A DNA stretch of 64,000 bases from Zootoca vivipara (GCF_963506605.1 NC_083280.1:41974001-42038000), one strand, 5' to 3'. Counted from the first letter of the stretch, positions 1-64,000 are shown. The notes: generated by a model not told the origin, from the letters alone. Numbers and translations: made by a program.

Positions 1-825
1 TGGCCACAGTGATCCATGCGACGATCACCTCCAGGCTTGACTATTGTAACTCGCTCTACGCAGGGTTGCCCTTAAAGCTGACCCAGAAACTCCAGCGGGT
101 GCAGAATGCCGCGGCGAGGCTCCTTACAGGGTCCCGGCCGCGGGATCACATTCATCCAGTGCTTTACCAGCTGCACTGGCTCCCGGTGGAGTACAGGATC
201 AGGTTTAAGGTGCTGGTTTTGACCTTTAAAGCCCTATGCGACTTGGGACCCTCGTACCTACGGGACCGCCTCTCCTGGTATGCCCCGCGGAGGACCTTAA
301 GGTCCACAAACAATAATATTCTGGAGATCCCGAGTCATAAGATGGCTAGATTGGCCTCTACTAGAGCCAGGGCCTTTTCAGTACTGGCCCCAACCTGGTG
401 GAACGCTCTTACCCAGGAGACCAGGGCCCTGCGGGATTTGTCATCTTTCCGCAGGGCCTGCAAGACAGAGCTGTTCCACCTGGCCTTTGGGTTAGACTCA
501 GCCTGACCCCTGTGTTTTTCTCCCTCATGGCTTGGATTTATGGCCTACTTGAAGTGAGGCTGCACTTTAAATTTTAATACTGCATTTTAATCTGTATTTT
601 AATTAATTGTTTTTATGTTTTATTGTGGTTCTGTTGGTGTCAGCCACTTATGGCCTACCTGAAATGAGGCTGCACTTTAAATTTTAATATTGTATTTTAA
701 TCTGTATTTTAATTAATTGTTTTTATGTTTTATTGTGGTTCTGTTGGTGTCAGCCGCCCTGAGCCCGGTTTTTGACTGGGGAGGGCGGGGTATAAATAAA
801 AATTTATTATTATTATTATTATTAT
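1..825 (+). mobile_element. L2 LINE 3' end (ORF2 C-terminus, 3' UTR and (TTA)n tail); runs off the window start
   Basis: Frame 9-506 encodes the L2-clade RT C-terminus (SRLDYCNSL...QNAAARLL...LHWLPV..RI.FK.L). It is followed by an AT-rich 3' UTR, AATAAA and (TTA)n at about 805-825. Confidence 0.9.
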
Positions 826-1055
826 TTGTAAATAGCACTGCCATCAGCACTGTAAATACTCAGCACCAATAAAAGATAAAATGCAGAGCTGTGTAGAGTC
901 GTTACTCTGAAGTAGCCTATTCCGGCCACCGTGACACCCATCAAGCCCACTTCGAGAACCTATACAAAGTGGGGATACCATGCAGAATACCAATGGCTGT
1001 TCCTGTCCCAAAGGTTATCCTTACAAGTCGAGAGCAAGCAGCTGAAGACACTCAC

Positions 1056-2223
1056 TTTCTTTGCAGCTTCCTTCATTTCGGGGGCAACGTCGGAAACAAT
1101 AGAGATGAAGAACAAAATAAGTTGAAGCCCATAGGAGACCAAGAAGAAGCTAAAACGTGGCACATCAGTGATGGAGCCCTGCAAGAGAAGAAAGCAAATG
1201 GGAGACACTAGTGGAAGTAACCAAATTGTGGAGCTGGACCCACTTCTTCCCAAGCAGTTAGGGCTAAAGTCTGTGCACCAAGACACTCCTTCCTGCAGCT
1301 TCATTTTGGCCCTTCTTCCCACTCCCCCCTGTCTCAGGACTGTCCTGTGAAATAGGGTGGGTGAACCACAGCAGACAGGCTTGCAGAACTGAATGACCCC
1401 AAACGTGGCTTTGCTGGGGCCGCCTCAACCTTTGACATCCTGGGTTGCCTAGTTTTTCATAGGCTTCTTGTGTTTCTGACCTGTATTGCTTGCCGGATGA
1501 GAGTCTGGAGCTGAAATAGACCACAGAGCACAGAAAGGAAGAGGAAGATGAAGAGAGATCCCGAGTCTCTGCGGATGGTGAAGCGGCGGCTGTCATGGAT
1601 CAGCAGAACGAGCAACTGCAGTAGCGAAAAAGAGCCAAGAGTTTGCAAGACTGGGTTGGTTTCAGGGTTCGGAAATGGAGGGAGGTGTGATGTAAACTCG
1701 TGGCACCAGGCTGGACATCAAACTTGATAATGAACCTGAGATCCACATTATTAGCTCGCTGAACATGCTCACTTGAGACAAACTCAAAAGATGGCTTGTG
1801 ACTTCTAGTCGAGCTTCCAAAATGAGATCCGGAAATAGACTGACGTATTAATTATGAAATAAGAGAATGGCCTTTGCCTTCATAATTCTAAATTTGTATA
1901 ATGCTAAAAAAAAATCTACCTCCACTTCCTAGCTCAGATCAGCTAGCCAGGGTGTAATTAAACGTGACAAACTAAATCAGTGGTTCCCACCCCACCCACC
2001 CCTGCAGTGCAGTTGAAAACTGCTGAGGGTCTTGGCAGAACCACTTAATGGTTTTTCTGCCTGTTGTAGCAATTGTGATGTGCTGTGCTAGATACTGTAT
2101 GATTTTCAACTGTATTTTTATTCCTTGTTTTAATTCTTAAGATACGGCTTTGGATGATAGAAGTCAAATTACAATAAAATAAAATATAAATAGAAGCAGC
2201 AATAAAAATACAATTAAAAATCA

Positions 2224-2265
<42 letters not shown>

Positions 2266-5200
2266 ACCTTTTATACCAGTGGAAGGGGTATTGGGCAGGT
2301 GTGAATCTGATTGGGTTGTCAGTTCTGGTTGCTGTTTTTAACCCTTTTTCTCCCTGTAGTATTTTCCTGATAAATGCTGCCTCATCTCAAATCTGCTACT
2401 TGCCCCACAGGAGAAAATATACAAGTACCCATCTTCAGGGAAAATAAGATGTGACTTGAGGCATATGATGCATCTTGGGGTAGCAGGTTGCCATTGAAGG
2501 GACAATGCGAAAGGGATCTACCCTCGTGGAGAAGCACTTTGAGAGTAATATGAGGGTGATGGCCAAATTTTCATTGTTCATTGAATATTTGTACAGTACT
2601 AAGATTGTCCCATTGATTTTATTGCATTTTAAACCACCCAGCGGACTTGGGCCAATGGGCAGCCATTGTTGTTGTTGTTTTCTCCTCACGTGCTGCTTAA
2701 TGTTTCTTGTTAGTTTGTTCTTTTCATGGTGTACTTGGGAAATATGGGAGTTTGATGATGGGGAATTAGTGTGGGATCACTTTTTATTATCTTCTAGTGT
2801 CTGCTTTTTATGTTGTGGTATAAGGTTTGGGTTAATAAATAAATAAATTTATTATTATCCTAAATCTCCCTTAAAAAGAGAAGAAGCCATTTCAGGCAGC
2901 TGCTTTAAAGGTCAGAGAACATCAGAGCACTGGCATTTTGGGGGGAAAGCATTTGACTCTTTTCTTCCTTGTTTTTTCTCTAATGTAACCCCTTCCCTTC
3001 AAAGTACTGTTCTGGGTCTCAGGACTTGTATTATTAGCATACAGCCCAATGGAAACAGCAGGGCTGAAACGAGAGTTGGCAACTCTGTATTGTAAAAAAC
3101 TTGTTCTTAACAAGGGACACTTTAATTCCAGCACAGGACATGGTTTGATGAAGGAGAGTTCTCACCCAACTAATGAAGTAGAGTGCCGGATTCAAGTACT
3201 GGACAATTGGGTTTCGGCTGACAGGGGTTGGGTGCGGGAGGTTTCCTAGGTCTTCGGCAACAGTGAAAACTGCTTCAGCAAGTGCCATCAGTAAGAGCAG
3301 CGCAGTCAGCACCTGGCAAAGGAAGAGCAGAAGTGACAGATTGCTACCTGCAATGTTCTAGGAGAATAAGGTTGCAAGGAGCTTCTAAACCCATCGTGGA
3401 GAAGCTACATATGCAGGGCAAAGCTACATTCCACAGCACAAGTGGCCCAGGAGCACTGCTGTGCATCACACCCTCCGTCAAGTAAAAATCAAGTGTACTT
3501 ATTGATATGCCCCTTTCCTGCAAGGAATGCACTCAAAGCGGGTTCAAAACACATATAAAAATCCCTGTGTTATTTATAATATAAATATGTGTATATGTTT
3601 GTTAGTTTTCATTGAGTATTCCTTTTTATAACAATCACAACACAAACTACATCAGCAGTAAATACACTACTTGATTCCTAAAGAGTTCTGTATATACTAA
3701 ACACCACCATCGTGACGGCATTACATAAGCAAGACACAGTTCAAAGGCTTCTGGCCAAAGGACACTTATGGTAAATTCATCTCACCCTCTGGCTTTCCCT
3801 GCTCTTTCCACACACATTTCCCAGTTAGCACAGATCCCTATTTCACTTAAACCCTTTCAGGGTTTCTCACATCACCACCATCCACCTCTGCTTTGCCCTC
3901 TGAGCTGCATGCCCTTTGCTTCCACCCTGCTACTAACTCTGGGGCACACCATTCTCTCCCACCTGTTTAATAAGGTAAAGTCTTGTGACAGATGATTTCT
4001 TCATCCTGGATGTGCAGAAATGGAGAAGCTGCATTGGGCCAAAGAGCCAGAGGAAGCCCAGGGGGATCCAGACCAGAACAGTCTGTTCAAAGCAGAGGGG
4101 CAGGTCGGCATCATTCCGATCCAGGAAAGAGGAGTTCTGGAGGCATCAGAAACAAGAAAATAATATGGGGAAACAGCCTTACTAGAAAAAATAACCAATA
4201 AGCTGGAACTGACACGGGGACAAATAGAAGAAGATGGCTTCACCCCGGTTTGGCTCCCCTTTATCACATACACAGCCCAACAAGACAATGACAAAAATCA
4301 TACAAATCAATATGGCTAACCTGATCCAAAACGCCCACCCACCCCACTCACACATGAAACAAAGACCACCACAGCCAACCCCAAATGAACAACCATACCC
4401 TAGGCCAACCCCAACATCTCTCGCCACCAAAGGAACACAAGCGAACAGCAGGGAACCTGCACAAGCGACACTGACAAAACAACCCACATATATTAAGTAA
4501 CATAGAAACACCGTCACCCCACCCCCACCCATCTTTCCCCCATCCACCTCTTTTCCCCTTTTCTTCCCAATGCCTCAACAAATGAACCTGATTTGTAAAA
4601 ATGTTATGAGAGACACTGCACATATTTCTGTAAATCTAGAAAATCTTTAATTAAAAAAACCAAGAAAATAAGGCATATGCCAACGCTTGCTAAGATCTTT
4701 AGCCTACATGTACTACCTGACATAGTTTCACATGTATCCAGGCCCCCACACCACTATGCGTTGCACCAGGGATGGAGAGCCTGTGGTACTCAAGATGTTG
4801 ATGGAGTCCAACTCTCATTCACCCTAACCAACGTGACCAATGGTCGAGGATGATGGGAGCTGCAATCCAGCAACACTGTGGTGGTGGGGACACTGGTTCC
4901 CCATTCCTGCCTTACATCTCTGTCCCAAGTTCCACTGTGGATCTACACAGACAATTACCATGTAAACATTGACAGCAATTGCCGCAGTTCCAATTCCACA
5001 GCACCTGCCGTGAACCCATTACAATGCTATAACATCTTTTAAAAATTCACTGCATTTCCCCAATGCATCATAACACAACCCCAGGATAACTGATTTCCAC
5101 CTCCATTCTCCACTGCTGTTCTTCTGAGGGTGTTCTTGTTCCATTGATTCACAACCACCCCTATTCATCCTTATGCTAATCTATTCAGTATGACTCACCT

Positions 5201-8200
5201 GCAATCGAGCCAGTTAGTGATGCTTTGGGTTAGAATCCAATGACATTTTCAAGTGGGCGAAAGTCAATGTTTGTATTCATCATAACACAGCACTGATGTT
5301 TACTACCAGCATTTAATTGCGTTGAACCTTTGTTGCGCATGCTATCTAATAAGAGCAGTTATCAATTAGAGATACCCTGGTGGGATATCTATATGGGTGG
5401 GGGTTTATGATGTTCATATTGTGTGAGCTAACATTGCTGATACTGTGTTTGACTCTCAAACTGATTTGGATATCCTTTCTTCCCCCTAATTCAACATTTA
5501 CCATTATTTCTGCAGAACAAAACTGGATTTTGTTTTTACTACACTGGGTTCAAAACAGCTGTAGAAAAATCTGTTTCTTACAGCACAATGACTGCAGCCC
5601 ACGTTCCCTTTAAGGAAACTGCAGCATGCAGCTTGGTTGAGCAGTTTTAATGGAGCAAATATAATTATTTTGTATTTTTGCATGACTCTTTAGGGTTTGT
5701 ATTTGTAAAGAACTTTTGAGTTAATTGTTAAATGGGGGAAACAGCTAACGAATCTACAGTGGAGAGAGCCCCACAACACATCCCCATGATATACAACATG
5801 CAAAATGATGTGACAGTGCCCCACTGGAGGCAAAGCCAGTAATGACCCCACTGCTGCCAGCCCCCAGGGCATCCCTCTAGGAAGGGGATTGATTCCCTTT
5901 ATGTGACACACAAGCACCATTCTGGAGCAGAACACACACACACACAGCAGTAGTGGACCTTGGTGTCTGAAATTTCAGTGGCACCCTGTACAACACCAAA
6001 ATCCAGCGCTCTCGCCTACCATTGGACGTAACAGTGGACTACGTTCCCCTGGAGCTGATCAAACCCCATGTTGTACACTCTTGAGTTGTAATCTGTCAAC
6101 ATGGGATCTATATACGTACAAGTAATGATGCGCTGTAATTGGGTGCTCTGCTTTGACAATATGGGCAGGATGGTTGTTGTCATTGCTGGGAGATGCCGTT
6201 TTTTTTGTTTTAAATTAAAACCTCCCACTGAAATCTATGGAAATAAATTCCTTGTACAGTAGCAATTCCTGCTACTAGGGGCAAAACCATGAGCTGGAGT
6301 ATGGAGTATACAGAATATGTATCCTCTTCCTGTGTCACCCTCACAACTCCTCAGTTTCAGCTGCACTGCAGACCCCCAATTGCTAATGAAACTACATCAG
6401 TGGAATAATCTGACGGCGTTATCAGTCGTGTGTTATGTCATGTGACTCATCTAGTCCAGTATTGTCTACTTTGACTGGCAGTGGTTCTTCCAGGTTTCAA
6501 GCAGGTACCAATGGGCTTTTGATGTTTGCCCTGACAGTTTGAAGTAATTGCTGGAGATGTCACCATTTCAGAAACACAAAATCTCATTTTATTGGAGGCA
6601 CCAGGAGAGTCCTGCCTGTTACCTACATATGAAACACTCTTGGCATGAACAGAATCAGGGGAAATTCCAACATCCTTCACTGCAAGGGAAAAGTTAGTGT
6701 TGTACTCTGCTTGCCAAGAGGACCACTACGGTAGTAGCTAAGGACGTAAAGAGACAGCGATTTCCACCCTGTCCTGCCTTTGTTGCAATCAGCACTGTTT
6801 CCATTCTGCTACAGTTCAGTTATAACCTAAGTTATTGTTTTGCTATCTGCTATAGCCGAAACTGGGACACAGGTGGCGCTGTGGTTAAACCACTGAGCCT
6901 AGGGCTTGCTGATCAGAAGGTCGGCGGTTCGAATCCCTGTGACGGGGTGAGCTCCCGTTGCTTGGTCCCAGCTCCTGCCAACCTAGCAGTTCGAAAGCAC
7001 GTCAAAATGCAAGTAGATAAATAGGAACCGCTACAGCGGGAAGGTAAACGCCGTTTCCATGTGCTGCTCTGGTTTGCCAGAAGCGGCTTTGTCATGCTGG
7101 CCACATGACCTGGAAGCTATACGCCGGCTCCCTCGGCCAATAATGCGAGATGAGCGCACAACCCCAGAGTCAGTCACGACTGGAACTAATGGTCAGGGGT
7201 CCCTTTACCTTTACTTTTATAGCCGAAACTAACAGAATGAATTATGTATCCGATTTCAATGCATTTTAATGAAAGGAAAACAACGCAAAACATAATTATG
7301 CCTGTAATATTCATGGACTTAAATAAACAACAGCTGATACCATTTGTATTTGCATGGTTACTATTCCTGATCTTGGGTGAACAAAATTGTGGCAATTTCT
7401 GCTCCCATTTCTGTTTCTGGTGGAATGCCCTGAGATCCCTACAAGCAGTAGATGAGACAACTCTCAAACAAAGGCAGCTGCACAACCAGCTTAGTCAGCT
7501 TCACTCATGAGCTCTAGTTTAGCAATTTAAATCTCCTGATGCCCAGGACTTCTCCATCAATGACAAGGAAACAGATCTGGGCAATTCACTAGAAAACCAG
7601 TACCCGTGGCTGACAGGGTGGCACGACAATTTAAATTTACTTTACAGGGATGTGGAATGATCAAGATCATGCAAAGGACTGGAGACTCAAGTCAACAACT
7701 AACCTACATAGTCATAATTATCAAATACCATAAGCCCTGGGAGCATACCATAGCTGCCAAGTTTTCCCTTTTCTCGCGAGGAAGCCTATTCAGCATAATG
7801 GAAAATCCCTTAAAAAAAGGGATAACTTGGCAGCTATGGAGCATACCACTTCAGAATGAAGCAGGAGAGGACCTGAACCAAGTGAAATGTTTTCTTGGAA
7901 GGCAACACATCAAGGAGAGACTTAGCCTATGGGCCCTTTGCCTAAAATGGACATATTTGTCAACTCTAGCATTTGTTGTGGGCACCACACACACAACATA
8001 GCACAACCAGTACTATTGGCTACAAGATCATGATTTTTTCAGACTTAATTTCAGTTGAGGGAGAAGTGGAGGAAGAGGCCCACATTCAAAACTCCTGTGA
8101 TAGATTTCATGAACAGGAAAGGTGTTTTTTTTTACATATGGAATGAAGCAATTGATCCCCCAGTTGCATTCTGCTATACTATGTGGCATGTCCAATAATG

Positions 8201-8987
8201 TAGATCACCTAACTGTCCCCCCCATCTTCCGTTTCTGTGTGAGATTAAAGAACCTCCTATTTTCTCTACAGTGAATCATTTGAGTCAGAGTTACCAGTGA
8301 AACGGTCATGGTTGTATCATACATGGAGTGTTAACATCTCCACTAATGCTTTGGAGCCTTCCTGCCTTCTAAGACACTATTATACAGGCGTCCCCCGCCT
8401 GCCCCCCACTTGCATAGGGGTTATGTTCCAGGCCCCCACATGTATAAGTGAAATTGTGTAACATGGGGACAACCTGCTAAAAAGCCTCTAAATGCCTGTT
8501 TCTCCCTGCTAAAAGTTGTGTAATTCTTTATCTCCCTGACATCTGACGGGAGAGCATTCCACAGGGGAAGGCGCCGCTGCTGAGGAGGCCCTCTGCCTGG
8601 GAAGGGTCCCCTCAAAAGCCACGAGGACTGTCCAGCTCTCTCCCATCTTTCAATGCTCAGTGCACCCACTGGAGCAGTAACCAACAGAAAGATGATGGAT
8701 TTGTTCACTGTAAAAAAAACCAGTCTAACTATATTAAGACTGCAGGCTTTGCTTTTGCTAAGCATGCACACAGAACTAACACACCACCGCTGTCCCAACT
8801 CTCAAAGTAAACAGCCCTAACAGAGGCGTTTAGCCATCCTCCCGCAATTCAGGACATGCCACTGCACTCTGGCCTTTAGATTTACAGTGTGACATCCCTG
8901 CCAGAAGCTGAGCTACCATCCACTCAGGGAGAAACCACCACTCACCCAGAAAACGGAGCCACAGAACTGCTCCAAGGTTGCTGCCAT
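1056..8987 (-). CDS. ABCC2: ABCC2/MRP2 ABC transporter, coding exons 1-5 (gene continues off the left edge)
   Basis: Exons: 8946-8987 ([14 protein letters not shown]), 3963-4136 ([30 protein letters not shown]...), 3166-3312, 1481-1615 ([11 protein letters not shown]...[12 protein letters not shown]) and 1056-1178. All are GT-AG and phase 0, match the MRP2 TMD0, and lie next to CUTC as in human. Confidence 0.93.
2227..2262. repeat. (TG)n microsatellite
   Basis: Perfect dinucleotide run. Confidence 0.95.
4164..4660 (+). mobile_element. 5'-truncated L1-type LINE (ORF2 C-terminal stub, 3' UTR, A tail) with 11-bp TSD
   Basis: Translates to [34 protein letters not shown], resembling an L1/Tx1 ORF2 end, and ends in an A-run. 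The direct repeat CAAGAAAATAA flanks it at 4153-4163 and 4661-4671. Confidence 0.7.
6864..7217 (+). mobile_element. Full-length Sauria SINE (lacertid type)
   Basis: tRNA-like head with A box (GGTGGCGCTGTGG) and B box (GGTTCGAATCC), and an (ACCTTT)n tail. 13-bp TSD TATAGCCGAAACT at 6851-6863 and 7218-7230. Confidence 0.92.
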
Positions 8988-9109
8988 GGCAAGGCACTTC
9001 TTCCTCCTGCCTTTGTCCGACCAATCTATCAGCTCGAGAGGATGAGCAGGACGAAAGTATCACAGGTTCAACCGAGGGGGCGTTGGGCACGGCCTCTCAA
9101 CAACAGATC

Positions 9110-9122
9110 ATTAATCGTTAAC
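9110..9122 (-). promoter_or_regulatory. Candidate HNF1 site in the ABCC2 proximal promoter
   Basis: GTTAACGATTAAT on the minus strand versus consensus GTTAATNATTAAC, about 125 bp upstream of the ATG. Confidence 0.5.
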
Positions 9123-10739
9123 TCCTGGTGTGCAGTCAGCCCCATGGATCAATTTCATGAACCTTGGATGGCATAGGCAGAGGAGCTGCCTGGGTATTGC
9201 CAGAGACACTGCAGGAGAGGTGGCGGCATGGTGGGCAGCAACATGTGCTGTCTTGGATGAGATCCCTCAAGTTGACTCACCACTAGTCTAAGACCCACTC
9301 CCCAGTGGTGACAAAGTTGAATACTGCCTTGGAAGAAAGTGTGGGAAGACAAGCACCCGTTTTCCACACCAAGGAATTTCCTGTGCTACTCTCCACCTCA
9401 GCGGATTTCCAGGATAGTCTCAGTCTGATTCTGCCCCATTGTTCTTCTGCATCATGATTTCTGTGGGCAAGGGGTTTCTGAAAGTATGTAGCAGTGTCTT
9501 CCCCATTCCAGCAGCTAGGTATCCCCATTGTGTAATCCTACACAGCCAGTCAAGCGTCACAGTGTTCTAGTGTCCCATCAGATTAGTACTGCACTGGGGG
9601 ATCTATAGATCTCAACTCGGGAGTACTGAATCACAAAATTGTGGTCTGAGAGTGAGCAAACCAGGTTTTTTTTTTGGGGGGGGGCGGTAACTATGAAAAT
9701 ACCACTCAGGATGAAAGACAAAAACAGTGAACCGGTCCCTAGCTACCAGTAGTAGTACTGACATTGTGTCCCCCCCCACACACACACCTTGCCCAAAGTG
9801 CTCCTGAAACAAACTGAAAAAAGCCAAGAGAGATTCTGCTGTCTCATTCTTTATACAATGAATAAACCCAGAACCAATTGTGATTCAGTCCTGACAAAAG
9901 GGTCCAATGTCCATAGAACAAGCAATTTAAATCCCTTGTGGTTAATTATTAGATAGTTAATCAAATCTCATCTTATACACAACGTCCCTATCTGTATGGC
10001 AGCAGTCTGTTAAAATTCAGGAGCGCACAACACAGCCTTAGGAAATGGGAAGTGAAGAACACCTTTCCACAATGGACAACTTTCTAACTCCCAATTCTGC
10101 CTTATGCTGAGACACAGGGAAGGGCCAATGTGTGGTTCTACCACAGGGTGAAATAATTCCTTTCCTACAAATTGGTGTTGCAATGGTGTTCCCTTTCTCA
10201 GGGTACTTTTATTTGTAAAGGTGGAGGGGGGCAGAGTTGAATTTCATAGATCAGTGCAGACACACAGGTTCTCAGAATTCACATCTGCTTTGCTCCTTCT
10301 CTAGTCCTGCTGCTGCAAAGTAAGCCTAAGCTCATGGTTTGTCTTGCTTCAGACATGGGCCCAGGCTTACCTTGAAGCGGCAGGCCCAGAGGAGCAACCA
10401 CAATCTCCTCTTCTGTATGCCAGAGTATTTGTGCCAAGTCATGCTTTGGCTTAGCTTTACTTGTGAGTCATTGTGTGAGATCCACAATGGCCTTTAGCAG
10501 CAGAGACCACATGACTATCTCTTACACAATCTCTGAATCTCTAAACTCCCCTTACCAGAGTCAGATAAAACCTCAAATGTTTTCTGAACTTCTCTGAACC
10601 TTCTGCTCCTCCTCAAGATACTGATTATTCTGGAAGGTTGACTTACCTGAGGAGCTGCCCTGCTTGTCATGATGCTATGCAAATGGAGGCAAATGCCGTA
10701 AGGGCAAGAAAATGATGCCCTTAGGGCAACCTTGCAGCC

Positions 10740-11120
10740 TGGCCACTGTAGTCCATGTGTTGATAAACGTGAGGTTGGATTACTGCAATGTGCTCTCTGT
10801 GGGGCTTCCCTTGGCCTCGTTCCGCTTGAACCCTTATATCCCAGCTCAGTCACTAAGATCATTTGCAGGAGCGTCGTTGGTCATTCCCCAAATTGGTGGA
10901 GATCTGACCATAAGCATCCAAGCCTTTAGCATTATCAGTCCAGCACTGTGGAATGTTCTGCTAATAAGGATTAACAGGTTCATGCAGGAAATCAAGAATA
11001 AATCTTTCCGTAAAAGTTAACTCATTTCTGACTTTTCGATATGGTTTCCGTTGTATGGTTTTATGCATAATTGTTGCAAACCACTCTGGCATTTTTAGGA
11101 ATAGTGGTATATAATTTTTT
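10740..11120 (+). mobile_element. Degraded L2 3' fragment
   Basis: Remnant peptide VRLDYCN...YIPAQSLRS...AFSIISPALWN, with an internal deletion. Confidence 0.65.
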
Positions 11121-11498
11121 AATATTAATCATTTACTGTACATAGAAACTTCACCCACTCTAATGACTTCTGTAGGACAGGATCCAGAACCTCACAACAA
11201 TGAAATTTTGCTGTCAGGTATACGGAATAGCAGTGCTTGGTCACCTTGTGGTCGCTCTCTTACCCCCTGTTCTCAGAGATCCCTCCTCCTGCAATTGCAA
11301 TATTGCTTTACCACTTTCCTCTATGTACTTCAAAGAAGTAGTCTTCCACTCCAATCAAGCTGAGGTGGGATGAAGGAAGCCTGCAACACCCAATGTGCTC
11401 TTCCCCCCACCCCGGCCCATTCCCTTTGGGAGCAGTCCAAAGTCTTGCCATGGCCTCTACAGGAAGAAGAGCCACAGTGACATGGAGTGGCTTCAGGG

Positions 11499-11504
11499 TT
11501 TATT
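11499..11504 (-). terminator. Probable CUTC poly(A) signal
   Basis: AATAAA on the minus strand about 280 nt after the CUTC stop. Confidence 0.5.
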
Positions 11505-11782
11505 TGAGAAGAGACCTTAACAGGGAGAGTGTTGCCCGATGGCGAGTGCCCCTTTAATTAAGCCCCTCCCCATCATTTGCTCCCCACAGACAAAATGGCA
11601 TTACGACATCTGAGGAAAAGACGCTGTGGAGCAAGTGGGAATAGGAGAAAAACAAGCAGAGGCTTCTTCATTTGATTGACCCATGTCCTTTAAGCGCTGG
11701 CAAGGATGCTGTTGAAATGTCTATGTCTATAGATTGTGCAGGTCACAGGGCTCTGGGTCTTCCTGGCCCACAGTAGCTTGTT

Positions 11783-14700
11783 CTACAGGATATTCTTTGC
11801 AATTGCATTCAGGGTCCTCACTTTAGCCACATCGGCCACCTTGATGGAATATTCAGGTGTGGAGAGGGAGGCCCCCATGGTAGTGTAAGGGTTTCTAAAA
11901 GAATACCAACAAGTCTTTGGTTACTGTCTGGAACCTGGACCTGGAAGAGCCGGGGAAAAAGAACCATCCTAAGTCCTACCCATTGAGCCATAATCTGCTG
12001 TCATGCTGCCATTTGGGTGCTACCTTAACCCATTGCATCTGCAACTATGAACTACAGACACAAGTCCATCCATAATGCAACAATGCCTTGCTCCCAGCTA
12101 AACGCACCAGTCAGGTGCCAGTGCCCCAGATGTTCTTAGTCAAGTTACTACCCCAAACGGTGAAGCTGCATCGGGAGATGGAAGCAAGGCTTGGGCCCCT
12201 CAGTAAATCAGGATAGAAACTTGCTCAGTTACCTGAACTTCATTCCTGAGTCTTTGACTGAGCGCGCTGAGCAGTGAAACTCAGAGGCGCCAGAGCCTTC
12301 TAAGATTCTCTGTAGGTTTCTCTCGGTTATGCCTCCCCCTGGTGGAGAGAACCCATAACTCAGTCACAAACATGAAGTTAAGCAGGAATAGAGAGAGCTA
12401 CATTCTGGGCCATTGATGGGGGAAATCCCTTTGCTCTGAAGCAGGGGCTAATCTTTAGGGTCAATGCAGGCTGCAGTCACAGCTCTGAAGCAGGGAGACC
12501 TCCTAAATATTATGCCTCTGGAAGGGAGCAGATGCCCATCAGGTATTATCTTATCTAGGGCAGTCTCAAGCAGGTCGGGCACCCTGGCGCTGAGGGGCGG
12601 AGATCGCTCTGGCGCCCCCGCCCTTGCAGGGCGCAGTATGGTTTCTGCGGGGCTTTGCCGCGCAGCGCCCCACTTACCAGCCCGGCACCCTGGCGCACCG
12701 GGACTCTACCTAGAGCCAGCCCTGATCTTATCAGTTTAGCTGATGATTAGCACAAATGGCCCACTGCTTTTGTTTTGCCTGACAGTTAGTGATCACTCAG
12801 GAACATGACAAGGGAACATTAGTTAATGCTCCTTGATGCCTGGAAATCTTTGCCTTCATAATGCCATACCTATAAGAGTTTGAGGAGGGGACAGATAGCT
12901 AGAAGCAACTTGAATTTGGATTGACAGAGGCAAAGAGTCTACAGCAGCAAGTTAAGCAGGTGGGGGTTGTGCATGGGTGTCCACACTATTCCTTTACCTA
13001 ATACAGTTTCAGCAGTTGTGCCACCTGTTATAGAAGTTCATCTATTTCTACTACACTCTGTCTGTTTTTATATTTGCAAATAAATATTATAAAGATTAAG
13101 TCTTTCGTGCACTCTCATCCAAAGGGAATTACACCCTAAAGCTCTGTTCCTGGACTTCTTGCCACTTGGGCAAGTGGGGCTGCCTAACAACATGCTTGGT
13201 TGGTGCTAGAGTTCTGATCTATGCCAACAAGTGGTACTCACTGCAGAGTCTTACCTGGCACTACAACAATCCTGCCCTTAGCCTGAAAAGGAAGAGAAAA
13301 GAGATTTAGTGGTCTTGCTTATAGAAAACACACCAAATGGGTAGCACAAATATTATGTTGAGGAAGATGTAGAATGTCTTTATTTGCAATATTTAATTTC
13401 ATTTTTTATGCTGCTTTTCAAATGGTTTGTTCCAAGTAATACTGTCATGTTGAGTTTCTTACATGCTCCTCTAGGGAAGTATGCTCCCACACTTCATCAT
13501 TGTGTATATTTCACCTCTGCAAAGTCAAACAACTGAGGATCTACCAAGTTTCACCTCCAACCTGGGATGGCTGAACTTCAGAAACTATATGCTGTCATAT
13601 CAGTATCAGCAGGACTGCTTCAACTTCACCCCAGTGTTAGAGACTGGAAGCAACTTTAAAATAACTGAGTGACTCCTTCGTTGACTTTTTTGTCTGTTGT
13701 GCATTCTGCTGGATAGGTGTGAGATATGGGTGTGCCATGCACATATTGTGTACTTAACAGAGAAGAAGGGAGCTAATTTATTGTGGTAGCCTATGGGGAT
13801 TAATGGAATGAAAGAAGCTATTGTATCAGAAGGTGCAAGGCACAGTTTCTGTATATTCAATGGGGAGGCCAGTTTTCACCCTTAATTGTTGAAAAACCCT
13901 CACCCATCTGAAGACCAAGACAGACTGCTAGCTGGCACTTCTTTGCCCCCACCACACACTGTCCAGTTCCTTGGATAGCCCACTCTAAGTAGGCAAGAAA
14001 AGTGTATCAGTAGAGTTACAAATTTGGTAGAGATGACACCTCACCTGTTCTGTCAGTCGTTTTATCAAGGGCAGCCCCTCTAGAACAGAGCTGTCACAGC
14101 CACTAGTCAGGACCCGTTCAAAGCCCATTGATATTAGCGTTTCCAAGGCTGCCGCAGGGTCATAGACCATATCAAAAGCTGTTGAGAAAAATGGAGCATG
14201 TCAGTCCTTATTGCCAAATCTTCTAGAAGGCATGTTCCAGGCTTTAGCCTAGTCCCAAATCCCTGGTAGGCAGTCCTAATGTGTGCAATTCCCAGAGTAC
14301 ATTCTCATAGTCCCCACCCCCACCCCACCAAGGTAAGGCCATTGTGCCTGAGCCTACATCCTGCAAGTAGGCAGTCCGGCTTTCATTCCCCACTCCAAGA
14401 TCTGTAAGAAGAGTCTGCTAGATCTGTCCAATGGCCTATCCAGTTCAGCATCATGTTCTCACAGTGGCCAACCAGATGCCTGTGGGAAACCAGCAAGCAG
14501 AAACTCACCTCTGTGGAAGGTGACTGGCAGAGGGCGGGAAGCAGCTGCAAAAAGAACAGATCCCAGATGGTTAGTACACCTTTGCTTAGGGGTTGTCTTT
14601 GTGAAGGCAATGATTCTTCTACTGGCCCTGGAAAGAAAGGAAACTTCTCCAGATGGTTCAACCAAGGTGGCTGTAGTCATCTGACACCATTTCTGCAATA

Positions 14701-17700
14701 TGGATTCATATCCTTTCTCATTTCCACTGAGACTGCCCACTAGCTAGCTCTTTGTATGGCATTTCACATTTTGTGTATCAAACCCCTCACACATGTTGGG
14801 CTTATGCACTTATTTTAAAAAGTAATCCTGGAGTAGACTAAAGATGTATCCACTTGTCTCCCTAGGTAGCCTGTGGAATAACCAACCATGGAGTGAATTG
14901 ATATTGGCTTCTGGTTAAAATAGTTTAGCTGCTGTATTTCAGCTTGCCTGACAGAACCTTCTCCACCTTTCCTCCTCCTGTGTGCTGTTTTTTTTGGGGG
15001 GGGGGGAGAGACATGCAGGAAGAGGACAGGCTTCCCCTAGCTAGAGCCAATTTTGGGGGACATGCAGGGAGAGGGCAGGCTTCCCCTAGCAAGACTAATT
15101 CTTCTTCAGAATATATACTGTCAGTTTCAGTTAAATGGAGAAAATAGCTGGTAATTATTTTCTTTGCATTGTTGAGGGTCCAGAAAAACCATAGTTATCA
15201 TTCTTTCAATAAAGTTTCCTATTCTTCTGGATAATTCTTCCTTCTGTGCAGAATTTATGGCTAGCGAACACACTCTCCATCAGAGCTGCACAGTGCCCCT
15301 TCTTACAAACAAAGGTTACTCATCCCAACCATTACAACATTTGGCTCCTGCTTTATCGGAATAATTCATTCATTTATGGAATGACCTATGGAATGTCCTC
15401 CCTCTAGAGCAGCCTTTGTCAAATTAGCTGGGGCTAAGGGGAGTTATAGCCCCAAACATCTGGAGGATACCAGCTTGGTGTAGACTACCCTAGGAGCACA
15501 ACTGGTGTTAAAGCTCTGTCGTCATTTTGGCATCAGGTGAAACTTCAATATTCCCCCAGCCTCTTTTTTGGGAGTGGGGAGTCAGAAGTTCCATCACTTC
15601 TGCAACTGCAGAGACTGTAGCACCATGGCCATTTCCCCCCAATAAGCTCCATTTATATATTTCTTTATAAATTGTGCTGCATTGTTTTTATTCTACTGTA
15701 ACCCAGCCTGGGATCACATGATGAAGGGTGGATTAGATGTTCTCTTATACTGTAAATGAATGAATAGCTCAATATAGTGAGGCAGGCTCTAGTATCTCGT
15801 GGATCTTGCCTCTTGCCTGTAGGAAATGTTTCTTAATTTGAACCATGGAATTATCAGCTGGTTGCACTGTACGACAATCACTACTCAAGCACCAAATAAG
15901 CCCTATGGAAAGTAAAACCTGCTCACCCAGCAGTGCTGTGCAGAGCTCTGTATCCACACGTCCGTCCTCAGTCAAGGCTCCAAACACCAACCCATCAGCC
16001 CCATGTTGCTTGGCAAGTCGGATGTCTGCCTTCATCACCTCCACTTCTCGGTCAGAATAGAGGAAATCCCCCCCACGGGGACGGATCATCACAAATACAG
16101 GCACCCTTATACACTGCTTCACCACTTGCAAAAGGCCTGCAGACAAACAGGTTTAGGACATGGTGTCAGTTATGTACTGGATTTTTTTATGAGATGGAGA
16201 AGAAGTGAAACCTAGAACATGGTATGGAGCAACTTAGAAACATAGCAAGATGCCTTATACAAAGGGAGACCACTGAGCCATCTAGGTCAGTTCTGCCTAT
16301 GTCTGGAGTAGCCAACAGGATGCCCTCCAGATGTTGGTGAACTACAACTCCAATCAACTGACCACTGACCGTTCAGGCTGAGGCGAGTTGGAGTCCAACA
16401 TCTGGAGAGCCACAGGTTCCCCATCCCAGAGCTAGACCATCAGCACTGGGTCTAAGAGAAGCATGGGAGAAGAGAACGGGGCAGATGTCAAACCTTTTTG
16501 CAGAATTTTGGAGAAGGGGCTGCTGAAGAAGGGGAGGTGAAATAGGGTGATTCAATAACAGCCTGTCTTGCAACAAGACCAGGAGGTGCCGATGACACAG
16601 AAGAACACAAAAAGAGCAAGCAGAACAACAGGTATTTTCTTTCTGTTCCAGGCCTAGAGGGCAGAGGTCCAAACATTTCTCCACATTGCTTGGCTGCTCA
16701 GTACTGCTACATCTTGCAGAGAAATGGTGGATTGGATCTTGGCTTGTATGTCCCAACTCACCTATAGTAGGTGTTGTTCCTCCTTCCATGAGGTTGGCAC
16801 ACAGTTCAAGGCGGCCAGCACCTGCAACAGGGTCACACATTAAATCTCTGAATATGAGTGGTTTGCAAGATTTTAATAGAGATCTACATTATGAAGGAAC
16901 CAAGTGGTCCTTGCTATAATCCAACGAGGGAAGTTTGCCCAGATCCATCATTATATGTCTTTAGCCGCCAGGCAAAAACCTTCCTCTATAAGCAGGCCTT
17001 TGGCCTTTAACTATCTGCAGCCATTTAGAAGTGGGTGGGATGTTTTTAAATTTATTCCCTGCCTCCTCCCCTTGGTTTTAATGTATCTGTGTTGGGTGTG
17101 TTAATGTATTGGGGGGGGCTGTTTGTTTGTAGGTACCGACTAACAAATTTAAGTAATAAATAAAATAAATCAATGGGTAGGAGTGCTGGAAATTTTCAAA
17201 CCACTGTTTATGAAGAGTGAGATCAGTTACCTATATTTAGCTTATCCACATAGACTTCAACCCCTACTCAGGCAGTAACTAAGAAAAGCAATTAATAGGT
17301 GATTTGAGTATCTCAGCCCATGTTTTATAATGCACTGCATCAAAACTTAACTAGTTAAAGCAGCTAAATACAAGGCAAGTTGACATTTATTCATTTAAAT
17401 TTGCAGTTTGTCCTACTCTCAAAGGCTAGAGTAATTGGGTTGCAGGCAATTAAAATGATATATAAATGCATATTCTGAATCTTTGTGTCACTAACGTAGA
17501 TCAGAACTTTGGAAGTCTTTACTTATTGACCAGTTTATAACATTTAATGTCCTGCCTTTCAAGCCTAAAAGGGTTCATAAAATGGTTTCACACTGCTTGG
17601 GGAAGTAAGTGTGCCTCTCTTTTCAATACATATAGCATGTGTACCCAGAGGTGTCCTGGTCTAGAAAGACCCCTCAATGATCCTTAAGTATTTTTATCTT

Positions 17701-19780
17701 CCATCTTTTTTATGGGATTACCTCCTCTCTCTGCATTCACAGCAGACTCCACAGAATCAACACATACTTCCATGAGAAAGCCATTGGCCATTCCTAGAAG
17801 AGAAACACAACCAGAGGTTATGGGGCAATCAGGCTCTGTCTCAGAGAAAAGGGACAGACAGTGATTGAGAGAGGCAATTCCTTCCACCTCAAAGCTCCAG
17901 CACTTGTTCTGTTTTTCAACTGGCATCTTCCATCTTGCTCACCCAAGCGCATCCAGCTCTCAGAAATGGAAGCTTCATAGATTCCCCATCACCTGTCACT
18001 TTACATAGCCTTAACCTGTCAGCAGCTGCTTTAAAGGGTACACACAGTAAGAACAAAAAACTTGTATCACCATGTGAATTTAAAGAAGAAATCAAGCGTT
18101 ATCTGTATCAGCTCAAAACAGGTACAAAAAAAGACACATGGGAAGTTGAAGGCTACTTTTGCTGTAACTCCTGATCCCCTTGCATTCTTGCTCTCCCTGG
18201 ATCTTGTTCTGTGTTGCATTGTCTGAACAGATCTGTCTGTCTATGTGTTTATATGTTTATTACCAAATAAGTTACTTTTCCCAGAGTAGTATACAAAATT
18301 AAATAAATAAACATAGAATAACAAATAATTAACAAAAAATCAGCAGACTAAAAACCTGAACATTTTAAAATATTTTAAAAGGCCTGTGCAATTAAAAAAT
18401 ATTTATCTGGCACCAAAAAGACATCAGTTCTAGGTGAACCTTCCAATGGAGAGAATTATAAACCTCCGCTATCCCATCTCTTCATCAGTTTCACTACTTA
18501 CAGGGGGAGATATAAAGGGGCACAGGAGAAATTAATACACTGGCAAGTTTATTCAGGTGGTGGTCTGTAATGTAACTGCATCATCAAAAGAGACTCTTGA
18601 ACCTAATTTCTGCAGATAGCACAAATCTAAAGCGGAATAAGGGTTTGAAGGGGAGGCTCCAATTTGGAGGATTTGAGGATGGGTCACAGCTCAATGGTAG
18701 TGCATCAGCCTTGTATTCAGAAGGCCGCAGGTTCAATTCCCAGTAAGTCCAAGTAGGGTTAGGTTATTCCGTTTGAAACACTGGAAAAGTGCTGTCAAGT
18801 CAGTGCAAACAATACTGAACTAGATTGCTCTACGGTCTGACTCACTTTAAAGCAGCATTCTACATTCCTTATAAAAAGTCTGTGCTGGTGATCCAGAATT
18901 TTCCTCCTTTCAGAATACTAAATTGAGTAGGGATGACTTCCCTTCCACCTTTCTCCAGATATTTCAGAGGATTCAGGTTCTCCAGCAGGAAGATGAAGTT
19001 GAGGTGCATGGGAATAGCTGACAGCAAGGCCAGTCTGTAACCTGCAGTCTCCCTTAGGCAAATGCAGAACTTACTCTAGATACTCCAACAGATGGAACTT
19101 TGGCCAGTAACATAATGCATTAAATGTGCATTCTGTAGTTCACCTCCTTTGTAATGTTTTGTTTTGAAATCTATTAAGGTAATGTTTTCATTTCCTATTA
19201 ACTATGTCGCTTTGAATGTACACATTATATTTGACTTTATGCCGTGGTTTTATTCAGGATTGCTTTATTTGATGCTTCAATATAGCTTGTAAAGCGCTTC
19301 AACTCCCCCCCCCAAAAAAATATAGAAATTAAATAAATAAAAAAGCCCCACTGAGTGCAGGCAAGATTGCAGTCCTCAGGCCTACAGCTACAACCTTGCA
19401 GACGCTCACCTGAGAATAAGGACCCGTTTGGGCTCAATGGGGTTTTACGTCTTAAACACATAAAGGCCTGATCTGTAAAAATGCCAATTCCTTCCTCCGC
19501 AGTCTAAAACCTAGTAAAAAAATTCCCACTTGATTTTGCTGAATGCACATAGCGGCCTTGACGTGTGCACAGAACAACCGAACAACCGTATTAAAATTTC
19601 TGGCTCCTCTTGCATCTGTGGAGGGGGAAAGGGAGGCCTTGAAACTGCCCGGATTTCCGGCCCCGCCCCCGCCCTCGGGATTCCTCGGGATCCCTCGCCT
19701 TTCCTTCCTTCCGGCCGTCCCTCCGCCCACTCACCCTCACACCCTTCTGCCAGGCCCTGCTTCCGGTCCCATCTCCTCAT
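11783..19780 (-). CDS. CUTC: Copper homeostasis protein CutC homolog, 9 coding exons, about 267 aa
   Basis: Exons: 19735-19780, 17722-17793, 16762-16821, 15927-16136, 14509-14544, 14045-14178, 13255-13282, 12233-12338, 11783-11894. The 804 nt are in frame. Motifs include MEVCVDS, MIRPRGGDF, TFHRAFD, RVLTSG and PGGGI. Exon 1 is the least certain. Confidence 0.95.
12556..12724. mobile_element. GC-rich non-autonomous hAT MITE
   Basis: Imperfect TIRs TAGGGCAGTCTC / GAGCCAGCCCTG. 8-bp TSD ATCTTATC at 12548-12555 and 12725-12732. Confidence 0.75.
15010..15100. repeat. About 49-bp tandem duplication in CUTC intron 4
   Basis: GACATGCAGG(A/G)AGAGG(A/G)CAGGCTTCCCCTAGC starts at 15010 and again at 15059. 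Confidence 0.8.
18680..18870 (+). mobile_element. tRNA-derived SINE (Squam3-like), degraded
   Basis: A box (AGCTCAATGGTAG) and B box (GGTTCAATTCC), with a body ending in an AAAGCAGCATTC...TTCCT-like tail. Confidence 0.65.
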
Positions 19781-20028
19781 TCCGCGTCCGCCTCGGGGCC
19801 GCTCCGGAGGCGCGGCGGATGTCGGCAGTTCTGCGCCAAACCACCCCTGAGCTGAGGAGGAAGCCCCGCCCACCCCTGGGGCCTCGGCGGCGGCGCGCAC
19901 GCAAGAGGAGGCGCCGTCCTACCTGTCACGTGGCGTCGCGGTCACCGAGTGCGCGGTCGCGGAAATAGCTCGGGTTCCTTTCCGTGTCAAGAGTGAGCTG
20001 CTTCCGGGTTGCTTGAGCTTGAGGAGCG
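19781..20028. promoter_or_regulatory. CpG-island bidirectional promoter for CUTC and COX15
   Basis: Divergent ATGs about 250 bp apart. Contains GC boxes, an NRF1-like GCGCACGCA, the E-box GTCACGTGG (19925-19933) and ETS cores (CGGAAAT, CTTCCGG). Confidence 0.8.
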
Positions 20029-25826
<5,798 letters not shown>

Positions 25827-26359
25827 CCCTACTTATCCAGCCTCTTTGCTAGTGCTGAAGGTTTACGGTTGCTGCCTTTGCCCCACGTGTTGTATGCTCC
25901 TCTTCCTGAAAGCCTTAATTCGAACAGAAGGCAAGGCTGAGTAGCACCTTGACGTCATGAGTTGAAGTGCTTTGTTGCAAAACTTGGTGAACATGAATCA
26001 CCATCCTTTACATAAGGTGTGATGTTGACAAGGCAAGCTCTGGCAAGAATTATGGTCGTTTGAGGTGTGTCTCGCTTCCTGCTGAGCTGTCTGTATGAGG
26101 CTACAGCCATGAGCTACATTCTGTGTAGGCTGGATATAGACAATGGATTATGGGGTGAGTGGACCTAGAAATTTGGATGAACAGCAAATGAAGGCATTTC
26201 AAAACTTTATCATAAGGGTGATGGGTGGCATAGTTTCTGGATTTTCTTTAGCAAAATGGGGTTTGAGTGTAAATTTTGAGTGCAATTTTTTTGCATTACA
26301 GTATTGAAATGTGCCCTGTAATTTAACCATGCAGAAGACCCACAGTTCTTTCCTTATTT

Positions 26360-26365
26360 AATAAA
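26360..26365 (+). terminator. Probable COX15 poly(A) signal
   Basis: AATAAA about 535 nt after the stop, followed by T-rich sequence. Confidence 0.6.
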
Positions 26366-26779
26366 AAAAGTATCTCAATAAGTCTTTTTAAATTGACTGT
26401 TCTTACAATGTCCCTATGCAATGTACCTTCATAAGAAACTGCTGCGGCAAACCAAAGGCCCCATTGAGTCCCTCATCTTGTTCTCAGTGGCTAATCAGAT
26501 GCCTGTGGCAGCTTTCAAGCAGGCACATATGTGGGTTGATTTGGAATACATTTCATTAACATCAATATCCACAAAGGTGTTTTTTTTCTGGGGATGGTAG
26601 GGGGAGAGTAAATGCTGCAAATGGGTAAATAAACATAACTAGTAGCAGAGAACATATCTAACAATTCTGGTGGATCGGATGATTTCCAAGACCTGGGTAG
26701 ACCACCCCCCTGAGAAACTTGTATTCCACATTTATCACTTTCATTCTCAGTGGGTTGACCTGCTACAATGGGTAGATGG

Positions 26780-28710
26780 TGTTATAAGAATTTTGAGGTC
26801 ATATATATATATATATAATAATTGTTCATAAAACATGTACATGAATGTACAGGCACATGTCTGAAGCAGCACAGGAAGACAGGCCTTTCTGACACCATTT
26901 TGACTCTCTCTCTGACCAGGTGTTCCTCTGCAAGGAAGAAGGGGGGTGGGGGGAACCTTCTCATTGTCTCAGGAATTAAAGTGATAACCCTGGCATCCTG
27001 GTACCTGAGTGCCAGACAAAAGGGTGTGATTAACTTGGCTGGGAAACAGGGAAATGTAAATATCTCTCAATTTTGTTTATTAGGTTTTGGGGGCAGGGGG
27101 TAGGGTCCAGACTGCTCAGATTACTGCCACCAGACCTCCCCTTTCATGATGTACCTATGATGAATCTAGGGAGGGGGGTCTTGGGCTACACCCCTTCTGT
27201 GACATATGGATGATGCTTCTGGGGGGTGGGCTGGAACCAATTTCAAATTTCTTTTTAAGGGCAAGACACCTCTGTTTGGTGTTCCTTCCTTGTTCTCCTG
27301 CGTGAGAGGAAGGACCCTGTTGCAACAGTTTTTATTTTTTAATAAACTGTACTTTGCTTTTGACAGCCTTAGTTTGGTCTCTGTCATTCTACGGCCAGCG
27401 GCAACATCGTGCCTGCTTGCCTGGATCCTTGGGCTCTCCCTGGGTCAGGATCCATTTCTCTGGGTTCATAGGAACCAGCTTAAAATTTTACTTCAATTTG
27501 GCGACCACGAAGGGACCCAGTTTTTCCTTGAGCCCCGGACTTTCTGGGGAAAGGAGACCCAGCGCGCTCCTGCCTCTTGCAGGGGGAAACCCGACTTCAG
27601 GGTCCGGAGCTCAGGGGAGTCATTGGGAGCCTAGCGGGACCAAGCCAAGGCAAAGCAAAGCTTTGGGAAGGGTTGGTTTTTTTCCAGGAATCTGATCATT
27701 GAGGAAAACCGAAGCTTCAGGAGTCATTCGTTGTGAGTATTAAACAGGGACATTTTGGGGTGGGCTGATTACTGCAGCAACTAAAAATCTAAAACTTCTC
27801 TTCACTGTTCTCTCCTTTTCTGTTTCTAATCTTGGGCTCTAGTTGCAGCTAAGCTGTAAAGGCATAAGGGATAAAGAAGAATTGGAGCCTTTTGGGATCC
27901 GTCCTTTCGTTAAAACGAAATCCCTAGAAGGACGGACCCAGCTCGCTCCTGCCAATCTGCGCAGGAGTTCTGAGCAATCTACCCAACCTTATTCCGTGTT
28001 CCTCTGCTCTTAATCTTCGGGTGAAGACGCCCCTCTGCCATGGCGACCTTGTTGGGTATGACCCATGATCGGAGATTGCAAGTGCGCCCGTTCCTTTTTC
28101 CTACTTTGTATTCCTCAGTTCCGACCTGACATTGCGTAGGCAAGCGTTCAGTAGGATCTGAGTCTAGTGTGTAAGAGGCAGGAAAGTTGCTGCAGGACCC
28201 TAGGCAATTAATGACCAGGAGGGGGTCCTTAGGTATCTAGCCACACCAGCCACCTAGTTAGCAAGTGCACACAACAGGTAGGCAGGAGACGGTATCGTCT
28301 GTTGAGTGAGTCTTAGACTCAGGAGTTTAAGGTATAGAGTGTCCCGGATTGGAGGGTCTTCTACCCGCACTGCAGTATAAATAGGCCAGAGAGTTAAACA
28401 TGGGCGCCCAATCTTCTAAGGAATTCCTACCCCAAACTCCCAACCGGAGCAAAGCACAGTGGAAGCTTGGCTCTGGTAGGGACTTTGAGGGAGAAACCCC
28501 TTTACAATTTGTCCTCCAAAGTTGGAGTGATATCCCTGGAGCGGACAAGCTAGACAGAAATCGCTTGCAAAAACTTTGCAAGAAACACTGGGTCCGCTTT
28601 ACCATGGACCACCCAGATGAGGGGAAATGGCTACCAGGAGGTTCCTTTAACATACAGAGAATCTCCACTTTAAAATTGACCCTGGAAGACCAGTACCCCC
28701 TTCAGAATGT
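26780..28710 (+). mobile_element. Truncated class I (gamma-like) endogenous retrovirus: 5' LTR, tRNA-Arg PBS, leader and gag matrix fragment
   Basis: LTR TG...CA at 26780-27495 with AATAAA at 27341. PBS TGGCGACCACGAAGGGAC at 27499-27516. ORF from 28400 reads MGAQSSK...TPLQFVLQSW...KWLPGGSFN (myristoylated MA-like). Confidence 0.85.
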
Positions 28711-29315
28711 TTGCATGTTACATGTTGTCTGTGTTGTCTGTTACGTGTATGTGCGTCTGTTCCTTGTGTCTGCTATAGATAGTGTGTAAAGGTTTGTTTT
28801 AAAGAGGCTGTAGAAGGCCATTTTTTCCTTTCCAAAAGTAAAAAGAGGGGGCAGGATGAAGGAAAATAAATGCTTGCTCAATGCCTTGAAAATATTTTAA
28901 ACTTGAAAATGTTCACTTCATAAACTCCAGCTATAAGTGGATAAGAGATGTGCTCAAGGTTTAGAAATGTTATGGGGTGTGTTTAAATTTGCCACAACAT
29001 CCATAGATGCCTTACTTCAATGGCTTTTCACTCATTGCAGAAGCCCTTAATTCTTTCCTGGGGACTGCTGCTACACTCAACTTCACATTCTCTCTCACTT
29101 TGCTTCATTTCCCTAAAAAGCCCTATCATGTACCCTACAATTCAGAGTTGTACTGCAGTTCCCTACCACTGCCTCTCAGCAAAATAAGCCTAACATGGAA
29201 TCAGCCCCAGCCCAGCCTGCTTCAATATTGGTATAATTATGACAGATTGGCAGCAGAGTATCCTTTAAAGTGTTTGCAGATGCAGGGAGGGACATTTTTT
29301 GCTCTGAAATGTGAC

Positions 29316-29336
29316 TTTGAAAGATTATGAACTACT

Positions 29337-29371
<35 letters not shown>

Positions 29372-29982
29372 AATGTTCCAAGCAAACATGTACATAAAGG
29401 TATGGGCCGTGTGTCTGGAGCAGCACAGTCCTTAAACCATTTTGACTCCCAAACTGACCAAATGTTTCTCTGCAAGGAGGGAGGGGGTGAGGGAACCTTC
29501 CCATTGTCTCAGGAATTAAGTGATTACCATCTCAAAGGAATGGCCAGGCTACAAGAAAAGGCAATCAGATTAGGCATTATCAGATAACCTGGCAGACAGG
29601 AAAAACAACAACATGCAAATTTCTGTGGTGTACGGTAGGTATGATGTATCTGGGGGGTGGTCTTGAGCTACACCCCTTCTGTGATCTAGGTACAGTTTGA
29701 GGTTTCTGGGGGTGGTCTTGGACTCCAGTGTGGGCTATTTAAAATGTCTATATAAGGGCAGGCACACCTTCTTTCTGGGTCCTCCTTTCTCCTGCCTGTG
29801 AGGGCAGCACCCTGTTGCAACAGTTCAATAAAGATCAGGCTTACTACCGGTAGCTGCTTTGCTTCTCAATATTTTCTGGTTGGCCTGTTATTTTCTCCTA
29901 CCGATGGAGAAGCTACAAAGGACTCTCTATATGGGCTCTTGTGTACCCCATAAAGGAATAAGGGCAGGCTTTGTTTACAACA
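29316..29982 (+). mobile_element. Solo LTR of a related ERV family
   Basis: Shares blocks with 26780-27495 (CCATTTTGACTC, CTCTGCAAGGA, CATTGTCTCAGGAATTAA, GCTACACCCCTTCTGTGA, CCCTGTTGCAACAGTT). Has TATATAAG and AATAAA and ends in CA. Flanks GTGAC/GTAAC are a possible TSD with 1 mismatch. Confidence 0.7.
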
Positions 29983-30633
29983 GTAACGTTGCAGTAATGC
30001 AACATTTTTATACATAACATCATTTTCGTAAAATTTTCTGATCGGCTTGTTTTCTGTACAGCACTTAGAGGTATTTTTGTATATTTTAAGTGGTATAGAA
30101 ATGGTCTAAAATGGGTGGAAACCCTGAAAGGTTGGAGGGGTAAGTTTTCTCACAAAATAAAGGTGGAGATTGGTGTCTGCATATTTTTATTCTTATCTGG
30201 TTCTACAAATTCTATAACCTTTCTGTAGAACGGGGCGGGTGCGAGGAAGTAGAAGCTTGTAAATCTGGTGATCACGGCTCATTAGAAGGAGCAACTACCC
30301 CAACCCCGGCGGACGCCTATATGATGTCCTTGCTTGCAACGGCTTTAGCAGGATTCGACCTGCCTTCTCCGCTCCTCGCAATACACCCTCCGAGGCAGCA
30401 GGGGGCGGTACGACACAGGCAACTCCATTCGGGAACCGAGGCTCCAAAAGACTGGGTGGCGAAGGGGGGAAATCACCGGGAAGGCGCACGGAGTTCTGAT
30501 TGGTTGCGGACGGGGCCAGAAGCAAAGGAAGCGACAGGCGGGGGAGGCGGAGCCTCACTCTTCTTGCGGTCTCGGGGCGGCAGCGGCGGCCTCTTGTCCT
30601 TCATCTCGTCGGTCGCTCCCAACCTGCCTCGCT

Positions 30634-32365
30634 ATGACGGCGCATAGCTTCGCGCTGCCGATCATCCTCTTCTCCGTCTTCTGGGGGCTCGTGGGAATCG
30701 CCGGGCCGTGGCTCGTGCCCAAGGGGCCCAACCGCGGGTGAGGCTCCCCGCCCGCGCAGCCTCCGCCCGTCCGATCCATCGCCAGGTCTCTCTGTCATCG
30801 CCATCGCCAAATAGATTAATATATACATAGTGATCTATAATGGCGAGGGAAGGGTGGTGGTGGTCCCTGCTAAAGGCTTTGAGAATATATCTAATCTAGA
30901 TAGATAGATACGTGAGAATGACATATATGTCCAAAAGGATCACTATATAGATATATTGATATATTGGGAGATGACATGACACTCTCACACACAAAGCCTT
31001 TAGCAGGGACCAGCACCCGCTTCCCCCGCGACACTCGCAGGCTTTCCTTCTCCGCAGCCGCCTTTGGCCTTGAAGGAGGCCTGATCCCACGGATGCTGTA
31101 GAATGGGACTCCGCATCGCTTCAGACTGCCAAGTGGGGGGAATCACATTTATGAATGCTCCCTCGCGTTGGGGGAACACCAACGACCCTGCAAATAGCAA
31201 ACTAGTATAGCAGCCAAAGGGTTGGGCTAGGATATTTTTCTCTGATGAACATGGTATATAGGAGTCGGGGTGTGGGAGCAGGGAGGAAGAGCATTGAGGA
31301 GTGGCACAGCCCACTGTACCACCTCAACTTTCACCTGCATGTGTATTGCCTCATCTGGGAATCCTTTCTTGTGTGTGACCCCCTTGACTGTTTCAGTAAC
31401 AGCACAATCCTATCCATGTCTACTCGGAAGTAATTCCTAATATATTCAGTGGGATTTACTCCCAGGTAAGAAGGGTTAGGATTGCAGCTTTGCTCAATCT
31501 TTTTTTCTTTTTCTTTTTTTTTCACTTCACAGAGTGATTATTACCATGTTGGTGACCACAGCCATTTCCTGCTATCTCTTGTGAGTATTGCGTAGGGGAG
31601 ATGGGTTGTGGGTGTAGGGCTGGGTTGTACCCAGCAGGGAACCAACCACCCTCATAACTTTATCTAAGTGGCTGCTTCCTGAATATTAGAAATCTAGGAA
31701 GGAATCCCAAATAGAAGCTGCACCACCTCGGAGATACTCAAGTTGCTTCACGGTTGCCAGTTCCTTATTCTACACATAGGTGCATAAACAGCCTGCCTCT
31801 CTTTCATAAAATAAGCTTTTGGGTAATCTTGGCTCATGGTATACTGTCTCTTCCAATATGTTCTAGCATCATTCATACAGGATGCTCCCAGGACCCCATA
31901 TATGAACAAGGAGTGGATTTTGCATCCCATAACAAGCCTTAGACCATCTCTGATCATACACCAAAGCACTAGACTGTTCTAGCTGCCCTAACATCCTGTC
32001 TGGCTCAGCTGTTATGCTATGCTAGGCACTCTCAGGCATAATGCACCAGGGCAGATCTTATCTCCTTGTAGTACATTTAAAGAACTAGAAGACTTTGCTC
32101 CATAGATTGTATATCCCTTCTACAGTGATACTTTCCTCTTTATAAGAATTACTGTTACTTGCAAAAATGACCTAGCAGTTACTTGCAAAATATGTCTTTT
32201 TGTATTTCAGCACTAGTGCAAAAGGAGTTGTGATCCAGTTTATGTGTCTCCTTCCTGTCTTTCCCTTGCAGCTGGCTTATAGCACTCCTGTCCCAGGCCA
32301 ACCCGCTGTTTGGACCCCAGCTAAAGAATGAGACCATCTGGTATGTGCGCTTCCTGTGGGAGTGA
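30634..32365 (+). CDS. ATP6V0E2: V-type proton ATPase subunit e2-type, 81 aa, 3 coding exons plus a non-coding exon 4
   Basis: Exons 30634-30737, 31533-31580 and 32272-32365 give [81 protein letters not shown]. CpG-island promoter; predicted 3' UTR intron 32394-32861; AATAAA at 33369-33374. Confidence 0.92.
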
Positions 32366-33734
32366 ACTGGACCACTATCAACCAATTCAACAGGTACTTG
32401 CTCTATCCAGCACTACCTAACCTACCTTAATAACACACAAATACATTAGATGCAACTCATTAATAGCTTGTAAGAAAAAGGAATCTACTTGCTTCCAGTT
32501 TACAAGTATTCCCATCCTTGGTTCCTTGCCCGACTCACCTGTCAATGGCATAGCCCAGGGATGGGGGACTTATGTTATTGGATTCTGACTCCTATTAGCT
32601 CAAGCTAATGTAGCCAATCAGGAATCATAGTCCAGCCACAACATGAGAATCATAGGTCCCATCCCTGGCTTAACCAATAGAACCAGAAAGGTACCTGTAA
32701 TCTGTCTCTAGTAGTGTTGCCACTGTGTGGTTCTATAGGACAGGTCGCTTTCTCATTGCCTGTAAATCTCACTGAAAGGGCAACAGGTTGATTGTTCCCA
32801 GATATTTTCTTTCCTGCTGGGGTAAGGGCAATGCTAAGAAATCTTTTTCTCTTTTTCCTAGGCTTCCTTCTGATGCTAGCTAACAGCTCCACCCCTTGTC
32901 CTTTCCAGTACTAGCTCAACGGATCTTTTGTTTGCACTCTAAATTTCCCCACAACAGTAGAGCCAAGACCCAAACATATGAAGGGACCATTTCACTTGTT
33001 TAACCATCTCCCACCTGTTTTAATTGATGCATCTTGGTGGCATCTGCTCTTGGGTTTGATGTTGTAACTAAATATCCCTCTCTTGGCAGTTAGGGAAAAT
33101 ATTTGCATTTTGAAAGTCCTGTAATGAACGCTAAGATTGAATAATTGCTGATGGAGCTCTGGAACACCTTCTTGGGCAAGTGACAAGACACCTTCCTTAC
33201 TTTAACCTGCTGACGCTCGCCCAATAGATCGGTTCTCTCCCTATCTTTGTCGATTAGCAGTGAGGCTGCTGCACTAGGATGCATTTGCCTAGAATTCCCC
33301 CTTCCACTATTATTTATAATGTTGTGTATTTGTATTTGTATTTATTGAGTGTAAACTGGTATCGTGAAAATAAATTTTTTTAGTATGTGATCTTTGTCTT
33401 CTGTTAAAGAGATCTGATATGGGGCCCAGAAGTGCTTGAAAGTCAGCCAGGGTAATACTCCAGCCTCCATCCATAGCATCTAATTGGTACTGGGCTGAAA
33501 TCAAAATTGGTCTGTGTTTCCTGACAAGGAGCACTTCAGTAAACTATCCAGGTGGTGTAAGCAACCAAGCCACTGCAAATTTCCAGGCTAGGATTTATGA
33601 TAGTAACCCTATCGTGTTCAGGACCATACAGCAATAAAGCAAGTTCTTTTCCTTAGGCCTACAGTTGTAGATTGGTTCTCATTCTTGAGCACAGGTGAGT
33701 AATTATGCTTTTTACAGCTATTAGTGATCTACAC

Positions 33735-33872
33735 CAGGCATCCCCAAACTGCAGCCCTCCAGATGTTTTGGCCTACAACTCCCATGATCCCTAGCTGACA
33801 GGACCAGTGGTCAGGGATGATGGGGATTGTAGTCCAAAACATCTGGGGGGGGGCGAAGTTTGGGGATGCCTG
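33735..33872. mobile_element. hAT MITE
   Basis: TIRs CAGGCATCCCCAAACT / AGTTTGGGGATGCCTG; 8-bp TSD ATCTACAC. Confidence 0.92.
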
Positions 33873-33941
33873 ATCTACACCAACCAACCAACTTCCAGCA
33901 CAACTAGCATCAAGAAACTCTGCTTAAACAGTTCAGCATAA

Positions 33942-33947
33942 TTTATT
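33942..33947 (-). terminator. Probable ENTPD7 poly(A) signal
   Basis: AATAAA on the minus strand about 755 nt after the stop; tail-to-tail with ATP6V0E2. Confidence 0.5.
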
Positions 33948-34702
33948 GCTACAGTAACTGGAGTTCAAGTATGAAAACAAATTCATAATGTAACTTAGCC
34001 CATAGTTGATTGAGTTTATAGGCTAGTTGGAACTTGGAACTGCTGGAAGCCCCAGTGCTGGGACAACAGCACTGAGACACACTGAATGATGGGTAAATGT
34101 GGGATTTGAAAGGAGTGTGTGCAAAATGTATTTGTGGGGAGGAGTGTGAAGGAAGGCAGCAAATTATCTGCCTTGGGATTTTTTAAAGGTTATTTCTTAC
34201 CCTCAAGGAATCCTGTTTGCACGACTCCTTTTTTGGTCCTATCACAGACATCAACAGAAGGGGGGGCTGTGCTCATAGTAAAGCACCAGAAAGAACCACT
34301 TTCTTTCCTTTTGCAGGAGACCTGTCCAGTTCTTGGCCACACAAGGTCCTTCTCCCTCCCTTCCTGAGTAAATCGAGTTTCTTTGGTCACTTTCAGCTAT
34401 GCTGCCTTTTGCCCACTGTCAAAGGTAGCAGAGATCAGCTTCCCTTGCCTCACGGCACCCGCAGCGTGATTCTCCCACAGTGGCTGGGGATTCCAGCCAC
34501 GGAGGAAAATCTAGAGTCCATTAGGGTTGAGCGGCTTGGGTTAGGGGGCAAGTCTGAGCAGACATTGTTTAGGCCCTGGGGTTGGGCTGGAGTCCTGCAG
34601 AATTCCGGACTAGGCCGCAAGAGAATCACAGCTTCTGGCCCATTAAAAGCCACTGCCAATAGGGCAGACATGGAGAGAGTTCACTGAGAGGTAGTTCTTT
34701 TG

Positions 34703-37700
34703 TCAGGAGGCTGCCTCCTGTGCTGGCAGCGGCACCACTTCTGCTAGCCACAGCAGGTCCAGCTGTTTCTGGTGGATGCGGCGCAGACGGAAGAGGTAGA
34801 GTCCAATTGCAAGCATCACCACAAGGATGCACACAAAGAAAAGATAGTGGTTATAAACAAAGGAGAGACGGAGCCAAGGGCTGCGAGGTTGATGGACGCT
34901 CTCCTGGCGGAGATCCCTGAAAAACAAAGAAAAATCAGTCTGAAGTTGAAATGTGGAGCTGCGCTAAGCTTGAGTCTCTCTTGCAACTAGCAGACAAGCA
35001 TTCCAGATACTGCAGTAAGTATGATTCCCAAATACCTGGCTTTTCTCAGGCCTATGCCCTACAGACCATTTGTAAATGAATGAGAGGTGTCAAAAACATA
35101 GGTTTAGCTTTTTAACGGCTTAAGACACCATGTTGCCTACTGATAAAGGATCAACTTCCTTTTCATGCAGGCTCTGTGCTTCATCGAGGGTGCATTTGAT
35201 GTCTCTCCTTTAGGTACCTCTTAAAAACATACCAGGTCTCTGCTTTCTCCTTTTCTGTTTTTTTCAGAAAAGCACTGCTGGCAGATCACTCGGTTTCTCA
35301 AGTTTAAAAAATGCAACTTCAGACTTTAAACACAGAGTACTGAACTCCTCCATGTTTCAAGCTCAATCCCATGCATGCTTATTGAGTAATCCCTCCTCAT
35401 CTTGAACTCTGTGAGGCTTACTCCCAAGTTCACAAGTTAAGATGACTGAACACTCTAATTAGGGCTAGAAAACTGCCATTTTACTCCTAGTCAAGCGCCA
35501 TGGTCCAGTTCTTTACTGAAGACCTTGTTTGAAAGAATGATTCCGAAGTAACCAAAAGAACTCTACCACTCTTAAGATGAGAAAACATGCAGTGAGCAGC
35601 GATTTAGATTACCTGAGTGGCAGGAAGCGAGTTTTATAGAGAATAGCTCCCAGTGTCCATTGTACCTCACGATCATACACCAACTGGGCTGTGCGCAGAC
35701 CAGAATAATCCTTGGGAAAATGAAAGCCTTCGTGCAGGACTTGGTGCATCCATGCTGATTTGAAGCACTGGTACCTGCAAGCAGAGCATAGAGACTCCAT
35801 CACAAATATGCTGGGCTGAGGCTCATCAGTTGAGAAGACTGCTGGGGGGCAATCTTACCCCCCATCCCTTCACCGTCCATGTTAAGGACCAAGCACATTC
35901 TCTGTGAAAGGGAAGACTGGATTCTTACTTGACACGGTGCAGGTCTGCATGTGCTGAGTACAGGTGGTCTCGGAACCTCTGGGTCAATAAGGACCAGCTC
36001 AGGCTGCAGTAATCCTGGAAGGAGGCAAAAGGCATGAGTGGGCACAGAATCAACACCCCCTATCCTGGCAAAGTGATCACATATTTTGGAGTCACCTGGG
36101 CAGCGCGTGCGAACGTGGGCATGTGGTACAGTCCTCCCAGGCGCAGCACATCTTCGGTGCAGTAGTAGAATTCAGAGAACCCATAGAATTCACTGTTAAC
36201 AAAGTCAATCGGTGCCTGATAGGTGTTGCGCAGAGAGACCGTGGTTCTGTTGTCTCCCGCCAGCAGGAGGCGCACTTGCTTCGCACACGACTGCCAGTCC
36301 CCCTGGCCCCTGATGTGCAGGGTCTGGCCGCCATGCTCCACAACATCCTCCAGTCCCACAGGCAGGCAGGGGTCCAAGACAGGTACCCCAGCATTTGCGC
36401 CGAGCTGCTCACCCTGCAACCTGCAACGAGAGCCTAAGTTTCAGGGTTGGGAAAACACAGGCATCCCCAGCGGCAAGTTATGATCAGTGAGTTCTTCTGT
36501 GCCCACCCCTTAACAGGCTAGAGGTCTGCATGCGGACCATCAAAAACTTCTCCCATTGATCTCATCACTCAGGGAGCCTGCCTCCTACAAATCAACACAC
36601 ACAGAGAATGCCCTCTCCCAGGCTGCCACTCCTTGAACTTCTGGGGGCAGTGGAATCCAGAGCTGCCTTTAGCCAGACCTTTTGAAACCTGGCAGCATGA
36701 GGACATCACCTGTTGCGGGTGGTGGTCTGATTCAGCACCAGCTCTTCATAGCGCTGCCGGGCATAGTTGCCCCCAAAGCCCAGGAAGGTGCTGACGTAGA
36801 CTCGGTACACGTGCTTCGTGTGTTGCATGTCACAGCCAAGGTTGAAATCAGCAAGCAGGCTCTTGGCAGCTTCCTCCTGTCGGTAGCAGAGGGGAGGGGG
36901 GGTGAGTAAGAAACAGTGCCCAACCTGGACCACGGCACATTTTTCCTTCTCAAGCTACACACCTCCTGCGGGGAAGAGAAGGACGTGGAAGTCGGCACCT
37001 CATAGGCGATTTGCAGAGAGGCACCTCCCATGTCGAGGATCCCAACGGTCCTCTTTCGCACCAGGGTTTCTTCCTGGCCAGCCAGGGTCACAGAAATCAC
37101 TGCGTCTTCCTCTACAATCCCACGAGGGAGAGAAAAAGAAAGAGTTGCCAAAGCAATGGAAAATGGAGATGGAAGATAGCACATCCCCATACCTCTTAGG
37201 CTGAACACTAGAAATGTCTAGGGTTTGGGGGAGGTGAGGAGGAGCAGAGGTTAGGGAAGAAGTGGAGATAAGCTCTAGTTTCTCTTGCTCACCTTCACTC
37301 CTGCTAAACTGCAGAATGGGAAGGGGCCTTAGTTCAGGTCATGTGGGAAAGCCAAATCTCCATTCCTGCTGGGAATCGAGCAAAGTGTGCTGGAGATTCC
37401 CTCCCTCAAGAGGAAACTGAGCCAAAAGAGAAAACTTCTACCTACCCATTCAACTCCACTGTCCCTTTCCCTCAGTCTCACCTTCTTCGTGGTCAAATCT
37501 TCCCAATACAAAGTTGATGCCTATCCAAGCATAGACTCCTGGGAAATTAGAGGTGGGGGAAGAAAGAGAATCAAGAGCAGTGTTGGGTTCCTTGAAGGTG
37601 CAGGGCTTTGTGTGGTGCATGTGTAGCACCCTATGAAGTTTGAGGGGAGGGAACCCCCAAGGGACAGGCACCGCCAGCAGCAAGTTAAGCTGGTGTAACA

Positions 37701-40700
37701 GCTAGCGAAGCCTCACTACCTACTTTCCCCCCTCTCTCCCTTCACCCTTTGCCAAACTCCCTAAGATGGAGTGAGCGAGCCTTTCTGGCCCAACACCTAC
37801 CTTCTTGCTTCCCAGAAATCACTTCTGCCTGTGATTCAGAGAAGAGGAAATCAAATTCCAAGGGCACATCCCTCACCAGGTCCTCCAGGATGGCCGTCTG
37901 CTGCCTGCGAAGGTTCCCAAGCAGACAAACTGAGCAGCTCCCATTTCTTTGTACTGACATATAACTAGCCCCCCTCTCCACTGCTCCTTTACTGAATGGC
38001 CAAGGTGTCTAAACAGCAGACTCCACCTCATTTCAAAAACCCGTCCTTTTGTCCCCCTGTGCAAGTCACCCTTCTCTCTTGGTCTCTTTCCAGCCACGAA
38101 TTTGCAAACACTCATAACTTCATAAGCAGGACTTAATTTTTAGCTCCACTTGGGGTGGAGGTGACCCATTGCTCACTATCAAGTTAGGGAACCTTGTGTG
38201 GGAATGTTGTGGATAGTAGGACAGGATATATTGATTAAATATTCTTTCCTCACTCACATTAGTGAGCTAGTCTCCACCCCCATCGTTCTGCCCGGACACT
38301 GAGGTCCAGTGCTGAGGGCCTTCTGGTGGTTCCCTCACTGCGAGAAGTGAGGTTACAGGGAACCAGGCAGAGGGCCTTCTCGGTAGTGGCGCCCGCCCTG
38401 TGGAACGCCCTCCCATCAGATGTCAAGGAAATATATCCGACTTTTAGAAGACATCTGAAGGCAGCCCTGTTTAGGGAAGTTTTTTAATGTTTGACGTTTG
38501 ATTCTGTTTTTAATGTTCTGTTGAAAGCCACCCAGAGGGGCTGGGGAACCAGGTAGAAATAATAAATTTAGTAGTAGTAGTAGTAGTAGAGCACATTCCC
38601 TTGCACATTGCTGGAAGCTGGTTCATGGATTTGTTAGAATCATTTGAATTGAGCAATCCAGTCTGGCTTGTCCAGATTGGATTGTTCCTGGTAAATTTTC
38701 CCATTAGTTGTCTCTTAAGAACAATAATGACATCACAGTCTTCTTTTAAAAGTAATGATAAAGTTTGCTTACATTCAGCTCACAGTATTGTCCTGAAGAC
38801 AGGCTTTATCTTGTAGTTACAGTTACAGAGAAAAGAAGTCTGAGCTAGGCCTCAGACTTTCTACCTTGTGGCTTCCATCCTCTGTAAGGAGGAGTCACAA
38901 AAGAGCCAAAAGAGCAGCAAAAGAGGAAGATGGCTGTGTGACTGGCCCTTTTATAGGGTCTGCTAGGGTCACACCCATCTACCTGGTCGCACACAGGGGG
39001 AGGATGCTCCAGAGCAGGTATGACAGGAAGTCCTCCCTGTCTGGAGCAACATTCCCCTGTGTGTCCACTCTAGGAAACAGGAAATGTTGTATTTGACTGC
39101 TACAGTGACGATACACCCCACACCCTGTCCCTTTCCACTTCAGGATGCAAGTCCACCTGTAGCTCCAAGAGGCCCGGCACTTCCTGCTCCCCAGTCCCAA
39201 GCCTACTCTGCTCAGGTCTTGGAAAAATATAGCTCACTCACCAGTCAGGCAGCATCCTCATTCCTGCAGTACACAAAATGTAAAGGGGAGTCTCCTTGTG
39301 CTTGGTACTGGGCACATAGGCAGCAGCAAAGCTGAGCAGCGGCCTGATGTAGTCACTAGCTTTGTCTGGAGTGGCTGCCAGAGTAGAGATCCCTGTACAA
39401 TGAAAAGGCAATATTCCCTCAGCTGCCATCTCTAGAGAACAACTCTGCCCACCTCCAGGTGCTTGGAGCTTGTGGGTCCACAGCCACCACACAAAAAAAA
39501 ACATTTGGAAATATCCAAACCTGGCTTGATCTTCTTGACAACAGGCTGGCCGTTACGGTCTCGCATCTGCCGGATGTCCAGCAGGTCGTGCGGATTCCCA
39601 TTGTGTGGTGGCCAAAAGTATACAAAGACCCGGGAACCGCTGCTCCCGCAATCAATAACCAACCCGTAATTCAGAGATGGGTTATTTGTGTCCGTTGCCT
39701 CCAAGGCATGAAACCGTTCCAAGTACCTGCAAGGGGAATGAGGAGGATTTGGAGTTAAGAGACAGAGAACAGACCAAACAGTCTTCACACCACCCAAAAG
39801 AAAATAAAAAGGCAGATCCAGCATTCCATAGAACGCCCGCTCTGCTCTTTCAGAGGCTGTCTATTATTGCACAACAGCAATAATAGGAATTACAGGAACA
39901 CAAAATGCCTATATCACTTCTCCATAAATGCTTCAAGCGATGCTGACCCAGCACGTGCATCTAGTCTCTGCGGAGGCTCTCGTTCACCCTTCTAGAAACC
40001 AGATGAAAGTTATTGGAATTCCCCTAGGCACTGGCTTCAGCTCCTCAGGAACTGGAGAGCTGAAGCAGACATCCCAACCTACCCGCTTTATGCCATTTCG
40101 TCCGTGCAATCAGAGAACAGGATTGAGAGACCACAGCATGTCCAGCCATTAAGAAGAAAGCTAACCAAATTAGTGGGTTTTGCAGATCCATTAGGCAGAG
40201 AATTCATGCCACCACAGTTCTTATTGATCCTGCTCCCCTTTCTTGCGCTGAAGGAAATTCTGCCTCAGTCAGCACAGCCTCTGCTGCTTCCCCCACCCAG
40301 CAGCAGTGGTGGAACAAAACAAGGGTTTGAAGGCCATCCCACAGCCAACTCCCATAAAGCCACATGTTCCAACATCCTGACTTTTGCAGAAGAGGGCATA
40401 GCTTCCCCGGGCACTCAGCTACAGCAGCAGCTCCCACAAATGCCATGCACCACCCCAAGTATTCCAGTTGGATTTCCCCATGGACACAGGAGCCAAGGGA
40501 TGCACAAATACAATTGCATCTTATCCAAGAGGGAGGAGAAGCCAGACCTATCAGAGACAGAAGGTCAGGTCACAAAAGTTGAGGCATAAGCCACTATATC
40601 AGTCTTTGTTTGCATCTGTTAATCAGCATTCAAGGAAGGAAGGAAGGGTGAAGGAAGAGGAGAAGCAAAAAGGCCCAAGGTCTGCCATGAGGTAGGACTA

Positions 40701-43700
40701 CCATGGATGAGGCAGTGCCAGGCCCTCTAAATTGTGTCAGGTGGGAGAAGACGTTTATCAGAGTCTGAGTTCTAAAGGAGCCATTGAATGTCACATTATT
40801 TGAGTACAGTAATTGGTAAAGTAAAGGTAAAGGGACCCCTGACCGTTAAGTCCAGTCGTGGACAACTCTGGGGTTGCGGCGCTCATCTCGCTTTACTGGC
40901 CAAGAGAGCCGACGTTTGTCCGCAGACAGTTTTTCCAGGTCATGTGGCCAGCATGACTAAGCCGCTTCTGGCAAAACCAGAGCAGCGCACGGAAACGCCA
41001 TTTACCTTCCCACCGGAGTGGTACCTATTTATCTACTTGCACTTTGACGTGCTTCCAAACTGCTAGGTTGGCAGGAACAGTAATTGGTAGTCTGTCCCAA
41101 CAAGAAAATTCTGTCCAGTCCACATCATATTGAAAAAATAAAAGCCACGCAGCTAAATGCATCTTGTAGGATCAGCTCCGCTCTTGATGGAAGAGGCACA
41201 AGCTTTGGTCCCAGGTCCAGCAATGAACCTGTTGAAGGTAAGCTGGTGTGCATCTGGTAAGTGGCTGGGGCAACCCAGCCAGATGGGCAGGGTATTATTA
41301 TTATTACTATTATTATTATTATTATTGCCAGGATAGGCTTACCTGGGAATCCTATATATGCCACCTTGAGTTCCATGATGAAAGAAAAGCAGGATATACA
41401 TTCTATAATTAATAAATAAAATTACTGCAGGATGTTATGCAAATAAATGCTGGATGTTACTGGATATTATGCAAACAAAAGCTGCAGCAGAAATTAAAAT
41501 GTATACAATGTGAATGTATAGTTTAGAGGAAATGTGAATTTAAAAGTACGGTAATTACAACTCTCTCCTTTGGTCTGAAAATGACTTGTTTAAGGTGGTT
41601 ATCAAATGCAAATAGCTGGCTTTTGCCAAAACATTTACCCTACCTTTATCTTAATGGCCCATTTTAAAAGTGATAACATCAACAAGTCTAGACTTGTTAA
41701 TCTTATAAAGAACCGCAGCTGGAGAGACCCTCTTTAGCATATCAAATAAAATTCTGGCTTCAGAGGAAGTACTGTCATTTTCCAGCAGACCATGAGAAAT
41801 CTGGTTCAGATTGGGGGATCCTAACTTAGAATCTTAAAACTACCCCCTTATTTCTTAAGATGCATTTGGGGGACAGGCAGTATTGCCTATGGAAAATCAT
41901 CAGCTTTCATCCTTGACTTAAAGAACTGTTCTTTTTCATCTTATGGACATAAATGTAAATAATTACTTCCTAGTTTAGTAATTTTTAATTCTGAGTAATC
42001 TGCCCAGCATAGTTAACACCAATGAAGAACCAGTTAGTAATGTTAAGAAGTTTTGTTTTTGTTTTTTTACCTTTTGTTTTCTTTATGAGTTGCTTGTTGT
42101 CTTTTTATGCTTTCCTATCTCTCTGGTGTTATATTTATTGACAACTTCATTTCTTTAGGAACAGTAGACTGGCATTAATACTTCAAGTCACACATCTAGT
42201 CATTCTGAAATTTTACTCCTCTTAAGAGGAGTGGGTATAGGGGAAAAGTGAGGTGTCTGAAGTGGGAAGCCTCTTCTCCTCATGGCACTTCCTTGTGCGA
42301 TTTAGAAGTCTGCTAAATCAGGACTTCATACAGAGAGAGAGAGAGAGAGAGAGCTCTGAACTTTGTATAGATGATGCTGTGAAGAGGGGTGGGACTTGAA
42401 GCACATCTCCAGCTTCTCCTCACACGTTTGCTTACATGTGAAGCCTAAATACCCAAACAGGGACTGTGTAAAAGAGGGTGGGCAAACCAGTTCAAGCAAT
42501 ACCTCACACTTTCCAACTGCAGAACACCAACTGGCAGCAGAATTGCCAGTCCCTGCGCAAATGTACTGAAGAGCATTATATATGCGTGAGTTGGGAAACA
42601 TTTAAGGGCAAAACCCCTTCAAAATTTGGGACTTCCCAGCAGTTAAACCTTGGGTTCTTATGTTGACATGCGGACAGTCCTTCATTCCCAACATTTCACT
42701 AAATGAAGAGAGCCAACAGCAGCCCTGTGAAAGCACTGCCCAGCAGGACTAGCGCAGCGTCTTCCTCCTCCCCCTCCAGCTTAAAAGAGCTTCAGCTTTT
42801 GTTGGTGAGAAAATGCCAGCTGAACTCAGTCCACGTGGCTTCTTCCCATCACTCCCATTTTGCTGTTGGATGGGAACTGTGAAATATGTTCTGCCATTTC
42901 CTCTGCAGGTTTTTTCCATCAAGCATCTCCTTTTCTACTGCTATATTTGTGTTACACAAAAAATGCATAACTATATGCCCAATTTTGTAATCCAAGACCA
43001 GGTTTGTAGAAGAACACAGGGGAAAGGAGGGGGATAGAAGGACTTTGTGTGCCATAGAAACTGCCACTTTGTTTGGTGCCACTAACTCTCCCCTTCCCCA
43101 TAGTTTCCCCAGGAAACCAGATTCTACATTATGTGTAGCATGTATAGCAGGGGTGAGGAACCTGTGTCCCCCCCCCCGGGGGGGGTGTTGGGACTCCCAG
43201 CTCCTGTTAGTAACAGTGACCATCAGGTCAGGAACAATGAGCCTTGTAGTCCAACAACATCTAGAGCAAGGGTAGCTACCCTTGGCTCTCCATATGTTGA
43301 TGAACTTCAGTTCCCCTCATCCCTGTGGGATGGAACACTGGGGCAGACAAGTCACAACAGTTCCTAGAGTGTCCACTAACAGGAACTCACCTGGAGGGAC
43401 ACCTGACTACAGGTCAGTTCCTGTTCCCTCAGACATGCAAATGAGTTGGATTAGACAAAAGCCCTAGCCTGCAATCACTCTCTCTCTTAGCTACTTCCTC
43501 CCTCGATGAGGACACATCTCCAGAGAATCTCTAGTTAGCATGGTTCTCACTCTAGGCCTGCAGCCAAGAGTGAGACCAAATGGAGTCTTACTTTACTAAG
43601 TAGTCTCTAGATATATATGTACTTGTAACTTTTCTAAGCAAGCCTGCCTTTCTGAGATTATGCTGTAACTCAGGATGAAACTGTAAGTAAACTCTATCTT

Positions 43701-46700
43701 ATTTTATAAACACTGTGTTGTGTATTTCTTTTAAGAGGGACAAAGGGGACCTTTGCCAGGAAGTGTAATATTGAACTATAAAGTGTAATATTGTTATAGA
43801 GATTCTAGCGAATCTAACGCACATGCTTTGCTGCGCACAAAAGGGGAATGTCACTCTGCTAATATTGGAAGCTTGCTAACACAAGCTTGGATAGGATCTA
43901 TCTAATAATATATCCTAATCCACATCCCTAACATTCCCATAAAGGGTTATGGCGGCCCAGGACTGCGTATTTTTGTGTATTTTTGAAGGATTGCTTTGGA
44001 TTGTGATTTTTGAACTGAGTAGGATTTTTTCAGTTAGAACTTCCTGGTGAGCACATGGTCTATTGTTCTCCAGTGTGCCTAGGGGATTAGCTACCCCTCC
44101 CCTCCCTCAGAGTTTACAGCACTGAGAACTCAGAGGCAGTGAAGATTATTTTGCATTTTGAGATATTTTTAGAGATTTTGATTTTGGAATTTTTGGCAAA
44201 TTTTTGAATTTTGAGAAATTTTTAGAAGTTTGAGATTCCAAGATGGCTTTTGCAGATTTTGATAGTGGAGTTAACCTAGGATTAATGGCTTTAGATGACC
44301 ACAATTACGTATTTTGGAAACAACGCCTGATAGCATTTTTAGATGCAAGGAATGTTTTGGATGCCATTGAAAATCCTATGCCTACTGGCGAAACAGAAGA
44401 GGATTTAGCAAAGATAGCAACTTGGAAACGCATGAACAGCGAGGCAAGACACATAATTTTGAGTGGACTTCGCAACAGGCATCTAACATCAGTTAATAGC
44501 AAAGATGATGCAGCTAAAATCTTAAAAGATATTGAGCGCAGGTATGGAGCATCTACTAAGAACTCCTACAGGAATTTGATGAGCAAATTAACTGCGCTGA
44601 GGATGAATTCAAGAGAAGAATTCACTGACCATATCAGCAAATTTAGTGAAATTGTTCAGAGGATTGATCTTACTACTAAAGCCCTTGATGAAGAAACAAA
44701 GGTTTCATTTTTGATAGCATCTCTAGGACCAAGCTTCAGTTCATTCAAGAGTTGCATGGATCACAAAAAGGACCTGACTTTTGAAGAACTGATTGATCAT
44801 TTGAGAGAGGAATGCAGAGATTACCTTGATTCTTCAGAAAGGAATACAGGGAGAAAGGACACTAATTATACTTCCAAGCATTTTCAAAGGTCCAGACAAA
44901 TGCCAAAGGAAATAATTTGCTTTAACTGCAATTTAAAAGGGCACATGGCGAAGGAATGCCGGGCACCTAGGAATAAATCCCGCCCCTTTCCACCAAAAGG
45001 CGAAAAGAAGGGGGGTCGTGGGCGTGCAATGATATTGCAAGAAAGAAATGTAGCTTTCCAGAGCTGTGAAGGAAAGCGCAATAAGTGGCTTCTGGACAGT
45101 GCAGCAAGCAGCCATTTCTGTTATAAAAGGGAATATTTCAATGAAATAGACAATAATAAACAGTCTGAGATTGAAATTGCTGATGGAAATGTTATAAAGT
45201 CAATAGGTGCAGGATCTTTGAACTTGAATTTCAAAGTGAACAATGAGTCTTTTGATACTACAGTGAGTAATGTTAAGTATGCACCAAAGCTGAACTGTAA
45301 CCTAATAAGTGTGTCTAGCTTGGACAAGAAAGGTTTTGAAATTATATTTAAAAATGGACAATGCAATGTGATAAAAGATGGTGAAGTGTTTATTCAAGCC
45401 AAACTAATCAATGATGTGTATGAGATTGATATTTCAGAGAATGAGTCTGCAAGGGTTGCACAACCCAGCAAAAAGGATCAACCAGATCTGGAACTCTGGC
45501 ACAAAAGGCTTGGACACAGGGATACCAACCTTATCCTGAAAATGCAGAAGGAAAATCTGGTAAAAGGTCTACAGGTAAAGAATTGCAGTACACCAATGCC
45601 AAACTGTACAACTTGCATAACTGAAAAGGCAGTCAAGCCTTCCTTCCCACATTGTACAGAGAAGAGAAGCACAAAAGTCATGGACACTGTTCATACTGAC
45701 CTATGTGGTCCGCTGAATGTACCTTCCCTAGGAAACAATAAGTACATTCTGATATTTATAGATGACTTCTCAAGATATTGTGTTGGATATTTTCTAGAGG
45801 AAAAGAGTCAGACACCGGAATTGTTCAAACTGTACTTAAACATGGTGAAGAACAAATTCCAGAGAGCTCCTTCCACCTTAATTTCGGATAATGGTGGAGA
45901 GTTTTGCTCACGGCAGATGAAGGCCATCATGGCACAAGAAGGCATAGCACATGTAACTACAGTTGCTTACACGCCTCAACAGAACTCCATTGCTGAGAGA
46001 AAGTTTAGGTCTATTATGGAGATGACAAGGTGCATGTTAAAAGAGGCCAACTTGTCACAGAAGCTATGGGGTGAAGCGGCGAATACGGCGATTTATTTGC
46101 AAAACAGATTGCCTACAAAGGGTGCAGAACGCACACCATTTGAACTTTGGCACGGGAGAGTCCCAAGTCTGCAGCACATACGTGTGTTTGGAAGTGTCTG
46201 TTATTACCACGTGCCCAAAGAGCGCAGACACAAGCTTGACTCCAGAGCAAAAGCAGGTATCCTGGTTGGATATGCTCCTGGAGGAAAGGGATATAGAGTT
46301 CTAGATCCAAAGAGTGGCAGAGTAGACCCATACCATGTGGTTCATTTTGATGAACAGGGAAAGTTTGATACAAAGAACACAGTTATTGACTGTTCTAGAG
46401 AGTCACCAGATGAAGAGTTTATAAGTTTTCCTTTAGCACAAGGAACTAATATACCTCCTAGTGTCACAACACCCCCTACAGGCGACACCCCAGAAGACGC
46501 AGAGGTCCAGACCCCTGGCGGCACCAGAGACGAAGAGGAGGAGCTGTACGTGGACATGCCAGCGTTGGAGGAGGATGAGGATGCTGATGCGGTTGCACAA
46601 CCAGAGGTCAGATGCTCATCCAGAACTAACAAGGGCGTTCCGCCACTACGACTGTCCTACTTTGCAGGGTCGGCGTCTCCACCAGAACCTTCCACTTGGG

Positions 46701-49700
46701 AAGAGGTAGAGCAGATGCCAGCCACCGAAGCCAGTCTCTGGAGGAAAGCCGCGCAGAAGGAGATTGACGCACTGCACAAGAACAAGACCTGGACACTCAC
46801 AGAATTGCCTGCTGGTAAGAAAGCAATTGGGAGCAAATGGGTGTTCAAGGTTAAAAGGGGTTCAGAAGGGGAGGTGCAACGTTACAAAGCAAGACTAGTG
46901 GCACAAGGTTTTTCACAGCAATATGGCCACGACTATGACCAAGTCTTTGCACCGACAGTGAGATACAGTAGCGTAAGATTACTTTTAAGCATCGCAGCAT
47001 CTAAAGGGATGGAGGTGAAACACATCGATATAGCTACTGCGTTTTTGCATGGGGAAATTTCTGAAGAAATTTACATGAAGCAGCCTAAAGGTTTTATAAA
47101 GCCAAATGAGGCACATTTGGTTTGCAAGCTTCAAAAGGGACTGTATGGTTTAAAACAAGCAGCCAGAGCCTGGAACTTGAAATTGCATGGAATGCTGGTG
47201 AAACTTGGGTACAAGCAAGGTGAAGCTGACAAGTGTTTGTACACTAAGCAGAGTAATGGACAATTTTCTTATATTCTTGCCTTCGTTGACGACCTTTTAA
47301 TCGCAACGTCAAATGACAGGGATTATAAAAATGTAGTCCAGCACCTCAACAAGGAAGTGCAAGTGAAGGAATTAGGACCAGTTGAGTATTACCTCGGGAT
47401 TCAAGTGGAAAGAGAACAGGATGGTTCATTTCTACTCAATCAGAAGCAAAAGATAATTGAACTGTTGGAGAGTATGCAATTGCAGGATGCAAAACCCGTC
47501 GACACCCCGATGGCTACAGACTTCTTAAAGAACCAAGAGGATTCGAAGCTGCTGCCAAACAACACAGAGTATCGTTCAGCAATTGGTAAACTTTTGTATT
47601 TAGTTACCACATGCAGACCTGATTTAGCCAATGCAGTAGGGATTCTCAGCAGGAAAGTGAGTAGTCCCACTGAGCATGATTGGGTTGGTGTGAAGAGGGT
47701 GGTTCGATATCTTAAGGGTACAATGGATTGTAAATTAAAGTTACCAGCTCTCAGTGACCCTAAGCTCATTGGGTACACTGATGCTGACTGGGCGGGTGAT
47801 AATTCTGATTATAAATCCACAAGCGGGCATGTCTTTATGTATGGGGGCGGAGCTATTACATGGGGCAGTTATAAACAGAAATGTATAGCTTTATCGTCTA
47901 CAGAATCGGAATATGTTGCGGCTACAGAAGCGTGCAGAGAGATTTCCTGGCTGGACCAACTCCTAACAGACTTTGGCGTGGAGAGAAAGGAACCTATAAG
48001 CCTGCTGGAGGACAACCAAAGCTGTCTAAAGCTGGCGCAGAATGAGAAGTTCCTAGCACGCTCAAAACACATTGGGGTCAGGTACCACTACGTTCGCCAG
48101 ATGATACAAGATGGACTTGTCGAACTGTCGTACTGCTGCACATCGGAGATGACAGCAGACATCCTAACAAAACCCCTGCCAAGACAGAGTTTCCAGAACC
48201 TGCGTGTCAAGCTGGGACTCTTGGGTGGTTGAATAAAGTTGCTTATGTTTTGTTTTGTATGTAATGAATGTTGTGAATTGCCTGAGAAGGGGTTTGTGGG
48301 ATGGAACACTGGGGCAGACAAGTCACAACAGTTCCTAGAGTGTCCACTAACAGGAACTCACCTGGAGGGACACCTGACTACAGGTCAGTTCCTGTTCCCT
48401 CAGACATGCAAATGAGTTGGATTAGACAAAAGCCCTAGCCTGCAATCACACTCTCTCTTAGCTACTTCCTCCCTCGATGAGGACACATCTCCAGAGAATC
48501 TCTAGTTAGCATGGTTCTCACTCTAGGCCTGCAGCCAAGAGTGAGACCAAATGGAGTCTTACTTTACTAAGTAGTCTCTAGATATATATGTACTTGTAAC
48601 TTTTCTAAGCAAGCCTGCCTTTCTGAGATTATGCTGTAACTCAGGATGAAACTGTAAGTAAACTCTATCTTATTTTATAAACACTGTGTTGTGTATTTCT
48701 TTTAAGAGGGACAAAGGGGACCTTTGCCAGGAAGTGTAATATTGAACTATAAAGTGTAATATTGTTATAGAGATTCTAGCGAATCTAACGCACATGCTTT
48801 GCTGCGCACAAAAGGGGAATGTCACTCTGCTAATATTGGAAGCTTGCTAACACAAGCTTGGATAGGATCTATCTAATAATATATCCTAATCCACATCCCT
48901 AACATTCCCATAATCCCCAGCTATTGGTCATGTTGGCTAGGCATGATGGGATTTGAGAGTCCAACAACATCTAGAGGACACCCCAAAGTCCAGAATAATC
49001 TTAGCTTTGATTAAAGGGCACACAGTACTTTCTGACCCTGAAGACACCTAATATATGCCAAATAGCGTAGCACTTTCCTTTAGGGTTGGTTTCATTTCAT
49101 GCATAAACTAATTTGTCTTGCTGGACAATTGCTTCCTTAAACCCATTTCATTTCCTGCAGCTCTCCTCTATTTTAGAGCAGGAAAAAATAATTATATCTG
49201 GCTTTATCTCACAAAGATGTGCAAAAAAGGTATTTTGTGCTGCTGTACCTTACTTTAGAACATAGTGTTTTTCAGAAGTCTGTTGGCTGCCCTAGCTGTC
49301 TCAGAGCAGTACTGTGCCGTATTCTTAACTAATCTCTCCATGCGTTTTGTAGGGTACAAAGTGGCCTTTCCCCCCATATGAACAAGCCATTTCAGAAGCA
49401 ATTAATTTAGAATACTTTGCTAAAGTTTAGTTAACTTGGAAATGCAAGCCATGGAAATCAACTGTCTGCTTTGAAAGCACCTTTTTGCCTTATCTCAGCA
49501 TGCTTCATGCCAGTGCCATCCCATTCACCCACCTTTCAGACTGCCAGTCCCGAGAACTAGTTTTCCAGCGCCATAGATTTGTGATTCCCACAAGTAGCAA
49601 AATACTGGCTGCAAGTAAGAGGCCCAGCAGGCCCAGCCGCTGACGGAGACAAAGGCTCACTGAAGGCACTGTGAAGTGCCAAGATGCTGGACACAGGCAG

Positions 49701-50960
49701 GAAAAACTGATCCTGGAAGAGGGGGAAAATCAGATTAAACAGTTGTTAAACGTCTAGCAAAGCCTCATCAGTCAGCCACAGGTACTAGCCAACAAAATGA
49801 TCTTAGAAATCCAAGTGCTGAAGCTTCCAACGTACACAGCTAAACCAGCACAGCCTACAGCTGGAAGTTTGGAACAGGAGGGTCCTTCTTCCAAAGCAGC
49901 TGGGAATGTAACAAGGTGCAGACGAGACCCATGTGAGTACCGAGTACTGCAGTCTTAAAAAGACATTTTAACGGCATTGGCAACCTTGCATCTAAACAAG
50001 CCAGTTGAGTCAGCTAGCAATAGCTTGCAATTAATCACCAACAATGCAAGCCTATGCATGTTCATTCAGAAGTACATCCTACTATATTCATTGGGCTTAC
50101 TCCCCAGAATTGCAGCCATAATCATTAACACAGCTTTGTGGAAGGACACACATGACCTGCATTGTACATTTTCAATCTTTCCTAACTTGCACGTGGGCCG
50201 TTCCCACTTCCCCTTTCCCAACCATTCATTTGGGACTTGAATAATAATGGGGTTAAAGTGCTGGGAAACAATCACAGGTACTCTGCGGAGACCACGTGGA
50301 AACACTCAGGCTGCCCTTCTACCCTGCACCGATTAGCACCAAGCTGTGATCTTTGAACTTAAGTGGCTGCTAGCCAGGTTGGCTGTAACAGCAGAGGTTT
50401 TTAAGACATACGAGCCTCACAGAGGGAGCAAGGGAAGAGGCTAACAGCGTCATTGTAACTAGGGTCACCAGGGGCAGGGTAGCAGAAAAGAAGGGTAGAT
50501 AACGCTGTGCATATCCCAATCTCTGAGCGGCAAGAAAAGATCGCGCCATGAGCACAAAACAAAAGGCAACGCCAAAGCTCTCAGGAAGAATCCCTGCAGC
50601 AAAGCAGTTCTAAATGCAAAAGCCCCGTCCCAAAGCCATGCCGATCAACAAACAATCTCGAACCTAGATCAGTTCTGGGCTATATCTGGTTTTCAAATCA
50701 AGAGATCTTTGTGTGATCCTTCCGTTTCTTTTTTGGTCTTCCCCTGCGCTTGTGGGTCTGGGGTCTCAAACTCCAGTCCCCAAGGCTCCCACAGCGCACC
50801 TGCTCTCCCAGCGGCATCAAGGTCGCCGCCGCCCTGCCTAGCAGCCGGGAAGCGACCCACGCCCACGGGGTACGACAAGGAGGAAGCTGGCAACGACGAA
50901 AAGGAGACGGCGCGGGTAATCCGGAGGGGGGCCCGCGATCCCATCGCCTCACCTGGCCAT
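34703..50960 (-). CDS. ENTPD7: Ectonucleoside triphosphate diphosphohydrolase 7, 12 coding exons, about 602 aa
   Basis: Coding exons: 50953-50960, 49533-49712, 39521-39726, 39242-39392, 37801-37904, 37482-37538, 36963-37111, 36710-36876, 36096-36420, 35929-36014, 35613-35774, 34703-34916. The 1809 nt are in frame. Apyrase regions: DCGSSGSR, CTAGMR, EGVYAWIGINF, DMGGAS, WTLG. The 5' UTR extends to 51054, with an upstream exon donor at about 51333. Confidence 0.95.
38284..38589 (+). mobile_element. L2 3'-end fragment
   Basis: RTLRS...RAFSVVAPALWNALP...FRRHLK-like remnant, then AATAAA and a (TAG)n tail. Confidence 0.8.
40819..41076 (-). mobile_element. 5'-truncated Sauria SINE
   Basis: Reverse-complement match to the 3' part of 6864-7217. 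13-bp TSD ACAGTAATTGGTA at 40806-40818 and 41077-41089. Confidence 0.9.
43324..43941 (+). repeat. Copia 5' LTR
   Basis: Direct repeat of 48295-48912; one substitution seen by eye. Confidence 0.95.
44243..48232 (+). CDS. Copia Gag-Pol polyprotein (1329 aa): Gag, CCHC, protease, integrase, RT, RNase H
   Basis: Gag knuckle CFNCNLKGHMAKEC; protease WLLDSAASSH; integrase LWHKRLGH..CTTC, DDE (HTDLCGP, SDNGGEF, AERK) and GKGY; RT YKARLVA, LYGLKQ, FVDD; RNase H DADW, EDN, ADILTK. The IN-before-RT order is diagnostic of copia. Confidence 0.97.
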   Translation: MAFADFDSGVNLGLMALDDHNYVFWKQRLIAFLDARNVLDAIENPMPTGETEEDLAKIATWKRMNSEARHIILSGLRNRHLTSVNSKDDAAKILKDIERRYGASTKNSYRNLMSKLTALRMNSREEFTDHISKFSEIVQRIDLTTKALDEETKVSFLIASLGPSFSSFKSCMDHKKDLTFEELIDHLREECRDYLDSSERNTGRKDTNYTSKHFQRSRQMPKEIICFNCNLKGHMAKECRAPRNKSRPFPPKGEKKGGRGRAMILQERNVAFQSCEGKRNKWLLDSAASSHFCYKREYFNEIDNNKQSEIEIADGNVIKSIGAGSLNLNFKVNNESFDTTVSNVKYAPKLNCNLISVSSLDKKGFEIIFKNGQCNVIKDGEVFIQAKLINDVYEIDISENESARVAQPSKKDQPDLELWHKRLGHRDTNLILKMQKENLVKGLQVKNCSTPMPNCTTCITEKAVKPSFPHCTEKRSTKVMDTVHTDLCGPLNVPSLGNNKYILIFIDDFSRYCVGYFLEEKSQTPELFKLYLNMVKNKFQRAPSTLISDNGGEFCSRQMKAIMAQEGIAHVTTVAYTPQQNSIAERKFRSIMEMTRCMLKEANLSQKLWGEAANTAIYLQNRLPTKGAERTPFELWHGRVPSLQHIRVFGSVCYYHVPKERRHKLDSRAKAGILVGYAPGGKGYRVLDPKSGRVDPYHVVHFDEQGKFDTKNTVIDCSRESPDEEFISFPLAQGTNIPPSVTTPPTGDTPEDAEVQTPGGTRDEEEELYVDMPALEEDEDADAVAQPEVRCSSRTNKGVPPLRLSYFAGSASPPEPSTWEEVEQMPATEASLWRKAAQKEIDALHKNKTWTLTELPAGKKAIGSKWVFKVKRGSEGEVQRYKARLVAQGFSQQYGHDYDQVFAPTVRYSSVRLLLSIAASKGMEVKHIDIATAFLHGEISEEIYMKQPKGFIKPNEAHLVCKLQKGLYGLKQAARAWNLKLHGMLVKLGYKQGEADKCLYTKQSNGQFSYILAFVDDLLIATSNDRDYKNVVQHLNKEVQVKELGPVEYYLGIQVEREQDGSFLLNQKQKIIELLESMQLQDAKPVDTPMATDFLKNQEDSKLLPNNTEYRSAIGKLLYLVTTCRPDLANAVGILSRKVSSPTEHDWVGVKRVVRYLKGTMDCKLKLPALSDPKLIGYTDADWAGDNSDYKSTSGHVFMYGGGAITWGSYKQKCIALSSTESEYVAATEACREISWLDQLLTDFGVERKEPISLLEDNQSCLKLAQNEKFLARSKHIGVRYHYVRQMIQDGLVELSYCCTSEMTADILTKPLPRQSFQNLRVKLGLLGG
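48295..48912 (+). repeat. Copia 3' LTR
   Basis: Direct repeat of 43324-43941, followed by the TSD ATCCC at 48913-48917. Confidence 0.95.
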
Positions 50961-51339
50961 GTGCTCGCCCCGCAGTCCGTCAGCTTCCAGTGCGGGTCCC
51001 GGGAAGAAGTAGCATTTCTTTCGGCCGCTCCAAGCTGCCGGATGGCACTGGACCCTGAAAAAGAAAGGAAGAGACGGAGTGGTTAAACCAGCGACCAGCG
51101 CCGACGACCTCCCCGCCTCCACCCTCTGAAAGGGCCACAAAATCGGTCCGTTAATTAATGGTCCGCATTTCATCCCATGCTGAGAGCAGTTTCAGAGAGA
51201 AAAGAAAGAGAAACGCGCCTCTCGCCGCAGAGGAGGCTCCTCCGCCCCGGCAGCGCCGCGGTTCCCTTTCCACACAGGCAGCGCTCCTTTCCCCCGCTTT
51301 CCCGGGGAGCCGACTTGCCGCTTCCTTCTTACCGCGCTC

Positions 51340-52228
51340 GTCGTCCGGCACCACGACTTCGTCGGCCCTTTGCTCCAGCCACGTCCCCAGGGCGACCAGG
51401 CTCGGCGGCAGCAGCAGCAGCCAATGGCAGAGCCCGTGTAAGGTTGACGCAACGGAACCGAGTCAGCCTGGGCTCCGCCTCTCGCGGCGGGCAGCCAACC
51501 AACTGCGCTTATCGAAGGGCACGCCGTGGTTTCCAGGACGGGACCCGATACTCTCCTCAAGTGTCTTTCTGTAATTTCCAACACGTCACAAGTTCTGGGC
51601 CAACCCGGCGAGGGTCATTCGGGCGGGTTTTTGTTACGTCATGCGTATATTGCCCAATTCGTAGGCCCAAGGGTGGGTTTTCAACGTACACTTCTTTTTT
51701 TCTCCGTGGGCCTCGTCTTCGCCGGGACGCGCAAGCGCCCTGTTGCCCATTCGCAGCTGCCTGTCAACCCTAACACTGCATGTTTGGTCCATCAGTGTAC
51801 TGTATAGGCATATTCTTCCCACGGCAACGTCATCACTGAAAGCAAGCCAACCAACATCCACAAACAAACCCCACGCACCATAGAAAACTGCGCAGCCTTA
51901 TTACAAGCCTGTCACTTTGAGCGGCAGGCATCATAGCCAATGCTTTTCTCCTTTTCCCCACGTATAGCGAATAAAGCGAAAAAGTAGCCAATCGGGTGAG
52001 GAACGAACGAAAGGTCAAAGAGGTATTGCCCAATATCCTCCCTGGATAGGCGGGAGATAGGACCGACTTTAGCCAATGGAAGCGAGCGTGAATCGCAGGC
52101 TACCAATGGACATTGGCTCGGGGCGGCGCGAAAACCGTCAGCGGCCAATGAGTGACGTCCATGGGCGGGGCGGACAGAGCGGGAGCCGCAGGACCGAGTG
52201 TGCAGCCCGCAACGGACTCGGCGGTGCC
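51340..52228. promoter_or_regulatory. Shared CpG island / divergent promoter region for ENTPD7 and SLC25A28
   Basis: CCAAT boxes at 51421, 51937, 51988, 52030, 52073, 52103, 52112 (reverse) and 52145. CRE-like TTACGTCA at 51634-51641; GC boxes. Confidence 0.75.
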
Positions 52229-55200
52229 ATGGAGCTCGGGGCGGGCCGCGCGGCTGGGCCCGGGCAGCGCGGTGGGGCAGAGCCGGGCCGCCAGCTCCTC
52301 CTGCTGCTGGGCGGGGGCGACGGTGGAGGGTCGGGTTGGGCGTGGCCCTCGGGGGGTGGCGGGGAGGGTGGGACTGGAACGGACACGGAGGCCGGCCCGG
52401 AGCCGGAGTACGAGGCCCTCCCGCGGGGCTCCGCCGCCTCCACCCACATGCTCGCAGGGGCTGTGGCGGGGGTGCTGGAGCACAGCCTCATGTACCCAGT
52501 GGACTGTGTCAAGGTGAGAACGGGCGCCGAGCTGCTCTCGCGCCTCCGGGAGCAGGGCGGGTGCTGGCGGGAATCGAGGGGCGGGGATCTGAGACGAGAC
52601 GCGGGAGTCACTGGGCAGGACCTGAGAGCGGTTAACCGGTACACGATCTTCATTAGTGTTGCACTTTAATCCGCATCACCGGACGGTCCGACTCGATCCG
52701 AATTTAGCAAAAAGGGGGGGAACAGTTGACAGAAAGGCGAAGGAGGTGTACCCCCGATGAATGTGATGGAGCTAACGACTTTGGGGAGGGATGGATCAAA
52801 CACGTTCTTGGCTCTTTTGCTGGCTAATGGCAGAAGTGCCAACGAACGATCACTTGACAGGAGAGTTATGTGTTGCCACCAGTAGTTGACAAGAAGCAAG
52901 GTCGGTTTCCTTGATCACGTTTCAGGCCTTCACTTTTGCTGCCAAAGCGACCGACCTGGTTCCGGAAATATTTGGTCTCAGTCATGGGTCTGGGAGGAAG
53001 GGATAAGGTGTGTGTGTGGGGGGGGTTACACATGGTAGAGCCTGGCAGGCGGGAAGGCCCCCTGGTGATCTGCAGACACCTGCAAAGGTCGCCTGTGAGC
53101 ACCCATTTGTATGCAGCCACCAAATGCAGCTGAATGTCTCTGAAAGGAAGGAGTGTCTTGGGTTGGGAGAGCTGGGTGTGGAGTGGAGCACTTACTAGGC
53201 TAAGTCTCTTGGCATATCTAACCTGCTCCCCTCCCTGCGCTGGCAGACAAGGATGCAGAGCCTGCAACCGGAACCTGCTGCTCGCTACCGGAATGTGCTG
53301 GAGGCCCTGTGGCGGATCGTGCGGACTGAAGGGATCTGGCGACCCATGCGTGGATTGAACATCACAGCCACAGGGGCAGGCCCTGCTCATGCCTTGTATT
53401 TCGCCTGCTATGAAAAGTTGAAAAAGACACTTACCGACATTATCCATGCTGGGGGCAATAGTCACGTGGCCAACGGTATTGTCCCTTCTTGCCTCCTTGC
53501 CCCACCCTGAGGGTTCCTATGTTCCCAGCTAGGACTGTTAGTGAAATGAAGAACTGGATGCCTGGTTCTTTCTTACTGCTCTTATATTTAACTTTTGAAT
53601 CCTGTTTACTATTGACATTCTTCCCTAATGTTGTGTTCTGCTTCACTCCAAGCATTATCTAACTCTGATAATTAGGAATGTAGGATTTGCCATTGACTTT
53701 TGAAAGGAATTTGTGAATGAGAAGGGATTGTGGGAACAAGATGGGACTGACAGCTGCAGTTTCCATCTGAGCAGACAGAAACTTTTTTTATTGTGAAGAT
53801 AGTTTGAAATATTATAGAGAAATGGGTGTGTTGCTGTTTGTATTTCATTTTGACTTTATATAATGCTCTTTCTTTGAAGCAGCTGTCCCAGATATGTCCA
53901 TGTTTGTATCTGCTCTTACATTTGTCCTTTTAGCATCCTCATTTTTGAGTGGGGAGAACCCCAAGCTTGTTGTAACGTGTTGTAGAGTCTGGTCTGCTTA
54001 CATATACTTTTTCACACTAGCATGCTTCTGAGGCTCCTTCATCTTTGATAGTCTGGACAGATAATAGGAAGACCTAATTAGCTGGAGATCCTAGAATTTT
54101 GGAACTAACTCGTCTGACTCTGAAGCTTGTTGGATGTGTTAGCAGGACGGTGGCAGGATCCTAAATAGCTGCAAGACGATCTTGGCTCTTCATTGCTCTA
54201 GGAATTAAAGATGATAGATAACTTACAGTGCAATCCTAACCATGTTTACTCAGAAGTAAGTCCTATTTAGTTCAGTGGGACTTACTCCCAGGTAAGTGGA
54301 GTTAGGATTGCAGTCTTAAGTCTTCTGATTCCCCATCCCCCACCCCATTCCTTCCAATGTGGGTTGAGATTAATATGATAAATATTGCCTGCACTGGAGC
54401 CTTGAATATTTCTGATGTTCCCTTTCTGAAAACTAATGCTAACTTCTCAGTGAACTTTCATTCTCTCTTGGGGAGGGGGGGGGCGTTCCTATTTGCTCAC
54501 ATACACTCCTCCGGTGCACATTCTGAGAGCTCCATAGGACAATGGCAGGTCTTCTTCCCACTTTTCACATGTAATAGTCCTTGTTTTGCAGGCGCAGCAG
54601 GCTGTGTGGCAACATTGCTTCATGATGCAGCCATGAACCCAGCAGAAGGTAATGTTGCTTCCCAGCAGTCCTGCAACTTTCATGCGGCTTGTGCTGCTCC
54701 ATTCTTGTCACCAGGGGGTGCTTTCATGTTGCTTGTGATACAGTTCAGACATGGAGCCTTACCTGCGACAAGGGTCTTTGGATGTAGTGGGTGGGTGGTG
54801 GACAAGACTTTGGCTGAAGCAAAGAAGGTATTTGTGTGTCTGCCCTTGCTCTTGGTGTTGATAAATGACATAAAAACAATATTGCAACTTGTCTTTCATA
54901 TTTGTGTTCCCTACATTGTGTAGGCAAAATCAGATCTCATTTCAGTAAACCCCATTTTTTACTTGATGTCTCACAATTCCAGAATTGGGGCATTACTGTT
55001 TTTTCATGAGTTGTGGAGTTCTGCAGGATTTGCTGGGTGGGTAGATAGATCACACTGAGGCAAGTTTGAGGGACGCAGCGGCTCCTGAATCTATTAAAAG
55101 TGTTTACATAGTATGCACACTGTTCAGATCACTGCACTTAACTTATTTTTTCTTTGCTCTTCCCTGCCCTTCTCTCGTCTCCATGGCTGGGCTGCTACTG

Positions 55201-55733
55201 TCATCTTGTGATCAGTGGTAAAACAGAGAATGCAGATGTACAACTCTCCATACCAGCGAGCAACAGACTGTGTACGTGCTGTATGGTGCAATGAAGGGGC
55301 AGGAGCTTTCTACCGAAGCTACACCACTCAGCTGACTATGAACATCCCCTTCCAGGCCATCCACTTCATGGCATATGAATCTTTGCAGGAACACCTCAAT
55401 CCTCACAGACAGTACAACCCTAGTTCCCATATGGTGGCAGGGGCTTGTGCAGGGGCCATTGCTGCTGCTGCCACCACCCCGTTGGACGTTTGCAAGACAC
55501 TGCTGAATACCCAGGAGGCCCTGGCACTGAATACCAACATCAGTGGGCACATTACAGGCATGGCTCATGCATTCAGGACGGTGTACCGCGTGGGTGGGCT
55601 GACTGCCTATTTTCGAGGGGTACAGGCACGTGTCATTTACCAGATGCCCTCCACAGCCATTGCCTGGTCTGTGTATGAGTTCTTCAAATACTTCCTTACC
55701 AAGCGAAAGGAGGAGCGATTGGCCGGGAAGTGA
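52229..55733 (+). CDS. SLC25A28: Mitoferrin-2, 4 exons, about 362 aa
   Basis: Exons 52229-52513, 53247-53475, 54592-54648 and 55216-55733; the 1089 nt are in frame. Carrier motifs YPVDCVKTRMQ, NPAEVVKQRMQ and [17 protein letters not shown] at 56148-56153. Confidence 0.96.
54224..54319. mobile_element. Short palindromic MITE-like repeat (related copies at about 31400-31490 and 63605-63700)
   Basis: TGCAATCCTAAC...GTTAGGATTGCA inverted ends with an internal GTAAGTCC/GGACTTAC palindrome. Confidence 0.6.
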
Positions 55734-56267
55734 AATGTGACTCCACCCGCTGGATTGGCTGGTGCCGGACTCAGATGACAAGCAAGCCTTTGGAATAACA
55801 ATGCCGCCTCTTGCCTGCTGCTGCATTTTGCACAGCCCATCATCCTTCTCCCAAATGGATAGTACACAATGAGCAGCAGCTTGGCCTGCCCTTTTCTAGC
55901 CTGTCACCTAACATGCATCTCCCTTGCCCCAAAAGTTGTATTCCCTTAAAAGAGGTGGAGACTACCATGAGCTACCGTGAGCACATTGGAACTTGGGGTG
56001 GTGACCTGCATACCCTGACTGGGTTGCTGTTACGACTGCGTGGTGATGGAGGCAGGGGAAGTGTTAGCTGAGCTGTTGTCTAGTAGCACACACATAAACC
56101 TCATGCTCTCTGGGAAGGCTTTGATTGTTGTGGCCCTTGGCACCTCCAATAAAGTCTGCTTTATCGTCACAGCCCTTGTTTGCTCTTATCTCTTGCTCTC
56201 TTTTTAGCAGCTCTATAGGGCTTTGTTACAGGTAAGTTGGATCAACTTATAGCAGGACGGTCTAAAT

Positions 56268-56403
56268 CAGGTATCCCCAAACTGCGGCCCTCCAGATGTT
56301 TTGGCCTACATCTCCCATGATCCCTAGCTAAGAGGACCAGTGGTCAGGGATGATGGGAATTGTAGTCCAAAACATCTGGAGGGGCGAAGTTTGGGGATGC
56401 CTG
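56268..56403. mobile_element. hAT MITE (same family as 33735-33872)
   Basis: TIRs CAGGTATCCCCAAACT / AGTTTGGGGATGCCTG; 8-bp TSD GTCTAAAT. Confidence 0.92.
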
Positions 56404-58096
56404 GTCTAAATTGTTTCCTCTTGTTGTGGTAGGTGGGAGAGTAGAAGTGAGATTAGTATCATATAATGCCGCATCTTGTATGACTAATATTGATCCATGA
56501 AGAACCAGCTTTCAATTGACATTAAACAGTATTTGGAGAGCATTTATGTTCTTACAGGATACCAGCACCAGGCAACTGACAGCTTTAGGTGATTCTTGTT
56601 CCTCCCATATATATTTCAGCGGTATTCTTACCTACCAGCATAGCTCAAACACACATTCTTATTAGTAGCAGGGGAAAAGATGCAGTGTCTGCCTCAGTCA
56701 GGTGTTTGTTCAACTGGCTTGCAGTGTGCTCCAGTAATATATATACTATGATGGAAAATACACAGGTGCATGTGTGCACATATGTAAAAAAAATAGTTCT
56801 TGTTCCTATTATCCTCTGTCACACCAGATAGAGTAGTAATATGAAAGAGTAGAGCCAGGCTGTAGTTTGAGAACAGGCAGACGGGTGATATTGGGGAACA
56901 CCATTTATCCATCTGCATTCATTCTCTGCTTGCCTTGTCCTATGATGTTGGCCCCTCCTTTGAGTCTTGTCCACGGAAAGGTCCATGTTGCAGAAACTCC
57001 AAAAGTATGGCACTTATGTTCCAGGTAACTTTTTACTTGGAATGGCCAACAAGGTGACTGTCAATGGGCTTCATCTTGCTTCTTGGGGGGGGGGGGGGAG
57101 AGTGTGGCCATCTTTCCTCCTACTCTTGATCCCAAGATTTGGAATGTGTAATTTAGGAAGAGGAAGAATACACAAATGAGGCGAATATAAACCTCTGACT
57201 GAGCCAGTGTCTTACTGAACAGCCTGTCTGCTTCCTATGTGTGCCTTTTGCAGCAAGGAAAGTGAAACCTCAAAACAATACATCTGTCCTCACTGGCTTA
57301 TGATGGATGTAGCCAAATTTTAGATTTCCAAATGCATACTTTCTGTTGCATTAGGATTATGTGAGGGATGGAGAGAGAACTGATGTTTTAGAGCTTTGAA
57401 TTTGAACCAAAAGGGCAAATAGATCTTATGTTCAAAATGCCTGTTCATACATGGTTTTGCTAGCTGTGCTTCTTGCTGACTTGACCTGTCTTGGAAGGGT
57501 AGACTTCGACAGGAAATTCTTCCTGGGAAAGAAAAGTTGACAAGGCGGCTCACCTGTTGCAGCAATGCAGAGGAGAGCCTGGTGCTCCCTGACTGGCATT
57601 TCCCCTCAATCTTTGAGGTGGTGTAAACATTAATTTTGAGAAAATTTTCTCTGTGGCCCAGTTCACATGTAATCCGAACCATGAATAAACAAGAATGCAT
57701 AACATGCAGGTACAGGTGGGAAATCCTGCTGCCACACCCCTGAAACTAAACCATGGTTTGACTTACTGTTCTATCCAAGCCTGGTCTTCTGGCTTGTCTT
57801 CTGCAAGCAAACCACAATTGGTAAGCCAAGATCAACCCCTAGTTGCAGCTTGTGCATTGTCAGGAGCAAGACAAACCATGAACCTCAGTATGGACATAAT
57901 GCTAAGTCAAGCCATGGCTTAGATCTGGGTAGCGGGGCAACAGGAAAAACACAGAGTACCTGCACACTAGTGGAATTCCTGGTGTGTGGCTTTTGCTAAT
58001 TCTTTCAGGAAAACTATGGATGTGGCTTGGAATTTGTACATAATTTCTAAAAGTTATCAATCCCTCTTCCTGCAGCAGTGACTTAACAGGCAGAAA

Positions 58097-58205
58097 CAGG
58101 AGCCAACTCTCCCCCGCCCCCAGTTAATGGGCATTGCCATTCAAATGGTGTGTGTGCGCATTGTGTCATGTGATCGATAGTATTTTATTCAGGTTGGCAC
58201 CCCTG
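58097..58205. mobile_element. hAT MITE
   Basis: CAGGAGCCAAC...GTTGGCACCCCTG; 8-bp TSD GGCAGAAA. Confidence 0.75.
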
Positions 58206-58354
58206 GGCAGAAATTTGGCTGGCAATGGGAGTCTCCCCCTCCCCCTTTTCCAGGGACTAAGGTAAATGGTGGGAAGGACTTTACCTGCTTAATTACTGAC
58301 AGGCTGCTGCAAAAGACAGAAGAGTCCTGTCCAACAACGTTTTAGGGGGTAGAA

Positions 58355-58420
58355 GCATAGAATCATAGAGTAGAGTTGGAAGGGATCCCGAGTGTCATCT
58401 AGTCGAACCCCCTGCAATGC
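58355..58420 (-). mobile_element. CR1 LINE 3'-terminal fragment
   Basis: (CATAGAAT)-type tail followed by GAGTTGGAAGGGA...CATCTAGTC, the typical reverse-complement CR1 3' end. Confidence 0.6.
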
Positions 58421-59398
58421 AAGAATCTCACCCACAGCTGTTCCTGGGTTGGCTGGAACCACCAACTTCTGGTTAATAGCCAGATGCACTGATCAATTGT
58501 ATCACAGAGGTTTAAAGTCTGGGCATAGGGATGTGTGTCATTTGCCAACTGCCTCACAGCACACTCAGACTGTGATTCAGGCTTATGGGAGTGGCAACTG
58601 CCTCTTTTCCCATCACCCCAACTTCCTCAGGATCGCCAAGACCTAAAGAAAGGAAGCAAAGCGACTCCTACAGTAACTCACCACCAACTGAGTGATAAAT
58701 AGATCCCTAAAAGTTTTTCCCCTGGTGGGCAGCAAATGCAATCTCTTTTTACCCATTGGACTTTTTACCTCAGGATCCCTTCCAACTCTGTGATTATATG
58801 ACACACACACACACCCCAGCCCCTTCATTCCTTCAGTTAATATTGTGGGCAGCATTAAGCAAACTGCTGGTACAGTATCCGGGAGGTCTATTTGGATGCG
58901 CCCCCTGGTGGTTTATTCCTTGTTCACCAAACTTACTACTTTTTTCATTCTGTCTAATTCAGTGGCGGGCGGCTGGTGGTGCCCATCTGCAACAGGCAAG
59001 GAAGAAAGCAGGAAGCCGACAGTAGACAGAACCGAAGCCCCCCCAAAAAACCCTGTACTGTAGTTTTGTTCTCATCAGGCAGTGCTACGCTCTGGACCGG
59101 TTACAAGTGTGGAGGCAGCGCCCCATTGACCCTTAATGGAGCCGCCTCCCCTGTCTAACCTGACACCTTCGGCGCTAGGCTCTTGTTCCAGACTATTTTA
59201 ACACGCCAAGGGCTCACCTCCGGCGGCTGCCGTTTATTCGGGGACGGGGCTCCTCTCACAGTCCCCGGGCTACAATCCGCAGGGTCTCTTGAGGGGCAAG
59301 CCGCCACAGCTCGCGCAGGTTCGAATCAGCTCCCCTTTGCTCAGCAGTTGCGTCCAGCCTTTCTAAGCAGTATAAATCTCTTCGCGGCCATTCATGTG

Positions 59399-59583
59399 CA
59401 TAGAAGCCAACTCCTAGGGGCCGAGGGGGGTCTTCGCCCCCCATAAAATATTTGAAGAGGCTCTCTCCCCCAATGGATGGGTATTACTATTCAAATGTGT
59501 GCGTGCACCACATCATGTGATCGCTTATGCGGGTGGGGCTTACTCCCCCCTCCCCAAATACTTTATTCAATGTGGCACCCCTG
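59399..59583. mobile_element. hAT MITE (related to 58097-58205)
   Basis: Shared AGCCAACTC...ATTCAAAT..GTGTGCG..CA..TCATGTGATCG...GGCACCCCTG. TSD TTCATGTG/TTCACGTG (7/8). Confidence 0.7.
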
Positions 59584-61247
59584 TTCACGTGGGAAAAGAC
59601 AACCCTGCTTTGAAGCAAGGAATGGGCGGACACACACTTCCGACGTGCCGTGTTATCGCTGGTTTCCCAGCACAGGCAGACAGAGAGGGGATTTCCTCGG
59701 CGGTGCCTTTGGCGAAGGCTACCCCATCTATTCTCGCAGCAAGTGAGGTAAAGATAACTCGAGGGCATCCCGGTGGGGCGGGGCCAAAGCACAATTTATG
59801 GCGAGGCATCTTTCAAGCATGTGCAGAGTACTTCCCCCCCCCCCCAACTACTAAGTAACCCAGGCACATTTCTTCGCGTCAGGCAGCCTGAGTCACACAG
59901 CAGCTCTTTTCCTTTACGGGGGCGGGGGGGGGGATATACTGTACACTCTCTGCTTCTGCCACTTCCCAAGAGCCCCACTTCCCCACCTTCCTCGACCCTA
60001 CGGCACCCCTTCCCGCCGCAGACTCAGGGCGGGGGCGGATCCGACATTGAACTGCGCCTCCTAATCCCCCGCTCGCCCCCCGGTATAAAAAAGGGGAACA
60101 AAACCGCAGTTCCCCCGCCCTCCCGGGCGCAGCGGGGGAGGCAGCGCGGGCCGTCAATCTCGCCCTTTGTCCGTGGCCCCCCTCGGCCCGCCTTTTGTCC
60201 CCCAATCCAATAAGCGCCGCTTCTCGGCCCCTTCCAGGCGCTTCCTTTCAGAGCCGGCCCGGCCGCCACAATAGGCCTCTCCGCGCCGCGCGCTGCCCCA
60301 TTCAGCCCCTTGGCACCCTCTTCTCGCCCGGGACAAGGGGATTACAGCGGCCGGCTGGCCACCTATTAAAGGCCGGAGGGAAGGAGGAACCTCCGGCCGC
60401 GGGCAGGTACCCGGCCGCGCAGCTCGCCGTCTCGCGGCACCTCCATAGCGGCATCCAAATGATAGGGGAGCCGAGGCCACGGAGGCGCATGAGGCCTGGC
60501 GCCACAGGGAGGCGGAGGAGGGGAGTCGCCCCCGCCTCAGCACGACATTGGGCGGCCCTTCCAACGCCCATCGACGGGCTAACGGGCCTACCTTCTCCCT
60601 TCAAGAACCGGGAGCCTGCGGCCTACAGAGGTTGTAGGACTCCAACTCCCATCGTGCTCGAAGTTGATGGGAGTTGTAGTCCAGCCGCGTCTGGAGAGCC
60701 GCACGCTCCGCAGCCCTCGTGGCCTTCGAGCTTCTTGAAGCAGCTCAGGGTCCTGACAGGGCGGGTTTCCTTTGGGCTTGCCGACCCTCCGGAGGAACTG
60801 ACTCCCGATTAAGTTACTCCGGATTACAAACCCCCCCCCCCACACACACACACTTTTCGTGCCTCCAGGTTGCTGGAGGCGGCATGAATCTACCTCGGCT
60901 GGTGGGTTAGGATGAATAACTGTCCCACAGTTAGAAGATGCATGGATTTAAGGTGGACTCAGGGGAAAACGGGTGCCGTCTCAGGAAGAGAGGAGGAAGG
61001 AAGGAGAAGCTTCAGAGACAGCCGTTTATGATGGCAAAGCGGTTCTGTGGCTTCGACTTTTCCTGCAACACTTGCGCATTTTAGGTGCGCAGCGTGGTTA
61101 GTTTAAAACCTGCGCAACAGGAGAGGAACTCTACCTGGAAGGGACACTTATGCCAGAGGAGGAACCCAGACCTCGCACTCGCGCTCGCTCGCTCGACGGT
61201 CTCTCCCGCCCCGCCAGCGCGAAGCCTGCGATGGATATTGCACCTGG

Positions 61248-61253
61248 TTTATT
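61248..61253 (-). terminator. Probable NKX2-3 poly(A) signal
   Basis: AATAAA on the minus strand about 550 nt after the stop. Confidence 0.55.
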
Positions 61254-61799
61254 GGATCCTTTAACTTCCTTGCAGCGGTGGCTACATCGATACACTTTTA
61301 AGATACAATAACAACAACAACAACAAAAGGAGGGTGGCTCGCGGCGGCTTCCACCCCGGCTTTGGCTTTGTACAAGCGAAGCTGCATTCTGGCAGAGCAT
61401 GGCTTCCACCCGTTCCCGTTCCTGCTCGGCCTTGGCGCGGAGTCTCCAGCCCGTTCCCTAGGAGAGCTTTGGCTGCGGGCAGCTCCGCCGGGAGTGAGGG
61501 AAGAGAGTCCAAGGGGGAAGAGTGTCCAGCAGAGCCAGTGCCGCCGCGTGCAGGCGTGGCGATCGAGGCCGTTTAGCACCGGCTGGCTGTCGGCTGGCAA
61601 GGTGCTGAGGATGGAGGATGGAGCCGCGACCTGTGCTAGCGGCGCGCGGAGCACCTTCTTGCGTGGTCGGGTCTCCTCTTCGGGAGGAAGCGCCGCTTCT
61701 CCGGCTGCCCGCCTGCCTCGCCGGGCCCCAGCCAGCGACCGGGGACTGGGCTCGTGGCTCTGAACCGCGCTCGCTGCTCGATCTCTTCGTCTGCCGGGG

Positions 61800-62416
61800 C
61801 TACCAAGCTCGGATGCCCTGACTACAGGAAGGCCCCGCGGGACCCTGGTGCAGGGCCTGCGCGCCGCCCGCGAAGCCGCCCATGTTCATGTAGGGCCCCG
61901 CAGGCGGCTGCACCGACGGGCCCCCGCTGTTGGCCGCCGGGTAGCTGCAGCCGTAGCCGGCCCCGTAAGTAGCCGCGGGGGAACCGCCGTAGGCGTAGTT
62001 GGGGAAGCCATTATAAGGATAGGCGGCGGCGGCGTTGTAGGGCGCGCTGTAGGCCTGCGAGCCGCCCAGGCAGGGCTTGCCGTCCCTCACCAGCACGGGC
62101 ACGGCCACCCTACGCGGTGGAGGCGGAGGCTGCTGCGACGGCGGAGGCATCCCCGCCGTCGGGCCTCCCAAGTCCAGGGCCTTGTCCTGCCGCTGCCGCT
62201 TGCACTTGTAGCGTCGGTTCTGGAACCAGATCTTCACCTGCGTGGACGTGAGCTTGAGGCTGCTGGCCAGCAACTCGCGCTCGGGGGCCGACAGGTAGCG
62301 CTGCTGCTGGAAGCGCCGCTCCAGCTCGAAAACCTGCGCTTGCGAGAAGAGCACCCGAGGCTTCCTCCGGCCGCGCGCCTTGGGTCGCTCCGACGACTCC
62401 TCCGTGGGCTCCTTCC
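61800..62416 (-). CDS. NKX2-3: NK2 homeobox protein NKX2-3, exon 2 (exon 1 lies beyond the window)
   Basis: Acceptor at 62417-62418. Homeodomain 62190-62369 ([13 protein letters not shown]...[13 protein letters not shown], Tyr54), NK2-[17 protein letters not shown], Tyr-rich region and C-terminal GIRAW. The paralog assignment rests on synteny with SLC25A28/ENTPD7. Confidence 0.92.
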
Positions 62417-64000
62417 CTGCAGAAGGAAACAACAGAGAGATACTCGAGTCAAGAACCGGGGGACTGCGGGCTGCGCTCGCTCGCGATACAAGGAACCAGT
62501 ACAACACATTGACAGCCCCCATTATCACCTTGCAGAAACCTCATTTACTCGTAACTCGTTTCTCAAGCCAGATGAATAGATTATTTAAAGGGAGAGGAGA
62601 GAACACGTTGCGCAGGCACCAGGAAGGGCCGACATCTGTTTTCGTTTTCTTTTTTAATGCACCGAATGCCAGGTCACAACATAATTCCGTCGGTTTCTTA
62701 CAGGGCACTCCTAGGCAGGTTAACCCAGAAGTAAGTCCCGCTCTGTTCAATGGGCCTTACGCCCAGGTTAAGGGTGCATATCACCGCAGCCTTAAAGGGC
62801 ATAAAGACACAGCTGCAACAACAACCCCAAAACTCTTCTCCTGCAAAATAAGCCTGCAGCAGAAAAGCGCGCCTGTAATTCTATAGGCGGAGCACATTAG
62901 AAACACGGTTTGCAAAGTATTATTATTAGTAATAGTATTAATATTATTACATAGAAAGTTGAGCCTTCCGCAACGGAATATGGCCGCTGCTTCCCGGCCT
63001 TGAAAATGAAGGAGCAAGCGCCGCCTGGCATTCTGCAGATCAGCCAACTCGAGAAAAACTTGAGGGAGCGAAGTGTGTATTTTCCCCCTCTGTGCCACCA
63101 GGACTGCTTAAGGCAGCCCGAAGAAGCAAGGACTTGGGAAATGGATTTATGCCCATTTAGGAAGCAGACGGCAGTCTTTATGCTCCCCAAGATCCCGCAG
63201 TGCGAACACGATCTCCTCCCTTCCAGGGAGGGAGGGAGGCCAGGCCAGGCCCGTTACTGACTGACACCGCGCAAGCAAGAGCTTTGCTTGCAGCGCCTCG
63301 AACAAAACCTTGGCCCGAAGGATCCCCAAACTAGATCCTCTCGCGCTTTGACCATCCCTCGACCCACTCCACTCCATCTCACCCCGGGTGCTTTCCTCGA
63401 GGGGGCTTGGAGCCAGCGGCACCATCATTCCACCAAGGCGGCTCTCCTTGTTGCCAGACCACCAAGGCTGCGAGGCTGGGCCTCAGAGCGTTTCCTTGCC
63501 TCTGTTTTGGGATGTGGATGGCTCGGCGTGGCCAAACGAGTCGCCCCCTTTCTGCCCAAGTCTCCAGCTGAACCGAAGATGCTTCCTTGTAAGCCAGGTC
63601 CACAAGTAAGGGTCATTAGGATGCACTCCGAGGCAAACCTCCATTGGGGAAGCGGGACTAACTGAACTTTTACATCCGAGTCGAACAGGGCTGCAGTGTG
63701 ACCACCCAATCCGGTGCATTTTACCCAACGGCGTCCCGTTGTGTTCAGGGAGGCTTACGCTCAGAGACGCGTAGAGCGGACAGCAGCCTAAGCACGTTTA
63801 CTCGGAAGTAAGCCTTCAAAGTTCCACTTCGCTAAGCGACTTGGATTTGGAGGTGCCCAAGCACTTCTGAGCAGCGCTGAACCGTGCCGACGTGCTCCTG
63901 GAGACGCGGATGTCGCGTGTCCCACTTTCAGCACTTTCAGCATTTCACCCACTTCCCACCATTTGGCTGGAGAAACGGTGATTCCAAGCCACAGACGCGC

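Follow-up and report, generated by a model that had tools for sequence, protein, structure and literature searches.

How recently did an intact Ty1/copia element enter an intron of ENTPD7 in the lizard Zootoca vivipara, where did its family come from, and how is it copied? These questions are raised by a stretch of 64,000 nucleotides (NC_083280.1:41974001-42038000), referred to here as the window. The best-supported answer, which we hold with a probability of about 0.85, is that the element is a recent, intact Copia copy lying antisense to the gene and absent from other haplotypes, and that it belongs to a young, likely mobile and vertically inherited family for which priming by the 5' half of tRNA-iMet is predicted.

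The element occupies positions 43324-48912 on the plus strand, as delimited by its LTRs, TSD, open reading frame and Pfam domains. It is bounded by a 618-bp 5' LTR with TG...TA ends (43324-43941) and a 618-bp 3' LTR (48295-48912), which differ by one substitution (43479/48450) and no gaps. At this position the 5' LTR base is shared by every LTR of other copies that could be scored (156, with 20 not scorable), which assigns the private change, at 48450, to the 3' LTR. The flanking duplication is ATCCC on both sides, at 43319-43323, where both flanks meet in contigs that lack the element, and at 48913-48917. The 5' LTR contains a box complementary to tRNA-iMet nt 1-9 (43852-43860), a predicted second primer contact, and is followed by a 2-nt AA spacer (43942-43943). 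Behind the spacer lies the primer-binding site (43944-43960), which is complementary to nt 40 to 26 of the tRNA-iMet gene, the anticodon arm, apart from an insertion of 2 nt. The AA spacer is mirrored by a TT ahead of the 3' LTR, directly behind the polypurine tract GAGAAGGGG (48284-48294 with the TT). By analogy with retroviral-type end processing, the two spacers may represent the overhang of integrase 3' processing.

A single stop-free reading frame (44243-48232) encodes a Gag-Pol protein of 1329 aa, with the domain order Gag, zinc knuckle, protease, integrase, SH3-like, RT and RNase H. These domains were assigned with Pfam, in which the zinc knuckle scores 20.3, slightly below the cut-off of 20.8, except for RNase H, which was placed last by its motif patterns. 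The RT carries the motif FVDD, which recurs in 100 of 104 copies of the same family (family A), in all 31 copies of a second family in the genome (family B) and in the two nearest database proteins. The element is identified as Ty1/copia by a single polyprotein in which the integrase precedes RT-RNase H and the RT is of the RVT_2 type, together with its paired LTRs, primer-binding site, polypurine tract and 5-bp TSD. No env-like reading frame was found, the Gag-Pol stop codon and the 3' LTR being separated by only 62 bp. The host intron of ENTPD7 (39727-49532, minus strand, 9806 bp, GT..AG) consists of this antisense element for 57% of its length. The Lacerta agilis ENTPD7 protein aligns across 34.7-49.7 kb on the minus strand, and an exon near 37.0 kb shares 100% identity with the L. 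agilis ENTPD7 cluster, against at most 94% with other squamates. A first-pass annotation had described an open 1329-aa Gag-Pol with catalytic motifs, a single LTR difference in 618 bp, a perfect TSD and an element filling more than half of the intron, and all of this was confirmed. It had mentioned neither the TG...TA ends nor the imperfect pairing of the primer site with the tRNA-iMet anticodon arm.

The copy-number check that had been proposed, a search of the genome (1.44 Gb, 48 contigs) with the exact LTR-primer-site pattern, gave 142 LTR-PBS junctions of family A, a young family. Retrieval of 104 copies (the 24 best full-length matches, plus 80 from a further 85 listed on C1-C9) yielded 89 that could be parsed with two LTRs, of which 55 have no substitution between the LTRs, 23 have one, nine have two and two have four or five, with a mean of 0.09%. 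An exact 5-bp TSD flanks 88 of the 89, and these 88 near-identical full-length copies have 81 distinct TSDs. The description of the insertion as very recent is therefore borne out across family A by LTR pairs that are identical or nearly so. If a substitution rate in the order of 3e-9 per site per year is assumed, the single difference between the two 618-bp LTRs corresponds at face value to a few hundred thousand years, with wide error, and this difference may also be an RT error. Reading frames of at least 1320 aa are present in 54 of the 104 copies, and a further form of 1192 aa, with an in-frame deletion across the zinc knuckle, in 23. The copies are mosaics of one another, as template switching would produce, and about 80% of site pairs show all four gametes. 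Family A is likely still mobile.

The TG...TA termini, whose limits are fixed by the TSD, are present in all 89 parsed young copies, in place of the canonical TG...CA, which is usual rather than strict. The LTR-end pattern has 696 matches in the genome, and 43 of the first 100 matches listed end in CA, as do older solo LTRs of the lineage and the LTRs of family B. All 12 CA-ended LTRs retrieved are older, being 77-96% identical where aligned and having no primer site behind them, and a 5-bp TSD was seen in nine of them. As the CA-ended LTRs are diverged and lack a primer site, TA is the derived end of a young burst. The tomato family TARE1, which is Copia-like, is described as having amplified once a terminal dinucleotide had changed; TARE1 starts with TA, whereas family A ends with it (PMC3701649).

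The primer-binding site is complementary to the tRNA-iMet anticodon stem-loop, as in half-tRNA-primed Copia elements, and is bulged in most copies. The anticodon-arm pattern is matched at nine loci of the genome, of which the five scanned all hold tRNA-Met(CAT) genes, presumably of the initiator type. The exact complement of tRNA gene nt 40-26, following the AA spacer, is present at nine of the 142 family A junctions. The first 100 junctions listed comprise 89 with TAC in place of one G, three with TAT, which likely derive from TAC by CpG decay, seven exact sites and one GGC, the form of the window copy, which is unique among all 142. Family B (n=31) has 27 TGC, two exact and two GGC sites. 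The change from either bulge to the exact form takes two changes. The exact site is also present in other Copia families of this genome, and a family C has a fixed 31-nt primer site. No tRNA gene with a bulged loop was found in the genome, the lone other match being neither tRNA nor element.

Drosophila copia and yeast Ty5 are reported to be primed by half of tRNA-iMet (PMC10886601, PMC10275265, PMC5371799), and the window element is like them in having an iMet anticodon-arm site directly after the 5' LTR. It is unlike them in its 2-nt bulge, which is the majority form, its 2-nt spacer and its upstream box for the tRNA 5' end. Within the open-access literature searched, neither bulged or reverting primer sites in half-tRNA-primed Copia nor the primer-site pattern seen here was found.

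The +2 bulge is the majority form in both families (89 of the first 100 listed in A, 27 of 31 in B), which are separated by a dS of about 1.1. One-way conversion to the exact site should erase the bulge, yet both families keep it, and selection is the simplest reading, in which the bulged form is probably maintained as the majority because it is favoured. Candidate reasons are an escape from silencing by tRNA fragments, as suggested for mouse ERVs, or a structural role. In mouse ETn, MusD and IAP elements the mismatched site is described as the commonest, with perfect sites scattered as apparent revertants, and priming has been proposed to be traded off against tRNA-fragment silencing (PMC7472051). 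The lizard families share with these an imperfect majority site and perfect revertants, whereas the mouse elements are retroviruses primed by a tRNA 3' end and the lizard elements are half-tRNA-primed Copia with about 6% revertants. It is possible, if less likely, that the bulge is neutral and persists since the source copies happen to have it; the predicted loss of duplex stability is moderate (-27.5 kcal/mol for the bulged and -35.9 kcal/mol for the exact form) and the GGC copies of family B did transpose, but the retention of a +2 bulge in most copies of two families this far apart, despite one-way conversion, speaks against neutrality.

The second putative contact, the LTR box CACTCTGCT at 43852, is retained in all 104 copies of family A and all 31 of family B. 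Its 7-mer core, which occurs in 11 of 386 bins of the window as background, is the only 7-mer common to all eight lizard LTR ends sampled, which form about three mutually non-aligning groups; this comparison is partly post hoc, as the box was first spotted in family A. From this conservation we infer that the box may act in priming. It was absent from all 24 primer-like sites in 80 metagenome loci, some of which have little upstream sequence, and an upstream box as a general feature of Copia was rejected on these sites. A full scheme for lizard Copia elements, in which a two-part site grips both ends of the tRNA-iMet 5' half, at the anticodon arm and the 5' end, the primer is copied into some insertions and the site is selected to be imperfect between priming and silencing by tRNA halves in the germ line of a vertebrate, is offered tentatively and is less likely than not.

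That the half-tRNA primer is copied into some new insertions, in the manner of retroviruses, is itself considered probable, and the exact sites, one family B copy and three chimeric insertions together make it the best reading. Over about 4.9 kb the exact family B copy L127 shows no substitution against several TGC copies, its sole difference being the 2 nt missing at the site. The other exact copy of this family is about 12 changes away, which implies at least two separate events. In the chimeras L138, L160 and L162, which are old insertions, the LTR end and AA are followed by tRNA-iMet sequence in reverse complement, which starts at nt 40 and reaches nt 10 or beyond, after which LTR sequence resumes, with joins at short shared words. 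These look like plus-strand DNA extended through the primer. All three start exactly at tRNA nt 40, and a cleaved 5' tRNA fragment is the predicted primer. Both the stops of the chimeras near nt 10 and a mismatch in L162 opposite G9 would fit a methylated G9 in tRNA-iMet, a modification that is described for tRNAs in general. In the window copy the first 9 nt of the primer site match the tRNA and the remainder matches family A, which makes a partial, 9-nt primer copy likely. The two GGC copies of family B are sisters (seven differences), and a convergent origin of GGC within this family was rejected, the form having arisen once and been inherited.

About 6% of primer sites are converted, well under the 50% expected for retroviruses (PMC7472051), indicating that copying is a minority route or is selected against. 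A test, based on linkage, of whether conversion recurred in family A found no clustering. Its power was low, since the copies have recombined heavily, and ordinary SNPs of low frequency were likewise unclustered. The alternative to primer copying is that the exact form was inherited as an allele and spread among copies by recombination, or came from co-packaged RNA of exact-site families. The strong mosaicism of family A and the exact sites of other Copia families in the genome would allow this, and Ty1 and Ty3 are stated to strictly inherit their own PBS (Cullen and Schorn 2020, PMC7472051). However, L127 equals bulged copies on both sides, for which two switches inside about 17 nt would be needed, the identical exact form is present in two families 25% apart in DNA, and the chimeras carry tRNA sequence past the usual site from nt 40, although the 31-nt site of family C could supply nt 40-10 too. 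An uncopied primer is accordingly regarded as unlikely.

The nearest proteins to the window element are 83-84% identical over RT-RNase H, and the better cluster includes a member from Podarcis lilfordi. Family B, which is also young, with 593-bp TG...CA LTRs and a 1341-aa reading frame, is the sister group of family A (84% over RT-RNase H, dN/dS about 0.08) in a quick tree of 33 rows, in which the lacertid-containing group stands on a long stem. The next single-domain relatives reach at most 55%, the best-scoring named arthropod one being from a spider (49%), the best of the 80 metagenome loci reaches 44% over RT-RNase H, and an ESM Atlas search returned generic RVT_2 clusters only. These comparisons fit a long residence of family A in lacertids, and vertical inheritance is likely.

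The first-pass annotation had suggested horizontal transfer, which as a recent event finds no support, the closest relatives being lacertid (family B and the Podarcis cluster). Neither a closest relative in a distant host nor divergence below that of host genes was found in protein databases that contain few squamate element ORFs. The RT phylogeny with dS that had been proposed as a check gave lacertid closest relatives in the quick tree and the dS of about 1.1 between families. Recent transfer of family A from a non-reptile is very improbable. Copia is described as patchy across vertebrates (PMC11889832), and most of the internal region is present, at about 99% identity, in X12, a run that carries the label of another organism. 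In X12, however, the element and a lizard repeat (about 40.8-41.3 kb) are both at about 1/20-1/60 of the depth in X3, a run of the host species, and no single-copy flank is covered; the proportional repeat and absent flanks fit trace lizard DNA, and the X12 organism was rejected as a transfer partner. The lacertid closest proteins on their long stem and the 44% of the best metagenome locus also speak against transfer.

At this locus, a contig of 1462 nt in run X9 joins the left flank to the right flank, reading after 43323 as 48918 onward, a contig of 1177 nt in X3 likewise runs directly from one flank to the other, and a contig in X11 exits the right flank without going into the LTR. The empty site was thus found in all three contig runs of the host species, among the contigs listed, and filled alleles may coexist. 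The insertion is polymorphic and absent from other haplotypes, as the first-pass annotation had thought possible, and the presence/absence check it proposed contradicts fixation. An old, fixed insertion with LTRs made identical by gene conversion has almost no probability. Older solo LTRs of the lineage are present in the genome and would allow it, but the empty sites contradict it, and the intact reading frame and the 81 different TSDs that flank the 88 near-identical full-length copies speak against it. X9 contains letters of the spliced ENTPD7 junction and may therefore be RNA. Depth ratios as a measure of copy number were set aside, as X3 (about 96x) and X9 (about 25x) disagree. In the RNA run X21 element reads are mostly of one strand (sense, if the library is of the usual stranded type) and carry alleles of other copies rather than those of the window copy, and in two RNA read sets the part of the ENTPD7 intron adjoining the element was without reads.

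The proposed cycle joins the directly observed anatomy, family size, youth, empty sites and lacertid nearest relatives with steps that are standard for LTR elements. The 5' LTR would drive transcription, particles would assemble, and priming would be by a fragment of tRNA-iMet whose end is at gene nt 40 and whose nt 1-9 are possibly also held by the LTR box. Plus-strand priming would occur at the polypurine tract, and synthesis could continue into the tRNA primer, leaving about 6% of copies with the tRNA's own sequence. Two nucleotides would then be trimmed off each end before a 5-bp staggered insertion.

A young, intact Copia in a squamate is an established situation. In the study of Klai et al. 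2025, 23 of 24 squamates are reported to have Copia, among them lacertids, with 1004 sequences in Podarcis muralis and 304 in Zootoca vivipara (PMC11889832), which leaves the first-pass annotation's surprise at Copia in an amniote unsupported. Their squamate elements share a host group with the window element, and Mtanga is the only Copia clade they detected in Lepidosauria, in which the window element would be placed by its host group; an ancient transfer of Copia into tetrapod ancestors is treated there as an open hypothesis (PMC11889832). The term 'PBS' is absent from the main text of that study. The corn snake has a young 5832-bp Copia with 85 near-identical copies, called possibly active (PMC11948899, PMC4657000), which is polymorphic and sits in OCA2 (intron 11) and CLCN2 of colour morphs (PMC4657000, PMC11948899). 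By description, it resembles the window element in its size of about 5.8 kb, its youth and its polymorphic intragenic insertions; the corn snake insertions are trait-causing and disrupt the gene, with cryptic exons in OCA2.

The main use of the window copy is as a presence/absence marker, and it adds a further sign of ongoing insertion in lacertids; the primer-site pattern matters more than the presence of a young Copia. This pattern is evidence from a natural genome for the end of a half-tRNA primer in a vertebrate and for its inheritability, which contrasts with the statement for Ty1 and Ty3 in the review cited above (PMC7472051). Two young families with several site forms provide a countable system in which to ask whether tRNA halves silence retrotransposons.

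Family A, the young Ty1/copia family to which the window element (43324-48912) belongs, includes a cluster of six junctions between LTR end and primer site inside 180 kb of contig C6 (G000:C6:24.67-24.91 Mb), some of which form equally spaced inverted pairs, and this cluster may be a segmental duplication. Family B, its sister family in the same genome, comprises locus L112 and 30 further loci (for example G000:C2:56454190-56460290), with identical LTRs and an exact TSD in 28 of the 31 copies and approximately 4.9 kb without any difference between several of them; it is younger still than family A.

A third Copia family, represented by L163 (G000:C1:21471428-21480000) and 11 further junction matches, has LTRs of approximately 350 bp and an open frame of 1333 aa with 30% identity to the window element. 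Its primer site is fixed, 31 nt long and corresponds to tRNA-iMet nucleotides 40-10, without a spacer. A copy of the 5' half of tRNA-iMet also lies between an LTR and a partial LTR in three aberrant insertions (L138, L160 and L162). In four metagenome Copia loci (L182, L188, L189 and L236), the half-tRNA primer sites seem to extend downstream into more tRNA-complementary words.

Elsewhere in the window, translation shows further features at 1-503, 22861-23313, 52100-55900 and 61800-62540; presumably one is part of a LINE RT, and the others are exons that belong to COX15, SLC25A28 and a homeobox gene of the NK2 type. The conspecific sequencing run X9 may be RNA, or the first exon of ENTPD7 may be extended, because a higher-depth contig of this run over 49531-50981 ends in the spliced ENTPD7 junction.

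Approximately 21-23 of the 104 family A copies share a 411-bp in-frame Gag deletion (window-equivalent 44560-44970), which removes the zinc knuckle. This deleted form has itself spread, a process in which mobilisation in trans is the likely route.
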